The notes under the pieces: generated by a model
The model's database searches: none
What the model was told of the DNA's origin: nothing
What the model saw: only the letters and a program-made list of their open reading frames with translations
From: a virus
Length of the DNA stretch: 10,208 nt
Reading direction: 5' to 3' (one strand)
Virus genome (UHGV): UHGV-0247914
Translations under genes and position numbers: made by a program
In this document: one piece after another, positions 1 through 10,208 of the stretch
Layout: each line of letters starts with the position of its first letter
How positions within the stretch are numbered: position 1 is the first letter of the stretch

Positions 1-4
1 CATA

Positions 5-30
5 TCACTCTCCTTTGATGCGAATGCCAG
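5..30. repeat. Copy 1 of a 26-bp direct repeat at the 3' end of a gene (junction module)
   Basis: tcactctcctttgatgcGaatgccag at 5-30 matches 499-524 with one mismatch. On the minus strand it encodes the C-terminal I-x-I-K-G-E, the TGA stop and an AAGGAG that serves as RBS for the next gene. Confidence 0.85.
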
Positions 31-496
31 TGGTACTCATTCTCCTGATTTCCCAGAGCACACGAGGAACACCACCGTTTCCGACCGGATCGCGTTTACT
101 CCGCAGGGCGACGCTTGATTCCGCCCAGCTTTTTCTTGGAGGAAGCTCTTTCACACGAACAAAACCAGCTGCGCGGAGAGATGCTCCTGATTCATCTGCC
201 TGGGTGTACGTAATACAACGTTGATAACCCATAGCCTTTGCTGCCCGCCAGACAGCACCATAAAGCGCGCTGTTAGCGTTGCGTTCTCCTGTGGTACATG
301 TGCGATTTACTTCAAGCGTTAATCCATCGTCCAAATGTCGTGCAACAGGTCTACCGGCTGTCGCCACACCTATCAATTCTCCGGCATCATTTCTCAGACC
401 AATGCTGAATTTATGCCCCACCGGGGGTTTATTGTGTCGGTGATGTCTGGATATAAACGCCTTCGCAACACGAAGAGTAACCGGTGAAATCTGCAC
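5..496 (-). CDS. Hypothetical protein, possibly GNAT-fold acyltransferase-like; C-terminus ...GIRIKGE
   Basis: The ORF track gives 5..517 with a TTG start. An in-frame GTG at 494-496 sits 7 nt after an AAGGAG (complement of 504-509) and is the more likely start. Stop is TGA at 5-7. Central region (…TLEV…SALYGAVWRAAKAMGY…SGASLRAAGF) loosely resembles an acyl-CoA N-acyltransferase core; this is from memory, not a search. Confidence 0.5.
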   Translation of the reverse strand: MQISPVTLRVAKAFISRHHRHNKPPVGHKFSIGLRNDAGELIGVATAGRPVARHLDDGLTLEVNRTCTTGERNANSALYGAVWRAAKAMGYQRCITYTQADESGASLRAAGFVRVKELPPRKSWAESSVALRSKRDPVGNGGVPRVLWEIRRMSTTGIRIKGE

Positions 497-498
497 TC

Positions 499-524
499 TC
501 ACTCTCCTTTGATGCAAATGCCAG
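499..524. repeat. Copy 2 of the 26-bp direct repeat (junction module)
   Basis: tcactctcctttgatgcAaatgccag; 25/26 identical to 5-30. Encodes ...GICIKGE, the stop, and the RBS for the gene at 5..496. Confidence 0.85.
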
Positions 525-1170
525 CGACGCGTGGCACATTAACTTCCACGATGCGCACAGTTGGTTTGTACATCTCAATCGCTGTCAGCCAGTCAGCGCC
601 AGTCATGCGCTTTTCTGCATCGCCATTAGTCCACTTAACCGGTACACCAATAGCCTTCATCGCTATTTCTATTTCCCCGGCGATGGCGCTTTTTCCGCAA
701 CCAGTAAAACCAGAAACAACGACAAGAACTTCACCTTTGGCTGGTTTTATTTCCCGTGCTTCCAGTTCAGCAATACTTACGCATATCTCTGCGCCTCTAA
801 TCAGCCCCGGAACGTTCTTGTTTGGCCCAACTTCACCATCGACAAAATCAATCATCGCGTTACGAGCCATATCCACACCCTGCGCCCGCACTTCAGCAAG
901 GGAGGCGTCGGTGGCTGGGGTTTCCGTGAAGTTGTCCTCCCAACCGTAGTACTCCTGACGACAGAAGTTATTAAATTCCTTCTCCGACTGTTTAAGCCCC
1001 GCATTCTCCGCTGCCAGCGCATTAGCACGCACCAGTTGCACTTCCAGTTGCGTTGCCAAATCGCTGATCAGCTTTGCCACACTGCGCATATCAACGGCAC
1101 CACATTCTGCTTTCAGTTCCGAAGCCATCTCATGCCCGGCGGCAACTAACCCTTTGATATTACTTTCCAT
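499..1170 (-). CDS. Hypothetical protein with a predicted coiled-coil N-terminus and a Walker-A-like motif (GFTGCGKS)
   Basis: 223-aa ORF with ATG at 1168-1170 and GAGGG 5 nt upstream on the minus strand. The N-terminal third looks coiled-coil-like by eye. GxxxxGKS occurs about 70 residues from the C-terminus. Ends ...ICIKGE, sharing the junction repeat. Confidence 0.6.
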   Translation of the reverse strand: MESNIKGLVAAGHEMASELKAECGAVDMRSVAKLISDLATQLEVQLVRANALAAENAGLKQSEKEFNNFCRQEYYGWEDNFTETPATDASLAEVRAQGVDMARNAMIDFVDGEVGPNKNVPGLIRGAEICVSIAELEAREIKPAKGEVLVVVSGFTGCGKSAIAGEIEIAMKAIGVPVKWTNGDAEKRMTGADWLTAIEMYKPTVRIVEVNVPRVAGICIKGE

Positions 1171-1231
1171 CTTTACCCTCGCTTATCCACATAACTTATT
1201 GATTACACTGATAACTAAAAAGATCGTCGAT

Positions 1232-1576
1232 TCAGAACTCTTCGATGTTCCAGCCACCACCTGCTTTCTTTGGTTTAACCGTTACCCCGATGATTCGGAA
1301 CGGATACTGATCTGCGGCGACTTTGGTTTTCACCCTGGCGTCGTCGGTCCAGAAACCTTTCACTTCGTGCAGTTCCATCTCGCCGGTGGCGAGCATCACA
1401 GCAAAATCGGGCGTATAGAACGTGTTGTCAGCTAACCGTAGCTTGATACCCTCGAATCGATACCAGGCGATTTCCCCTGCACGTTTACGAAGCTCAAGGT
1501 GCTGGCAATACGCAGATTCTGTTTTGTTCATCTGGCCTGTTTTGAGTCGACCAAGAGCCTGTATCTGTTTTCTCAT
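1232..1576 (-). CDS. Small protein with a PD-(D/E)xK-like motif (possible VRR-NUC-like nuclease)
   Basis: 114-aa ORF with ATG at 1574-1576 and AGGGG 6 nt upstream. Contains TPDF...ELHEVKG, resembling a PD...E-x-K nuclease core. First gene after the P terminator. Confidence 0.55.
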   Translation of the reverse strand: MRKQIQALGRLKTGQMNKTESAYCQHLELRKRAGEIAWYRFEGIKLRLADNTFYTPDFAVMLATGEMELHEVKGFWTDDARVKTKVAADQYPFRIIGVTVKPKKAGGGWNIEEF

Positions 1577-1579
1577 GAT

Positions 1580-1594
1580 TTACCCCTGAGGTAA
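1580..1594. promoter_or_regulatory. Operator-like palindrome TTACC-CCTGA-GGTAA
   Basis: Perfect inverted-repeat half-sites TTACC/GGTAA with a 5-bp spacer. Overlaps the RBS region of the gene at 1232..1576. Confidence 0.5.
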
Positions 1595-1635
1595 TTAAAA
1601 ACCACATAAGACACGAAATCAATAGATCTTAGAAC

Positions 1636-1663
1636 ATTTTATTACCTAGCAGGTAATTATCAA
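1636..1663 (-). promoter_or_regulatory. Putative sigma70 promoter for the accessory cassette, with the operator in its spacer
   Basis: Minus strand: -35 TTGATA (complement of 1658-1663), 16-bp spacer, -10 TAAAAT (complement of 1636-1641). The spacer is the palindrome at 1642-1656. Confidence 0.4.
1642..1656. promoter_or_regulatory. Operator-like palindrome TTACC-TAGCA-GGTAA
   Basis: Perfect half-sites; with flanks aTTACCtagcaGGTAAt. Lies between the putative -35 and -10. Confidence 0.5.
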
Positions 1664-1668
1664 GACGT

Positions 1669-1690
1669 AAAAAAATGCGCTATCGCGCTG
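1669..1690 (-). terminator. Weak intrinsic terminator after the P homolog
   Basis: Minus-strand RNA GCGC-GAUA-GCGC (4-bp GC stem) followed by AUUUUUUU, immediately after the TAA stop at 1694-1696. Confidence 0.35.
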
Positions 1691-1693
1691 GTA

Positions 1694-2479
1694 TTACTTG
1701 ATAAATCCTGCCGCCTTTCCCCGCCTGTATTCCTCCATCAGCCACTGCGCCGGTGTTATTCCCCCCAGGGTAGCGGCGTTAGGCATACACCCGAAACTTC
1801 GCCCTGGTGGATGGTAAACGTCTCTCCCTGTGTCCGGAGGCGTACTCATGGGTTCTGGCTTTGCCTGTATGCTGATCACCGGATCGGGTATCTGCTGTCC
1901 GGAAGCCACCTTTTTCGCCCAATCATCGAGCAGCCTGCGCGCGTGTTTCTCAACCTCAATCTCGCTAAGCTGGCGCTGATACATTGCACGGCGGGTATCA
2001 CATACGACCCAGTACATAACCGGATGTCGCCACGGGAATCTTTCGGGACCACCAGGATATAAACTTTTTTCCTTGCTGTACCGGTGAAACTCCGCCATCA
2101 CATCGTCAATGGTGACGCCAAGAACCATCTTGCTGTCTTTACACCACTTGATGAATTGCCCTGGCGACGGCCAGAACGGAGACTCACTGGCGCGGGCGTG
2201 GCGCATACCAGCAGAAACCTGTTCACGGGTTCGGATCCCCCCTTCGGCAAACGCAGCAATCCACTGCTGTTTTGCAGCGACTTCCTGCTCTGGCGTCTTC
2301 AGGTTGGTTACCACTGCCGCCGGAAACAGTTGTTTCAGCTGTTTGAAAAGGGCATCAACAAGCCTCTCTGCTGACATGTTCACCACGTTGTCATTGTTGG
2401 TGTACTGATGCTCATAACCTGACATGCGAGAAAGGGCTTCTCCGTCACGGTTTTGTATCGCGGTAAAAACGTTGTTCAC
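1694..2479 (-). CDS. P: Replication protein P homolog (lambda P-like DnaB helicase loader)
   Basis: Central region QQWIAAFAEGGIRTREQVSAGMRHARASESPFWPSPGQFIKWCKD matches my recollection of lambda P (RRQWVLAFRENGITTMEQVNAGMRVARRQNRPFLPSPGQFVAWCRE). The ORF track starts at ATG 2492-2494, but GTG at 2477-2479 has GGAGGA 6 nt upstream and overlaps the upstream TGA as GTGA, so it is preferred. Confidence 0.85.
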   Translation of the reverse strand: MNNVFTAIQNRDGEALSRMSGYEHQYTNNDNVVNMSAERLVDALFKQLKQLFPAAVVTNLKTPEQEVAAKQQWIAAFAEGGIRTREQVSAGMRHARASESPFWPSPGQFIKWCKDSKMVLGVTIDDVMAEFHRYSKEKSLYPGGPERFPWRHPVMYWVVCDTRRAMYQRQLSEIEVEKHARRLLDDWAKKVASGQQIPDPVISIQAKPEPMSTPPDTGRDVYHPPGRSFGCMPNAATLGGITPAQWLMEEYRRGKAAGFIK

Positions 2480-3267
2480 AAGAAATCCTCCCATGCTTCA
2501 GGGCTGTTCCAGTGCGGAACGTTGTTATCAGGTAATGTTGATTGCTTCTGTCTGCTAATCTGCAGCCGCCTTGCCAGCTTCTGCTCCCACTGTGCCTGAT
2601 GGTATGCCTTACCCTCAGCCATCCAGTAAATTCTGAACTCTGCAAGTTCCTGTGCCGTTGGCAGACTGTCCAGGTAGATCCCCTGCAATGAGCTTTTCCG
2701 AAGAAAGTCATCTGATGGCTGCCATTGTTCATGCATGACAAATTTGCCTAATTGCCCTGGCCCACCAGGAGGAACAAAGTTATTCATCACGGCGTTGTTT
2801 GCGCCGGGGTCATGAGGCACAGAATCCCCGCTTTTTGTCCTGCTCTCCCTCTCTTGGTTAAATGACTGGTTATATGACTGGTTCTGGATCCCGTTTTTGG
2901 GATCATTCAACATCCCGTTTTTGGGTATATTCCCGTTTTCGGGTATATTCCCGTTTTCGGGTTCATTGCCCCACTCCCGGTTGCCTTTAATGTTCCCGTT
3001 TTTGGTTATATTAAGAGAGAAAACCCGCACTCTTTTTGTCGCTCCCTTTCTCTCTCCGGTATCTGAAATAAGCCCCATTTTCATGAGCGATATAAGCCCG
3101 GCCTGCACGGTTTTTTTATTCAGGCAAGTGTCTTTAACGAGGCGTTCTATGCTGGGGTAGCAGAGGTTATATTCATCGGCTCTGTCAGCCATCGAGAGCA
3201 GTATGAGCTTTAATGATGAGCTACCTGGATCTGTCTCCCAGGCCCAATCTGTTGCATGTCTGCTCAT
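2476..3267 (-). CDS. Replication initiator protein (lambda O-like functional analogue)
   Basis: 263-aa ORF with GGAG 8 nt upstream of ATG 3265-3267. N-terminal region looks like a winged-helix/HTH DNA-binding domain. A low-complexity NGNIPENGNIPKNG linker is encoded by DNA iterons. Sits directly upstream of, and coupled to, the P homolog. Confidence 0.75.
   Translation of the reverse strand: MSRHATDWAWETDPGSSSLKLILLSMADRADEYNLCYPSIERLVKDTCLNKKTVQAGLISLMKMGLISDTGERKGATKRVRVFSLNITKNGNIKGNREWGNEPENGNIPENGNIPKNGMLNDPKNGIQNQSYNQSFNQERESRTKSGDSVPHDPGANNAVMNNFVPPGGPGQLGKFVMHEQWQPSDDFLRKSSLQGIYLDSLPTAQELAEFRIYWMAEGKAYHQAQWEQKLARRLQISRQKQSTLPDNNVPHWNSPEAWEDFL
2889..3012. repeat. Iteron array inside the initiator gene (putative replication origin)
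   Basis: Five copies of TCCCGTTTT(T/C)GG(G/T)T at 2889, 2913, 2931, 2949 and 2994, mostly followed by ATAT. Copies 2-4 are spaced exactly 18 bp apart. Flanked by a TGACTGGTT x2 repeat (2863-2884) and a polypurine/polypyrimidine, moderately AT-rich stretch (3013-3060). Confidence 0.7.
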
Positions 3268-3282
3268 GATTAATCTCCGCTA

Positions 3283-3483
3283 TCAGCTTGAGTGTTGTGG
3301 GGAGGAATTAATCATGATCTGCTTAATCTCTGCCCTGATGCGACGGTTTGACTCCATGGTGCACTCAACACAGTGTCCGTTGTAAACCCAGCGTTCACTG
3401 TCATGTCCGTGCTTACATGGTTTTCCGGTGTAGTAGCGTTTAAGTCCGCGCTTTGCGGCATCAATACGTGTAATGATTTCCAT
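3283..3483 (-). CDS. Small Cys/His-rich protein (possible zinc-binding), in the position cII occupies in lambda
   Basis: ORF track gives 3283..3546. The hydrophobic N-terminal extension looks unlikely, so the internal ATG at 3481-3483 (MEIITRIDAAKRG...) is preferred. Contains C-K-H-G-H ... H-C-V-E-C. Stop is 18 bp before the initiator gene start. Confidence 0.45.
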   Translation of the reverse strand: MEIITRIDAAKRGLKRYYTGKPCKHGHDSERWVYNGHCVECTMESNRRIRAEIKQIMINSSPQHSS

Positions 3484-3564
3484 GGTAAGCCCTGTTATTA
3501 GTATTGGGATTACGGTTATTTTGTGCTGACACAAAAAAAAGATCAACCAGATTTGGTTTTTTAT

Positions 3565-3579
3565 TACCTTTGAGGTACG
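3565..3579. promoter_or_regulatory. Operator-like palindrome TTACC-TTTGA-GGTAc (one mismatch)
   Basis: Same TTACC-N5-GGTAA architecture, just downstream in the minus-strand transcription direction of the terminator at 3580-3612. Confidence 0.4.
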
Positions 3580-3612
3580 AATAGATATGAAAAGACCGCC
3601 GGATGGCGGTCT
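3580..3612 (-). terminator. Intrinsic terminator after the cro-like gene (tR1-like position)
   Basis: Minus-strand RNA AGACCGCC-AUCC-GGCGGUCU (8-bp stem) followed by UUUCAUAUCUAUU, 22 nt past the TGA stop of the cro-like gene. Confidence 0.6.
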
Positions 3613-3633
3613 ACAGAGGGTTGTTGCCAGATA

Positions 3634-3864
3634 TCATGAGTAGAAGAAGTATGCCAGTTCCGCTTTTGAGCGCAGCCATTGTCTTGTTTTACAGGCTTTA
3701 AAAAGCCCATTCATCAATACCTTACCTGGCATTTTGCGCTTACCTGTTAAGTGAGTCTGGATATAGTGACTCGTCGTTCCGGCTTCCTGTGCGAAGGCTT
3801 CACGCTCATCCGGAGTAAGTGCAAGCCAGTGCTTTTTGAAATCGAAATGTCCGTTATCGCTCAT
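3634..3864 (-). CDS. Cro-like HTH regulator (YdaS-like), first gene of the minus-strand early operon
   Basis: 76-aa ORF with an HTH-like segment (LTPDEREAFAQEAGTTSHYIQTHLTGKRKMP). Divergent from the repressor across the operator region. Confidence 0.7.
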   Translation of the reverse strand: MSDNGHFDFKKHWLALTPDEREAFAQEAGTTSHYIQTHLTGKRKMPGKVLMNGLFKACKTRQWLRSKAELAYFFYS

Positions 3865-3889
3865 AGCTATTGCCTGATATTTATTTCAG

Positions 3890-3918
3890 ATAATAAATAT
3901 TCACCCATAAGGTAACAA
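3890..3918 (-). promoter_or_regulatory. Putative PR-like promoter for the cro-like operon
   Basis: Minus strand: -35 TTGTTA (complement of 3913-3918), 17-bp spacer, -10 TATTAT (complement of 3890-3895). The palindrome at 3901-3915 lies in the spacer. Confidence 0.4.
3901..3915. promoter_or_regulatory. Operator-like palindrome TcACC-CATAA-GGTAA (one mismatch)
   Basis: First of three sites in the divergent intergenic region, phased like an OR1-OR2-OR3 cluster. Confidence 0.45.
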
Positions 3919-3931
3919 AAATCAAGGATAG

Positions 3932-3946
3932 TTACCTATGGGGTGC
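3932..3946. promoter_or_regulatory. Operator-like palindrome TTACC-TATGG-GGTgc (two mismatches)
   Basis: Middle site of the divergent cluster and the weakest match. Confidence 0.35.
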
Positions 3947-3948
3947 AT

Positions 3949-3963
3949 TTACCTGTTGGGTAA
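3949..3963. promoter_or_regulatory. Operator-like palindrome TTACC-TGTTG-GGTAA (perfect)
   Basis: Site of the cluster nearest the repressor gene. Confidence 0.5.
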
Positions 3964-4018
3964 TATTGCTTTAAATTGAATCATCTACTGATTCATATAT
4001 GAGGCGATTTTCCAGAAA

Positions 4019-4603
4019 ATGAAAAGTATCCAGGACGTCCGCAGGCAAAATCTCAACGACTTGATCGACCGTGAATTCAATGGTGTTCAGACGCGGATGG
4101 CAGAAAAACTTGGAACTCAGGCAAATCTGGTAAACCGCTGGGCTCTTGGCAAGAAGGTTATCGGCGACCAGGTTGCGCGAAAAATTGAAGCTGCCGCCAA
4201 TAAACCCCGTAACTGGCTTGATATCGATCGCTCGCTTTCTCAGGAAGGTTTTCAGCCTGTCGGCCCAAGCGACATTGGTCAGCTGGCAGCTCACAACCTG
4301 GAACGCTGGATGAGTGAAAGCCGCGACCTTTCAACTCAGGGAAAACTTCACCGCGCATCCGGCGTCGCCCAGGTGACAATCAGTCGCCTGTTAAACAATG
4401 AGGTCAGCGTTTCCATTTCCACCCTGGAGAATGTTGCATCCGCATTCGGGCGTCACGGATATGAACTACTGATTCACCCGCACGACCCTGCGACTATCAA
4501 CTATGACCGCTCGCGCTACGCATTGTTACCCGAAACCGAGAAAGCAAAGATCGAAAGTTACATTGAATTTGTCATCAACCAGAACGAAAAAAACAAACAA
4601 TAA
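4019..4603 (+). CDS. Repressor-like regulator with two HTH domains (CI position)
   Basis: 194 aa. HTH 1 is about residues 20-70 (TRMAEKLGTQANLVNRWALGKKVIGDQVARKIE); HTH 2 is about residues 110-150 (HRASGVAQVTISRLLNNEVSVSISTLENVASAFG). No S24 peptidase (LexA-like) motifs were seen. First ATG has no good SD within 5-10 nt. Confidence 0.7.
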   Translation: MKSIQDVRRQNLNDLIDREFNGVQTRMAEKLGTQANLVNRWALGKKVIGDQVARKIEAAANKPRNWLDIDRSLSQEGFQPVGPSDIGQLAAHNLERWMSESRDLSTQGKLHRASGVAQVTISRLLNNEVSVSISTLENVASAFGRHGYELLIHPHDPATINYDRSRYALLPETEKAKIESYIEFVINQNEKNKQ

Positions 4604-4624
4604 AATCATACTCTTCAGTAAGTA

Positions 4625-4650
4625 AGCCGCCTTCTGGCGGCTTTTTTATT
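4625..4650 (+). terminator. Rho-independent terminator after the repressor gene
   Basis: AGCCGCC-TTCT-GGCGGCT (7-bp stem) followed by TTTTTTATT. Confidence 0.8.
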
Positions 4651-4660
4651 GCCTATACTA

Positions 4661-4675
4661 TTACCTAATGGGTAA
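4661..4675. promoter_or_regulatory. Operator-like palindrome TTACC-TAATG-GGTAA (perfect)
   Basis: With flanks aTTACCtaatgGGTAAt; 20 bp upstream of the -35 of the PL-like promoter. Confidence 0.5.
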
Positions 4676-4694
4676 TTTTTTTAACTCATATCTA

Positions 4695-4723
4695 TTGACA
4701 TCAAACCAAATACGCATAATTAT
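4695..4723 (+). promoter_or_regulatory. Putative PL-like promoter for the recombination/integration operon
   Basis: Consensus -35 TTGACA at 4695-4700, 17-bp spacer, -10-like AATTAT at 4718-4723. The palindrome at 4723-4737 abuts the -10 and covers the start region. Confidence 0.5.
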
Positions 4724-4737
4724 TACCTCAACGGTAA
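4723..4737. promoter_or_regulatory. Operator-like palindrome TTACC-TCAAC-GGTAA (perfect)
   Basis: Overlaps the -10/+1 region of the PL-like promoter. Confidence 0.5.
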
Positions 4738-4756
4738 CAGACCGAGGTAACAAGTT

Positions 4757-4909
4757 ATGCAGTGGAAAATCATCAACGGTTGGTACTGCGTTACTGCATG
4801 CGGATTCATGAGCTGGAAGTTCCGCACCTTACAGGAAGGCATTAAGTGGGCTTTCGTCAGCAAAGAAGCTCGCGATGTAGCCAACGATAACGAGATATGG
4901 GAGGGCTGA
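4757..4909 (+). CDS. Small ORF (50 aa), possible first gene of the plus-strand operon
   Basis: ATG at 4757 to TGA at 4907-4909 (MQWKIINGWYCVTACGFMSWKFRTLQEGIKWAFVSKEARDVANDNEIWEG). GAGGT lies 9 nt upstream. Not in the ORF track and not recognisably similar to anything I know. Confidence 0.3.
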   Translation: MQWKIINGWYCVTACGFMSWKFRTLQEGIKWAFVSKEARDVANDNEIWEG

Positions 4910-4911
4910 TA

Positions 4912-5211
4912 ATGAACGTTAATCAGCAGAAAAATCTTCAAAAAATCATGCTGGCATTCGACAAGGACTACCGCCTGTCAGAACAGCTATATGACCGACA
5001 AGTTGAACTGATTGAGAGCATCCGACTTCATCAACTGTCCTCAACTTTCGACGTTGTAACAGGCAAAGGCGTTCGTCAGGAAGTGCTGGAGGCTGCTAAA
5101 GACAGCCCTGAGTTCGAAGAACTGATGGATGCCTACCGGCGCGAGGCAATGGCAATTATAGCGCGCTGGGATCTGGCGGATCAGCTTGATGGACAGAGGG
5201 ACGCGGCATGA
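4912..5211 (+). CDS. Hypothetical protein (99 aa)
   Basis: ATG at 4912 is preceded by GGGAGGG with 6-nt spacing; the track's 4897 start is a less likely upstream ATG. Stop overlaps the next start as ATGA. Confidence 0.55.
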   Translation: MNVNQQKNLQKIMLAFDKDYRLSEQLYDRQVELIESIRLHQLSSTFDVVTGKGVRQEVLEAAKDSPEFEELMDAYRREAMAIIARWDLADQLDGQRDAA

Positions 5212-6029
5212 AACCGGGAATTTATTTCGACATCAGCAACGAAGACTACCACGCCGGTGACGGCGTGAGTAAGTCGCAACTGGACATGGTTGCCAAGAAT
5301 CCGGCGCTTCTTAAATGGGTTCAGGCAGCACCAGAAGACGAAGAGAAAAAGTCTGCACTGGATATGGGAACCGCATTGCACTGTCTGCTTCTGGAGCCTG
5401 GAGAATTCGACAAACGCTTCATTGTTTCACCGAAGTTCGATCGTCGGACGAAACAAGGTAAAGCTGACGAAGAAGCATTTCTTCGTGATGTAGCGGATAT
5501 GGGGATTACGGTACTTGATGCCGAGCAGTGGCGGAAACTGGAGCTGATGCGTGATAGCGCAATGGCTCACCCGGCGGCACGCTGGATGCTGGAAGCACCT
5601 GGTTACTGCGAAGCATCAATGTACTGGAACGATGAAGAGACGGGTGAGTTGTGCCGAATTCGTCCAGACAAATGGCTGAACGAGCACAACGTGATCGTCG
5701 ACGTGAAAAAGGTTGCAGATATGGACCGTTTTGCACGTCACATCGAGGAATTCCGCTACCACGTGCAGGACGCAATGTACCGCGAAGGCGCAATGAGGGT
5801 TACTGGTCAGCCGCATGGTTTTTTCTTTCTTGCCGTGAGCGAAAGCATTGATTGTGGTCGGTATCCGGTACGCGTGTTCGGGCTGGATGCGCCGGATGTC
5901 GATGCCGGGCACGCTCTGTTCCGCCGGGATCTGAATACCTATCACGAATGCCGCATCAGCGATGAATGGGGCGGCGTGGAAATTATTAAACGCCCTGAGT
6001 GGGCACGCAAACAGGATATGTACGTATGA
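5208..6029 (+). CDS. PD-(D/E)xK exonuclease (RecE-like, partner of the annealing protein)
   Basis: 273 aa with RPDKW...VIVDVKKVADMD, a PD...D-x-K nuclease core. GAGGGA RBS. ATGA overlaps at both ends (5208-5211 and 6026-6029). Confidence 0.7.
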   Translation: MKPGIYFDISNEDYHAGDGVSKSQLDMVAKNPALLKWVQAAPEDEEKKSALDMGTALHCLLLEPGEFDKRFIVSPKFDRRTKQGKADEEAFLRDVADMGITVLDAEQWRKLELMRDSAMAHPAARWMLEAPGYCEASMYWNDEETGELCRIRPDKWLNEHNVIVDVKKVADMDRFARHIEEFRYHVQDAMYREGAMRVTGQPHGFFFLAVSESIDCGRYPVRVFGLDAPDVDAGHALFRRDLNTYHECRISDEWGGVEIIKRPEWARKQDMYV

Positions 6030-6943
6030 GCAACGAAATTGCAATCACCAATGATGTGTTGGCTATTCGGGGAATCGATGAAGTTACATGGAGCGCTCTG
6101 AAAAACAGTATTTACCCTGGGGCAAAAGATGAATCGGTAATGATGGCAGTCGATTACTGCCGGGCGCGTCAACTCGATCCTCTTCTTAAGCCGGTACACC
6201 TGGTACCAATGAGTGTTAAAGACTCGAAGAGTGGAAAGAATGAATGGCGCGACGTGGTCATGCCTGGCATTGGACTTTATCGCATTCAGGCCTACCGTTC
6301 CGGCGATTACGCAGGCGCTAATGAACCTGAGTTCGGTCCAGATGTAACACAAACGCTTTCAGGCGTGGAGGTTACCTTCCCTCAGTGGTGTAAGTACACC
6401 GTCAGCAAGCGAATGGCAAGCGGGGAAATCGTAGAGTTTAGCGCCAAAGAATACTGGATTGAGAACTATGCAACTGGGGGGCGTGACACATCGGCACCAA
6501 ATGCCATGTGGAAAAAGCGCCCTTATGCGCAGTTGGCAAAATGCGCAGAGGCACAGGCATTACGTAAAGCATGGCCGGAGATTGGTCAACAAGCCACAGC
6601 TGAGGAAATGGAAGGTAAATATATCGACTCACCTGACATTATTGAACGTGACGTAACTCCAAGAAGTCAGGCAAAGCACGGCACAGCATCCAGCATGAAC
6701 AGTCTGATCAACGCTAAACCAGTGAAAAAGCATGATGAGCAAACGCGTAAAGCGGATAGCCGTGATCCAGAAGAAATGCTGATGGCCTTTACCAGCGCAG
6801 CGATGAATTACAGCACTGTCTCCGAACTGGATAAGGCTTACAAATACATTGCACAAAAACTTTCAGATGATGACGAACTGCTGGCAAAAGCCACCGACGT
6901 TTACAGCGTTCGTCGGGAAGAATTAAACGAAACATCTATGTAA
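6026..6943 (+). CDS. RecT/Bet-family single-strand annealing protein
   Basis: Track ORF starts at 5999; ATG 6026 overlaps the upstream stop as ATGA. PGIGLYRIQAYRSGDYAG and MWKKRPYAQLAKCAEAQALRKAWPE resemble conserved RecT/Bet segments as I recall them. Confidence 0.75.
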   Translation: MSNEIAITNDVLAIRGIDEVTWSALKNSIYPGAKDESVMMAVDYCRARQLDPLLKPVHLVPMSVKDSKSGKNEWRDVVMPGIGLYRIQAYRSGDYAGANEPEFGPDVTQTLSGVEVTFPQWCKYTVSKRMASGEIVEFSAKEYWIENYATGGRDTSAPNAMWKKRPYAQLAKCAEAQALRKAWPEIGQQATAEEMEGKYIDSPDIIERDVTPRSQAKHGTASSMNSLINAKPVKKHDEQTRKADSRDPEEMLMAFTSAAMNYSTVSELDKAYKYIAQKLSDDDELLAKATDVYSVRREELNETSM

Positions 6944-6951
6944 CCACCACC

Positions 6952-6970
6952 GCGGCGCCACACGCGCCGC
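6952..6970 (+). other. GC-rich stem-loop between the recT-like and AlpA-like genes
   Basis: GCGGCGC-cacac-GCGCCGC, a perfect 7-bp stem with no following U tract, 22 nt before the next start codon. Confidence 0.4.
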
Positions 6971-6992
6971 ACTGCAACCAAGAGAGGTATTT

Positions 6993-7241
6993 ATGAAAGG
7001 TGCATTAGATAAGAAGAAACTCCTGGCGGTGGTGCCACTGTCATGGAGCACTATCGACCGTATGGAGCGCGCAGGTGAATTTCCTAAACGCTGGTATATC
7101 ACTGACAAACGCTGCGCATGGAACCGTGACGAAGTTGAGCGTTGGCTTGATGAACGTCAGGCAGCAAGCCCGGCAGAGTTCCAGGGTAAAAAGCCTCCTG
7201 TTCAGCAACGTGTATATCGTCCTGTGAGAAACGCTGCATGA
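6993..7241 (+). CDS. AlpA-family phage regulator / excisionase-like HTH protein
   Basis: 82 aa with AGAGAGG RBS. Pattern LSWSTIDRMERAGEFPKRWYITDKRCAWNRDEVERWL fits the AlpA family signature (S-x-ST ... G-x-FP ... R-x-x-W ... EV-x-x-W). Confidence 0.75.
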   Translation: MKGALDKKKLLAVVPLSWSTIDRMERAGEFPKRWYITDKRCAWNRDEVERWLDERQAASPAEFQGKKPPVQQRVYRPVRNAA

Positions 7242-7350
7242 GTGTGCTGCTAAGGCACTGGAGCAAATGGTCAGGATGGTACTTATTCCTGGCCTCTGTT
7301 TCAGCATGGCTTTATCTGCTGGCATTAATTTTCAGAGAGGGTTGGATTAA

Positions 7351-7650
7351 GTGAGAAAGTTAAGCCGACTTGAAAAATATCACATGAACAAGGTTTCAAT
7401 GCGCCGTCCTTCAAAGGTTATCGCCGTTACTCCTGCGGCGATAGAGATCGAAAAACGCGCGATTGAAAGAGAGAAAAAAGGGCAGTTCCGCATTGCCGCT
7501 CACCTTTGGCTTCAGTGTATGGATGTTGCTTCTGGTGATGTTGAACGTGCAAGGATCGCGGTTCGCAGGGACCAATGTATCACAAAAGGTAACGGCCTTC
7601 GCCGTGGCGACTATAGCGGCATAGGATGTTGTGGGGTGGTTTATGACTAA
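7351..7650 (+). CDS. Small regulator-like protein, tentatively PerC/ANR-like
   Basis: GTG start at 7351 with AGAGGG 9 nt upstream; an alternative ATG is at 7384. GQFRIAAHLWLQCMDVASGDVERARIAVRRDQC resembles the helical hairpin of PerC/ANR-type proteins, from memory only. Confidence 0.45.
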   Translation: MRKLSRLEKYHMNKVSMRRPSKVIAVTPAAIEIEKRAIEREKKGQFRIAAHLWLQCMDVASGDVERARIAVRRDQCITKGNGLRRGDYSGIGCCGVVYD

Positions 7651-8293
7651 GAAATACACACTAATCTATGCAGATCCACCCTGGGTATACCGGGACAAAG
7701 CCGCAGATGGTAATCGCGGTGCCGGTTTTAAATATCCGGTTATGAGTGTGCTGGATATCTGCCGCCTTCCTGTGTGGGATTTGGCCGATGAAAACTGTCT
7801 GTTGGCCATGTGGTGGGTGCCAACACAACCACTCGAAGCACTAAAAGTTGTTGAAGCCTGGGGATTCCGTCTGATGACGATGAAGGGCTTCACGTGGATA
7901 AAATGTGGTAGTCGACAACCAGATAAACTGGTTATGGGTATGGTACACATGACTCGCGCCAATAGTGAAGATTGCCTGTTTGCGGTAAAGGGAAAACTAC
8001 CTACGCGCATTAATGCAGGGATCGTTCAGTCATTTACCGCACCGCGGCTTGAGCATTCAAGAAAGCCAGATATCGTTCGTGAAAAACTTGTGCAATTATT
8101 AGGCGATGTTTCTCGCATTGAACTGTTCGCCCGCCAGACGTCTCATGGCTTCGATGTTTGGGGTAATCAGTGCGAAGACCCGGCAGTGCAACTACACCCT
8201 GGATACGCGTTGGATATCGGCGGATTAACAAATGCATTCAGCAATGCTCCGCTGTCACCAACAGACAACCAGGGGCGGGAGCGTGCAGCATGA
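7643..8293 (+). CDS. MT-A70-family N6-adenine methyltransferase
   Basis: DPPW motif in [14 protein letters not shown] near the N-terminus. Preferred start is ATG 7643 (GGGGTGG upstream); the track's GTG 7631 adds four residues. Stop overlaps the phosphatase start as ATGA. Confidence 0.8.
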
Positions 8294-8949
8294 ACCTATA
8301 TCAACGCATCAATGGCGCTGACTGGTGCAATATCTTCGTCGTCGGCGATCTGCATGGGTGCTACACGCTGCTGATGAACGAACTCGACAAAGTTTCATTC
8401 GACCCGGCGCGCGATTTGCTTATTTCCGTTGGTGACCTTGTTGACCGCGGCGCTGAAAACGTCGAATGCCTGGATTTGATTACTATGCCGTGGTTCCGAG
8501 CTGTTCGTGGCAACCATGAGCAGATGATGCTGGATGCACTGGTCAACGGCGGAAGTTTCGGACATTGGATGTCAAACGGCGGTGGATGGTGGCACCAACT
8601 TGATTCTGAGCAGGATGTGCAACTCAAATACCTTCTGCCAAAGGTTACCAACCTCCCGATGATTATCGAACTGGTTACCGGCAATAAGAAGGTCGTCATC
8701 TGCCACGCAGACTACCCGCACAACGAATACGCATTCGATAAGCCAGTACCGGAAGAAATGGTGATATGGAATCGTGAGCGGGTTAGCGACGCGCAGGACG
8801 GTATTGTCTCGGAGATAACCGGTGCCGATTTGTTCATCTTCGGTCATACGCCAGCACATCACCCACTGGTGTATGCAAACCAAATGTACATCGACACCGG
8901 CGCAGTGTTCTGCGGAAATCTGACGCTTACCAAAGTCCAGGAAGGATAG
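8290..8949 (+). CDS. Ser/Thr protein phosphatase, lambda phosphatase (PPP family) homolog
   Basis: GDLHGC, GDLVDRG and GNHE metallophosphoesterase motifs. Near-colinear with lambda phosphatase as I recall it, with 18 residues before GDLHGC in both. The track's 8170 start is an in-frame upstream extension. RBS GGGAG. Confidence 0.9.
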
Positions 8950-8951
8950 AA

Positions 8952-10208
8952 TTATTTATTACTGTCTTCCATCCACTTCTCAAACTTCGACGGGGAGAAC
9001 GGAATCAGATCCGTATGCTCCCCGTTAATCCAGGAATCAATCATATCGGCCCACTGCTGCAACATGTAGGCGCGCTGTCTGGCGTATTCCGCTTTGTTAT
9101 ATACGGCGCGCACACCTTTCTGCTCGTGTGCCAGAGCCTTTTCAATCCAGTCTGAAGGATAACCAGCCTCATGCAACAATGTACTGGCTGTACGGCGCAT
9201 ATCATGTACAGTAAAATCCTGAATATGCTCACCATCTTCATTTATTATTTTCACCGTTCTGTCGATCAGAGAGTTCAGCGCGGCATTAGATAATGGCTTC
9301 CGGAAATTGTAACGACCAGGAACCAGATATTCACTTCCACCAGCGCACATCTGCAACCCGACTAATATATCCTGTGCCTGTTTAGGCAGGTAAATAACGT
9401 GCGCCCGACTTCCCTTCATGCGGTCTGAAGGAATTGTCCATGTCCATTTTTTAAAATCTATTTCATCCCACGTTGCATTGGTGAATTCTCCCTTACGAAC
9501 CATGGTGATAAGCACCAGCTTTAAAGCCATTTTCATAGTGCCCATAGCACCAATGGCATCCAGCGTGCGGAAGAACAGGCCAATTTCTTCTGGTGTCAGT
9601 GTTCGCTCTCGTGGTTTAAATATGGCGATAGACGAAGGTTTAATGTCAGCCGCAGGATTAAACAAACCATGACCACGGTCATTGGCGTGACGGTATACGC
9701 TGCTGATGATCTCCCTGGCCTGTACTGCTGTTGCCCGACCACCGCGTTCGACAATCCGGTCACACAAATCACGAACCATTGATGTGGTAATTTCAGCCAT
9801 CATTTTGTTGCCAAGAACCGGAAGTATGTCACGGTCGATCACCGCCTGCTTCATTGCGCGGGTACTGTCAGCCAGGATGACGTGTTTCATATAACTGTCG
9901 GTATGTACCGCAAACGTCTCGGCACCACGAATCTTTTTAATACCGTCACGTTTAGCCGCAGCCGGTGACTGGCCTGCTTTAAGCAGCTTCTTTGCAGCAA
10001 TCAGTTCTTCTCGCGCTTCTGCCAGGCTGATACCGTCACGCCCATACTGCCCGATTACCAGTGTTTCGCGGCGACCGTTGATACGGTAGTCATAGCGAAA
10101 CGAGACCGTGCCTGACGTAAGCACAGCTACATACAGCCCGTCACGATCGGAGACCTTGTACAGTTTGTCCTGCGGCTTGAGGTTTTTTAATTTTGTATCG
10201 GTAAGCAC
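8952..10208 (-). CDS. int: Tyrosine integrase, P4-type; N-terminus at the window edge
   Basis: 418-aa ORF running to the last base of the window. Begins VLTDTKLKNLKPQDKLYKVSDRDGLY, typical of P4-family integrases. The C-terminal half has an R...HxxR...Y catalytic-domain layout (HDMRRT, ALAHEQKG, VYNKAEY). Convergent with the phosphatase gene with a 2-bp gap. Confidence 0.9.
   Translation of the reverse strand: MLTDTKLKNLKPQDKLYKVSDRDGLYVAVLTSGTVSFRYDYRINGRRETLVIGQYGRDGISLAEAREELIAAKKLLKAGQSPAAAKRDGIKKIRGAETFAVHTDSYMKHVILADSTRAMKQAVIDRDILPVLGNKMMAEITTSMVRDLCDRIVERGGRATAVQAREIISSVYRHANDRGHGLFNPAADIKPSSIAIFKPRERTLTPEEIGLFFRTLDAIGAMGTMKMALKLVLITMVRKGEFTNATWDEIDFKKWTWTIPSDRMKGSRAHVIYLPKQAQDILVGLQMCAGGSEYLVPGRYNFRKPLSNAALNSLIDRTVKIINEDGEHIQDFTVHDMRRTASTLLHEAGYPSDWIEKALAHEQKGVRAVYNKAEYARQRAYMLQQWADMIDSWINGEHTDLIPFSPSKFEKWMEDSNK

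Follow-up and report, generated by a model that had tools for sequence, protein, structure and literature searches.

The stretch of DNA analysed here, the 10,208 nucleotides of virus genome UHGV-0247914 (the window), is a phiV10/epsilon15-type prophage of E. coli. At its beginning lie three genes, all of which fall in families that have already been named and are reshuffled independently among phages. The reading preferred here, with a probability of about 60%, is that this trio is not one dedicated system but a set of independently shuffled accessory genes, and that, with similar confidence, it forms the start of a mosaic accessory region downstream of the replication genes (a DnaT-like O and a lambda-type P). 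As a system the trio is unimportant: it is ordinary mosaic accessory DNA of a prophage, and its genes come from named families. What remains of use is the family of its third gene, XF1762, a much larger, stand-alone sister family of the DNA modification protein Mom, in which the essential Arg and Ser are kept and the insertion and other active-site residues are absent.

All three genes are located on the minus strand. Gene 1 (1232..1576; 114 aa; DUF1064) and gene 2 (499..1170; 223 aa; an Ea22-type modular protein) start with ATG, and gene 3 (5..496; 163 aa; XF1762 family) starts with GTG; these are exactly the coordinates that a sequence-only reading of the window had given for three open reading frames. 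The GTG of gene 3 is found 2 nt past the stop codon of gene 2 and is preceded by an AAGGAG Shine-Dalgarno sequence, and the same 492-nt coding sequence is annotated by RefSeq in relatives. Because each of the three has many homologues, they are true genes and not chance open reading frames. That none of them is a lambda nin gene, as had been proposed, holds: scans of Pfam, PHROGs and NCBIfam returned zero Nin families, and membership of NinB/Orf, NinG/Rap, NinH and the like was not found for any of the three. A tblastn search with gene 3 against 50,697 phage records gave 32 matching records, with neither lambda nor P22 among them. When compared with the defence models of PADLOC-DB 2.0, genes 1 and 3 gave no match and gene 2 gave one meaningless match (E 0.023). 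The folds guessed from the letters were roughly right, since a nuclease for gene 1 and a GNAT fold for gene 3 were recovered and the P-loop of gene 2 was found again as a motif and in profile searches, with an AF2 model of that module that reaches a pLDDT of only 43.9; nuclease, NTPase-like and acyltransferase-type signals are thus present among the three proteins.

The same reading had considered the genes as an uncharacterised three-gene cassette, and such a cassette is not supported, given that the genes are not co-inherited, belong to named families and have no defence matches in PADLOC. Of 5426 complete E. coli genomes, a single one contains the whole trio at a coverage of at least 80%. 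In the same set, DUF1064 together with P is found in ~1000 genomes and the XF1762 gene in 154 (2.8%). Loci carrying XF1762 genes were collected with a single-protein scan and a degenerate DNA pattern for GRPVARxLDDG. Among 80 viral loci with a close XF1762 gene, the P-loop module is located upstream in only 5, and DUF1064 occurs within the upstream flank examined in 9; the immediate upstream neighbours in 76 loci fall into 28 clusters. In 113 diverse viral loci, 728 neighbouring open reading frames were divided into 582 clusters, and no neighbour cluster is common to more than 5 of the 64 XF1762 clusters. A conserved partner gene was sought in both the 80 close and the 113 diverse loci and was found in neither. 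For these counts neighbours were clustered at 80% coverage, as single-linkage clustering at low coverage merged mosaic Ea22-like proteins meaninglessly.

A single functional, co-regulated system, in which modification, nuclease and NTPase would work together in anti-restriction or as a toxin or defence module, is very improbable in the light of these numbers. It is true that the three neighbours share one strand, with tight packing or translational coupling between them, that a single operator-flanked promoter precedes them, and that restriction-modification-like systems are known to combine nuclease, NTP-binding and modifying proteins. However, the lack of co-inheritance in both the genome and the locus counts already largely refutes a dedicated system, other genes (a SAM methyltransferase and hypothetical proteins) are inserted between members of the trio in relatives, PADLOC is silent, and gene 2 in its present chimeric form is very rare, the exact protein being found in 3 contigs only. 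In addition, the identical XF1762 gene adjoins xis/int in another prophage and is also carried on a ~96-kb plasmid.

The junctions between the genes show how independently shuffled genes could have come together. A 26-nt repeat is present in two copies, one at 5..30, which encodes the tail of gene 3 (...GIRIKGE*) and the Shine-Dalgarno sequence of the next gene, and one at 499..524, which encodes the tail of gene 2 (...GICIKGE*) and the Shine-Dalgarno sequence of gene 3. The copies are identical at 25 of 26 positions and share an exact core of 16 nt, where 0.01 is expected. Many unrelated proteins encoded upstream of XF1762 genes also end in ...GIKGE or ...IRIKGE. The repeat marks recombination joints, and recombination at such short conserved gene-junction sequences would have placed the genes of the trio side by side.

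Gene 1 is, as far as its sequence indicates, a small PD-(D/E)XK nuclease resembling T7 endonuclease I. The PD-(D/E)xK signature first noticed in its letters was borne out by a match to the Pfam family DUF1064 (PF06356; 31 bits, cut-off 24.7) and by an alignment to T7 endonuclease I, obtained with BLASTP at an E of 1e-6 over YTPDF...E.KG, with 41% identity in the catalytic core. The DUF1064 family has been placed in the PD-(D/E)XK superfamily (PMC1189080), and biochemical work on it was not found in the literature searched. The candidate catalytic residues D57, E71 and K73 align to D55, E65 and K67 of T7 endonuclease I, and a further candidate catalytic Glu is located upstream, at E20 or E28. 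Like T7 endonuclease I (gene 3 of T7; PDB 1m0d/1fzr), a Holliday-junction resolvase of the PD-(D/E)XK type, the protein is small and basic; unlike it, it counts 114 instead of 149 aa and lacks the C-terminal part, belongs to the separate family DUF1064, and has two candidates, E20 and E28, for the first catalytic Glu. A match to phrog_190 ("Holliday junction resolvase") was obtained at 7e-43, and this label together with the similarity to T7 endonuclease I makes the protein a candidate Holliday-junction resolvase. Most likely, gene 1 would cut branched replication or recombination intermediates, a task that may correspond to that of Rap/NinG or RusA in lambda-like phages. The unit opens with this DUF1064 gene, which is conserved in that position.

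Gene 2 consists of two modules. The N-terminal module (residues 1-132; 775..1170, minus strand) is of the phrog_492 type, with a match over residues 1-135 at 1.2e-46; it is acidic (pI 4.5) and probably helical. Its first ~60 residues are common to the "eae-like" family in related loci (a cluster of 189-aa proteins), and in phiV10 the eae-like protein PhiV10p46 directly follows the DUF1064 gene. A coiled coil had also been proposed for gene 2 and was not confirmed, as a crude heptad score was equalled in 187 of 500 shuffles and the Pfam coiled-coil match is weak (E 0.021). The C-terminal module (residues 133-223 and the stop codon; 499..774, minus strand) is a putative mini P-loop domain exchanged between proteins of the Ead/Ea22-like kind, and it was found at 97-99% identity in 833 proteins on many different N-termini.

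The Walker-A motif of this module, GFTGCGKS (688..711, minus strand), agrees with the GxxxxGKS pattern first noticed and is invariant in distant homologues. Across homologues from E. coli, Burkholderia and Ralstonia phages with 30-42% identity, the invariant residues are G154, G157, G159, K160, S161, W180, E186, W194 and E209, the last of which closes the hydrophobic strand RIVE. In the PDB, the proteins matched by a profile of the module are nearly all P-loop NTPases (best E 6e-4); the AF2 model mentioned above was built from near-identical sequences. As in P-loop NTPases, a hydrophobic strand leads into the Walker A motif (GxxGxGKS), and a second hydrophobic strand further on closes with an invariant Glu in a Walker-B-like manner. 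Unlike those enzymes, only ~70 residues are conserved; to our knowledge, natural P-loop NTPases have at least ~150 residues and five or more strands, and ~70 is far below any that have been characterised. The conserved core is about the same size as minimal designed phosphate-loop proteins (PDB 6c2u, 9jix). The probable ligand of the module (~70-90 residues) is a nucleotide or some other phosphate compound, and, as a secondary possibility, its ~70-residue core may represent a naturally occurring phosphate-loop domain of minimal size, with a nucleotide signal as its ligand. Such a minimal conserved P-loop module is of specialist interest for protein evolution.

Gene 2 shares with the Ead/Ea22-like family the swappable modular organisation and the setting in hypervariable accessory regions, and RefSeq labels close relatives "ead/Ea22-like". 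No match of gene 2 itself to PF13935 (Ead_Ea22) was seen at E <= 0.1, and N-termini of PF13935 are fused to its C-terminal module in hundreds of proteins. Lambda Ea22 is a modular early protein in which a short N-terminal domain and a coiled coil are combined with a C-terminal domain that varies (PMC10834534). Gene 2 differs from it in its phrog_492-type N-terminal module and in a C-terminal module that is unrelated in sequence: a comparison with the C-terminal domain of lambda Ea22, for which an NMR structure is available in the PDB, gave no match at E <= 10. The variable N-terminal part would thus carry a swappable C-terminal effector module, and by analogy with lambda Ea22 the protein may tune the lysis-lysogeny decision.

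The regulation of the unit is in part separate, as had been suggested: the stretch from gene P to gene 1 contains, besides a terminator-like hairpin, a site that resembles a promoter and a pair of palindromes of operator type. The hairpin follows the replication gene P (1669..1688, minus strand) and has a GCGC stem, a GAUA loop, a second GCGC stem and then seven U; it is weak (-8.4 kcal/mol, z -1.7), and the phiV10 annotation has a rho-independent terminator at the equivalent place. The sigma-70 promoter-like site TTGATA-16-TAAAAT (1636..1663, minus strand) upstream of the DUF1064 gene agrees with the consensus at 10 of 12 positions, a match that by itself is not evidence because 2.3 such sites are expected in shuffles against the single site in the region. 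One operator-like palindrome, TTACCTAGCAGGTAA (1642..1656), is located between the -35 and -10 hexamers, and a second, TTACCCCTGAGGTAA (1580..1594), 62 bp from the first, is found just upstream of the start codon of the DUF1064 gene. The pattern TTACC-N5-GGTAA occurs 7 times in the window, where 0.14 occurrences are expected. The remaining copies are in the divergent cro/repressor region and after the repressor gene, where a pair (4661, 4723) has the same 62-bp spacing as the pair at gene 1. The repressor counts 194 aa and is encoded at 4019..4603. The same palindrome layout is seen in phiV10. Position alone suggests that these palindromes are candidate operators, and the presence of immunity-type palindromes at the promoter of the unit points to early lytic expression. 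Transcription would restart past the terminator-like hairpin, from a promoter flanked by two immunity-region palindromes, and with such a promoter the lysogen is therefore predicted not to express the trio, whose transcription would begin early in lytic growth. This third operator-flanked promoter is of specialist interest for phiV10-type regulation.

The same arrangement bears on a role of the trio as lysogenic-conversion genes, which would be expressed from the prophage and exclude superinfecting phages. Such genes are, as textbook background, frequent in the accessory "moron" regions of prophages, and lambda Ea22 favours lysogeny (PMC7093339, PMC10834534). However, the immunity-type operator palindromes overlap the promoter, so that repression in the lysogen is predicted, and the unit is located after O and P in the direction of early lytic transcription; together with the absence of PADLOC matches, this leaves superinfection exclusion with only a slim chance.

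Gene 3, the third of these independently shuffled genes, belongs to the XF1762 family. It matches the NCBIfam equivalog model NF045478 with 204.5 bits (cut-off 50; E 5.7e-61), and the identical coding sequence is named "XF1762 family protein" in RefSeq. The tentative guess of the sequence-only reading that this protein is Mom-like agrees with three lines of evidence, namely PHROG 1384 ("Mom-like DNA modification protein"), which includes both gene 3 and Mu Mom, the same "Mom-like DNA modification protein" label given by RefSeq to homologues in phages ZF40 and phi1026b, and structure comparison. The GNAT fold that had been suspected was recovered in an AF2 model with a pLDDT of 90.1 and in Foldseek comparisons, where the highest TMq (0.71) was to the crystal structure of Mu Mom; the N-acetyltransferases RimI, NatA and PAT/BAR match the fold almost as well. 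The protein is strongly basic (pI 10.9).

The relation to Mom is visible only through profile-profile and structural comparison, because pairwise searches give nothing usable: BLASTP of gene 3 against Mu Mom has an E of 0.25, and the XF1762 HMM scores Mu Mom at 3 bits. Phmmer and profile searches of PDB sequences with XF1762 also gave no match. Alignment of the XF1762 and Mom profiles with hhalign has an E of 3.3e-4 but a probability of only 38%; it pairs R65 with R111, S76 with S124, H19 with H58 and N73 with N121 (XF1762 and Mom, respectively). R65 does not vary among 64 XF1762 members, in which S76 is conserved to at least 90%. Against the Pfam Mom family (PF25680), gene 3 scores 22.6 bits and misses the gathering cut-off (27.1); a precomputed PF25680 match exists for some of its close homologues. 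Of the same 64 members, 47 match Pfam Mom at E <= 0.01, and no other Pfam family was matched. On these profile scores, the XF1762 family is borderline to the Mom family and reads as its sister clade.

Mu Mom binds tRNA and forms 6-NcmdA as a DNA N6-adenine aminoacyltransferase that depends on Gly-tRNA(Gly); work of 2026 established it as the first enzyme to modify DNA with a charged tRNA (PMC13219725). Its residues R111, S124 and R151 are essential, D149, Y59, Y159 and W48 are important, the last of these in dimerisation, and deletion of an HTH-like insertion at ~175-209 abolishes activity (PMC13219725). An earlier mechanism with acetyl-CoA and iron (2020, PMC7261163) has been superseded by the tRNA mechanism (PMC13219725); the "iron triad" residues of Mom are not conserved in XF1762. 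Compared with Mom (PF25680; PDB 8bv8), gene 3 has 163 instead of 241 aa, a pairwise identity of ~10-12%, and neither the N-terminal extension nor the basic C-terminal tail. In PHROG 1384, gene 3 covers profile positions 20-159 of 245, and Mu Mom 7-218. In place of the HTH-like insertion, a 26-residue linker (119-144) connects beta-6 to beta-7, with a pLDDT of 61-65 and no helix-turn-helix. In the profile alignment, Y59, Y159 and W48 of Mom correspond to Arg20, Leu107 and Arg9, Gln99 stands opposite R151, and D149 falls on a gap; E102, which is acidic, at least 90% conserved and in the same loop as D149 of Mom, is a possible equivalent of the latter. Together with E102, the residues R20, R49 and R53 are candidates for the positions that D149 and R151 take in Mom. 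Also, XF1762 has no com-type translational control, and its gene is found in the early accessory region, whereas that of Mom is located at the late end of the genome.

Gene 3 is thus an optional, independently mobile and strongly basic stand-alone protein of the large XF1762 family, modelled as a GNAT-fold enzyme. Its most likely role is the transfer of an acyl or aminoacyl group to nucleic acid, which would shield phage DNA from host nucleases, with a chance put at somewhat below even. Since it lacks the DNA-binding insertion and several active-site residues of Mom, it must act differently from Mom. Tentatively, XF1762 could be a large "short Mom" clade without the HTH insertion that uses an acyl or aminoacyl donor for a nucleic-acid modification other than 6-NcmdA. 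If true, this clade would represent a widespread and so far unseen anti-restriction chemistry in cultured phages.

An unlikely though serious alternative is that XF1762 is an acetyl-CoA-using acetyltransferase that modifies a protein or small molecule, acts on a host factor during infection and is a distant cousin of Mom that does not act on DNA. The near-equal fit of RimI, NatA and PAT/BAR agrees with this, as does the missing DNA-binding insertion, and the beta4-alpha3 loop R-N-A-N-S-A is nearer to the canonical CoA pyrophosphate motif R/Q-x-x-G-x-G/A than is R-N-S-E-S-R of Mom. One of the closest viral structural matches is a 38%-identical domain of a polyvalent protein that also contains ART, phage GNAT domains beside ART domains have been predicted to have protein substrates (Iyer et al. 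2017, PMC5512222), and homologues in M. abscessus prophages carry the label "acetyltransferase". On the other hand, none of the 64 members matches any Pfam acetyltransferase family, only Mom; the Arg that is kept in Mom homologues but not across GNATs (PMC7261163) is invariant in XF1762; the general-acid Tyr typical of alpha-4 in GNATs is a Leu; and the rare fusion partners are DNA methyltransferases. A GNAT toxin of the TacT/AtaT type, which would stop translation by acetylating charged tRNA and so serve abortive infection or the takeover of the host, is brought to mind by the ~160 aa, the GNAT fold and the strong positive charge, which resemble tRNA-acetylating toxins, and by the binding of tRNA by Mom itself (PMC13219725); such a role for XF1762 is nevertheless highly improbable.

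The XF1762 family comprises ~3,300 clusters at 50% identity and is present in phages of Actinobacteria, Cyanobacteria and Proteobacteria, with ~55% identity between members from E. coli and Mycobacterium prophages. Rare fusions link it to D12 and C5 DNA methyltransferases, a PAPS-reductase domain and polyvalent-protein domains; they are weak evidence because they are singletons, with 1-3 contigs each for the DNA-methylase fusions. Long XF1762 reading frames in metagenomic loci were also considered as fusions and were ruled out as start-codon artefacts. Within four genes on either side of XF1762, a C5-methylase is found in 7 and a PAPS-reductase in 10 of 113 loci, counts that have no baseline. 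Among cultured phages, Escherichia phage Kapi1 (with a 92.6% homologue), Pectobacterium phage ZF40 and phi1026b carry an XF1762 gene, as does phage PhiR44_2 (100%), and a new DNA modification by this family is directly testable because several of its carriers are easily grown.

The stretch belongs to a phiV10/epsilon15-type prophage (genus Uetakevirus) with a lambda-like organisation. The integrase gene is found on the minus strand at 8952-10208, and the plus-strand early-left operon encodes a DUF3799 PDDEXK exonuclease, RecT, AlpA-like and PerC-like regulators, an MT-A70 methyltransferase and a Metallophos phosphatase. A plus-strand dual-HTH repressor gene (4019-4603) is divergent from a minus-strand cro-like gene (3634-3864), and the replication genes, a DnaT-like O gene (2476-3267) and a lambda-type P gene (1694-2494), are also on the minus strand. 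Three further minus-strand genes lie beyond P, with coordinates identical to those of the sequence-only reading: gene 1 (1232-1576; ATG start, 114 amino acids), gene 2 (499-1170; ATG start, 223 amino acids) and gene 3 (5-496; 163 amino acids), whose GTG start lies 2 bases past the gene 2 stop with AAGGAG ahead. The 492-nt coding sequence of gene 3 is annotated identically by RefSeq in relatives, and homologs are plentiful for each of the three genes. In megablast searches, the left 1.7 kb matches E. coli prophages, phiV10, O157 typing phages 9 and 10 and relatives; in all of these, the region extends from P through variable small genes to the terminase. The gene after gene 3 begins at the window edge (positions 1-4), with its ATG at 3-1 and the same AAGGAG junction ahead; its counterpart on an identically arranged contig specifies a product of 171 aa for which no Pfam match is on record.

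Genes 1 to 3 come from named families (DUF1064, Ea22-like and XF1762/Mom-like, respectively), assort independently and lie in an early accessory region that is mosaic. The sequence-only reading had proposed a single uncharacterised three-gene system, which is opposed by the co-occurrence counts and by these family assignments. The 1.7-kb trio is covered to at least 80% in 1 of 5426 complete E. coli genomes; about 1000 of these genomes match the gene 1 part of the query, and XF1762 by itself is present in 154, including 20 plasmid copies. Among 80 viral contigs carrying an XF1762 gene 81-100% identical to gene 3, the P-loop module that forms the C-terminal part of gene 2 lies directly upstream in 5, and DUF1064 occurs within the upstream flank (up to 5 kb) in 9. 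The immediate upstream neighbors fall into 28 clusters, mostly differing Ea22-like mosaics with tails ending in GIKGE, IRIKGE or GIKEESE, and the most frequent downstream neighbor is an unrelated 87-aa protein. One XF1762 copy, 100% identical, is located in the ea region adjoining xis/int of another prophage, and a plasmid of about 96 kb carries one that is 99.4% identical. Across a diverse set of 113 metagenomic viral loci, representing 64 XF1762 clusters with a median identity of 53%, XF1762 always stands alone, and the 728 neighboring ORFs form 582 clusters, none widely common. In addition, a PADLOC scan of the trio did not find defence components.

Plasmids of 42-96 kb, such as E. coli pB2C_96, carry XF1762 with Ea22-like, DUF551 and ASCH neighbors, showing that this accessory region moves between plasmids and integrated prophages. 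Other genes on pB2C_96 specify a HumD translesion-polymerase subunit and a homolog of DNA polymerase III theta.

A 26-nt direct repeat (25/26 identical) is present at 5-30 and 499-524, with a 16-nt exact core for which 0.01 matches are expected. It covers the codons for the C-terminal GI(R/C)IKGE of genes 2 and 3 plus the stop codon, together with the Shine-Dalgarno sequence of the next gene. These two genes are unrelated, and many unrelated Ea22-like neighbors at other loci terminate in this peptide as well. It is likely a recombination boundary for module shuffling; mosaic phage genes recombine at short conserved boundaries of this kind.

The interval between P and gene 1 contains a weak terminator-like hairpin, where the phiV10 annotation marks a terminator, and a promoter-like site (TTGATA-16-TAAAAT). 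The window contains 7 copies of the 15-bp palindrome TTACC-N5-GGTAA, with 0.14 expected. One pair (1580-1594 and 1642-1656, 62 bp apart) brackets this promoter-like site and the gene 1 ribosome-binding site, and a second pair with the same 62-bp spacing (4661-4675 and 4723-4737) brackets a TTGACA...CATAAT promoter-like site past the repressor gene. The divergent region between the cro-like and repressor genes holds two copies (3901-3915 and 3949-3963), and a further copy with one mismatch (3564-3578) directly follows the cro-like gene. This arrangement recurs in phiV10 and two other relatives, where the arms are conserved and the centers vary. Judging by their positions, the palindromes probably act as immunity operators for the repressor or Cro, and gene 1 would head a third repressor-controlled early transcription unit. 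The separate regulation proposed earlier is thus retained in part, as a putative unit headed by gene 1. Such an operator-flanked unit argues against a defence or exclusion function expressed in the lysogen.

Gene 1 is the conserved first gene past P. A nuclease fold had been suggested for it, and this is borne out by its match to Pfam PF06356 (DUF1064; 31 bits, threshold 24.7), a family placed in the PD-(D/E)XK superfamily in 2005 (PMC1189080), and by alignment with T7 endonuclease I. It also matches PHROG 190, labeled 'Holliday junction resolvase' (7e-43), and its sole matches among PDB sequences are T7 endonuclease I and Bax1. Pairwise BLASTP with T7 gene 3 gave an E-value of 1e-6 and 41% identity over YTPDF...E.KG.W..D.R.K, with D55, E65 and K67 of T7 endonuclease I aligned to D57, E71 and K73. 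Gene 1 therefore encodes a putative structure-specific nuclease that would resolve branched DNA, as Rap/NinG or RusA do elsewhere among the lambdoid phages.

Gene 2 matches two function-unassigned PHROGs, phrog_492 (residues 1-135) and phrog_11761 (residues 133-223). Its C-terminal 91 residues are found in 833 protein clusters, nearly all 97-99% identical, joined to many kinds of N-termini, mostly bona fide Ead/Ea22 domains (PF13935); they therefore constitute a swappable module. The exact 223-aa chimera is present on only 3 contigs in a 153-billion-gene index, each time in the same arrangement, and is therefore a recent recombinant. Distant copies of the module (30-42% identity over aligned segments) are embedded in larger proteins, namely gp37 of Burkholderia phage BcepC6B and proteins of 346-420 aa from Burkholderia and Ralstonia jumbo phages. 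In betaproteobacterial phages, the proteins that carry it are otherwise unrelated and 199-420 aa long, with Walker A invariant. G154, G157, G159, K160 and S161 (GxxGxGKS), W180, E186, W194 and E209 are invariant in all distant copies, and the PDB matches of the module profile are almost exclusively P-loop NTPases, led by the nucleotide-binding domain of an ABC transporter (E 6e-4); the profile also picks up designed minimal 'phosphate-loop' proteins. The GxxxxGKS motif noticed earlier is therefore a real Walker A under selection; for the coiled coil read into the same protein, no confirmation was obtained. Natural P-loop NTPases are much longer than the roughly 70 conserved residues here. The AF2 model of the module was unusable (pLDDT 43.9), and no sequence match was found to the lambda Ea22 CTD structure (PMC10834534). 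No Pfam family covers this mini P-loop module above threshold, and it may deserve its own domain definition.

Gene 3 matches NCBIfam NF045478 (204.5 bits, cut-off 50) and PHROG 1384, 'Mom-like DNA modification protein' (3.9e-42), to which Mom of phage Mu is also assigned. Its Pfam Mom score (22.6 bits) is under the cut-off of 27.1; this family is matched by 47 of 64 diverse XF1762 members, and no other Pfam family is matched by any of them. XF1762 is a very large family: grouping at 90% identity gives 5663 clusters, and grouping at 50% gives 3313. Cultured phages with a member include those of Escherichia (Kapi1, PhiR44_2), Pectobacterium (ZF40), Burkholderia (phi1026b), Streptomyces, Microbacterium, Synechococcus and Pelagibacter, and Mycobacterium abscessus prophages have members at 55% identity; the Mom-like label is already attached to several of these homologs.

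The AF2 model of gene 3 (64 sequences) has a pLDDT of 90.1, and in Foldseek Mom has the second-best E-value and the highest query-normalised TM-score (0.71). Together with PHROG 1384, this supports the GNAT/Mom-like fold guessed earlier. Viral structure library matches include Salmonella phage Mom, Mom-plus-endonuclease-type proteins and an ART-containing polyvalent protein. Profile-profile alignment with Mom (42 sequences) gave an E-value of 3.3e-4 and a probability of 38% over 118 columns. Mom transfers glycine from Gly-tRNA(Gly) onto adenine N6 in dsDNA and requires R111, S124, R151 and an HTH-like insertion at about 175-209 (PMC13219725). H58, E108, R111, N121 and S124 of Mom pair with H19, E62, R65 (invariant), N73 and S76 of gene 3. 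However, Y59, Y159 and W48 are replaced by Arg, Leu and Arg, R151 and D149 have no clear counterpart in the profile alignment, the insertion corresponds to only a 26-residue low-confidence linker in the AF2 model, and the N- and C-terminal extensions of Mom are absent. Gene 3 therefore represents a sister family of Mom and not Mom itself, and the likeness is limited to a common active-site Arg/Ser scaffold. The evidence for a nucleic-acid substrate is circumstantial: a pI of 10.9, very high conservation across phyla, and rare fusions, each a singleton, in which XF1762 is joined to DNA methyltransferases (D12 and C5), to a PAPS-reductase domain or to domains of polyvalent proteins. The main alternative is a protein acetyltransferase, a role predicted by Iyer et al. 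for phage GNAT domains neighboring ART domains (PMC5512222). XF1762 as a short, insertion-less Mom relative is the sole lead here that is worth an experiment.

The MT-A70-family gene (7631-8293, plus strand; DPPW motif, Pfam 1.5e-21), in the early-left operon near the integrase, already provides the prophage with a separate candidate DNA methyltransferase. Directly before the integrase lies a plus-strand calcineurin-like metallophosphoesterase gene (8290-8949; Metallophos, 1.2e-15). The lambda Ser/Thr phosphatase belongs to the same Pfam family but is encoded in the nin region, at the opposite end of the early region. The early-left operon also holds the plus-strand genes for the AlpA-like regulator (6993-7241) and the PerC-like transcriptional activator (7351-7650), homologs of which activate virulence genes in EPEC.

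Follow-up and report, generated by a model that had tools for sequence, protein, structure and literature searches.

The linkers of the modular theory of Susskind and Botstein, and of Botstein in 1980, are realised in phage genomes by boundary sequences. Those of the early left operon were reportedly described by Clark, Inwood, Cloutier and Dhillon in 2001, in J Mol Biol 311:657. Passages in two further papers attribute the linker idea to Susskind and Botstein 1978, and credit Clark et al. 2001, working on phage HK620, with short conserved boundary sequences at the ends of genes and modules in lambdoid early operons, proposed to target homologous recombination (PMC3029335, PMC3233612). Comparable elements in T4-type phages are the PeSL (promoter-early stem-loop) cassettes, in which one gene or a small module lies between short, conserved regulatory sequences (Arbiol et al. 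2010, PMC2839356). From the protein side, all Ea22 proteins have been reported to end in "+GE", that is K/R-G-E, a motif whose significance was given as unknown (Dydecka et al. 2020, PMC7093339), and the C-terminal domains of Ea22 variants are mosaics unrelated to one another (PMC10834534).

Here we analyse a repeated junction in a 10,208-nucleotide stretch of the virus genome UHGV-0247914, referred to below as the window. Judging from sequence comparison, this motif is most probably a linker that temperate phages of enterobacteria conserve at gene boundaries, and at which recombination between copies has repeatedly joined different modules. Like the lambdoid boundary sequences it is a short conserved stretch at gene ends within unrelated flanks, mosaic breakpoints coincide with it, and it occurs in lambdoid early operons including that of HK620, where this exact motif forms the hkaG/hkaF junction. 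In the window, in contrast to the early-left-operon boundaries, it sits in the rightward, nin-type region. It resembles the PeSL cassettes as a linker for homologous exchange, through which cassettes are inserted, deleted or replaced without disturbing expression (PMC2839356), but a PeSL is an intergenic promoter and terminator with a stem-loop, whereas the motif here is partly coding, taking up the final 8 codons of a gene, carries a ribosome binding site (RBS) rather than a promoter, and has no such structure. Its translated tail has the same C-terminal residues as the "+GE" motif and occurs in the same protein family (lambda Ea22 ends ...MMSDAGIRIKGE); the Ea22 papers treat these residues as a peptide motif, while here they are the translation of a shared DNA junction that is also found on genes other than ea22. 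Integron cassettes (attC/attI) are similar in that single promoterless genes lie between repeated sites, form an ordered array in which a given gene may be there or missing, and rely on an upstream promoter for expression. Unlike an integron, this locus has no integrase and no attC hairpin: folding gave no hairpin beyond shuffled controls, no recombinase is consistently linked to the motif in its varied contexts, and the repeat lies inside coding sequence. Exchange presumably proceeds by general or phage homologous recombination. This kind of element is already known and no new type of system is involved; the motif studied here is an especially clear example and a very abundant one. Neither its sequence nor its peptide, searched for literally, had a match in the literature covered, which did not include Clark et al. 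2001, and PMC9836094 contains no discussion of linkers.

The repeat pair and the genes it joins

All coordinates are those of the whole window, and all genes in the repeat region lie on the minus strand (Table 1). A repeat finder placed TCACTCTCCTTTGATGCGAATGCCAG (copy 1) and TCACTCTCCTTTGATGCAAATGCCAG (copy 2) in one family of direct repeats (D5), 25/26 (96%) identical and 494 nt apart. A pattern search allowing up to 3 mismatches returned just these two copies in the window. None of 200 dinucleotide-preserving shuffles gave a match (chance expectation 0), which rules out a chance repeat.

On the minus strand, copy 1 reads ACT GGC ATT CGC and copy 2 reads GCT GGC ATT TGC, and both continue ATC AAA GGA GAG TGA, so that the gene ending in copy 1 terminates in TGIRIKGE* and the 223-aa gene ending in copy 2 in AGICIKGE*. 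Copy 1 is the canonical 24-mer, the form found in 119/133 GIRIKGE*-coding sites, and copy 2 differs from it by the single base CGC to TGC (R to C). Past copy 2 follows GA-GTG, the GTG being the start of the gene that ends in copy 1; past copy 1 follows T-ATG, at the window edge. In each copy AAGGAG lies 6-7 nt ahead of the next start. The 223-aa and 163-aa proteins gave no BLASTP alignment with each other at E<=100, so that no homology between the two repeat-ended proteins was found. These results bear out the preliminary description of the window on every count: the two near-identical copies, the I-x-I-K-G-E ending (GIRIKGE and GICIKGE) of two otherwise unrelated proteins, and the supply by the repeat of both a stop and an AAGGAG for the following start. 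The same description had a third gene apparently opening at the window edge, and related loci agree with this: there, an identical XF1762 3' end with TATG behind it opens ORFs of 60-220 aa.

Table 1. Positions of the boundary copies, genes and junctions in the window.
Feature	Position	Strand	Remarks
ATG start of next, cut-off gene	1..3	-	One base past the TGA of copy 1; offset matches related loci
Boundary sequence copy 1	5..30	-	Last 7 codons (GIRIKGE) and TGA (7-5) of the XF1762-family gene; AAGGAG (15-10) for the next gene
XF1762-family / Mom-like gene, 163 aa	5..496	-	GTG start 496-494 (most likely); NF045478, phrog_1384
Cassette unit, 494 bp (XF1762 gene plus one boundary copy)	5..498	-	End of copy 2 to end of copy 1; five filled/empty locus pairs
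Boundary sequence copy 2	499..524	-	GICIKGE and TGA (501-499) of the Ead/Ea22-like gene; AAGGAG (509-504) for the XF1762 gene
Ead/Ea22/Eae-like mosaic gene, 223 aa	499..1170	-	phrog_492/250/614 and phrog_11761; megablast pieces
Second junction (IAELEARE), less perfectly conserved	752..775	-	Opens the Ea22 C-terminal module; pairs as 5' partner with the tail linker
DUF1064 protein	1232-1576	-	
Lambda-P-type replication protein	1694-2494	-	
O-like / DnaT-domain replication protein	2476-3267	-	

The gene between the two copies most likely starts at the GTG, giving 163 aa as in its homologues, and the program-assigned TTG start at 517 is unlikely. Its product belongs to the XF1762 family, matching NCBIfam NF045478 over residues 3-136 with 204.7 bits (cut-off 50, E=5e-61); it also matches phrog_1384, a "Mom-like DNA modification protein", while its match to the Pfam Mom model (PF25680) lies below the cut-off (22.4 vs 27.1). 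The conserved XF1762 core ends at about VLWEIRRM, and the last 9-10 residues are the appended linker tail, which falls outside the family models. Homologues at 81-87% identity have 153-154 aa and end in VLWEIRR(MK/GV)* without a tail, so the STTGIRIKGE tail is an add-on to the XF1762 protein.

The 223-aa protein has no Pfam or NCBIfam match, the Ead_Ea22 model PF13935 included, although this model is matched by eight other tail-bearing proteins. Its N-terminal part matches phrog_492/250/614, and residues 133-223 match phrog_11761. The gene is a patchwork, in which megablast pieces 499-774, 765-1020 and 992-1240 are found in different phages, and the N-terminal, central and C-terminal segments of the protein (the last being a module at about 499-774) each have different relatives. 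The matching DNA segments are annotated as eae-like or ead/Ea22-like (phiV10, D6 and others).

A separate set of four to five iteron-like repeats, ATCCCGTTTTTGGGTATATT, was noted at 2888-3012 inside the O-like / DnaT-domain gene, spaced 18 nt apart (24 nt for the first; families D1/D2). This is probably the phage replication origin.

Distribution of the motif and its association with gene boundaries

Exact matching to the 24-mer core, one position being left free, found the motif in at least 120 viral contigs, and a 37-nt consensus is present in 389 phage records. In lambda it forms the 3' end of ea22 (stop at 29847) and in P7 the upf88.3/upf89.0 junction; it also occurs in P22-like phages (EaA), in many Stx phages and in the P1-like elements D6 and SJ46. 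Among complete E. coli genomes, 2,937/5,426 (54%) carry it at a total of 6,098 places, 335 of them on plasmids, with up to 11 copies per genome. The range of the exact 24-mer appears to be enterobacterial. A scan of species-representative genomes is uninformative on host range, because 31 of the 38 contigs with the exact 24-mer have lambda-identical flanks and are thus lambda DNA in assemblies of unrelated taxa. Often these are low-coverage contigs of about 1 kb, or contigs of about 48.4-48.5 kb in Shewanella and Pseudomonas assemblies, and they indicate contamination with phage lambda. The other seven comprise two near-lambda fragments and five independent junctions (Escherichia sp. twice, Shimwellia, and MAG contigs labelled Segatella copri and Collinsella).

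Among the matches listed, 78-84 of 120 loci have the motif in the exo-xis context (leftward, from the recombination genes to xis/int), and 3-9 of 120 have it downstream of replication genes. The window, with its motif in the rightward, post-replication region, represents this minority context.

For comparison across loci, the copies were oriented in gene sense and the proximal 100 nt on each side were clustered. The 118 junctions among the matches listed comprise 14 upstream gene-end classes and 22 downstream gene-start classes in 56 combinations. Every copy in the loci analysed supplies the stop of the upstream gene, and 119/122 have a start codon (N-ATG or N-GTG) one base past the TGA, of which 108 open an ORF that is at least 50 aa long or runs off the locus. 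Column information falls to about zero outside -10/+27 of the 24-mer, giving the shared block sharp edges: a partly conserved CGCGCCGCT precedes the 24-mer and N-ATG follows it, for a block of about 26-37 bp. The consensus is (CGCGCCGCT)GGCATTCGCATCAAAGGAGAGTGA(N)ATG, with a core of about 26 bp and partial conservation to about 33-37 bp. Upstream genes are mostly PF13935 Ead/Ea22 genes with at least 8 unrelated C-terminal modules, and include XF1762 and an HNH_3-AP2 endonuclease. Among the downstream products are a dATP/dGTP pyrophosphohydrolase-DUF551 protein, a ClpX-zinc-finger protein, DUF551 proteins and several that have no known function.

BLAST matches between the window and phage records or E. 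coli genomes begin or end at 498-520. No complete E. coli genome of the 5,426 has window positions 1-1600 in one contiguous arrangement; at best 87% of this region is matched, with a methyltransferase gene in addition. In the closest chromosomal relative (locus L217) the order is P, DUF1064, a hypothetical protein, an Ea22-like gene with another C-terminal module, XF1762, DUF551, and further on terminase. The DUF551 gene of this relative, which follows the XF1762 gene, ends differently and not with the motif, so the motif marks some junctions and not all. The window region itself has only 2 motif-bearing gene junctions, and since the mosaic joint at 992-1020 within the 223-aa gene has no motif, the motif is not required for mosaicism.

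A related observation concerns lambda, where the ea22 junction (NC_001416, about 29,820-29,850) is followed by GATC and no start codon. Several other loci (L016, L035, L071 and others) have in this place a 7-codon vestigial ORF, ATGAGCAGGAATACGGGTTTGTAA, which runs into the same downstream sequence as that of lambda. This suggests that the lambda junction may be the deletion remnant of a former downstream gene.

The XF1762 gene was followed in an unbiased sample of 80 loci, collected by the XF1762 protein and not by the motif. Directly upstream of the E. coli-type gene there is almost always the motif or a diverged form such as AACATTGGCATCAAAGGAGAGTGA, its own 3' end is the canonical motif, and it has at least 10 different downstream partners. 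Five pairs of loci share the same upstream gene X and downstream gene Y, with X-M-XF1762-M-Y in one member and X-M-Y in the other (M being the motif). The length difference between a filled site and its empty counterpart is exactly 494 bp, which is the spacing of the two copies in the window, and the flanks are 85-100% identical over at least 100-600 nt. Across the XF1762 loci, nucleotide diversity stays low within the gene (about 0.015) and its tail (0.021), vs about 0.4 directly outside both motif copies.

In the preliminary description the repeat looked like a linker for repeated use, with short-homology recombination swapping gene modules there; its confinement to a single locus with no tie to gene boundaries would have spoken against this. 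The motif is in fact widespread and tied to gene boundaries, and the linker reading gains support, of a comparative kind, from the combinatorial joints, the breakpoints at 498-520 and the presence or absence of the 494-bp unit.

The relatives of the gene at 81-87% identity also provide observations on the junction itself. In tail-less XF1762 genes (L184-L198) the 3' end is ...ATCAGGAGAATGAAATGA and overlaps the following gene (ATGA); the E. coli-type gene (window 5-40) shares ...ATCAGGAGAATGA with them and then continues with GTACCACT and the linker, so the tail was grafted just past an older Shine-Dalgarno (SD)/stop/start junction. Relatives in L181-L200 have diverged junctions, for example CGCGCCGCTGGCATCAAGGAGGAGTCTGAGTGATG (RAAGIKEESE*, in which the stop overlaps the start), and further diverged tails, namely IKVEAE*, IKWEAE* and IGVKGE*. 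This family of diverged junctions in other phages points to lineage-specific versions of the linker.

DNA identity, peptide identity and competing explanations

A shared C-terminal peptide could be the object of selection in its own right, for example as a signal for degradation, docking or oligomerisation (AGIRIKGE) that is favoured on many unrelated proteins, with DNA identity secondary. The K/R-G-E ending common to the Ea22 proteins would fit such a tag, as would the diverged linker variants of other phages, which still encode RAAGI...E tails. We back-translated GIRIKGE-TGA with full codon degeneracy, searched the viral collection for the resulting pattern and examined 133 sites. The codons are identical in 119 of them, a single synonymous base (GAA, GGT or ATT) sets each of the other 14 apart, and none of the 133 differs at two or more positions, whereas peptide selection alone would allow far more synonymous variation; by a rough estimate, independent codon choice would produce the canonical string well under 1% of the time. 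Given this near-uniformity, the shared peptide is the translation of a shared DNA segment, and a convergent peptide motif is ruled out by the scan. Amino-acid changes are also found about as readily as silent ones (R to C in the window; R to G, I to T and E to D elsewhere), XF1762 orthologues in other phages do without the tail, and the tail lies outside the family models. We therefore consider a functional peptide tag very unlikely.

The 3' half of the motif, AAAGGAGAGTGA-N-ATG, is a textbook SD, stop and start, and its SD is predicted to be unpaired. It might thus be a translational-coupling cassette only, with mosaicism arising from random illegitimate recombination followed by selection, as in the Hendrix model, and most phage mosaic joints indeed lack conserved boundary sequences (PMC3029335). 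Yet the 5' half (GCTGGCATTCGCATC, with the partial CGCGCC) has no RBS role and is equally identical, and illegitimate joining would not restore one identical stretch of 26-37 bp in dozens of X|Y combinations that arose independently, nor give cassette differences of exactly one repeat unit. This explanation is unlikely as well. Comparison of the motif with its own gene found no hyper-conservation (pi 0.021 in the tail vs 0.015 in the XF1762 gene), so special selection on the linker is without support, and recent spread with hitch-hiking explains the uniformity of the motif equally well. A dedicated site-specific recombinase or homing nuclease targeting the motif, in the manner of an integron, would leave filled and empty sites bounded by direct repeats such as those seen here, and one class of tail-bearing genes encodes an HNH_3-AP2 endonuclease. 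That class, however, occurs once in 120 loci among the matches listed. No inverted repeat or hairpin was found in or around the motif, RNA and DNA structure not exceeding shuffled controls (z-scores +0.6 to +1.7), which also rules out a terminator or attC-like hairpin; and no recombinase gene is consistently linked to the motif in contexts that span exo-xis, the nin region and P1-like plasmids. A dedicated enzyme of this kind appears extremely improbable.

A Chi-like hotspot was considered separately and set aside on inspection, as GCTGGCAT and GCTGGTGG differ at 3/8 positions.

Proposed exchange at the linker and its meaning

We infer that homologous recombination (of the Red-beta, RecT or Erf type, or by RecA) underlies the joints seen in these genomes, and that the linker role may contribute to the persistence of the sequence. 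Every copy closes the upstream frame with GIRIKGE-TGA in the same phase and presents AAGGAG 6-7 nt ahead of the next start. Because stop, SD and start stand in fixed register, a crossover inside the motif would always yield two intact, translationally coupled genes, and every product would be viable. Homologous or single-strand-annealing recombination between copies in co-infecting phages, in resident prophages or in the same genome would in this way have joined different upstream modules to different downstream genes time and again, the upstream modules being for the most part alternative Ead/Ea22 C-terminal domains, along with XF1762 and HNH-AP2 genes. Where two direct copies bracket a single-gene cassette, as with XF1762 (494 bp), the cassette can be gained or lost precisely. 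The shared peptide tail is a by-product of the shared DNA.

The crossover or strand annealing is expected to fall inside the 26-37 bp of identity. The length of the motif fits published values for the shortest segment that pairs efficiently: with Red-beta this is 23-27 bp, with RecA 31-34 bp (PMC3945230). As this homology is at the lower limit for efficient recombination, rates may be low. Exchange of the Ea22 C-terminal module could use two such sites: in other phages, a segment coding for KRIAELEARE stands ahead of Ea22 C-terminal modules (45-84 aa) of at least five unrelated kinds, and BLAST pieces of the window also break at 765-774, at the second junction. The module at about 499-774 is bracketed by the two linkers and would thus be replaceable by double exchange.

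A more far-reaching version, which we regard as doubtful, would have a recombinase-independent cassette pool common to lambdoid, P22-like, epsilon15/phiV10-like and P1-like phages, in which motif-bracketed units, the 494-bp XF1762 gene among them, excise as circles and integrate again wherever one copy is present, via phage annealing proteins, the motif being actively maintained by concerted evolution or by selection for evolvability and not left as a passive scar. If true, such a pool would resemble an integron without an integrase.

It is an old debate whether phage mosaicism arises by linker-targeted recombination or by random illegitimate joining followed by selection, and clear examples of linkers are few. 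Here a single junction of 26-37 bp is found in more than half of complete E. coli genomes, links genes in dozens of pairings and flanks on both sides a gene that is either there or cleanly missing. A DNA linker accounts for both the "+GE" ending of Ea22 and its unrelated C-terminal mosaics, and offers a simple account of the former as the translated end of the linker. For the annotation of these phages it follows that shared C-terminal peptides and "Ea22-like" names may reflect the junction and not protein homology.

Follow-up and report, generated by a model that had tools for sequence, protein, structure and literature searches.

The closest described counterpart of the locus reported here is in Salmonella phage epsilon15. 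Its RefSeq record (NC_004775.2) marks a palindrome of 15-17 bp, ATTACC-N5-GGTAAT, as 'repressor, lysogeny' ('protein_bind repressor') at 35906-35922, after a replication gene and ahead of a resolvase gene, with a hairpin and seven T residues before it and TAAAAT after it. The record also marks repressor sites that precede the terminase, head and tail-fibre genes; as far as we could establish, these annotations are predictions. In Salmonella phage SPC32H, the structure of a homologous repressor, Rep, has been solved (PDB 5d50, 5d4z), and a pair of the palindromes stands at 35972 and 36034. Papers citing the SPC32H studies describe Rep as a tetramer that binds palindromic sites (PMC9638917) and as being disassembled by an antirepressor (PMC9986798). 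The repressor of vB_EcoP_ZX5 showed repressor activity upon overexpression, in a paper that gives four predicted promoters without their positions (PMC9782041). The operator motif, the repressor family and, in epsilon15, a site at the position considered here are already on record.

The DNA that we analysed, a stretch of 10,208 nucleotides from virus genome UHGV-0247914 (hereafter the window), is the early region of a temperate podophage of the phiV10/epsilon15 type (Uetakevirus). Among complete E. coli genomes, none has an intact left end of the window, and one gives 87% coverage at 95% identity. Its Rep is 100% identical to the ZX5 repressor and matches SPC32H Rep (5d50) over its full length (residues 1-190, E 4e-42); the epsilon15 repressor is only 42% identical to it. 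One remote match to Rep, a Pseudomonas phage cI, covers the N-terminal 65 residues only. As in lambda, divergent repressor and cro genes have operators between them, the leftward promoter is operator-controlled, and a junction resolvase belongs to the block that comes after the replication genes. Unlike the lambda repressor, Rep has two helix-turn-helix domains and no RecA-cleavable domain. The small cro-like protein, of 76 aa, is likely to be a second ligand for the same operators. The window contains no antirepressor gene, which in relatives adjoins the tailspike gene.

On the minus strand, the intergenic region 1577-1693 begins at the stop codon of replication gene P (1696-1694) and ends at the ATG of the DUF1064 gene (1576). 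We think it reasonably probable that these 117 bp form a self-contained junction, in which a weak terminator is followed by a promoter, P-b, that restarts transcription and by two operators, op1 and op2, that close this promoter in the lysogen (Table 1). The hairpin and its T residues would halt part of the transcription arriving from upstream, and sigma-70 polymerase would start again at P-b into the resolvase-type gene and the genes beyond. Since P-b lies between the two 15-bp palindromes, which are 62 bp or about six helical turns apart, op2 would cover the predicted transcription start and op1 would lie near -62. A tetrameric repressor might then hold op1 and op2 together in the manner of the main and auxiliary operators of LacI.

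Table 1. Features of the junction and of the related parts of the window (op, predicted operator; P-a and P-b, candidate promoters; PL, leftward early promoter)
Feature	Position	Strand	Evidence and remarks
DUF1064 gene, Holliday-junction-resolvase-type nuclease	1232-1576	-	First in downstream unit; Pfam PF06356; PHROG 190 'Holliday junction resolvase', E 7e-43
op2, TTACCTCAGGGGTAA	1580-1594	.	Exact TTACC-N5-GGTAA
P-b -10 hexamer, TTTAAT	1594-1599	-	67/69 haplotypes; last T is first base of op2, as at PL
P-b -35 hexamer, TTGATT	1617-1622	-	In conserved block CTATTGAtt; kept in 68/69 close haplotypes
P-a -10 hexamer, TAAAAT	1636-1641	-	TAAAAT in 52/80 and CAAAAT in 17/80 distinct relatives; alternatively part of an A-tract UP-like element of P-b
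op1, TTACCTGCTAGGTAA	1642-1656	.	Exact TTACC-N5-GGTAA; half-sites kept in 69/69 haplotypes
P-a -35 hexamer, TTGATA	1658-1663	-	Promoter scan match
Weak intrinsic terminator (predicted)	1669-1688	-	GCGC-GATA-GCGC hairpin, A, T7; read from sequence
Replication gene P (lambda P family)	1694-2494	-	Pfam PF06992, E 1.5e-56
Post-cro module	3518-3612	-	Terminator 3612-3593; operator GTACCTCAAAGGTAA 3578-3564; TTGATC 3546-3541; 17 nt; CAAAAT 3523-3518
cro-like small helix-turn-helix protein	3634-3864	-	PHROG 35 'transcriptional repressor', E 6e-13; weak similarity to Rep N-terminal domain
Three operators in rep/cro gap	3901-3915, 3932-3946, 3949-3963	.	Palindrome scan
Repressor Rep	4019-4603	+	Two helix-turn-helix domains, no peptidase domain; match to SPC32H Rep
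PL module	4661-4737	+	Operator 4661-4675; TTGACA 4695-4700; 17 nt; AATTAT 4718-4723; operator 4723-4737

Are the palindromes more than chance? Five exact copies of TTACC-N5-GGTAA occur in the 10.2 kb of the window against 0.01 expected, and none of 200 shuffles reached five; with at most two mismatches allowed, there are 14 matches against 3.2 expected. Because the exact copies lie so far above expectation and shuffles, chance does not account for them. A palindrome search using a 6-nt centre gave no match, the actual centre being 5 nt. Besides op1, op2 and the three sites in the rep/cro gap, copies lie around PL (4661-4675 and 4723-4737) and past the cro terminator (3564-3578). The first operator of the rep/cro gap (3901-3915) is overlapped by the predicted cro promoter, TTGTTA-17-TATTAT. 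Every one of the 37 phage records that contain a Rep homologue, at identities as low as 42%, has the same half-sites, and Rep is predicted to bind at both op1 and op2. The initial annotation had placed one palindrome in a promoter spacer and the second over the ribosome-binding site of the downstream gene. Both placements hold: op1 fills 15 of the 16 spacer positions of P-a, and op2 includes the Shine-Dalgarno sequence AGGGG (1587-1583) of the DUF1064 gene.

From start to start, op1 and op2 are 62 bp apart in all eight phages whose whole or partial genomes were examined (the window, phiV10, epsilon15, SPC32H, PAS61, Tyrion, BUCT554 and BUCT711), and the PL pair has the same spacing in these phages with the exception of BUCT711, where it is 63. 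In pooled fixed-gap and variable-gap scans 62 bp is by far the commonest value, the fixed-gap scan biasing the sample towards it. The operator centres differ in character: that of op2 is purine-rich in most relatives, and that of op1 has 29 alleles in 5 nt among 69 haplotypes while the half-sites are invariant. The upstream operator of both the junction and the PL module has a local hot spot of variation, made up of its centre and its 5' flank, where diversity is about 4-5 times the average for third codon positions. Repressor-bound DNA could be mutating more often, or selection could be tuning promoter strength or leakiness for each phage. We also considered pairing of the op1 flank with the op1 centre as a hairpin and found it unconvincing, with only 1.8-1.9 of 5 pairs against 1.5 in shuffled pairings (z about 3.5, in related sequences).

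The predicted terminator consists of GCGC (1688-1685), a GATA loop, GCGC (1680-1677), an A and seven T residues (1675-1669). Its local fold has a free energy of -8.5 kcal/mol (z -1.8), and it is missing from the terminator scan because its stem is 4 bp and the scan needs at least five pairs. It is identical in all 69 close haplotypes; GCGC-N4-GCGC and the T7 run are kept in 80 distinct relatives, with a variable loop, and the phiV10 RefSeq record annotates a terminator at the equivalent place. It would terminate only part of the transcription, and the earlier description of a weak terminator downstream of P is a fair one.

Two sets of relatives place the junction in its family. The 69 close haplotypes are an unbiased set retrieved by protein similarity; they show little or no change in the half-sites, the terminator and the P-b hexamers, and strong variation in the op1 centre and its 5' flank. 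A pattern scan of IMG/VR yielded 80 distinct modules of the junction type, with the consensus GCGC-N4-GCGC-T7, op1, tAAAAT, CTATTGAtt, 17 nt, TT(T/A)AAT, op2 and ATG. The orientation rule for these modules required TTGA, so that its presence in 80 of 80 is partly circular; the protein-retrieved set is unaffected, as is a pattern not requiring TTGA, with which 164 of 166 modules have TTGA at one set distance from op1. The op1/op2 pair follows the replication genes in all eight phages compared. The genes on either side vary, with a lambda-P-like, DnaT-like or other gene upstream and a DUF1064, RuvC-like or third gene downstream; epsilon15 differs from the window in having only a DnaT-like gene upstream and a RuvC-like gene downstream. 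Its record also differs in marking op1 only, without op2, a promoter or the sites of the rep/cro gap. By these comparisons, the junction is the family norm for epsilon15/phiV10-type phages, real but ordinary.

The design of the junction is shared with PL. Ahead of the PL module lies the terminator of the repressor gene (4624-4643), and the junction and the PL module agree column for column; by this alignment, the junction module is a paralogue of the PL module. The -35 hexamer of P-b falls in the same column as the TTGACA of PL, and P-b has the geometry of the PL promoter. TTGATT-17-TTTAAT matches 9 of 12 consensus positions, and P-b is not listed by the promoter scan because its -10 hexamer has no A at the second position. 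Scored by an approximate sigma-70 matrix, it reaches 9.5 bits in the window, above the 99.9th percentile of window positions, and 8.6 +/- 1.3 bits across the family, where it is the top site in 69 of 80 relatives. The -10 hexamer occurs in the family as TTTAAT, TTAAAT, ATAAAT and CAGTAT. The scan of epsilon15 finds TTGAAA-18-TAAATT in the P-b register, and in a divergent lineage (L071, L077, L099) TTGAAA-17-CAGTAT abuts op2 ahead of a RuvC-like gene. Two features speak against P-b: most relatives lack the A that is usually so well conserved as the second base of a -10 hexamer, and the leader would be only about 11 nt long, with the Shine-Dalgarno sequence almost at its 5' end. A further motif, cATATgTGGTT, recurs near several promoters of relatives, including in the spacers of PL and P-b.

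The initial annotation had chosen a different minus-strand promoter, TTGATA-16-TAAAAT, here called P-a. It is present as described, with 10 of 12 consensus positions (one of only four such matches in the window) and 14.0 bits by the approximate matrix, above every other site. It could be the working promoter, with op1 in its spacer, with op2, which overlaps the ribosome-binding site, confined to the role of a roadblock downstream near +42, and with CTATTGAtt and TGTGGTTTTTAA as features of the leader, which at about 53 nt would be of ordinary length. The key A and T of its -10 hexamer are kept in 69 of 80 distinct relatives, and GGTAA followed directly by TA(A/G)AAT also recurs in the tailspike promoter region of relatives. 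However, no columns of the locus vary more than those that hold its -35 hexamer: TTGATA is found in 9 of the 69 near-identical haplotypes, others having TCGATA, TCAATA, TATATG and further variants, and in 4 of 80 distinct relatives. Across the family the same matrix gives P-a 5.5 +/- 4.7 bits, and it is the top site in 11 of 80. The promoter scan makes no call at this position in phiV10 or epsilon15, and the divergent lineage has neither TAAAAT nor any other -10 hexamer at this place next to op1. A promoter at P-a would also leave unexplained why TTGA, 17 nt and a -10-like hexamer stand in the exact register of PL. We therefore regard P-a as an unlikely choice for the sole working promoter, although it is the alternative with the most in its favour.

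The preferred reading, with P-b as the conserved promoter, leaves room for P-a in this genome. The variable stretch upstream of op1 here happens to spell TTGATA and, with the conserved TAAAAT, makes up a second, near-consensus promoter. Since no other site in the window matches sigma-70 as well and the family keeps its -10 hexamer, P-a may be active here, and both promoters may fire. A repressor on op1 and op2 would close both, and its inactivation by the antirepressor would open both. The elements themselves, their excess over chance, their conservation and the likeness to PL are seen in the sequences; Rep binding, the choice of promoter, looping and the efficiency of the terminator are inferred.

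Could the junction lack a promoter altogether? The palindromes would then be roadblocks that reinforce the weak terminator in the lysogen, and the resolvase unit would be reached only by lytic read-through from the upstream early promoters. A 4-bp hairpin makes read-through likely, the -10 hexamer of P-b is defective, and in relatives no convincing sigma-70 promoter accompanies the palindromes that precede the terminase gene. Against this, TTGA, the 17-nt gap and the -10-like hexamer recur in the 164 of 166 modules and align with the consensus TTGACA-17-AATTAT of PL; the window also holds the near-consensus P-a; and a conserved terminator just ahead of the operators suggests that transcription restarts rather than is merely blocked. 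We consider the absence of a promoter quite improbable.

Two remaining explanations deny the palindromes a role as protein-binding DNA or the junction a role in regulation, and we hold each to be very improbable. As RNA, the palindromes could form hairpins that RNase III processes or that mask the ribosome-binding site; each can fold into a 5-bp hairpin, op2 includes the Shine-Dalgarno sequence, and the epsilon15 record marks RNase III sites in other intergenic regions. However, the half-site sequence itself is invariant, beyond mere complementarity, and one-mismatch copies (TCACC...GGTAA, GTACC...GGTAA, TTACC...GGTGA) are uncompensated on the other arm. Both orientations are represented among the copies, some of which lie in divergent promoter regions, the untranscribed rep/cro gap among them, and an Rfam search of the window matched no known RNA family. 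A recombination linker for exchanging gene modules would fit the several unrelated gene types that flank the module on both sides and the short boundary repeats elsewhere in the window (5-30 and 499-524), but it would need no immunity-operator palindromes, fixed 62-bp spacing, promoter hexamers or terminator, and the variation of the module is confined to positions that the repressor would not read.

How widely is this arrangement used? The initial annotation had counted the junction as the third operator-controlled promoter, but a further module with operator and promoter follows the cro terminator (3578-3518), so the count is too low. This post-cro module stands ahead of a 66-aa gene and the replication genes, and the same arrangement is found in Tyrion and Klebsiella phage BUCT711. 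In relatives examined genome-wide, copies of the palindrome also precede the units for terminase, head, tailspike, lysis and integrase. Mycobacteriophage L5 likewise has many repressor sites across its whole genome, beyond the immunity region. The L5 stoperators bound by gp71 are asymmetric, depend on orientation and block elongation from within transcription units, whereas the sites described here are perfectly palindromic and occupy the intergenic gaps where units begin, next to promoter elements. Taken together, one might picture a single repressor palindrome running the whole genome, with about a dozen operators placed at the heads of all its transcription units (early left, early right, post-cro, post-replication, terminase, head, tailspike, lysis and integrase), two paralogous modules closed by 62-bp tetramer micro-loops, a variation hot spot at the upstream operator, and no need for a lambda-style antitermination cascade. 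This is a speculative picture that, as a whole, we think improbable.

Dual-operator repression is known from tetrameric LacI (O1 with O3) and from GalR (OE at -60.5 and OI at +53.5). The junction resembles these systems in that its predicted start site coincides with a main operator, an auxiliary one lies in helical phase with it some 60 bp upstream, and the repressor is reported to be tetrameric. The proteins are unrelated, however, and the putative loop of 62 bp from centre to centre is at the short end of known loops. The 117-bp fragment is a compact substrate for studying possible dual-operator repression by the unusual tetrameric Rep.

The downstream genes had been described as a three-gene accessory cassette that may be separately wired into immunity control. 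The first part of this description needs revision: the first gene is not really accessory, since a Holliday-junction-resolvase-type gene always occupies this position (DUF1064 or RuvC-like in nearly all relatives), and the unit has more than three genes and runs off the window. Separate immunity control is very probable, because a terminator comes first, a promoter stands alongside the palindromes, and the palindrome is the same as that of the repressor/cro region. We also agree that lambda has no equivalent at this position. Its stretch from P to nin has neither operator nor promoter, and nin is reached by N-dependent antitermination; the rightward arm in the window, by contrast, is divided into segments that each carry a terminator, an operator and a promoter of their own.

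The gain in knowledge is incremental. A good consensus match in a single genome, such as TTGATA here, can be an accident of one lineage while the conserved promoter lies 41 bp away. For annotation, the order of hairpin with T7, operator, 62 bp, operator and resolvase gene is a reliable landmark. The result shows the wiring of a common group of E. coli and Salmonella prophages, some of which carry O-antigen-modifying genes: their early region is divided among short units with separate terminators, promoters and repressor sites, where lambda relies on read-through by antitermination.

Every element that the initial annotation named in the gap between the lambda-P-like gene and the DUF1064 gene (the junction) was found on the minus strand at 1696-1576. 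A GCGC-GATA-GCGC hairpin followed by A and T7 lies after P; it has four pairs, short of the scan's terminator rule, and folds at -8.5 kcal/mol (z -1.8). A consensus scan of the window gives just four promoter-like matches, and one of them is the annotated promoter, here P-a (TTGATA, 16 nt, TAAAAT). Its spacer holds a 15-bp palindrome (TTACCTGCTAGGTAA, operator 1), and a second copy at the ribosome-binding site (TTACCTCAGGGGTAA, operator 2) contains the Shine-Dalgarno AGGGG. The window carries five exact copies of TTACC-N5-GGTAA versus 0.01 expected, and 14 matches with at most two mismatches versus 3.2 expected, far beyond chance. Between the operators lies another hexamer pair, P-b (TTGATT, 17 nt, TTTAAT).

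Coordinates of genes, regulatory elements and recurring motifs in the window and its relatives
Feature	Sequence	Coordinates	Strand	Remarks
Two-HTH repressor	window	4019-4603	plus	
cro-like gene	window	3864-3634	minus	
66-aa gene	window	3483-3283	minus	
DnaT-like initiator	window	3267-2476	minus	
lambda-P-like gene	window	2494-1694	minus	stop codon 1696-1694
Intergenic junction	window	1693-1577	minus	
DUF1064 gene	window	1576-1232	minus	ATG at 1576
Ea22-like gene	window	1170-499	minus	
Mom-like gene	window	517-5	minus	
Junction hairpin; A + T7	window	1688-1677; 1675-1669	minus	
P-a	window	1663-1658, 1641-1636	minus	-35, -10
Operator 1	window	1656-1642	minus	
P-b	window	1622-1617, 1599-1594	minus	-35, -10
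Operator 2	window	1594-1580	minus	
Post-cro module	window	3518-3612	minus	terminator 3612-3593; operator GTACCTCAAAGGTAA 3578-3564; TTGATC 3546-3541; 17 nt; CAAAAT 3523-3518
Palindrome copies	window	3901-3915, 3932-3946, 3949-3963		repressor/cro gap
Palindrome copies	window	4661-4675, 4723-4737		flank leftward early promoter TTGACA-17-AATTAT
Palindrome copy	window	3564-3578		directly past cro terminator
Palindrome, unit heads	SPC32H	12, 3175, 20013, 24782, 26960		
Palindrome, unit heads	PAS61	238, 12433, 12451, 15611, 33044		
Palindrome, unit heads	Tyrion	67, 85, 3969, 21393, 21776, 26408, 28568		
cATAT(g/a)TGGTT	SPC32H	near 3240, 20085, 24850		
cATAT(g/a)TGGTT	PAS61	near 33090		
cATAT(g/a)TGGTT	Tyrion	near 21830, 26470, 35395		
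LexA-box-like CTGTATnnnnATACAG	SPC32H	19960-19990		
LexA-box-like CTGTATnnnnATACAG	PAS61	32990-33020		
LexA-box-like CTGTATnnnnATACAG	Tyrion	21720-21750		

We located the palindrome in seven relatives with whole or partial genomes, namely phiV10, epsilon15, SPC32H, PAS61, Tyrion, BUCT554 and Klebsiella phage BUCT711. All seven carry an exact pair, spaced 62 bp from start to start, in the gap that separates the replication genes from the gene after them, and a second pair at the leftward early promoter (PL), 62 bp apart or, in BUCT711, 63 bp. Set side by side, the junction and PL modules follow one common design: a terminator with a T-tract is followed, after ~12-15 nt, by operator 1 and then by an A- or T-tract; CTATTGA(c/t) comes next, and 17 nt beyond it stands a -10-like hexamer whose last T doubles as the first T of operator 2, which precedes the start codon. 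An IMG/VR scan for two palindromes at this spacing, with no TTGA in the pattern, returned at least 120 stretches, and among the matches listed 164 of 166 modules, read in one orientation but not the other, place TTGA at position +34 relative to operator 1. Distinct modules number at least 80 for the post-replication type and at least 67 for the PL type. Among the matches listed, the upstream neighbour of the junction is a lambda-P-like gene, a DnaT-like gene of one of several types, or another gene, and the gene downstream is mostly DUF1064, with 14 RuvC-like cases and two of a third small gene; in nearly all, this first gene is of the junction-resolvase type. The junction has thus been retained while its neighbours were swapped. 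The PL operators of BUCT711 lie at 7124-7201, and their spacing of 63 rather than 62 is the second commonest among the IMG/VR matches listed.

Which promoter serves the junction? P-a alone could be the working promoter, and in the window itself it scores 14.0 bits versus 9.5 bits for P-b on an approximate sigma-70 matrix built from consensus frequencies. The -35 that the initial annotation chose for it is not conserved in relatives. Among the matches listed, that position reads TCAATA, TTAATG, TGTATA, TCGATA and so on in 80 distinct modules, and TTGATA in only four. By the same approximate matrix and among the same listed modules, P-b averages 8.6 +/- 1.3 bits and ranks first in 69 of 80, versus 5.5 +/- 4.7 bits and 11 of 80 for P-a. 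We also compared 290 nt around the site in 69 haplotypes collected by DUF1064 protein similarity (>=97%), a sample unbiased as to operators, and the T and G of P-a's TTG rank with the most variable columns. The P-b -35 is found in 68 of these haplotypes and its -10 in 67. The scan that found P-a in the window called no promoter in phiV10, and in epsilon15 it called TTGAAA-18-TAAATT, the promoter between the two operators. In a divergent lineage (L071, L077 and L099), a T-rich stretch replaces TAAAAT past operator 1, and TTGAAA-17-CAGTAT adjoins operator 2 ahead of a RuvC-like gene.

P-b has weaknesses of its own: most relatives lack A at the second -10 position, and the leader would be only ~11 nt. 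TAAAAT or CAAAAT past operator 1 is conserved in 69 of 80 modules among the matches listed; at about -53 to -48 of P-b it would occupy the place for an UP-like A-tract, but would serve just as well as the -10 hexamer of a P-a with variable strength. We read P-b as the family promoter, to which the window allele adds a strong P-a. Rep, the two-HTH repressor, would close both alike when bound to the two operators.

We considered three further explanations. The operators might be roadblocks with no promoter present, a less likely reading. The palindromes might instead act as RNA hairpins, but the half-sites do not vary in sequence, and copies elsewhere that have one mismatch lack compensation on the other arm; Rfam gave no match in the window. 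A bare recombination linker would leave the operators, their fixed spacing and the promoter hexamers unexplained.

Operator 1 is also a site of local variation. Its centre (1647-1651) has 29 alleles in 5 nt among the 69 haplotypes, and its 5' flank (10 nt upstream; 1657-1667) has up to 16 per 5-nt window, where the median over all such windows is two. Per-site diversity at the centre and flank is 0.47-0.59, and third codon positions of the flanking genes average 0.10-0.12, with individual positions reaching 0.54-0.58. Nowhere else in the locus do near-identical phages vary as much, and at PL operator 1 variation peaks at the corresponding two positions (4651-4658 and 4665-4669).

Along its full length, Rep matches the solved structure of its namesake in Salmonella phage SPC32H (5d50, E 4e-42), and it is 100% identical to the vB_EcoP_ZX5 repressor, which is reported to act as a repressor when overexpressed (PMC9782041). 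Two papers citing the SPC32H structures describe that protein as a tetramer in which the two DNA-binding pairs are contributed by different dimers (PMC9638917, PMC9986798). The cro-like protein is weakly similar to the Rep N-terminal domain. In a lysogen, Rep would occupy both operators: operator 1 at about -62 of P-b, inside the P-a spacer, and operator 2 at about +1 of P-b. The 62-bp spacing is about six helical turns and therefore places both operators on the same DNA face, and one tetramer could grip them together. LacI holds O1 and O3 simultaneously, and we liken Rep on the two operators to this arrangement. The hairpin-T7 upstream would shield the unit from replication-gene transcription. 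Upon induction, the antirepressor would strip Rep, and the unit's own promoter would then drive its transcription; later, the operators may be bound by the cro-like protein.

Two other motifs recur in these phages. cATAT(g/a)TGGTT occurs in the window at 1600-1610, minus strand, as cttATGTGGTTtt; in relatives it lies close to several promoters, in tailspike, head, lysis and post-cro regions and in the PL and P-b spacers, followed at some sites by GGTAA and a -10-like TA..AT. Between the antirepressor and tailspike genes, relatives carry a LexA-box-like sequence ~45 nt away from the palindrome located there, a candidate site that fits SOS control of the antirepressor.

The Escherichia phages BP9, PAS61 and phiV10 (Uetakevirus, epsilon15 group) are ~98% identical to the window over most of its length. 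All three lack the left end with the Mom-like gene, and window 1-1700 reaches at least 80% coverage in only one complete E. coli genome (87% at 95% identity). The 170-aa product, a Mom-like DNA-modification protein, matches PHROG 1384 (E 4e-42), with Pfam Mom below the cut-off, and RefSeq names it 'XF1762 family'. A 26-nt direct repeat, 96% identical (5-30 and 499-524, minus strand), lies at two successive gene junctions and includes the ribosome-binding site and stop/start overlap, and it resembles a boundary sequence for gene-module exchange.

How much of this is new? The epsilon15 RefSeq record labels seven palindrome sites 'repressor, lysogeny', and one of them (35906-35922) is the exact counterpart of operator 1 in the window; operator 2 and the promoters carry no label there. 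Records for epsilon15 already cover the motif, the family to which the repressor belongs and a repressor site at the junction position, and the window is one further member. In the citing papers and sequence records examined, we found no description of the 62-bp operator pairing, the column-for-column parallel between junction and PL, the post-cro module or the excess local variation at operator 1.

The post-cro module, also present in Tyrion and BUCT711, would direct transcription of the 66-aa gene and the replication genes. Its presence splits the rightward arm into three or more units that each have an operator of their own. Whole genomes also show the palindrome ahead of the terminase gene, a head gene, the lysis genes and the integrase gene, and between the antirepressor and tailspike genes. 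Therefore, the repressor may act on every transcription unit of these phages.

Follow-up and report, generated by a model that had tools for sequence, protein, structure and literature searches.

The analysed window, a stretch of 10,208 nucleotides, is the early region of a temperate phage of the phiV10/epsilon15 type (Uetakevirus) and is 97-98% identical to phiV10. Its immunity region is present in 541 of 5426 complete E. coli genomes (~10%); phages infecting E. coli O157:H7 belong to the phiV10 lineage. The lysogeny repressor gene rep (4019..4603, plus strand, 194 aa), assigned by its match to 5D50_A, by Pfam and by alignments, is followed by an intrinsic terminator (4624..4651, plus strand). 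It diverges from the gene of a cro-like small HTH protein (3634..3864, minus strand, 76 aa), which opens the rightward early unit and ends in an intrinsic terminator of its own (3593..3612, minus strand); both terminators are annotated in phiV10. The cro-like protein matches phrog_35, a phage transcriptional-repressor family (E 5.6e-13). Further putative regulators are an AlpA-like (6993-7241) and a PerC-like protein (7351-7650) within the window and a gp49-like regulator encoded outside it.

The intergenic DNA carries eight copies of the palindrome TTACC-N5-GGTAA. An exact search of the window returned five perfect copies, starting at 1580, 1642, 3949, 4661 and 4723 (0.01 expected from shuffles). 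Allowing one mismatch added 3564 (TTACCTTTGAGGTAC) and 3901 (TCACCCATAAGGTAA), giving seven sites compared to 0.14 expected, and allowing two mismatches added 3932 (TTACCTATGGGGTGC). These searches reproduce the set of five perfect and three imperfect copies that a preceding sequence-only reading had listed, and the coordinates agree apart from one start, which was given as 3565 and is correctly 3564. All eight copies lie wholly inside intergenic DNA, which makes up 813 nt or 8% of the window. The accompanying claim that coding DNA holds isolated half-sites only is borne out at up to one mismatch: we counted 14 TTACC and 15 GGTAA half-sites in the coding DNA of the window, and none of them are paired across N5 with at most one mismatch. 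Dinucleotide shuffles of the A/T-rich intergenic segments alone lead to an expectation of 0.0005 perfect sites, or 0.03 when one mismatch is allowed, which effectively refutes the idea that the palindromes are a by-product of A/T-rich promoters.

The window is enriched not only over shuffled sequence but also over a 150-kb sample of E. coli K-12, in which we found one perfect site and eight with at most one mismatch. Per 10 kb, this corresponds to 0.067 perfect sites in the K-12 sample versus 4.9 in the window, and to 0.53 versus 6.9 at up to one mismatch, a 13- to 73-fold higher density in the window. The two-mismatch class is near background, with 6.3 matches per 10 kb in the K-12 sample and six matches in window coding DNA. 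Therefore, site 3932 is credible only because a perfect site occupies the homologous position in epsilon15, SPN1S and BUCT711. No palindrome other than TTACC-N5-GGTAA is repeated in the intergenic DNA of the window.

To place the sites relative to transcription, we assigned promoters by consensus and conservation throughout, and all of them are predictions. Three sites lie in the gap between rep and the cro-like gene, with starts 31 and 17 bp apart. The first (3901..3915) falls between the -35 and -10 elements, covering spacer and -10, of a predicted PR-like promoter of the cro-like gene (3896..3925, minus strand), which has an invariant -35 TTGATT (3925-3920) and an A/T-rich -10 at about 3902-3896, the exact position of which is uncertain. 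Just upstream, over the likely rep promoter, it is followed by the degenerate site 3932..3946 and by the perfect site TTACCTGTTGGGTAA (3949..3963), which appears to overlap the -35 and spacer of a candidate rep promoter (TTACCT, 17 nt, TAAATT at 3972-3977). Beyond the rep terminator, a predicted PL-like promoter (4695..4723, plus strand; -35 TTGACA 4695-4700, 17-nt spacer, -10 AATTAT 4718-4723) drives small ORFs and the exonuclease, RecT, AlpA, PerC, methylase and phosphatase genes. It is bracketed by two perfect sites 62 bp apart: TTACCTAATGGGTAA (4661..4675), which has a T-run after it and lies 19 bp upstream of the -35, and TTACCTCAACGGTAA (4723..4737), whose first base is also the last of the -10 and which extends across the expected transcription start.

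The remaining three sites lie past the cro-like gene. Just past the terminator of the cro-like gene, the one-mismatch site 3564..3578 lies 17 bp upstream of the -35 of a predicted promoter for the Zn-ribbon/replication unit (3518..3546, minus strand; -35 TTGATC 3546-3541, 17-nt spacer, -10 CAAAAT 3523-3518), and only a degenerate half-site is found downstream (TAACCGTAATCCCAA, 3518-3504). The lambda-P-like gene is followed by a weak hairpin of the terminator type (GCGC-GATA-GCGC with a T7 run, 1669..1688, minus strand), which is annotated in phiV10 as a putative terminator and shields the promoter behind it from the replication unit. This promoter, predicted for the DUF1064/nin-like unit (1594..1622, minus strand; -35 TTGATT 1622-1617, 17-nt spacer, -10 TTTAAT 1599-1594), is flanked by the perfect sites TTACCTAGCAGGTAA (1642..1656), 19 bp upstream of the -35 and 62 bp from its partner, and TTACCCCTGAGGTAA (1580..1594), which begins at the last -10 base and ends 3 nt before the ATG of the DUF1064 gene (1576). 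This pair had been described as lying in front of an accessory cassette; it actually precedes the minus-strand DUF1064/Holliday-junction-resolvase-like gene and follows the replication genes. Each early transcription unit ends in a terminator, and transcription is started anew from a predicted sigma-70-type promoter of its own with operators.

This arrangement is conserved. In six phages with Reps 42-100% identical, the half-sites are kept at homologous positions and the central five bases vary; Tyrion, BUCT554, BUCT711, epsilon15 and SPN1S all have invariant half-sites and a variable N5. Syntenic sites occur in the rep/cro gap (alignment A1), after the rep terminator (A2), after the replication genes (A3) and after the cro terminator (A4). 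Invariant sequences comprise AAAAATCAA in A1, CTATTGAC plus ATTAT in A2, and TTGATCTTTTTT plus AAAAT in A4. In A3, the columns of the hairpin at 1669..1688, CTATTGA together with the -10 region of the DUF1064/nin-like promoter, and the half-sites of site 1580 are invariant. At site 3564, all six phages keep GGTAA unchanged and have a degenerate second half. The paired layout, found at two promoters, runs from an operator over 19 bp to the -35 and over a further 17 bp to a -10 abutting the second operator, with a spacing of 62 bp in 11 of the 12 pairs and 63 bp in the remaining one. In phiV10 and epsilon15, sites occur genome-wide, also at late, ant and int promoters, with single or 18-bp-paired operators at terminase, gp3, ant/tail-fibre and lysis-region promoters. 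As inverted repeats, some of which would end up in transcripts, the sites might also be read as RNA hairpins acting as attenuators or processing sites. This explanation is effectively refuted as well: with -1.1 to -5.0 kcal/mol, the predicted hairpins have little stability, several sites would escape transcription because of their position upstream of predicted promoters, and it is the half-site sequence that is kept across phages rather than pairing with compensatory change.

In a phmmer search of PDB, Rep itself proved homologous to the Rep of Salmonella phage SPC32H along its full length (5D50_A, E 4e-42, residues 1-190 to 2-197). It is 100% identical to the Reps of phiV10 and ZX5 and 42-44% identical to those of epsilon15, SPN1S and BUCT711. 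Pfam places HTH_3 at residues 106-147 and a weak YdaS-type HTH at 21-61, and there is no Pfam match to Peptidase_S24 in Rep, with the cI of PseuP_224 as a control scoring E 2.6e-22. SPC32H Rep is described as consisting of an N-terminal DNA-binding, a dimerisation and a tetramerisation/Ant-binding domain; its tetramer, with DNA-binding domains in two pairs, is reported to bind palindromic sites (PMC9638917, PMC9986798). Using the domain definitions and names of PMC9986798, and with the 5D50_A alignment spanning all three parts, Rep is predicted to share this architecture: an N-terminal HTH for DNA binding, an HTH_3-like domain for dimerisation in the middle and a C-terminal part for tetramerisation and Ant binding. 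Of the three, the N-terminal domain is best conserved (54% identity versus 34-45% in the other two), and the stretch NLVNRW (residues 36-41), a candidate for the recognition helix, is invariant even among Reps 42% identical. A role as the lysogeny repressor fits well with data on ZX5, in which lysis-gene transcripts fell by more than 99.9% and free phage disappeared on overexpression of ORF21 (PMC9782041); ORF21 is the protein annotated as “repressor” at the rep position in the ZX5 record.

Taken together, we conclude that the eight palindromes are very probably the operators of Rep in a phage of the phiV10/epsilon15 type. The earlier suggestion of an immunity-repressor operator set is supported by the homology to SPC32H Rep, the epsilon15 annotation and the conserved promoter positions in six phages. 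It is very improbable that the palindromes are chiefly operators of the cro-like protein, with Rep binding elsewhere, or, in a milder form, that both proteins share them as CI and Cro do in lambda. The cro-like protein does have an invariant, HTH-like stretch (GTTSHYIQTHLT) and 76% identity across clades in addition to the phrog_35 match and could bind these sites too, and a separate Cro site is lacking, as no second palindrome recurs. However, the epsilon15 curators credit the sites to the repressor, and their presence at late, ant and int promoters in phiV10 and epsilon15 is expected of a maintenance repressor. In addition, the Pseudomonas phage PseuP_224 keeps the TTACC half-site, in TTACC-N4-GGTAA palindromes around its repressor gene, although no similarity is detectable between its cro-like ORF and the one in the window. 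Its cI shares only the N-terminal domain of Rep (39%, E 1e-12), fused to a LexA-like Peptidase_S24 autocleavage domain.

Given the further putative regulators encoded in the window, the sites might instead serve the AlpA-like, PerC-like or gp49-like protein or a host factor. We consider this even more improbable, because the positions in the rep/cro gap, past the rep terminator and over -10 elements and start sites are typical of a maintenance repressor. Furthermore, related palindromes are present beside the repressor genes of distant phages that have nothing but the N-terminal domain in common with Rep. A host factor would predict a similar density in the host genome, and that of the K-12 sample is far lower. 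Besides PseuP_224, the relatives of this domain include Psychrobacter pOW20-A with ATACC-N5-GGTAT and Hafnia yong2 with GTACC-N5-GGTAC. In this S24-type group, the N-terminal HTH is about 36-40% identical to that of Rep, and either half-site spacing or the outer base differs from the sites in the window; the palindromes were read by eye from raw sequence, with statistics for PseuP_224 only.

Among the closest known systems is the SPC32H Rep-Ant lysogeny switch (PDB 5D50, 5D4Z), reportedly described by Kim & Ryu (2013, J Virol) and Kim et al. (2016, PNAS). Both systems have the three-part Rep architecture without an S24 cleavage domain, whereas the host here is E. coli and the Rep has diverged to 42% identity. 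SPN1S, which belongs to the same species as SPC32H, carries TTACC-N5-GGTAA palindromes at positions matching those in the window. In the Salmonella phage epsilon15 (RefSeq NC_004775.2), ATTACC-N5-GGTAAT, with a core identical to that in the window, is annotated as protein_bind “repressor; lysogeny”, an annotation that may be a bioinformatic prediction; the motif indeed differs from those of lambda, 434 and P22, as had been noted from the sequence. The annotated sites of epsilon15 lie at homologous positions after the rep terminator (32616-32632 for site 4661, 32554-32570 for site 4723) and before the gene following the replication genes, again 62 bp apart, and the motif is annotated at further places in its genome as well. 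The record omits its three rep/cro-gap sites and the second member of the post-replication pair, though these are present, and its central spacers are more A/T-rich than those in the window. OL comprises two operators in this clade and three in epsilon15 and SPN1S.

The comparison with lambda, 434 and P22 holds in part. Here, too, repressor and cro-like genes diverge, with three operators between them overlapping their inferred promoters, a second operator set lies at the leftward early promoter past the repressor terminator, and the palindrome half-sites are one turn apart. In contrast to the lambdoid phages, the motif differs, the OL promoter lies between two operators at a distance of 62 bp instead of at an adjacent triplet, additional predicted repressor-controlled promoters lie behind internal terminators, no N homologue was noticed in the general gene analysis, and Rep lacks a RecA-dependent autocleavage domain. 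The analogy therefore extends to layout and not to induction, since the repressor would be antirepressor-controlled and not RecA-cleavable. In phiV10, PhiV10p24 is homologous and 88% identical to SPC32H Ant (5D50_E, E 3e-46), with a LexA box upstream (CTGTATAAATACACAG).

By homology, the N-terminal HTH pair of Rep would read two TTACC half-sites one helical turn apart, and in a lysogen Rep on the operators would block RNA polymerase. Judging from the relatives, Rep would stay uncleaved during induction, and the small, LexA-controlled Ant, encoded outside the window, would bind Rep and strip it from the DNA. As SPC32H Rep reportedly binds as a tetramer, one tetramer would probably hold both operators of a 62-bp pair. 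Two trans-paired dimers of DNA-binding domains may then grip operators about six helical turns apart, near -61.5 and +1, as a clamp that would lock the entire promoter into a tight micro-loop, and this module may be repeated at the terminator-insulated early promoters. Given the operators at terminase, gp3, ant/tail-fibre and lysis-region promoters of phiV10 and epsilon15, a single repressor might moreover shut down the entire genome by direct action and need no antitermination cascade. We regard the combination of tetramers on 62-bp pairs at separate promoters with direct whole-genome silencing as a tentative idea, which is rather doubtful at present, and the constant 62 bp could partly reflect separate anchoring of each operator to a promoter element. 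The operator core spans phages of E. coli, Salmonella, Klebsiella and Enterobacter. Since it is common to Reps 42% identical, immunity specificity, if any, would lie in the inner spacer or in the Rep-Ant pairing.

The phiV10-type operator system of Uetakevirus is of an already-known type and common in E. coli. As the motif is annotated in epsilon15 and the repressor family has a crystal structure, it is an ordinary, well-explained feature, and it leaves the understanding of phage immunity unchanged. Nevertheless, the predicted operator and promoter map previously missing for the phiV10 lineage is now supplied, and the naturally paired operators represent concrete sites for the “trans” binding model of the SPC32H tetramer. 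Finally, one HTH domain with its TACC-type half-site is joined to an Ant-binding induction module in some repressors and to a RecA-cleavable one in others.

An exact search of the window for TTACCNNNNNGGTAA returned five sites, starting at 1580, 1642, 3949, 4661 and 4723, against 0.01 expected from shuffled sequence; with one mismatch allowed, 3564 and 3901 join to give seven sites against 0.14 expected, and with two mismatches 3932 is added. These searches confirm the eight copies, five of them perfect, described in the sequence-only reading, whose site list needed a single correction (3564 in place of 3565). Its statement that all copies are intergenic likewise holds, as 8/8 lie wholly within the 813 nt (8% of the window) that are intergenic in our own gene model, and shuffles of these A/T-rich segments alone gave 0.0005 sites for the perfect motif and 0.03 when one mismatch was allowed. 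Coding DNA of the window contains, as had been noted, only isolated half-sites (14 TTACC and 15 GGTAA) and no pair at up to one mismatch, and no second recurring palindrome or operator type was found in the intergenic DNA of the window. The proposed comparison with shuffles and host came out clearly, the motif being far denser in the window than in either: 150 kb sampled from E. coli K-12 contain a single perfect site and eight at up to one mismatch, which is 73-fold and 13-fold sparser, respectively. Since the two-mismatch class occurs at background frequency, site 3932 is supported by positional homology and not by counts.

The window shares 97-98% identity with the Escherichia phages phiV10, BP9, PAS61, phiv142-3 and ZX5, epsilon15-like podophages of the genus Uetakevirus, and of 5426 complete E. 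coli genomes, 541 carry its immunity region at ≥95% identity. Scanning the homologous regions of Tyrion, BUCT554, BUCT711, epsilon15 and SPN1S, we found the same arrangement in 5/5 phages: the gene next after the replication module is preceded by a pair of sites at 62-bp spacing, a single site follows the cro terminator, the rep/cro gap holds two or three, and behind the rep terminator lies a further pair, again spaced by 62 bp (63 bp in BUCT711). Four alignments show invariance at the TTACC and GGTAA half-sites, the -35 elements (CTATTGAC, TTGATT, TTGATC) and the -10 regions, with the central five bases of the sites varying freely. Fixed half-sites around a free centre indicate recognition by a protein that reads the half-sites, rather than RNA pairing or general conservation. 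We also considered the palindromes as RNA hairpins and rejected this reading, as such hairpins are predicted to be weak (-1.1 to -5.0 kcal/mol). Besides, an A at position 6, the first base inside TTACC, may hint at an operator preference that differs between phiV10-like and epsilon15-like phages (1/42 vs 25/46 pooled sites); however, this strong pooled contrast is weak at one genome per clade (3/28 vs 11/28, p = 0.03), and we do not claim such a preference.

The sites can be placed on a simple gene order. Leftward, the cro-like gene (3634-3864, minus strand) comes first and ends at a terminator (3593-3612), beyond which lie a Zn-ribbon ORF (3283-3486), a DnaT/O-like initiator gene with iterons (2476-3267) and a lambda-P-like gene (1694-2494), followed by a weak terminator (1669-1688) and, beyond it, a DUF1064/resolvase-like gene (1232-1576), all on the minus strand. 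Rightward, on the plus strand, rep (4019-4603) is followed by a terminator (4624-4643), two small ORFs, a PD-(D/E)XK exonuclease (5208-6029), RecT (6026-6943), AlpA-like, PerC-like and MT-A70 methylase genes in that order, and a calcineurin-like metallophosphatase (8290-8949; Pfam Metallophos, E 1.2e-15), with the integrase gene on the minus strand at the right end of the window. Exonuclease and RecT are separate overlapping ORFs in the window, Tyrion and BUCT554, and the phiV10 record instead has a single RecE-RecT fusion CDS (L001, 6063-7823). The slot from methylase to integrase, which holds the metallophosphatase gene here, is taken in phiV10 by a small DUF1382 gene; the metallophosphatase gene looks like a swapped accessory gene. 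Within the DnaT/HTH_36 replication-initiator gene, five TCCCGTTTTTGGGTAT-like iterons of ~18 bp (2888-3013; start-to-start spacings 24, 18, 18 and 45 bp) look like a lambda-O-style origin. At the left end, which phiV10 does not seem to share (megablast coverage begins at position 498), a 170-aa ORF (5-517, minus strand) may encode a DNA-modification protein, given a sub-threshold match to Pfam Mom (E 9.3e-5; 22.6 bits, cut-off 27.1).

Each early-unit terminator is directly followed by a predicted promoter that bears operators. After the rep terminator, the predicted early promoter PL (plus strand) has a -35 TTGACA (4695-4700), a 17-nt spacer and a -10 AATTAT (4718-4723). The pair reported to flank this consensus -35 does bracket PL: 19 bp separate operator 4661-4675, which has a T-run behind it, from the downstream -35, and the first base of operator 4723-4737, which spans the expected transcription start, is the final base of the -10. 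The predicted promoter of the DUF1064 gene (minus strand; TTGATT 1622-1617, 17 nt, TTTAAT 1599-1594) repeats this geometry, with the 1642 operator, 19 bp, the -35, 17 nt, the -10 and the 1580 operator in succession. A tool-predicted TTGATA-16-TAAAAT (1663-1636) was rejected as the main promoter there, its -35 not being conserved in relatives. After the cro terminator, operator 3564 lies 17 bp upstream of the -35 of a predicted minus-strand promoter (TTGATC 3546-3541, 17 nt, CAAAAT 3523-3518), beyond whose -10 there is only a degenerate half-site. The three sites placed between the divergent repressor and cro-like genes are indeed in that gap: 3901-3915 falls within the spacer and -10 of a likely cro-like promoter with the invariant -35 TTGATT (3925-3920), and 3932 and 3949 lie upstream, overlapping a candidate rep promoter (TTACCT, 17 nt, TAAATT).

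For the protein that reads these sites, the 194-aa repressor Rep is the foremost candidate. It aligns over its whole length with Rep of Salmonella phage SPC32H (PDB 5D50, chain A; E 4e-42), PDB 5D4Z also aligns to residues 89-190, and no Peptidase_S24 domain was found in it. By secondary accounts, SPC32H Rep consists of an N-terminal DNA-binding, a middle dimerisation and a C-terminal tetramerisation domain, the last also binding the antirepressor Ant, and its tetramer reads palindromic DNA with DNA-binding-domain pairs formed from different dimers (PMC9638917; PMC9986798). An identical protein in ZX5, annotated as 'repressor' and named ORF21, lowered lysis-gene transcripts by >99.9% and eliminated free phage when overexpressed (PMC9782041). 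Identity of Rep is 78% to Tyrion, 76% to BUCT554, 44% to BUCT711, 43% to epsilon15 and 42% to SPN1S; the N-terminal domain is best conserved (54% to epsilon15 vs 34-45% for the other two domains), and NLVNRW (residues 36-41) is invariant among the compared Reps. A scan of IMG/VR with the Rep alignment gave only 100%-identical loci and no divergent relatives, and distant ones were found by tblastn of the N-terminal domain against a phage collection. In Pseudomonas phage PseuP_224, cI carries a Rep-type N-terminal domain (39% identity, E 1e-12), and its gene is flanked by TTACC-N4-GGTAA, with three perfect copies in 4.2 kb (1922, 1961, 2823). Near the genes of two further distantly related repressors we saw by eye ATACC-N5-GGTAT (Psychrobacter pOW20-A; 1179, 1230, 2086, 2112) and GTACC-N5-GGTAC (Hafnia yong2; 1268). 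The cro-like protein, which is conserved too among related phages, may also use the sites; the divergent cro-like ORF of PseuP_224 showed no similarity to it. As a TACC-type half-site is kept together with the Rep-type N-terminal domain in the relatives, the comparison favours Rep as the reader.

This is in line with the epsilon15 RefSeq record, which holds eight protein_bind features labelled 'repressor; lysogeny'. These read ATTACC-N5-GGTAAT and share the core with the window; three after the rep terminator and one before the gene following the replication genes take the positions of 4661/4723 and 1642. Since epsilon15 annotates the same core and Rep falls within the structurally characterised SPC32H family, the system belongs to a kind already known. 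Operator features are absent from the phiV10 and SPC32H records, the ZX5 paper defines no operators, and relative to the phiV10-lineage records and that paper the operators are newly mapped. The proposed immunity-repressor operator set is supported by Rep homology, this annotation and the conserved syntenic sites, with binding itself inferred.

Across its complete genome, the early region included, phiV10 carries 14 sites at up to one mismatch. Annotated intergenic DNA holds 12 of them; outside the early region, these precede gp3 and int, flank ant and occupy the oac/lysis gap (further starts at 3252, 24692 and 26870). The other two, at 87 and 105, 18 bp apart, fall at the extreme 5' end of annotated terS, whose start codon may be mis-set. 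Epsilon15 sites at 12, 30, 2932, 19896, 24704 and 26882 match phiV10 positions; Rep therefore probably represses promoters genome-wide, and the distribution suggests that it acts directly on the promoters for late, lysis and integration genes. Ant of phiV10 (PhiV10p24, 20543-20800) matches SPC32H Ant (5D50, chain E) at E 3e-46 and ~88% identity (72/82 aligned residues), although the two Reps share only 42% identity. The ant gene has a Rep-type operator on either side (20497-20511, 20877-20891), and immediately upstream of it is a LexA box, CTGTATAAATACACAG (20822-20837), as at the corresponding position in epsilon15. In work of Kim and Ryu from 2013 and Kim et al. from 2016, Rep reportedly stays uncleaved in the SOS response; Ant, from a gene under LexA repression, reportedly inactivates it.

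Taken as a mechanism, Rep on its operators would block RNA polymerase, and as a tetramer offers two DNA-binding-domain pairs, one tetramer may, by analogy, clamp the two operators of a pair set 62 bp, or about six turns, apart. Instead of an antitermination cascade, the window shows a terminator-insulated multi-promoter layout; each early unit would be driven from its own Rep-controlled promoter, so that N-type antitermination would not be needed. Induction would follow the SPC32H scheme, with Ant inactivating Rep. In contrast, PseuP_224 joins the same N-terminal domain to a LexA-like S24 C-terminal domain, and the DNA-binding domain with its half-site appears to form a module that is shuffled between induction modules.

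Follow-up and report, generated by a model that had tools for sequence, protein, structure and literature searches.

This work suggests that the replication origin of a temperate phage of the phiV10/Uetakevirus type very probably lies inside the gene of its own initiator, where direct repeats, situated in the stretch of this HTH_36/DnaT-like gene that codes for a linker, would serve as the iterons of a prophage origin of the lambda type. The repeats exist, are constrained as DNA and are co-inherited with the winged-helix domain of the initiator throughout a large family, their gene being part of a helicase-loader replication module. From this arrangement we infer binding of the initiator to the repeats, the site of unwinding, the recruitment of the helicase and origin activity itself; the analogy with the lambda mechanism is indirect, because the initiator has no demonstrable homology to lambda O.

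Putative iterons inside the initiator gene

The window, i.e., the whole stretch of 10,208 nucleotides analysed here, comes from a temperate phage of the phiV10/Uetakevirus type (an E. coli prophage) and represents its early region. Five matches to TCCCGTTTTYGGKT, with at most one mismatch allowed, are found in these 10.2 kb, all of them on the + strand and spanning 2889-3007, as opposed to a chance expectation of 0.01 on average per dinucleotide shuffle, five copies being reached in 0 of 200 shuffles. The distances from start to start are 24, 18, 18 and 45 bp, the copies at 2913, 2931 and 2949 lying exactly 18 bp apart, and Tandem Repeats Finder (TRF) returns a period of 18 bp with 96% matches at 2913-2962. 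Both the pattern search and TRF therefore agree with the original prediction, where five such repeats, three of them in exact 18-bp phase, had been noticed. A looser pattern, CCCRAAAACGG with two mismatches, is uninformative in the window (9 found vs. 5.3 expected). No repeat cluster of comparable strength is seen elsewhere in the 10-kb early region.

The host ORF being a minus-strand one, the + strand motif is its antisense, and the iterons read (A/T)CCC(G/A)AAAACGGGA on the sense strand (Table 1). All copies in the window share a reading frame (frame 0) and together encode T88-G126, TKNG...PENGNIPENGNIPKNGMLNDPKNG, so that the NGNIP(E/K)NG linker earlier ascribed to them is what their translation gives. 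The 45-bp gap may hold another, degenerate iteron, in which the CC-N6-GG spacing is kept and the A-tract is absent. A terminator-like hairpin on the + strand, at 2898-2917, was dismissed as being the antisense-strand dyad of iterons 4 and 5.

Table 1. Positions of the initiator gene, its repeats and neighbouring features in the window
Feature	Position	Strand	Sequence, evidence or remark
Lambda-P-type helicase loader gene	1694..2494	-	Phage_lambda_P (PF06992), E 1.5e-56; phiV10 annotation
Initiator gene, 263 aa	2476..3267	-	ORF; HTH_36 winged helix, disordered linker, DnaT-like C-terminal domain
DnaT-like C-terminal domain coding region (aa 172-257)	2497..2754	-	phmmer vs. PDB
Polypurine tract	2826..2855	- (sense)	AAGAGAGGGAGAGCAGGACAAAAAGCGGGG; 90% purine, tied for window maximum
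12-bp tandem repeat	2855..2883	-	sense AGAACCAGTCAT / ATAACCAGTCAT / TTAACC; TRF 2.4 copies, 94% matches
Iteron 5, last	2889..2902	-	sense TCCCAAAAACGGGA; codes PKNG; one mismatch to TCCCGTTTTYGGKT (final A)
Iteron 4	2913..2926	-	sense ACCCAAAAACGGGA; codes PKNG
Iteron 3	2931..2944	-	sense ACCCGAAAACGGGA; codes PENG
Iteron 2	2949..2962	-	sense ACCCGAAAACGGGA; codes PENG
Possible degenerate iteron (tentative)	2969..2982	-	AACCGGGAGTGGGG; in the 45-bp gap; read from sequence, no PWM score
Iteron 1	2994..3007	-	sense AACCAAAAACGGGA; codes TKNG
N-terminal winged-helix coding region (aa 1-85)	3013..3267	-	AF2, Foldseek, HTH_36 matches
Terminator-like hairpin, tR1-like position	3593..3612	-	a terminator is annotated in the corresponding spot of phiV10
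PR-like sigma-70 promoter candidate (weak)	3890..3918	-	consensus scan only, 9/12 matches

The initiator gene is 94-99% identical to those of phiV10, phiv142-3, PAS61 and EC.W1-9, and about 8% of complete E. coli genomes (424 of 5,426) have it; PGAP there names its product 'DnaT-like ssDNA-binding domain-containing protein'. Records of the phiV10 type carry no annotated origin and call the gene 'primosomal protein / DnaT' or 'replication initiation protein'. The gene order is shared with phiV10 (repressor, cro-like gene, small ORF, initiator, P, DUF1064), and the layout is that of lambda, i.e., pR, cro-like gene, terminator, small ORF, initiator and P. The lambda-P gene overlaps the stop codon of the initiator gene, unless it begins at the GTG at 2479, which may be its start, whilst the promoter candidate listed in Table 1 would transcribe through the origin.

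Most of the close relatives, phiV10 included, carry one extra 24-bp iteron unit, which makes six iterons, and phiV10 has three of the 12-mers discussed below. Among 78 near-identical IMG/VR loci (a scan with the N-terminal alignment, which yielded only loci 99-100% identical and was used for copy-number polymorphism), the array has between 4 and 9 copies, with a modal spacing of 45,18,18,24,24 in 61 of the 78 and the five-copy form of the window in 5. Such a variable copy number is as in any slippage-prone tandem repeat and counts against the origin reading.

Two domains and a linker

Pfam recognises HTH_36 at aa 18-67 of the initiator (E 1.7e-10) and DnaT at aa 176-244 (E 1.1e-15). In a phmmer search against the PDB, aa 172-257 match residues 85-170 of E. 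coli DnaT, i.e., its ssDNA-binding domain (E 6.5e-21), the PDB entries matched by this C-terminal domain being 9zbt, 6aep and 4ou6 (E about 1e-20). The AF2 model of aa 1-89 is a winged helix of H-H-H-H-strand-strand topology (pLDDT 87.7), built from an alignment that took in only a few of the proteins found with the 89-aa query, most of these being truncated or frameshifted fragments. The full-length AF2 model has two confident domains (pLDDT 82-95 for the winged helix) and between them a linker, aa 90-171 (~80 residues), with pLDDT <50 and secondary structure absent. Three features map to the part of the gene coding for this linker: the iterons encode aa 88-126, the 12-mers aa 128-138 and the purine tract aa 138-148.

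Foldseek places the N-terminal domain among winged-helix DNA binders of the PDB and HTH_36 phage proteins of BFVD. Its best PDB fold matches are generic (winged-helix regulators and staphylococcal RepA_N, TM 0.5-0.6), and no specific family came out of the Foldseek search against the PDB; HTH_36 itself is matched by 40/40 family members. The winged-helix domain is the presumed reader of the iterons, and the DnaT-like domain is presumed to be an ssDNA-binding or helicase-loader-recruiting module.

The description of this gene as 'O-like' suits its layout and not its sequence. No match to PF04492 (Phage_rep_O) was obtained in the Pfam search of the initiator, nor any match in BLASTP against lambda O, and direct homology was rejected on an hhalign probability of 5.8%, the alignment covering the generic helix-turn-helix and wing region only; weak PF04492 matches are seen in only 6 of 40 relatives. 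The initiator has no Rep_3 match either, its winged helix being single and not tandem as regards Rep_3/RepA, and matches to DnaD_N, RP-C and Cdc6_C are weak only.

Conservation of the motif across homologues

The original prediction had named homologous initiator genes lacking the repeats as evidence against it, and the opposite is seen: at least two copies of the motif occur at the same place in 38 of 41 non-redundant loci (the window included). The survey covers 84 homologous loci, namely four phages and 80 loci from genomes of different species, the latter chosen by peptide patterns of the N-terminal domain alone and including Vibrio, Pseudoalteromonas, Marinomonas, Acinetobacter, Providencia, Edwardsiella, Enterobacter, Sphingomonadales, Desulfovibrionaceae and Polaromonas. 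A PWM 18 nt long (consensus CAGTCCCAAAAACGGAAC), run on both strands of these loci and of the window, finds 382 matches in the linker region (ORF nt 200-650; 36.2 kb in total) and 29 in the other 240.5 kb, i.e., densities of 10.6/kb vs. 0.12/kb for the motif CCC-AAAAAC-GGG, an enrichment ratio that is partly circular, since the PWM was trained on the ORFs it scores and the control consists of the flanks only.

The phages PPompW, Vibrio H20, Edwardsiella GF-2 and Acinetobacter AP22, which share the N-terminal domain at a protein identity of 34-43%, all have CCCAAAAACGGGA-like arrays about 280-470 nt into the gene; no motif sites were found in SPN1S and Tyrion, which share only the DnaT-like C-terminal domain. 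A profile-free exhaustive protein search with the N-terminal domain gave 560 clusters (50% identity) at E <= 1e-10, and in 105 of 120 full-length representatives at least two iteron-encoded peptide motifs are located at aa 81-200. Consensus sequences derived locus by locus are extended dyads, e.g., AACAGTCCCAAAAACGGGACTGTT, the sort of site expected for a dimeric winged-helix reader. The iteron variants fall into classes, among them AAAAAC, AACAAT and AAAAGC. As a separate observation, the A-runs in the iterons appear to cause frameshifted gene calls.

A second repeat at a fixed offset

Two copies of TGACTGGTT beside the array had been flagged as possibly auxiliary. They turn out to be part of the 12-bp tandem repeat at 2855-2883, whose 12-mer element begins 2 nt past the 18-nt PWM window of iteron 5, and the feature is conserved family-wide at that very offset: RGAAYC stands 2 nt past the PWM window of the last iteron in 57 of 74 unique homologous tails. 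It comes in 2-3 copies with a 12/13-bp period, as in cAGAACCagtcattAGAACCagtcatAGAACC, and in relatives the RGAAYC repeats often lead into an A-rich run such as TAAAAATAAAAA. Judged by sequence, AGAACCAGTCAT / ATAACCAGTCAT / TTAACC is the window's own version of the RGAAYC repeat of the family. With 13 and 12 bp alternating as the period, the RGAAYC copies fall in different frames (QNQSL vs. EPVIEP), which argues that the element is constrained as DNA.

The 12-bp repeat is best called a candidate unwinding or loading element. The 30-mer at 2850-2879 is the second least stable in the gene (z = 1.86, GC about 40%), the least stable one sitting at iteron 1, and this instability lends modest support, and only that, to a role in unwinding. 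In a by-eye comparison of the 12/13-mer with the DnaA-box and IHF consensus there was no convincing match. The polypurine/polypyrimidine stretch, the other element suggested as auxiliary, is likewise present, with its purines on the coding strand (Table 1), and lies where ori-lambda has its purine- and A-rich region.

Comparison with known origins

Origins embedded in initiator genes are also known from other phages, such as gene 18 of P22 and gene 38 of SPP1, and in plasmid iteron origins, e.g., RK2 oriV, 13-mers are found in the unwinding element. With these the window shares the location of the (here proposed) origin inside or beside the gene of its own initiator and, with the plasmids, direct repeats for a winged-helix initiator beside short repeats in the region that melts or, here, would melt. 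It differs from the plasmid origins in that its initiator has no Rep_3/RepA family match and that the melting role of RGAAYC is putative.

The closest parallel drawn is with ori-lambda, where four inverted repeats binding O dimers are followed by a 40-bp A+T-rich region, all inside O (PMC5043065). Both ori-lambda and the proposed origin lie within the initiator gene, between the regions for the DNA-binding and the recruiting domain; both have dyad iterons centred on a sense-strand A-tract (ATCCCTCAAAACGAGGGA in lambda vs. ACCCGAAAACGGGA in the window), in the same orientation, with the same CCC/GGG arms and with a purine- or A-rich stretch after them; and both belong to a PR-like operon. The idea that the window mirrors lambda is thus borne out by iterons inside the initiator gene and by a lambda-P homologue immediately downstream. 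On the other hand, the initiator of the window is HTH_36 plus DnaT-like rather than Phage_rep_O (PF04492), its CCC...GGG half-sites are 6 nt apart as opposed to 9 in lambda, its copies number five (4-9 in relatives) at 18/24-bp spacing and in one frame, and 12/13-bp RGAAYC repeats take the place of the 40-bp A+T-rich region. As to the earlier view that the iteron sequence differs from that of lambda, the core, CCC-AAAAC-GGG with its A-tract on the sense strand, is closer to the lambda TCCCTCAAAACGAGGGA than this view implies.

The likeness to E. coli DnaT (primosomal protein I, of replication restart) is confined to the C-terminal domain, residues 85-170 of that protein. Its residues 1-84 are absent here, a winged helix and an iteron-encoded linker standing in their stead, and the gene of the window protein belongs to a phage O/P-type module rather than to a restart primosome.

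Modularity of the recognition domain and its sites

In Edwardsiella phage GF-2 the alignment with lambda DNA starts at CGTCnGAGAATTCTG, directly after the A+T-rich region of lambda, and runs on from there; upstream of this point GF-2 has an HTH_36 domain, its own iterons and 12/13-mers in place of the lambda iterons and A+T-rich region. This junction suggests that recognition domain, iterons and presumed unwinding element move as one cassette. More generally, the iteron array goes with the winged-helix domain independently of the C-terminal one. The latter can be DnaT-like (window, PPompW and locus L147), the C-terminal half of lambda O (GF-2) or DnaA_N (L169), and in some homologues it matches no known family, the DnaT-like module being found in only about 8 of the best 150 representatives. 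Downstream there is lambda P in the window and in loci L007, L099, L124 and L147, whereas L095 has a DnaC/IstB-like ATPase at this place, AP22 a DnaB helicase and L097 a Toprim protein. All of these are replication modules.

A wider reading, offered tentatively and as somewhat short of probable, would be that the winged helix, the CCC-N6-GGG iterons and the RGAAYC repeats form a portable cassette, present in hundreds of protein clusters across Proteobacteria and repeatedly re-fused to modules that recruit the helicase, among them DnaT-like ones, the C-terminal half of lambda O and DnaA domain I. In this reading the 12/13-mers, hitherto undescribed, would act sequence-specifically in unwinding or helicase loading, and the initiator would read them as DUE 13-mers or DnaA-trios are read. 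Swapping of the cassette between helicase-recruiting modules would extend the lambda/P22 paradigm.

How the origin may work

If the array is indeed a lambda-type prophage origin, dimers of the N-terminal winged helix would bind each of the dyad sites, (A/T)CCC-RAAAAC-GGGA, and the five (perhaps six) A-tract sites would build up a nucleoprotein complex similar to the O-some. The duplex could then open at the adjoining 12-mer repeat and purine-rich region, 2826-2883, where the DnaT-like domain, together with the neighbouring lambda-P homologue, would bring in the host DnaB helicase.

The principle of such an origin is classic, i.e., lambda-style, whilst the initiator family, the binding-site motif and the second repeat appear to be undescribed: no description of this origin, of the motif, of the 12/13-mer element or of the phiV10/epsilon15 origins, nor any experiment on initiator binding or origin firing, was found in the open-access literature, absence there not being proof. 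What is new is the family-wide grammar and a conservation independent of reading frame. The window thereby offers a specific candidate origin for prophages of the phiV10/Uetakevirus type, whose initiator has so far been annotated as DnaT-like or primosomal only, and the grammar itself (a dyad iteron plus a 12/13-mer at fixed offset) could serve for annotating origins across hundreds of lineages of phages and prophages.

Other functions of the repeats

Plasmid iterons and intragenic sites of initiators can be regulatory, and the winged-helix domain might accordingly bind the repeats for autoregulation, for copy control (handcuffing) or for attenuation of the O-P operon, with the origin located elsewhere. 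The weakness of the A+T-rich element in the window would fit such a role, which we nevertheless consider unlikely: the 10-kb early region has no other repeat cluster of like strength, the second element at fixed offset (57/74), usually with an A-rich run, is the layout of an origin and not of an operator, and the cassette of GF-2 replaces exactly the iterons and unwinding region of lambda.

It is less probable still that the motif is a site for another protein, be it a host factor, a phage repressor, a packaging protein or a recombinase. The motif keeps strictly to the HTH_36 domain across Enterobacterales, Vibrio, Acinetobacter, Sphingomonadales and others, and stays with it whilst C-terminal domains, downstream genes and hosts change; the flanks, in addition, are nearly free of it (0.12 per kb).

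Reading frames of the motif

The same core is met in more than one reading frame in 27 of the 41 non-redundant loci, being read as PKNG (frame 0, 119 sites), as xQKR(N/D) (34 sites) or as xPKTE (23 sites), and in a single locus (L111) the frames can run 1,0,1,0,2,0,1,0,2,0,0. This points to a constraint on the DNA and not on the peptide. Inverted copies of the motif also occur in the family, and the third C of CCC, four-fold degenerate in frame 0, is yet C in 98% of the cases. In the window, the Pro codons of the array are CCC in 4/4 cases, as opposed to 9/99 elsewhere, where it is the rarest Pro codon, the Fisher p of 1.6e-4 overstating this bias since the copies of the array are not independent.

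That the array is simply a slippage-prone, low-complexity protein linker made of P-K/E-N-G repeats, with no function as DNA, is barely credible, for although the five window copies share one frame and give a peptide repeat, their spacings are multiples of 3, their number is polymorphic (4-9) and the region is predicted to be disordered, the three frames of the core (119/34/23) are mixed within genes in 27/41 loci and yield unrelated peptides, the motif is found inverted, the rare CCC codon is fixed and the 12/13-mer repeat, too, lies in different frames (QNQSL vs. EPVIEP), so that the reading-frame analysis largely refutes it. Even so, frame 0 predominates (119 of 176 sites), and therefore a constraint at the peptide level contributes as well; the array is a clean natural case of DNA-level and protein-level constraints overlapping within a disordered linker.

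Relatives with other replication modules

The initiator family seems to have been combined with more than one way of loading the helicase. Its member from Erythrobacter sp. (L169, 1501-2595) carries a C-terminal DnaA N-terminal (domain I) module (Pfam DnaA_N, E 1.2e-8), and the presence of this module suggests that the protein could recruit DnaB directly, with no need of a P-type loader. In the epsilon15-like Salmonella phage SPN1S (L011), the homologue at 1048-1863 has the DnaT-like C-terminal domain in common with the window's initiator and differs from it at the N-terminus; none of the window-type iterons is found in that gene, and what directly follows it is a 345-nt gene for a hypothetical protein, with no lambda-P gene downstream. 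Judging from these sequence differences, both the origin of SPN1S and its route of helicase loading must be unlike those of the window.

The iteron array and its surroundings

Many database entries of the initiator gene are truncations of 85-160 aa (proteins P0002, P0004, P0009 and P0036), and in L006 (YDC107_2) the iterons have 1-nt indels in their A5/A6 runs. It appears that the A-tracts of the array (window 2889-3007) are prone to frameshifts, be it through sequencing error or real pseudogenisation. A sixth, degenerate iteron is possible within the array (see table): the candidate, 25 and 20 bp away from its neighbours, retains the CC-N6-GG spacing and has lost the A-tract.

The top two sense-strand purine-rich 30-mers of the whole window (minus strand) lie on either side of the array, ~200 bp apart, and form an imperfect direct repeat, both containing GACAAAAAG. 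The upstream one (3028-3057) encodes GERKGATKRV, a conserved wing motif, and the downstream one (2826-2855) QERESRTKSG.

Candidate elements in and upstream of the replication genes
Feature	Position	Strand	Sequence	Location
Degenerate sixth iteron (putative)	2969-2982	minus	AACCGGGAGTGGGG	inside 45-bp gap of array
Terminator-like hairpin	3593-3612	minus	AGACCGCCATCCGGCGGTCT, then TTTT	between cro-like ORF and replication genes
PR-like promoter candidate	3890-3918	minus		upstream of terminator-like hairpin

Gene layout and an odd database record

The promoter candidate, cro-like ORF and terminator-like hairpin match the order of pR, cro and tR1 in lambda. The start codon of the P-like ORF is ambiguous, being either ATG 2494, which overlaps the initiator gene by 19 nt, or GTG 2479 (GTGA, 4-nt overlap), the one used in the phiV10 annotation.

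Window positions ~1-7300 also align with L003 (GenBank PP488543.1, 130937-138295), from a record named 'Escherichia phage BP9' and classed as a 138-kb Vequintavirus. Since a Vequintavirus entry thus ends in 7.4 kb with 99% identity to the window's Uetakevirus-type prophage early region, the comparison suggests that the record is an assembly chimera or was contaminated by a prophage.

Follow-up and report, generated by a model that had tools for sequence, protein, structure and literature searches.

A terminator-type hairpin, a repressor operator-like palindrome, and a candidate replication promoter downstream of the cro-like gene of a phiV10/epsilon15-like prophage

Gene content and repressor of the prophage region

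The DNA considered here, termed the window, is the whole stretch of 10,208 nucleotides that was analyzed from the virus genome UHGV-0247914, the features of which are collected in Table 1. The window is classified as a phiV10/epsilon15-like (Uetakevirus) podovirus prophage with an SPC32H-type repressor. Across 2.1 kb surrounding the hairpin which forms the subject of this study, it shares 98.3% identity with phiV10 and 97 to 99% identity with other Uetakevirus phages, and its top match (99.1%) is a prophage adjoining guaA in Escherichia coli IAI39. The prophage region was found in 564 of 5,426 complete E. coli genomes (approximately 10%).

The cro-like gene, a homologue of phiV10 gp41, which is labeled "hypothetical protein" in the phiV10 record, is the first gene transcribed from PR and the only one ahead of the hairpin and is divergent from the repressor gene. 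Its stop codon is separated by 21 nt from the start of the hairpin, which lies on the same strand, and the hairpin is followed by the gp42-like gene (the phiV10 gp42 homologue and the first gene past the terminator) and by the O-like and P genes. The interior of the O-like initiator gene harbors 18-bp repeats (2.8 copies) at positions 2913 to 2962 and 12-bp repeats (2.4 copies) at positions 2855 to 2883, which code for a repeated NGNIPENG peptide and are probably origin iterons.

Elsewhere in the window, a plus-strand open reading frame (ORF) of 259 amino acids with a metallophosphoesterase-like motif (GDLHG...GDLVDRG) is located at positions 8170 to 8949, between the methyltransferase and integrase genes, where phiV10 and IAI39 carry a small DUF1382 gene; the ORF has the appearance of an accessory gene that was inserted. 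The exonuclease (5208 to 6029) and RecT/Bet (5999 to 6943) functions are encoded by separate, overlapping ORFs, which are represented in the original phiV10 record by a single fused "recET" gene, gp37.

The product of the repressor gene matches PDB entry 5d50_A ("Repressor") over its full length (residues 1 to 190; E = 4e-42). The SPC32H Rep protein is a DNA-binding tetramer with two DNA-binding units, which is disassembled/inactivated by the antirepressor (PMC9638917). Repressor and antirepressor function has been shown by overexpression in the relative ZX5 (PMC9782041), whose immunity region is 98.7% identical to that of the window; terminators are unmentioned in the ZX5 paper, and a literature search found no Uetakevirus transcriptome study.

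Table 1. Features of the window, with coordinates, strand, and the basis of each assignment
Feature	Position	Strand	Basis or description
DUF1064 protein	1232-1576	minus	ORF listing, Pfam, PHROGs
Second operator, over DUF1064 start	1580-1594		Motif scan
Promoter TTGATA-16-TAAAAT	1663..1636	minus	Top PWM match of window; operator 1642-1656 fills spacer
Small terminator GCGC-GAUA-GCGC + U7, after P gene	1688..1669	minus	Terminator annotated here in phiV10
Lambda-P-like helicase loader	1694-2494	minus	Pfam Phage_lambda_P; PHROG P-like helicase loader
DnaT/O-like initiator	2476-3267	minus	Pfam DnaT, HTH_36; PHROG replication initiation protein
gp42-like small zinc-ribbon-type protein	3283-3483	minus	phrog_1081 (unknown function), E = 7.7e-43
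Candidate sigma-70 promoter for gp42-O-P	3518..3546	minus	-35 TTGATC 3546..3541, 17-nt spacer, -10 CAAAAT 3523..3518
AT-rich conserved non-coding island UAAAAAACCAAAUCUGGUUGAUCUUUUUUUU	3531..3563	minus	Alignment; long invariant runs
Repressor-operator-like palindrome TTACCTTTGAGGTAC	3564..3578	no strand	One mismatch to TTACC-N5-GGTAA; starts 15 bp past stem
Putative intrinsic terminator	3584..3612	minus	8-bp GC-rich stem 3612..3605 / 3600..3593, tetraloop AUCC, tail UUUCAUAUC
cro-like gene (phiV10 gp41 homologue)	3634-3864	minus	phrog_35 "transcriptional repressor", E = 5.6e-13
PR TTGTTA-17-TATTAT	3918..3890	minus	Promoter scans
OR operators	3901-3915, 3932-3946, 3949-3963	no strand	Motif scans
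Repressor gene, two HTH domains, SPC32H Rep family	4019-4603	plus	Pfam HTH_3
Repressor-gene intrinsic terminator	4624-4643 + U6	plus	Folding, strict scan; annotated in phiV10
OL operators	4661-4675, 4723-4737 (62 bp apart)	plus-strand region	Flank PL
PL TTGACA-17-AATTAT	4695-4723	plus	Promoter scans
Early-left operon	from 4757	plus	ORF listing, Pfam, PHROGs
First two PL genes (phiV10 gp39, gp38 homologues)	4757-4909, 4912-5211	plus	phrog_898, phrog_856, unknown function
P4-type integrase	8952-10208	minus	ORF listing, Pfam, PHROGs

Structure and conservation of the hairpin

On the minus strand, the hairpin is formed by a GACCGCC-AUCC-GGCGGUC stem-loop followed by UUUUCAUAU, the entire structure at 3612..3593 reading AGACCGCC-AUCC-GGCGGUCU and continuing into UUUCAUAUCU. 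Its minimum free energy structure comprises 8 bp, six of which are GC pairs, at -15.0 kcal/mol, and the 81-nt context of the hairpin folds better than 198 of 200 shuffles (z = -2.7). A generic terminator scan of the window revealed no enrichment, with 10 sites found versus 10.1 expected. A strict scan, which required a perfect 7-bp stem with at least five GC pairs, a loop of 3 to 8 nt, and at least four T residues in the first 5 nt, returned two sites only in the whole window, namely, the cro hairpin and the repressor-gene terminator; applied to 300 dinucleotide shuffles, it returned a mean of 0.037 sites, with any site at all in 10 of the 300.

Sequence, fold, and strict scan are therefore in agreement that a terminator-type hairpin is located between the cro-like and replication genes, as had been claimed by an earlier, sequence-only reading of this DNA. 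The hairpin displays the stem, the loop, and the U-rich tract directly 3′ that characterize intrinsic terminators, is positioned just past a stop codon, and has retained its structure in evolution. Because no T run is present on the plus strand, termination is expected in one direction only. The description of the terminator as "strong" in the earlier reading holds for the stem but is overstated for the element as a whole, as the U tract, UUUUCAUAU, is short and interrupted (four consecutive U residues and six U residues among nine), whereas the repressor terminator possesses UUUUUUAUU, a run of six. From general knowledge of terminators, a moderate U tract of this kind is expected to permit some read-through.

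The same hairpin is annotated in phiV10 (DQ126339.2/NC_007804.2) as a "putative rho-independent terminator" at positions 33078 to 33100, between gp41 and gp42, which corresponds to positions 3590 to 3612 of the window, and the finding is therefore already known. The two copies occupy homologous positions in a region of 98% identity with the same flanking genes, and nothing substantive differs between them. It is probable that the cro hairpin ends the PR-cro transcript in vivo.

Relatives of the locus were gathered via the gp42-like protein, six annotated phage records, and a DNA pattern of the downstream block; a scan of genome contigs with the DNA pattern was too degenerate, yielding 120 matches, mostly attributable to chance, among which four Enterobacterales loci were informative. 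Across 205 related loci, 32 distinct versions of the hairpin were recorded, every one of which possesses a stem of 6 to 9 bp. Changes within the stem are confined to wobble-compatible transitions, and at least 17 sequences occupy the loop (positions 3601 to 3604 of the window), a freedom of variation which speaks against a hairpin that, like boxB, binds a protein. Within the E. coli clade, the hairpin sequence is essentially identical.

A nearly invariant U-rich tail directly follows the stem in 160 of the 205 loci, including the window. No U run is present in the other 45, which belong to the Salmonella (epsilon15 and SPN1S) and Klebsiella clades and in which the stem is followed by UCCUUCCUGC or UCCUGCCUCU; the epsilon15 record contains no terminator annotation after the cro-like gene. 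Retention of the stem without a U run suggests that, in some clades, the hairpin may be conserved for a role other than intrinsic termination, and there are hints of a Rho-dependent or nonterminator role in the Salmonella and Klebsiella clades. The RNA around the hairpin in these relatives is C-rich and G-poor. A Scandinavium prophage, whose cro homologue and repressor are 67% and 41% identical, respectively, to those of the window, carries a different, fully compensated stem (GCCACC/GGUGGC) and a longer U tract.

Repressor sites and a candidate promoter beyond the hairpin

The palindrome which the sequence-only reading had placed at 3565 to 3579 is real, although its position is 3564 to 3578 (TTACCTTTGAGGTAC), and it is identified by its match to the consensus as a copy of the repressor operator motif rather than as a promoter in itself. 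Allowing one mismatch at most, TTACC-N5-GGTAA occurs at seven sites in the window, all of which are intergenic, compared to an expectation of 0.14; the sites start at positions 3901 and 3949 (OR), 4661 and 4723 (OL), 1580 and 1642 (the gap between the P and DUF1064 genes), and 3564. The complete phiV10 genome contains 14 copies of the motif (0.63 expected), mostly in intergenic DNA and never deep inside a gene, two of them falling in the initial 80 bp of the small-terminase gene. An operator lies 11 to 90 bp beyond five of the eight annotated phiV10 terminators. Operator motifs at phiV10 positions 87 to 119, 3252, 20497, 20877, 24692, and 26870 are located ahead of the terminase, head, tail fiber, and integrase genes, the antirepressor region, and the lysis cassette. 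Given operators ahead of late and accessory operons, such operons appear to be directly controlled by Rep.

The operator consensus of the window is the same as that of epsilon15, for which the RefSeq record annotates ATTACC-N5-GGTAAT as "protein_bind repressor" at seven positions in several genome regions. The annotated epsilon15 sites precede several operons, and the site past the cro hairpin, which is degenerate in that phage (ACACC-N5-GGTAA), is not among them. At the equivalent position, ACC-N5-GGTAAT is present in each of the four clades compared (E. coli, Enterobacter, Salmonella, and Klebsiella) and in Pseudocitrobacter; the left half-site is degenerate in some lineages and lost in Scandinavium. 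Rep is predicted to bind the operator-like site at 3564 to 3578.

Two operator pairs of the window, 4661/4723 and 1580/1642 (31953/32015 and 35070/35132 in phiV10), are spaced by exactly 62 bp from start to start, which fits the bridging of two sites by one Rep tetramer; no second operator is found at this distance from the one at 3564. A 25-nt direct repeat of 72% identity (AACCA.AT...ATTACCT) links positions 3545 to 3569, in the island, with positions 4704 to 4728, comprising PL spacer, -10 hexamer, and operator, and may represent the relic of a duplicated regulatory region or a chance similarity.

The operator is adjoined by the conserved AT-rich island. Between positions 3531 and 3575, mean pairwise identity among four clade representatives is 0.71 to 0.83, versus 0.30 to 0.44 in the flanking noncoding DNA, and the island includes a GATC site and an inverted repeat, AACCA-N4-TGGTT (3545 to 3558), by which the candidate -35 hexamer is overlapped. 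The candidate sigma-70 promoter TTGATC-17-CAAAAT, whose -35 hexamer closes the island, has a predicted start near 3511 and a -10 hexamer approximately 35 nt ahead of the gp42 start codon. It matches the consensus at 8 of 12 positions, below the 9/12 threshold of a standard scan, although both key residues, A(-11) and T(-7), are present, and a rough position weight matrix (PWM) with frequencies supplied by us ranks it 17th in the window and 70th in phiV10; its score alone is thus unremarkable. In all 116 unique relatives, nAAAAT is found 15 to 18 nt past TTGA(T/C)C, across at least eight unrelated versions of the spacer, although the -35 hexamer formed part of the pattern by which most relatives were fetched, and only those collected via the protein provide independent evidence of its conservation.

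For ZX5, TL-2011b, and their relatives, homology to the window at the DNA level ends right past TTGATC (approximately position 3541), beyond which a different gp42/replication module of 60% protein identity is present. This mosaic junction falls between the two hexamers, both of which are retained, and the end of homology past TTGATC implies that the immunity module carries the terminator and operator with it. Counted from the predicted start, the operator occupies approximately -53 to -67, which is not a classical repressing position.

TTGATC-17-CAAAAT is proposed to represent a separate promoter for the gp42-O-P replication genes, which would have a Rep site at about -60 and is predicted to fire. 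As sources of replication gene expression, the sequence-only reading had offered terminator leakiness, a downstream promoter near the palindrome, and an unrecognized antitermination mechanism. The second of these options is the best supported of the three, with the amendment that the palindrome is assigned as an operator and the candidate promoter lies 18 to 55 bp further downstream. The best promoter matches of the window are those at its two other terminator-operator junctions (PL and 1663..1636), together with PR, and in epsilon15, a repressor site is annotated at the position equivalent to the 1580..1688 junction.

Other candidates in this region were rejected. The best promoter overlapping the palindrome, TTCATA-17-GGTAAT, is 275th in rank and has no A at -11; for a leftward (plus-strand), PRE-like promoter, the island offers no credible hexamers, the plus-strand match at 3477 to 3504 being located in a poorly conserved stretch; and AACCA-N4-TGGTT plus U8, considered as a second terminator, has too weak a stem and a displaced U run. 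The T run in the spacer (3524 to 3540) differs in length between E. coli prophages that are otherwise near-identical (T7 to T9), giving spacers of 16 to 18 nt, a variation which could modulate promoter strength or could represent homopolymer sequencing error. The GATC (Dam-type) site, which overlaps the candidate -35 hexamer (3541 to 3546), is conserved in almost all relatives, one variant reading TTGACC, and the phage encodes an MT-A70 adenine methyltransferase at positions 7631 to 8293.

Expression of the replication genes and comparison with known systems

The junction consists, in order, of the cro stop codon, the GC-rich hairpin with its short U tract, the predicted Rep operator, the AT-rich island, TTGATC-17-CAAAAT, and the gp42, O-like, and P genes. 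The explanation that we favor, and regard as probably correct, is that the cro hairpin acts as a Rho-independent terminator of the PR-cro unit and that the replication genes are transcribed from their own, Rep-switched promoter, with no N-like factor being needed. Upon removal of Rep by the antirepressor, gp42-O-P would be transcribed from this promoter, to which leakage of PR transcription through the imperfect U tract would add. A lambda-type antitermination cascade would be absent from the phiV10/epsilon15 family, in which predicted Rep operators are positioned at most operon starts, often directly past a terminator; from this observed placement, the terminators would appear to insulate separately repressed units. 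The missing lambda-style antiterminator is then no puzzle, because operators, several of them with promoter-like sequences, start most gene blocks.

The best placed of the alternatives, although unlikely, is that the hairpin is only a leaky attenuator, that gp42-O-P is expressed solely through PR read-through, and that the island has a role other than that of a promoter, such as a protein-binding site or a recombination linker. The short, interrupted tract UUUUCAUAU would lead to incomplete termination, read-through is probably unimpeded in relatives that have no U run, the candidate promoter resembles the consensus only weakly, and the island coincides with a mosaic recombination joint. A linker would be hard to reconcile, however, with the maintenance of two hexamers at promoter spacing over at least eight unrelated spacers in 116 sequences, which is typical of promoters, and clear promoters are present at both other terminator-operator junctions of the window.

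In mycobacteriophage L5, intergenic repressor sites termed stoperators block elongation; these sites are asymmetric and act in an orientation-dependent manner. The phiV10 genome resembles that of L5 in its many intergenic repressor sites genome-wide, some of them in transcribed paths, but the sites described here, unlike those of L5, are palindromic, and most of them are found within or beside promoter-like sequences. It is doubtful, and somewhat less likely than attenuation alone, that Rep bound at 3564 to 3578 acts with the terminator to silence the replication genes in the lysogen, as a stoperator-like roadblock to polymerases that have escaped the terminator or by looping to OR-bound Rep. 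The operator is located 15 bp past the stem, within the path transcribed from PR, four other phiV10 terminators are likewise followed by operators, and the use of repressor sites in this way is known from L5; nevertheless, the palindromic site has no orientation bias and is degenerate in several lineages, and as PR is itself operator controlled, there would be little to block in the lysogen. In favor of this reading, the SPC32H-type Rep is tetrameric and has two DNA-binding units (PMC9638917). A roadblock can coexist with the explanation by a dedicated replication promoter.

It is improbable that the hairpin serves mainly as an RNA 3′-end or stability element, or as part of a Rho-dependent terminator, with the U tract of the E. 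coli clade being secondary. Such a role would agree with the retention of the stem ahead of UCCUUCCUGC or UCCUGCCUCU in Salmonella and Klebsiella and with the C-rich sequence which extends from the cro stop codon to the operator in all clades, the hairpin being placed between C-rich, G-poor segments much as boxB is placed between rutA and rutB in lambda tR1, but it does not readily accommodate the nearly invariant U-rich tail directly past the stem in 160 of 205 loci, among them the window, nor the independent Scandinavium lineage, in which a different stem is combined with an even better U tract. A related and more speculative possibility, to which we assign slightly less weight still, is that the hairpin is a conserved early-right RNA element for which the U tract is dispensable and that, together with the solitary Rep site, it imposes a combined RNA/DNA checkpoint on the replication genes, for instance by a roadblock, by looping of the Rep tetramer to OR, or by a phage factor that acts on the hairpin. 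The function of the hairpin may not need the U tract, as the stem persists in 45 Salmonella and Klebsiella loci that have no such tract.

The preferred explanation, termination followed by a dedicated promoter, dispenses with antitermination, signatures of which were sought throughout the window. The first two PL genes had been described as not encoding arginine-rich, N-like proteins, and this was borne out: their products have pI values of 6.1 and 4.7, have no Pfam match and no similarity to any PDB sequence, and fall into PHROGs of unknown function, and a scan for arginine-rich 12-mers identified none in any real reading frame of the window. A single-sequence AF2 model of the gp38-like protein is an acidic helical hairpin (mean pLDDT, 69.5) with no Foldseek match. 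No member of an N or Q family was detected among the approximately 20 proteins screened by Pfam and PHROGs, the other phiV10 proteins being judged by annotation only; phiV10 gp55 matches phrog_536 ("transcriptional regulator"). The reported lack of a clear boxA or boxB was likewise confirmed: boxA sequences with one mismatch at most are at chance level in the window (5 found versus 6.15 expected) and misplaced, with none in the early 5′ leaders, which are only about 19 and 27 nt long (approximately 27 nt for PL), and the operators are the only repeats common to the PL and PR transcripts. An N-like protein with matching nut sites, the discovery of which the sequence-only reading had named as contrary to its view, was not found by Pfam, PHROG, motif, or PDB searches.

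An Rfam scan of the whole window, at E values up to 5, returned three chance-level matches, none of which is near the hairpin. For put RNA, annotation is missing in the HK022 record and a repeat search of HK022 found nothing; a putL/putR-like pair was therefore located by blastn and used for a two-sequence covariance model with boundaries set by us, which recovered both HK022 copies (E of ~1e-25) and nothing in the window or phiV10 at E values up to 10.

An unrecognized antitermination mechanism, by which a phage protein (gp38, gp39, a PerC-like protein, or a gp55-like protein) or a cis-acting RNA would carry PR transcription past the hairpin, is highly improbable, and nothing requires it, for although several early proteins are of no known function, the whole right arm is codirectional with several terminators, and absence is weak evidence for small, fast-evolving factors, there is no arginine-rich motif, N/Q family member among the proteins screened, boxA enrichment, shared leader sequence, or put or Rfam match, the early leaders are very short, and the hairpin loops vary, unlike boxB.

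The sequence-only reading had likened the hairpin to tR1 of lambda. The parallel is valid for position, since the hairpin, like the tR1/nutR region, lies right past a cro-type gene and ahead of replication genes, but the lambda frame is misleading for a phiV10/epsilon15-like podovirus prophage. Lambda tR1 is Rho dependent rather than intrinsic, and its hairpin, boxB, binds N; the window, in contrast, possesses a hairpin with a U tract and a free loop, and no boxA, nutL counterpart, or N-like protein was found. On the features tested, the cro hairpin is assigned to neither the lambda N/nut nor the put system and would function as an ordinary intrinsic terminator at the boundary between operons.

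Intrinsic terminators past cro-type genes are routine, and the hairpin is accordingly of little weight as a discovery. As the window is a prophage copy of a phiV10-type region whose terminator was already annotated, what is new here is confined to the assignment of the palindrome as an operator and the candidate replication promoter, both of which are adjacent to the terminator and unannotated in the phiV10 record. The inferred replication promoter and the operator represent small, testable additions to the annotation of these phages. More broadly, the lambda frame should not be applied to prophages of the phiV10/epsilon15 family, which are present in approximately 10% of complete E. coli genomes: their operons appear to be directly controlled by a tetrameric repressor with operators past the terminators, and an N-type antitermination step is therefore not to be expected.

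What the first reader, a model, noticed from the sequence alone, without database searches (positions are those of the whole stretch)
4019..4603. The repressor is a tandem-HTH protein with no LexA-like cleavage domain
The gene in the CI position has two HTH domains and no Ala-Gly/Ser...Lys peptidase signature, so RecA-mediated autocleavage is unlikely. Induction may instead depend on an antirepressor or another signal. The start codon lacks a normally spaced SD, which could mean a leaderless or weakly translated mRNA, as for lambda cI from PRM.
Basis: inference. Interest (0 to 1): 0.5.

Follow-up and report, generated by a model that had tools for sequence, protein, structure and literature searches.

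The report
Known antirepressor-controlled phage repressor (phiV10/SPC32H type)

Summary
ORF 4019-4603(+) is real. Its 194-aa product is 100% identical to phiV10 gp40, and the same protein is the tested "ORF21 repressor" of phage ZX5. It aligns over its full length with the crystallised SPC32H repressor Rep (PDB 5D50, E=4e-42, 42% identity).

It has two helix-turn-helix (HTH) folds and no S24 peptidase domain. There is no Ala-Gly or Cys-Gly dipeptide, and none of 86 homologues carries S24. In SPC32H Rep that module tetramerises the protein and docks the antirepressor Ant, and the second HTH is a dimerisation domain, not a DNA binder.

The partner gene lies outside the window. phiV10, SPC32H and the closest E. 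coli prophage each carry an 85-86-aa Ant (E=3e-46 to 5D50 chain E). In each, a LexA box sits 21 nt upstream of its ATG.

Inside the window, TTACC-N5-GGTAA operators (7 found, 0.14 expected) sit on the divergent and downstream promoters.

The odd Shine-Dalgarno (SD) spacing is real: GAGG lies 14 nt from the ATG. No promoter is placed for a leaderless mRNA; the conserved -10-like hexamer ends 41 nt upstream.

Verdict: observation confirmed, main interpretation supported, already known, low interest.

The parts
4019..4603 (+). rep: 194-aa lysogeny repressor gene (stop codon included)
   Evidence: ORF. 100% identical to phiV10 gp40 and to ZX5 ORF21 (H56). Full-length match to SPC32H Rep 5D50_A, E=4e-42.
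4019..4225 (+). aa 1-69: N-terminal Cro/CI-type HTH DNA-binding domain (HTH helices aa 24-31 and 35-42, nt 4088-4144)
   Evidence: Pfam YdaS_toxin/DUF739 HTH at aa 20-61. Model helices. The recognition-helix motif NLVNRW is nearly invariant and shared with SPC32H Rep. 54% identity to the SPC32H N-terminal domain.
4271..4474 (+). aa 85-152: second XRE/HTH_3-fold domain, equivalent to the middle dimerisation domain (MDD) of SPC32H Rep
   Evidence: Pfam HTH_3 at aa 106-147, E=1.2e-9. Matches 5D4Z (Rep 92-198), E=4e-20. Foldseek TM 0.67-0.72 normalised to 5D4Z chains. Domain naming from PMC9986798.
4475..4600 (+). aa 153-194: C-terminal module, equivalent to the CAD/TetDloop of SPC32H Rep (tetramerisation and Ant docking)
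   Evidence: 47% identity to the SPC32H C-terminus, higher than the middle domain. Y162, L170 and F184 are invariant. The monomer model gives low-confidence aa 157-162 followed by a long helix aa 172-193. Function taken from PMC9986798.
4001..4004 (+). GAGG, the only SD-like element upstream of rep, 14 nt from the ATG
   Evidence: Sequence. Duplex -5.6 kcal/mol with a 13-nt gap. Relatives also lack a well-spaced SD.
3949..3977 (+). Candidate rep promoter: TTACCT (-35, inside an operator), 17 nt, TAAATT (-10)
   Evidence: Top-scoring plus-strand candidate in the intergenic region. The block GGTAAtatt..ttTAAATT is conserved in six phages. Prediction only.
3949..3963 (.). Operator, perfect TTACC-N5-GGTAA, nearest rep
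   Evidence: Conserved position in six phages.
3932..3946 (.). Operator-like site with 2 mismatches (TTACCTATGGGGTGC), 17 bp from the previous one
   Evidence: The same 17-bp spacing is seen in SPC32H.
3901..3915 (.). Operator with 1 mismatch, overlapping the predicted promoter of the cro-like gene
   Evidence: Minus-strand promoter TTGTTA-17-TATTAT at 3918->3890.
3634..3864 (-). Cro-like 76-aa gene, divergent from rep
   Evidence: phrog_35 'transcriptional repressor', E=5.6e-13. Equals phiV10p41.
4624..4653 (+). Intrinsic terminator ending the rep transcript
   Evidence: Annotated in phiV10.
4661..4675 (.). Operator upstream of the -35 of the PL-like promoter
   Evidence: Paired 62 bp from the next site, as in all relatives.
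4695..4723 (+). PL-like early promoter TTGACA-17-AATTAT, driving the recombination-gene operon
   Evidence: 10 of 12 matches. TTGACA is conserved in six phages.
4723..4737 (.). Operator overlapping the -10/+1 of the PL-like promoter
3564..3578 (.). Operator-like site with 1 mismatch, just after the terminator of the cro-like gene
   Evidence: Conserved in phiV10; SPC32H has only a 2-mismatch counterpart.
1580..1656 (.). Second pair of perfect operators (1580-1594 and 1642-1656), 62 bp apart, bracketing a promoter for the DUF1064 gene operon (minus strand)
   Evidence: The same pair is present in phiV10, SPC32H and the E. coli prophage.

Best explanation
The ORF encodes the master lysogeny repressor (Rep) of an epsilon15/phiV10-like (Uetakevirus) prophage of E. 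coli.

How it represses. The N-terminal HTH reads TTACC-N5-GGTAA operators. These lie on the promoter of the divergent cro-like gene, on the downstream PL-like promoter and on a third early promoter. The second HTH-fold domain dimerises the protein and the last ~40 residues tetramerise it, so a tetramer presents two pairs of DNA-binding domains.

How it is switched off. The protein has no S24 peptidase domain and is not expected to be cleaved with the help of RecA. A small antirepressor, Ant (85 aa), is encoded about 29 kb away in the closest sequenced E. coli prophage, between the tail genes and the tailspike gene, and is kept off by host LexA. DNA damage removes LexA and Ant is made. Ant then binds the C-terminal module of Rep, splits the tetramer, captures the DNA-binding domains and releases the operators.

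Shown here: identity, homology, domain content, absence of S24, operator enrichment and placement, and Ant plus its LexA box in phages that carry this same Rep.

From the literature: the SPC32H mechanism, repression by this exact protein in ZX5, and induction of phiV10-type prophages by a bacteriocin the authors class as DNA-damaging.

Inferred: that Ant acts on this 42%-identical Rep, and that the window's own prophage carries ant.
For: - Identity: 100% identical to phiV10 gp40. The immunity region is present at >=95% identity in most of the 561 of 5426 complete E. coli genomes that carry it.
- Homology: full-length match to SPC32H Rep, 5D50_A E=4e-42 and 5D4Z E=4e-20. Foldseek's top hits are 5D50 and 5D4Z.
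- No cleavage domain: no S24 domain in the protein or in 86 homologues, and no AG/CG dipeptide.
- Ant: phiV10p24 matches 5D50_E 'Anti-repressor protein' at E=2.9e-46.
- LexA box: CTGT-N8-ACAG with an AT-rich spacer lies 21 nt upstream of ant in phiV10, SPC32H and E. coli NZ_OZ040331. The identical box is also present next to the epsilon15 ant homologue. It is the only AT-rich box in each genome.
- Co-occurrence: ant plus its box is in 529 of 5426 E. coli genomes, against 561 for rep.
- Operators: 7 in the window against 0.14 expected, and none of 200 shuffles reached 7. They sit on the predicted promoters.
- The same sites are annotated 'protein_bind repressor' in the epsilon15 record.
- Overexpression of the identical ZX5 protein abolished free phage and cut holin and endolysin mRNA by 99.97-99.99%.
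- phiV10-species prophages were induced (one Uetakevirus 47-fold) by microcin Mcc1229, which the authors class as DNA-damaging.
- The SPC32H mechanism is described.
Against: - Rep here is only 42% identical to the crystallised SPC32H Rep, and 32% in the middle domain.
- No experiment on the small Ant of the phiV10 lineage was found.
- The only 'anti-repressor' tested in ZX5 was a different, Bro-N protein.
- ant and any LexA box are absent from the 10-kb window, so their presence in the source genome is inferred from relatives.
- The primary SPC32H papers could not be read, so the mechanism rests on PDB entries and secondary descriptions.
Confidence: 0.82

Rival explanations
1. The physiological inducer is the Bro-N domain protein encoded next to ant (phiV10p23, ZX5 ORF4) rather than, or in addition to, the small SPC32H-type Ant.
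For: In ZX5, overexpressing ORF4 (Bro-N) lowered the prophage count from 10^9 to 10^6 and cut rep mRNA by 75%. phiV10p23 carries a partial COG3617 antirepressor domain.
Against: No LexA box precedes the Bro-N gene, and a terminator separates it from ant. SPC32H has no bro gene at that position yet is described as induced through Ant. The ZX5 test was overexpression only, with no binding assay.
Confidence: 0.12
2. Rep is nevertheless inactivated by RecA-stimulated self-cleavage at a non-canonical site.
For: None found. The only opening is that a disordered linker (aa 60-82; pLDDT below 50 at aa 71-83) exists between the domains.
Against: No S24 domain by Pfam, by fold search or in any homologue. 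No AG/CG dipeptide. SPC32H-type prophages are described as induced through a LexA-controlled antirepressor, with repressor cleavage not the main outcome; that SPC32H Rep itself is not cleaved is recalled from the Kim & Ryu 2013 abstract, which I could not open.
Confidence: 0.02
3. rep is expressed from a leaderless mRNA, as lambda cI is from PRM.
For: No SD at 5-10 nt from the ATG in this phage or its relatives.
Against: No -10-like hexamer ends within ~7 nt of the ATG. The candidate -10 hexamers closest to the ATG end 34-41 nt upstream, and the conserved TAAATT ends 41 nt upstream. A GAGG is present in that predicted leader.
Confidence: 0.1
4. The protein is not the immunity repressor but another XRE-type regulator or antitoxin; one record labels it 'antidote protein VapI'.
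For: Generic HTH_3 hits. The phage BP9 annotation reads 'plasmid maintenance system antidote protein VapI'. Foldseek gives weak hits to HigA and GraA antitoxins.
Against: No adjacent toxin gene. The gene is monocistronic, with its own terminator. It sits in the CI position, with operators on both flanking early promoters. The ZX5 overexpression result argues for a repressor, as does full-length homology to a proven repressor.
Confidence: 0.02

Closest known systems
Escherichia phage phiV10 gp40 (YP_512295.1), identical to the vB_EcoP_ZX5 ORF21 repressor
   Same: 100% identical protein in the same genomic context. The phiV10 record already notes 'two helix-turn-helix motifs'. ZX5 ORF21 was shown to shut down lytic transcription when overexpressed.
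   Different: Nothing in the protein. The window's prophage differs only in neighbouring accessory genes, for example a Ser/Thr phosphatase next to int in place of the DUF1382 gene.
Salmonella phage SPC32H Rep and its antirepressor Ant (PDB 5D50, 5D4Z; Kim & Ryu 2013; Kim et al. 2016)
   Same: Full-length homologue with the same length and the same DBD-MDD-CAD layout. The gene order is the same, the operator half-sites (TTACC) are the same, and the operator and promoter geometry is the same. The Ant of phages carrying this Rep is ~85% identical to SPC32H Ant and has the same LexA box.
   Different: Only 42% identity overall. The inner operator positions differ: SPC32H immunity-region sites are mostly TTACCA..TGGTAA, while here they are TTACCY..RGGTAA. 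Immunity specificity may therefore differ. Rep-Ant binding has not been tested for this lineage.
Salmonella phage epsilon15 gp38 repressor
   Same: Same family and position. The GenBank record cites HHpred 5d50_A and annotates genome-wide 16-17-bp 'repressor' binding sites that coincide with the motif found here.
   Different: 42% identity. The epsilon15 sites are predictions.
Gifsy-1/Gifsy-3 repressors with LexA-controlled antirepressors, and coliphage 186 CI/Tum
   Same: Same logic: a non-cleavable repressor inactivated by a small SOS-induced antirepressor (review PMC7380047).
   Different: No detectable sequence relationship was found here. From my recollection of the Kim & Ryu 2013 abstract, SPC32H-type Ant is structurally distinct from those of sipho- and myoviruses.
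Lambda CI, P22 C2 and LexA (S24 peptidase repressors)
   Same: Same genomic position, divergent from cro. Three operators in OR. An N-terminal HTH DNA-binding domain.
   Different: No S24 domain and no Ala-Gly site. Oligomerisation uses an HTH-fold domain plus a beta/alpha tetramerisation module. Inactivation is by protein binding, not by cleavage.
Rco of Bacillus plasmid pLS20 with Rap (TetDloop regulators)
   Same: N-terminal HTH plus a C-terminal p53-like tetramerisation module, relieved by a protein partner.
   Different: Rco lacks the middle dimerisation domain. The resemblance is at the level of fold and architecture only.

Membership tests
SPC32H-type Rep (Uetakevirus antirepressor-controlled repressors) | Full-length sequence homology to SPC32H Rep | tested here: met
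   phmmer 5D50_A E=4e-42 over aa 1-190. tblastn 41.8% identity over 98% of the length.
SPC32H-type Rep (Uetakevirus antirepressor-controlled repressors) | Three modules: N-terminal HTH DNA-binding domain, middle dimerisation domain, C-terminal tetramerisation/Ant-binding module | tested here: met
   Pfam, model and Foldseek to 5D50/5D4Z show the modules. Their names and roles come from PMC9986798. Oligomeric state was not tested.
SPC32H-type Rep (Uetakevirus antirepressor-controlled repressors) | Cognate small Ant gene in the same phage, under a LexA box | tested here: inconclusive
   Met in phiV10 and E. coli NZ_OZ040331, which carry this Rep or a one-residue variant. ant is not in the window, and the source genome beyond the window is not available.
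SPC32H-type Rep (Uetakevirus antirepressor-controlled repressors) | Palindromic operators at the early promoters | tested here: met
   TTACC-N5-GGTAA: 7 sites against 0.14 expected. Same layout as SPC32H. Binding itself was not tested.
SPC32H-type Rep (Uetakevirus antirepressor-controlled repressors) | Rep is not cleaved on SOS induction and is inactivated by Ant binding | not testable with these tools
   Needs an immunoblot and binding assays.
LexA/CI-type autocleavable repressors (Peptidase S24) | C-terminal S24 peptidase domain with a Ser/Lys dyad | tested here: not met
   No PF00717 hit at E<=1. None in 86 homologues. No LexA or CI C-terminal domain among the Foldseek hits.
LexA/CI-type autocleavable repressors (Peptidase S24) | Ala-Gly or Cys-Gly cleavage site in the linker | tested here: not met
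   No AG or CG dipeptide anywhere in the 194 aa.
XRE/Cro-CI HTH superfamily | HTH_3-type helix-turn-helix fold | tested here: met
   PF01381 at 38.5 bits against a cut-off of 23, two stretches. Structural hits to SinR, NHTF, Stl and DdrO.
Leaderless cI-type transcript (lambda PRM) | Promoter -10 hexamer ending ~7 nt upstream of the start codon, so that the transcript starts at the ATG | tested here: not met
   No such hexamer. The best conserved -10 candidate ends 41 nt upstream. The true 5' end was not mapped.

The most novel reading that the evidence does not exclude
Rep may act as a genome-wide silencer whose tetramer bridges pairs of operators placed exactly 62 bp apart around each early promoter. 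Such pairs occur at 4661/4723 and 1580/1642 here, and the spacing is the same in every relative examined.

Separately, Ant is ~85% identical between E. coli and Salmonella phages whose Reps have diverged to 42%. It could therefore serve as a shared trans-acting inducer, letting different epsilon15-like prophages co-induce while they remain hetero-immune.

I could not read the primary SPC32H papers, so either point may already be described there.
Probability: 0.3. Interest if true: 0.35.

Novelty: already known. Interest (0 to 1): 0.15.

Why it matters
The gene shows that about one in ten complete E. coli genomes carries a prophage whose lysis-lysogeny switch is wired through a LexA-controlled antirepressor rather than through repressor self-cleavage. 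This is useful for predicting which prophages respond to DNA-damaging drugs and bacteriocins.

It also exposes an annotation gap. RefSeq labels the repressor only 'helix-turn-helix domain-containing protein' and the antirepressor 'hypothetical protein'.

It does not open a new question. The mechanism, the structure and even this exact protein are already in the literature.

Tried and rejected
- Primary papers could not be opened: Kim et al. 2016 (DOI and PMC4983836), Kim & Ryu 2013 (PMC3807360) and Kropinski 2007 (PMC2698709). One literature query was malformed. Mechanistic statements therefore rest on PDB entries and on citing papers.
- A LexA box inside the window: none perfect, and the three one-mismatch matches equal chance (3.27 expected).
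- Ant or Bro-N homologues inside the window by tblastn: nothing significant.
- Rfam families in the window: none.
- A promoter that would give a leaderless rep mRNA: none.
- A 7-codon upstream ORF (3999-4022) whose stop overlaps the rep ATG. It is present here and in phage BUCT554 but absent in Tyrion, SPC32H and epsilon15, and it has no SD of its own. I treated it as probably fortuitous.
- Rejected the 'VapI antidote' label given in one phage record.

Full report
**What is at the coordinates.** ORF 4019-4603(+) starts with ATG and encodes 194 aa. The window is the early region of an epsilon15/phiV10-like (genus Uetakevirus) prophage of E. coli.
- The 1.2 kb around the ORF matches phiV10, TL-2011b, ZX5 and other phages at 96-99% identity.
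- It matches 561 of 5426 complete E. coli genomes.
- The protein is 100% identical to phiV10 gp40, YP_512295.1, and to the annotated repressor of ZX5 and many other phages.
- In the closest full-length match (E. coli NZ_OZ040331) the prophage sits next to guaA. This is the integration site reported for ZX5.

**Check of the observation.** All three observations hold.
- Two HTH folds. Pfam HTH_3 matches two stretches, the best at aa 106-147 (E=1.2e-9). A Cro/YdaS-type HTH matches aa 21-61. An AlphaFold model (pLDDT 76) shows two helical bundles, aa 4-59 and 83-151, joined by a disordered linker.
- No cleavage apparatus. There is no S24 hit at E<=1 and no Ala-Gly or Cys-Gly dipeptide. None of 86 database homologues, almost all ~194 aa apart from a few truncated entries, carries S24. 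Foldseek returns only SPC32H Rep and XRE-type regulators such as SinR, NHTF, Stl and DdrO.
- Poor SD. The only SD-like element, GAGG at 4001-4004, is 14 nt from the ATG. Relatives likewise lack a well-spaced SD.
- The start codon is secure because MKSI is invariant in 23 homologues.

- The protein aligns end to end with the crystallised repressor of Salmonella phage SPC32H: 5D50_A E=4e-42, and 5D4Z (Rep 92-198) E=4e-20.
- According to PMC9986798, SPC32H Rep has three modules: an N-terminal DNA-binding domain, a middle dimerisation domain, and a C-terminal module (CAD/TetDloop). The last one both tetramerises the protein and binds the antirepressor.
- So the second HTH is an oligomerisation module rather than a second DNA reader. 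Residues ~153-194 form a third functional module.
- Identity to SPC32H Rep by region is 54% (N-terminal domain), 33% (linker), 32% (middle domain) and 47% (C-terminal module). The overall figure is 42%.

**The induction partner.** It is not in the window. There is no perfect LexA box there, and the three one-mismatch matches equal the chance expectation. There is also no Ant or Bro-N homologue. The partner is present in genomes that carry this Rep or a one-residue variant.
- phiV10p24 (85 aa) matches 5D50 chain E, 'Anti-repressor protein', at E=2.9e-46.
- The same ORF is present in NZ_OZ040331 (L002 36817-37074).
- In phiV10, NZ_OZ040331 and SPC32H, a CTGT-N8-ACAG box with an AT-rich spacer lies 21 nt upstream of the ant ATG. 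The identical box lies next to the epsilon15 ant homologue. It is the only AT-rich box in each genome.
- ant plus its box occurs in 529 of 5426 E. coli genomes, close to the 561 that have rep.

**What the literature says.**
- SPC32H Rep binds DNA as a tetramer, and the Ant tetramer binds two Rep dimers and breaks the tetramer.
- Ant expression follows LexA cleavage.
- Overexpression of the identical ZX5 protein eliminated free phage and cut holin and endolysin mRNA by 99.97-99.99%. The 'anti-repressor' tested in that paper was the neighbouring Bro-N protein, not the small Ant.
- A 2026 preprint reports phiV10-species prophages induced by a microcin the authors class as DNA-damaging; another Uetakevirus prophage rose 47-fold.

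**Operators and promoters inside the window.**
- The inverted repeat TTACC-N5-GGTAA occurs 7 times at one mismatch or fewer, against 0.14 expected. None of 200 shuffles reached 7.
- Three sites lie between rep and the cro-like gene: 3901-3915, 3932-3946 (2 mismatches) and 3949-3963. Their centre-to-centre spacings are 31 and 17 bp, as in SPC32H.
- Site 3901-3915 overlaps the predicted promoter of the cro-like gene, 3918->3890 on the minus strand.
- Downstream of the rep terminator (4624-4643), two perfect sites at 4661 and 4723 lie exactly 62 bp apart. They bracket a TTGACA-17-AATTAT promoter.
- A second 62-bp pair at 1580 and 1642 brackets a promoter in front of the DUF1064 gene.
- A single site at 3564 follows the terminator of the cro-like gene.
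- The same layout recurs in phiV10, the E. coli prophage, SPC32H, epsilon15, BUCT554 and a Klebsiella phage; Tyrion shares the rep/cro intergenic layout and the PL sites, but I did not check its PL spacing, which looks shorter.
- The epsilon15 GenBank record already marks most of these sites 'protein_bind: repressor', but not those between rep and the cro-like gene.
- The recognition-helix motif NLVNRW is nearly invariant in the family and shared with SPC32H Rep. This fits the shared TTACC half-site.

**Translation and transcription of rep.**
- The best plus-strand promoter candidate is TTACCT (3949-3954), 17 nt, TAAATT (3972-3977). The surrounding block is conserved in six phages.
- That promoter predicts a leader of about 35 nt, and its -35 lies inside the perfect operator. 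Negative autoregulation is therefore likely (inference).
- No -10-like hexamer ends near the ATG, so a lambda-PRM-style leaderless mRNA is not supported.
- Weak translation is plausible. The cro-like gene has an equally poor SD.

**Comparison and verdict.**
- In function and in family membership this is an SPC32H-type, antirepressor-controlled repressor.
- It is not a member of the S24 autocleavable family, because both defining features were tested and not met.
- It works like the Gifsy and 186/Tum systems in logic but is not related to them in sequence.
- The exact protein, its two HTH motifs, its repressor activity, the homologous crystal structure with Ant and the operator motif are all on public record. 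The finding is correct but already known.

**What remains inferred.**
- That the window's own prophage carries ant.
- That the ~85%-conserved Ant acts on this 42%-identical Rep.
- That the operator pairs 62 bp apart are bridged by one tetramer.

Noticed in passing
window 1580-1594, 1642-1656, 3564-3578, 4661-4675, 4723-4737; L001 (phiV10), L003 (SPC32H): The operator motif TTACC-N5-GGTAA is not confined to the immunity region. It recurs in most intergenic regions that precede operons across the whole phage genome: upstream of terS, the gene just upstream of the portal gene, ant/tailspike, the lysis genes and int. At two early promoters it occurs as pairs exactly 62 bp apart. The epsilon15 record annotates several of these sites as repressor sites.
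   Followed up: partly
L001 20877-20891 and 20497-20511; L003 20013-20027: Operator-like sites flank the ant gene itself, one in the ant/tailspike intergenic region and one just downstream of ant. Rep may therefore also act on ant or on tailspike transcription.
   Followed up: no
window 3999-4022: A 7-codon upstream ORF (ATGAGGCGATTTTCCAGAAAATGA) ends in a TGA that overlaps the rep ATG. It is preserved in Enterobacter phage BUCT554 but not in Tyrion, SPC32H or epsilon15. It has no SD of its own and is probably fortuitous.
   Followed up: partly
L002 36817-37074 and 7611-8195; hits H85-H89: RefSeq annotates the SPC32H-type Ant homologue in E. coli as 'hypothetical protein' and Rep as 'helix-turn-helix domain-containing protein'. 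One phage record (BP9) calls Rep 'antidote protein VapI'. The ZX5 paper assigned the name 'anti-repressor' to the Bro-N protein instead.
   Followed up: partly
window 8290-8949 (+): A Ser/Thr protein phosphatase gene lies between the methyltransferase gene and int, where phiV10 has a small DUF1382 gene. It is an accessory-gene swap within an otherwise phiV10-like early region.
   Followed up: no
window 7351-7650 (+): The PerC-family activator ORF is intact here but is annotated as frameshifted in the closest E. coli prophage (L002 4563-4815).
   Followed up: no
window 3283-3546 (-): A small conserved gene (phrog_1081, unknown function) follows the terminator of the cro-like gene and an operator-like site. 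Its product has a Cys/His-rich stretch (CKHGH...HCVEC) and weak similarity to an endonuclease VII phrog.
   Followed up: no

Follow-up and report, generated by a model that had tools for sequence, protein, structure and literature searches.

Gene content and gene order

The window analyzed here comprises 10,208 nucleotides of a viral genome (UHGV-0247914), with positions counted from its first letter. Three ORFs occupy positions 7351-8949 on the plus strand and encode a 99-aa PerC-domain protein (7351..7650), a 216-aa orphan MT-A70 (class beta) N6-adenine methyltransferase (7643..8293) and a 219-aa lambda-type Ser/Thr (dual-specificity) metallophosphatase (8290..8949). A preliminary description of this DNA had identified these genes and placed them between an AlpA-like gene and int, and we confirmed their coordinates, strand and location as well as the identifications, the latter by matches to Pfam, PHROG and the lambda phosphatase 1G5B. 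The flanking gene on one side (6993..7241, plus strand) encodes an AlpA-type excisionase/regulator, which exceeded the Pfam Phage_AlpA cut-off (23.2 vs 21 bits) and matched PHROG 66 (1.1e-15; labeled 'excisionase and transcriptional regulator'). On the other side, a tyrosine integrase gene (int, 8952..10208, minus strand) is convergent with the operon and lies 2 nt from the phosphatase stop codon. A further ORF, missed in the preliminary description, encodes a 38-aa membrane protein (7238..7354, plus strand; PHROG 17484, 4.7e-27) between alpA, with which it shares an ATGA overlap, and the PerC-like gene. Of the seven annotated relatives examined, six have this ORF annotated, phiV10, epsilon15, SPN1S and Tyrion among them. 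No RNA family was found by Rfam over the whole window.

The window was 99.7% identical to the chromosome of E. coli N10, in which the corresponding prophage adjoins guaA and the three genes are named PerC family, MT-A70 and Ser-Thr phosphatase by PGAP. Two phages, vB_EcoP_PAS61 and BP9, showed 98.2% DNA identity over the full 2161-nt query. Judged by its sequence, the window is a prophage of a phiV10/epsilon15-type (Uetakevirus) temperate podovirus. We tested it for the gene order of the Uetakevirus early-left operon and found each element in place: repressor, terminator, operator-covered promoter, two small ORFs, exonuclease, RecT, AlpA, membrane ORF, PerC-like gene, methyltransferase, variable slot and convergent int. 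Genus-wide, synteny consists of alpA, the PerC-like gene, 0-2 small ORFs, the MT-A70 gene, a variable slot and int, and each Uetakevirus examined (epsilon15, phiV10, TL-2011b, SPN1S, Tyrion, BUCT711 and PAS61) had the PerC-like and MT-A70 genes in this order. The PerC-like gene occurred in 36 phage records, all but one of them from Escherichia, Salmonella, Enterobacter or Klebsiella phages, and every phage with this gene that was examined in detail was of the epsilon15/phiV10 type. The three genes are already known from the annotations of GenBank phages and of hundreds of E. coli genomes, and they belong to well-known families; as first reported, they are of little significance.

The PerC-like protein

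Residues 35-80 of the first protein matched the Pfam PerC family (PF06069) above threshold (30.2 bits vs a cut-off of 22.6, E 5.7e-7), and the ORF also matched PHROG 868, 'transcriptional activator' (1.6e-61). The preliminary description had called it PerC-like or ANR-like; the first label stood and the second did not, the score for the ANR (AraC negative regulator) family NF033650 being 23.6 bits against an NCBIfam cut-off of 32. The gene is closely packed between its neighbors: its GTG start overlaps the stop codon of the 38-aa membrane ORF (GTGA at 7351-7354), and at its other end it shares 8 nt with the start of the methyltransferase gene (ATGACTAA at 7643-7650). A later ATG start is given in the RefSeq annotation of phiV10 and, likewise, by PGAP in E. 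coli N10. The GTG at 7351 is supported by residues Y10 and H11, which lie upstream of two in-frame ATGs and are conserved in at least 90% of 26 homologs.

An AlphaFold model of the protein, built from 26 sequences, was of only moderate confidence (pLDDT 73) and contained one short and three longer helices. When this model was compared with the PDB by Foldseek, TPR/MIT-like structures alone came up, none of them significant (best E 0.32), a PDB sequence search gave nothing meaningful, and neither this protein nor the phosphatase matched any defense-system model in PADLOC. The PerC domain of E. coli YfdN was 29% identical over 49 residues, and with similarity limited to this extent an analogy with Pch, which binds DNA and displaces H-NS, relieving silencing (PMC4764244), is a loose one. 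By that analogy, the PerC-like protein would be a small DNA-binding regulator that displaces H-NS, and it may be functionally tied to the modification gene directly downstream.

The MT-A70 methyltransferase

The second protein matched PF05063 over the whole model (positions 1-172 of 172; 77.6 bits vs a cut-off of 23.9, 1.4e-21). Its DPPW motif (motif IV) is intact at residues 11-14 and stands ahead of the SAM-binding motifs, in the class-beta order, and the segments HSRKPD and RIELFAR toward the C-terminus align with MTA1. The best solved relatives were chains of the ciliate MTA1 DNA 6mA methyltransferase (6.6e-12). In PADLOC, the enzyme matched a Type II methyltransferase model (1e-75), the sole PADLOC match in the set. 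Its neighbors are the PerC-like gene, the phosphatase gene and int, none of which matched a nuclease family; because no restriction endonuclease gene adjoins it, the enzyme is an orphan and not part of a Type II restriction-modification system.

The predicted methyltransferase would place methyl groups on adenines of replicating phage DNA and thereby protect this DNA against restriction by the host. An RNA substrate is suggested instead by the name of the family and by some database labels, such as the 'IME4 RNA methylase' annotation in phage BP9, and METTL3 is among the nearest solved relatives (8e-5). Against this stand the better match to the MTA1 DNA 6mA chains, the PADLOC grouping with Type II DNA methyltransferases and the presence of Dam-type and D12 DNA methyltransferases at the same position in other phages, and we regard RNA methylation as very improbable. 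A literature search on the specificity of the phiV10 methyltransferase and on yfdN/yfdM found no direct functional data.

The lambda-type phosphatase

The third protein scored 58.9 bits (1.2e-15) against Pfam Metallophos, for which the cut-off is 21.5, and its residues 1-217 aligned without gaps to lambda phosphatase (1G5B; 6.7e-100, 67% identity). It contains the motifs that define the lambda-type PPP group (GDxHG, GDxxDRG and GNHE) together with the metal and phosphate ligands of lambda phosphatase. All ten active-site residues checked (D20, H22, D49, D52, R53, N75, H76, H139, R162 and H186) were identical. The catalytic motifs of both predicted enzymes are intact on alignment. NCBIfam equivalog cut-offs did not support orthology with either PrpA (266 vs 326 bits) or PrpB (221 vs 332 bits), and the protein was nearer to phage enzymes than to E. 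coli PrpA/PrpB. At the DNA level it was 78% identical to ppp of phi80. Relatives were found in other early operons, namely the nin regions of lambda, phi80, HK106 and Sf6, and at a different early position in the Klebsiella Uetakevirus BUCT711.

Lambda and P1 can both do without their phosphatase genes, ninI and ppp, respectively (PMC10695390), and the literature searched on the biological role of NinI contained no direct functional data. The predicted phosphatase may be an accessory enzyme without which the phage can grow, taking phosphate off host proteins or 2',3'-cyclic RNA ends and so blunting a host response during lytic growth. An anti-restriction role for the predicted methyltransferase and an anti-signaling role for the predicted phosphatase are reasonable. 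Lambda phosphatase also has 2',3'-cyclic phosphodiesterase activity and serves as the prototype for the phosphatase domain in bacterial RNA-repair Pnkp (PMC2190708), which raises the possibility that nucleic-acid ends or nucleotides, and not proteins, are the substrates here. The enzyme would then be a 2',3'-cyclic phosphodiesterase/phosphomonoesterase healing tRNA or mRNA ends that host anticodon nucleases or toxins cut during infection. Consistent with this activity, residues 41-215 matched the Pnkp phosphatase domain of C. thermocellum (4J6O, 1.1e-8), and the bacterial Pnkp model of NCBIfam (1e-10) and an RNA-ligase PHROG were matched as well. However, the window contains no gene for a kinase or ligase partner, and the free-standing lambda enzyme, a known protein phosphatase, is much the closest match; we consider action on nucleic-acid ends or nucleotides in place of proteins unlikely.

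An early-left operon under operator control

The repressor gene (4019-4603) is followed by a terminator-like hairpin on the plus strand (4624..4643; 8-bp stem with 6 GC pairs, then a T run). This hairpin marks off the early-left operon from the repressor transcript and has a counterpart annotated as a terminator at the same position in phiV10. Downstream, at 4659..4753 on the plus strand, lies a promoter with TTGACA at 4695, a 17-nt spacer and AATTAT ending at 4723. Around it and partly overlapping it are two operator palindromes (TTACC-N5-GGTAA), at 4661-4675 and 4723-4737, and a half-site at 4744-4753. The palindrome motif occurs seven times in the window, compared with 0.14 copies expected. 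Epsilon15 has the same promoter/operator layout, with annotated repressor-binding sites.

The genes that follow, all on the plus strand, form an almost continuous chain. A 50-aa ORF (4757-4909) has a 13-nt overlap with a 104-aa ORF (4897-5211), which is joined by an ATGA overlap to a PDDEXK exonuclease gene (5208-6029), and the latter in the same manner to the recT gene (ATG at 6026, end at 6943), followed by alpA. Stop and start codons overlap at most junctions of the gene run 4897-8949, mostly as ATGA or GTGA. Scanning for consensus elements, we found only one sigma-70-like promoter on the plus strand between the repressor gene and int, that at 4695-4723, and no internal promoter or plus-strand terminator within 4760-8949, in a scan that weak internal promoters could escape.

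On this sequence evidence, the segment 7351-8949 is the distal end of the Uetakevirus early-left operon and not a set of three independent cargo genes. The promoter at 4695-4723 would drive the operon, and the phage repressor, acting at the operator palindromes, would silence it in the lysogen, with release upon infection or induction. Because the operon promoter carries palindromes like the repressor sites of epsilon15, the genes at 7351-8949 are predicted to be off in the lysogen, which makes regulation of host genes in the lysogen a weaker idea. Several points speak against this explanation: the annotation of phage SfV places a dam promoter within its PerC-like gene, the gene in the terminal slot of epsilon15 is annotated as a serotype-conversion factor and would need to be expressed in the lysogen, the phosphatase gene has a higher GC3 than its neighbors, and a consensus-based scan leaves room for weak internal promoters. 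Even so, we consider the early-operon explanation as a whole, with the roles proposed above for the three products, to be probable.

The ATGA overlap between the methyltransferase and phosphatase genes (ATG at 8290, TGA at 8291-8293), described before as coupling the two, is real, but such overlaps are general in the operon and it does not denote a specific coupling. The idea that it marks a dedicated functional pair of these enzymes was rejected, since the same overlap junction joins the methyltransferase gene to a DUF1382 gene in phiV10 and overlaps occur operon-wide.

A variable slot next to int

We surveyed the slot that separates the methyltransferase gene from int in the 80 nearest IMG/VR loci. 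It contained a DUF1382 gene in 53 cases, the phosphatase gene in 21 and an 82-aa ORF together with an Ant-like gene in two. Phosphatase and DUF1382 are exchanged exactly at the ATGA junction, and the last few codons of int are exchanged together with the cargo cassette, leaving clean cassette junctions. No hairpin terminator was found between the phosphatase gene and int, where the junction folds no better than shuffled sequences (z -0.75). The slot is a cargo hot spot with at least three alternative occupants, of which the phosphatase gene is one.

These data bear on the proposal that the three genes are typical morons, acquired independently and expressed from the prophage, which alter the lysogen through methylation of host DNA, dephosphorylation of host signaling proteins and PerC/Pch-like activation of host genes. 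Several observations are in line with it: near-identical phages differ in the content of the terminal slot, which in epsilon15 holds the putative serotype-conversion gene mentioned above, the relatives of PerC/Pch characterized so far are regulators of host genes (PMC4764244, PMC5293775), and the GC3 of the phosphatase gene (0.61) differs from that of its neighbors (0.45-0.46), as expected of recent import. On the other hand, presence/absence between near-identical phages was seen for the phosphatase only, the PerC-like and MT-A70 genes being conserved across the genus and not sporadic. In addition, the consensus scan detected no promoter or terminator belonging to any of the three genes, all of them are translationally coupled to the upstream recombination genes, and the repressor operators at the operon promoter argue against expression from a repressed prophage. 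We consider independently acquired, lysogen-expressed morons an unlikely explanation for the set; what held of the original proposal is the moron-like character of the phosphatase. The slot, being a clean natural cassette site, provides isogenic phages with and without a lambda-type phosphatase, and these are well suited for testing what this long-known enzyme does for a phage.

PerC-like genes are often followed by adenine methyltransferase genes

We collected 201 PerC-like loci and clustered them at 60% identity into 21 clades; the loci were sampled through sequence patterns and the sample is hence biased. An adenine methyltransferase gene was directly downstream in 11 of the 21 clades (151 of 201 loci), mostly with overlapping stop and start codons. 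These enzymes belong to three unrelated Pfam families, MT-A70 (PF05063), Dam (PF05869) and D12 (PF02086), which swap within single PerC clades. For example, a Pseudocitrobacter prophage of the Uetakevirus type has a PF05869-like NPPY enzyme in place of MT-A70 at the same position. Other arrangements 3' of PerC-like genes included fusions with PAPS-reductase or C5-methylase domains, and a DpdA-like transglycosylase gene or a ParB-like gene followed by MT-A70. The pairing was observed in two contexts, directly after the replication genes of lambdoid phages (including SfV, ST64B, mEp460 and F1055) and in the Uetakevirus early-left operon. The same pairing is found in yfdN-yfdM of the cryptic K-12 prophage CPS-53, where the upstream neighbor is yfdO.

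The recurrence of this order across clades, enzyme families and contexts, including the Pseudocitrobacter replacement and the alternative fillings, suggests a two-gene module of a regulator and a DNA-modification enzyme, which is undescribed in the literature searched; we found there no link between PerC and phage methyltransferases, including PerC-plus-Dam arrangements. Such a module would extend the early-operon explanation rather than compete with it. In this module, the PerC-like protein, binding DNA (or mRNA) and translationally coupled to the next gene, would control the expression, timing or targeting of the base-modifying enzyme, or cooperate with it on DNA, whether that enzyme is MT-A70, a PF05869 or D12 Dam, a Dam fusion, or MT-A70 preceded by a DpdA-like or ParB-like protein. 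Several facts weigh against a dedicated module. Ten PerC-like clades (50 loci) lack an adjoining methyltransferase gene, MT-A70 genes occur without a PerC-like neighbor, and small ORFs (DUF1317, wHTH or DndB-like) can intervene between the two genes. The lambdoid cases represent one syntenic position, leaving only about two fully independent contexts, and the Gly-rich C-terminal tail common to linked clades may merely encode the ribosome-binding site of the next gene. With the sampling bias also taken into account, we put the dedicated module at somewhat less than an even chance. The idea that the PerC-like protein is an obligatory methyltransferase subunit was rejected in view of the three unrelated methyltransferase folds with which it pairs and of MT-A70 genes without a PerC-like gene.

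A broader proposal, which we advance tentatively and at a similar level of confidence, is that PerC-domain proteins of the kind seen here are encoded by the conserved first genes of phage DNA-modification modules and are not host-virulence regulators, PerC and Pch of pathogenic E. coli being domesticated offshoots. So far, this family has been known solely from the virulence regulators PerC and Pch; the repeated order offers it a function that can be put to the test, and also hints at how orphan phage methyltransferases may be controlled.

Comparison with known systems

Phage vB_EcoP_PAS61 (OQ921333) belongs to the same genus, has the same gene order with 98% DNA identity and contains an identical block of PerC-like, methyltransferase, phosphatase and int genes. 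PhiV10 (NC_007804, gp36-gp31) likewise shares genus and gene order with the window, but has a 64-aa DUF1382 gene in place of the phosphatase gene and differs in the final codons of int. In lambda (ninI) and phi80, the phosphatase gene is located in the nin region of the rightward operon, whereas in the window it closes the leftward operon and abuts int. It resembles the lambdoid morons bor and lom of lambda in being present or absent among near-identical phages and in adjoining int at the prophage end; unlike them, it is joined to the operon by the ATGA overlap, and neither a promoter nor a terminator belonging to it was detected.

The methyltransferase shares DPPW, a full-length Pfam match and the class-beta motif order with the MT-A70 family (METTL3, ciliate MTA1) and with orphan phage adenine methyltransferases, but its 216 residues leave almost no room for a target-recognition domain, and it is unrelated to the PF05869 or D12 Dam enzymes that fill the equivalent position in other phages. 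The PerC-like protein has the PF06069 core of about 45 residues in common with PerC of the EPEC plasmid pEAF and Pch of EHEC prophages. However, this similarity is distant, the protein has conserved N- and C-terminal parts of its own, and its gene is a conserved phage early-operon gene followed by a methyltransferase gene, outside any virulence regulon. With a small putative regulator gene that immediately precedes a modification gene and overlaps it or is coupled to it, the pair is reminiscent of com-mom of phage Mu and of the C proteins of restriction-modification systems; this is a functional analogy without sequence or fold similarity, in which regulation by the PerC-like protein is suggested by gene order.

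Three genes at the end of an early operon

All three ORFs of the preliminary description were present as described on the + strand of window 7351-8949, and database matches supported their gene calls. The first (7351-7650, +, 99 aa) scored 30.2 bits against Pfam PerC (cut-off 22.6) and was a full-length member of PHROG 868. It had been called PerC/ANR-like; the PerC half of this name holds and the ANR half does not, since its score against the NCBIfam ANR model fell short of the cut-off. The second (7643-8293, +, 216 aa) showed a full-length match to the Pfam MT-A70 methyltransferase family (E 1.4e-21), with a DPPW motif at residues 11-14 and C-terminal HSRKPD and RIELFAR segments that line up with those of ciliate MTA1 and human METTL3. 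The third (8290-8949, +, 219 aa) gave a gapless alignment with lambda phosphatase (1G5B, E 6.7e-100) at 67% identity, and all ten metal, phosphate and catalytic residues checked were conserved. Thus, the catalytic motifs of neither enzyme showed inactivation. The proposed gene names had already been given by PGAP and by phage depositors.

A 2.2-kb region used as query was 99.7% identical to the chromosome of E. coli N10, the nearest E. coli chromosome carrying the prophage, in which the prophage adjoins guaA and int lies at the prophage edge. Of 5426 complete E. coli genomes, 642 contained this region, and in 143 of these the match covered the query with the phosphatase included. Among phages, vB_EcoP_PAS61 and BP9 were 98.2% identical across the full query, and phiV10 and many relatives matched 69% of it. 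PAS61, phiV10, epsilon15, SPN1S, Tyrion and BUCT711 belong to genus Uetakevirus (temperate podoviruses of the epsilon15/phiV10 type); TL-2011b, with the same gene order, has no genus assigned in its record. By tblastn, the PerC-like protein was found near full length in 36 phage records (63-98% identity), 35 of them from phages of Escherichia, Salmonella, Enterobacter or Klebsiella.

Operon organization and probable control

The genes from 4897 to 8949 are arranged head to tail on one strand, with stop/start overlaps at most junctions. The ATGA overlap between the methyltransferase and phosphatase genes was confirmed at 8290-8293; ATGA also joins a 104-aa ORF to the exonuclease gene, the exonuclease gene to RecT (6026-6029) and alpA to a 38-aa membrane ORF, GTGA joins the latter to the PerC-like gene, and the PerC-like gene meets the methyltransferase gene at ATGACTAA. 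These overlaps are therefore a general feature of the operon, and ATGA does not mark a special relationship between methyltransferase and phosphatase. The 38-aa ORF (7238-7354) is conserved, contains a hydrophobic segment (PHROG 17484), and is fused to the PerC-like protein in one database protein (P0087). Exonuclease and RecT are two separate genes in the window (5208-6943); the RefSeq entry for phiV10 gives them as one RecE-RecT fusion protein.

For the stretch from the repressor gene to int, a consensus scan of this strand identified a single promoter (TTGACA-17-AATTAT, 4695-4723, +), located directly beyond the strong terminator downstream of the repressor gene. Consensus scans found neither a + strand terminator before int nor transcription signals belonging to the phosphatase gene itself. 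The promoter is bracketed by TTACC-N5-GGTAA palindromes (4661-4675 and 4723-4737), which resemble in form the repressor operators of epsilon15, where the same layout is annotated as repressor-binding sites. Allowing at most one mismatch per copy, the window contained seven such palindromes (1580, 1642, 3564, 3901, 3949, 4661 and 4723, including the gaps flanking the repressor gene), compared with 0.14 expected. Well away from the immunity region, the copies at 1580 and 1642 occupy the interval separating the DUF1064 gene from the replication P gene. We infer from these signals that the genes probably form the repressor-controlled early-left operon of the phage; expression of its distal genes would follow infection or induction and be off in a stable lysogen. 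No terminator was found between the phosphatase gene and the convergent int gene, and only 2 nt separate the operon end from the int stop (8949-8952). Early transcripts would read antisense into int, which might lower integrase synthesis in lytic growth.

Conserved genes and an exchangeable terminal slot

In every annotated Uetakevirus inspected, the order was alpA, the PerC-like gene, zero to two small ORFs, the MT-A70 methyltransferase, a short terminal gene and convergent int. The 38-aa membrane ORF was annotated in PAS61, phiV10, epsilon15, SPN1S and Tyrion; the annotations of BUCT711 and TL-2011b lack it. Small ORFs between the PerC-like and methyltransferase genes coded for gp30, DUF1317, a wHTH protein or a DndB-like protein. 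The DndB-like (DGQHR) gene, from another family associated with DNA modification, occupied this interval with overlapping starts in an E. coli prophage (L022, 4293-5396) and in Salmonella phage SPN1S (L004, 4020-5015).

The terminal gene is variable: a 59-aa gene annotated as serotype-conversion factor in epsilon15, a 64-aa DUF1382 gene in phiV10, unrelated ORFs of ~60 aa in other relatives, and the phosphatase in the window. Among the 80 closest IMG/VR loci, DUF1382 filled this slot in 53, the phosphatase in 21, and an 82-aa ORF plus an Ant-like anti-repressor gene in 2, the remaining loci being truncated or deleted there. In the last arrangement (loci L016 and L032, ~4940-6200), the 82-aa ORF (PHROG 9805) is ATGA-coupled to the methyltransferase, and a gap of ~300 nt precedes the 216-aa Ant-like protein. 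Alignment with phiV10 showed that the exchange starts right after a shared ATGAA at the methyltransferase stop and ends in the last codons of int (8952-8975). These codons differ between phosphatase phages (...KWMEDSNK) and DUF1382 phages, and L016 has ...KWMAGE, placing the right-hand recombination junction of the cassette inside int.

The closest DNA relative of the phosphatase outside this group was phi80 ppp (78% identity). The nin regions of lambda, HK106 and Sf6 carry homologues, as does P1, and in the Klebsiella Uetakevirus BUCT711 a homologue occupies another early position. The BUCT711 gene (OM816836, 5115-5753; L006 region), a related metallophosphoesterase with 68.5% DNA identity, lies on the other side of the repressor gene; the phosphatase therefore moves between early operons within the genus. 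Because the terminal slot varies and the PerC-like/MT-A70 order is constant, only the phosphatase behaves as mobile cargo. The three genes had been proposed as moron cargo beside int; this applies to the phosphatase, a swapped-in accessory gene, and not to the PerC-like and methyltransferase genes, which are conserved early-operon genes. Together they are not three morons; they are the tail of an early operon in a known, publicly annotated phage type. As originally put forward the finding is ordinary; what deserves following is the natural cassette site next to int and the association of PerC-like genes with methyltransferases.

Predicted functions

The methyltransferase is an orphan enzyme, as no nuclease gene lies nearby, and belongs to a very common prophage family (>2500 relatives). 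Its most economical predicted role is to protect replicating phage DNA from host restriction. A 170-aa Mom-like DNA-modification ORF at 5-517 on the - strand (PHROG 1384, 3.9e-42; 22.6 bits against Pfam Mom, below the cut-off of 27.1) suggests that the phage may carry a second adenine-modifying enzyme in the other early operon. Expression of mom in phage Mu requires adenine methylation.

The phosphatase faithfully reproduces a well-studied enzyme. One option is that it counters host or prophage kinases, examples of such targets being the 933W Stk exclusion system and HipA-type toxins. Lambda and P1 do not require its counterparts ninI and ppp (PMC10695390). Alternatively, it may act on 2',3'-cyclic RNA ends: lambda phosphatase has 2',3'-cyclic phosphodiesterase activity (PMC2190708), and the window protein additionally matches the Pnkp phosphatase domain.

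Mechanistic precedent for the PerC-like protein comes from Pch alone, a distant relative that binds DNA and displaces H-NS (PMC4764244). In the structure model of the PerC-like protein a short helix leads into a three-helix bundle; a PDB search with this model returned no significant match.

PerC-like genes upstream of adenine methyltransferases

We collected PerC-like loci by three pattern scans of IMG/VR and used Pfam, PHROGs and BLAST to assign the genes downstream to families. In this sample, which is biased because loci were chosen via sequence patterns, 201 loci formed 21 PerC-like clusters at 60% identity, and an adenine methyltransferase was directly downstream in 11 of them (151 loci), most with stop/start overlaps of 1-19 nt. 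The pairing was noted in the window itself and among loci L009-L014 and L132-L201. The methyltransferases at this position belong to three unrelated families, MT-A70, PF05869 and D12, which interchange within single clusters. Other fillings included Dam fused to PAPS-reductase or C5-methylase domains, and a DpdA-like transglycosylase followed by MT-A70. Against a strict link, ten clusters (50 loci) had no methyltransferase neighbor, and some MT-A70 genes had no PerC-like neighbor; the sampling bias also counts against it.

Within a wHTH-plus-PerC clade (IMG/VR loci L158-L172 and L185), a ParB-like gene (~430-450 aa) precedes an overlapping MT-A70 gene, an arrangement that looks like a split version of phage ParB-methyltransferase fusions. 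At locus L147 (2692-3351), the MT-A70 gene that follows a YfdN-type PerC gene carries DPAW in place of the catalytic DPPW and may be an inactivated copy. A further point against a strict link is that the Gly-rich C-terminal tail shared by linked PerC proteins may do no more than encode the ribosome-binding site of the next gene; in the window, the 7643 ATG stands 3 nt after the end of GGGGTGG.

The arrangement recurs in several elements. In prophage CPS-53 of E. coli K-12, YfdN, a protein with a PerC domain (36 bits), directly precedes YfdM, which is a fragmentary adenine methyltransferase of family PF05869, not MT-A70. In a Uetakevirus-like Pseudocitrobacter prophage, a PF05869-like NPPY enzyme replaces the MT-A70 of the window. 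PerC-like/methyltransferase pairs follow the replication genes directly in phages SfV, ST64B and mEp460, and Salmonella phage F1055 has a D12-class methyltransferase at the same position. Since the non-Uetakevirus loci checked all lay directly after replication genes (with RusA after the methyltransferase in two), the association spans about two independent genomic contexts. A literature search of limited coverage found no papers tying PerC-like proteins to phage methyltransferases. By analogy with com-mom, the regulator and modification gene pair of phage Mu, we tentatively suggest, with somewhat less than even confidence, that the link is a real functional one and that the PerC-like protein might act as a regulator or helper of the adjacent modification gene.
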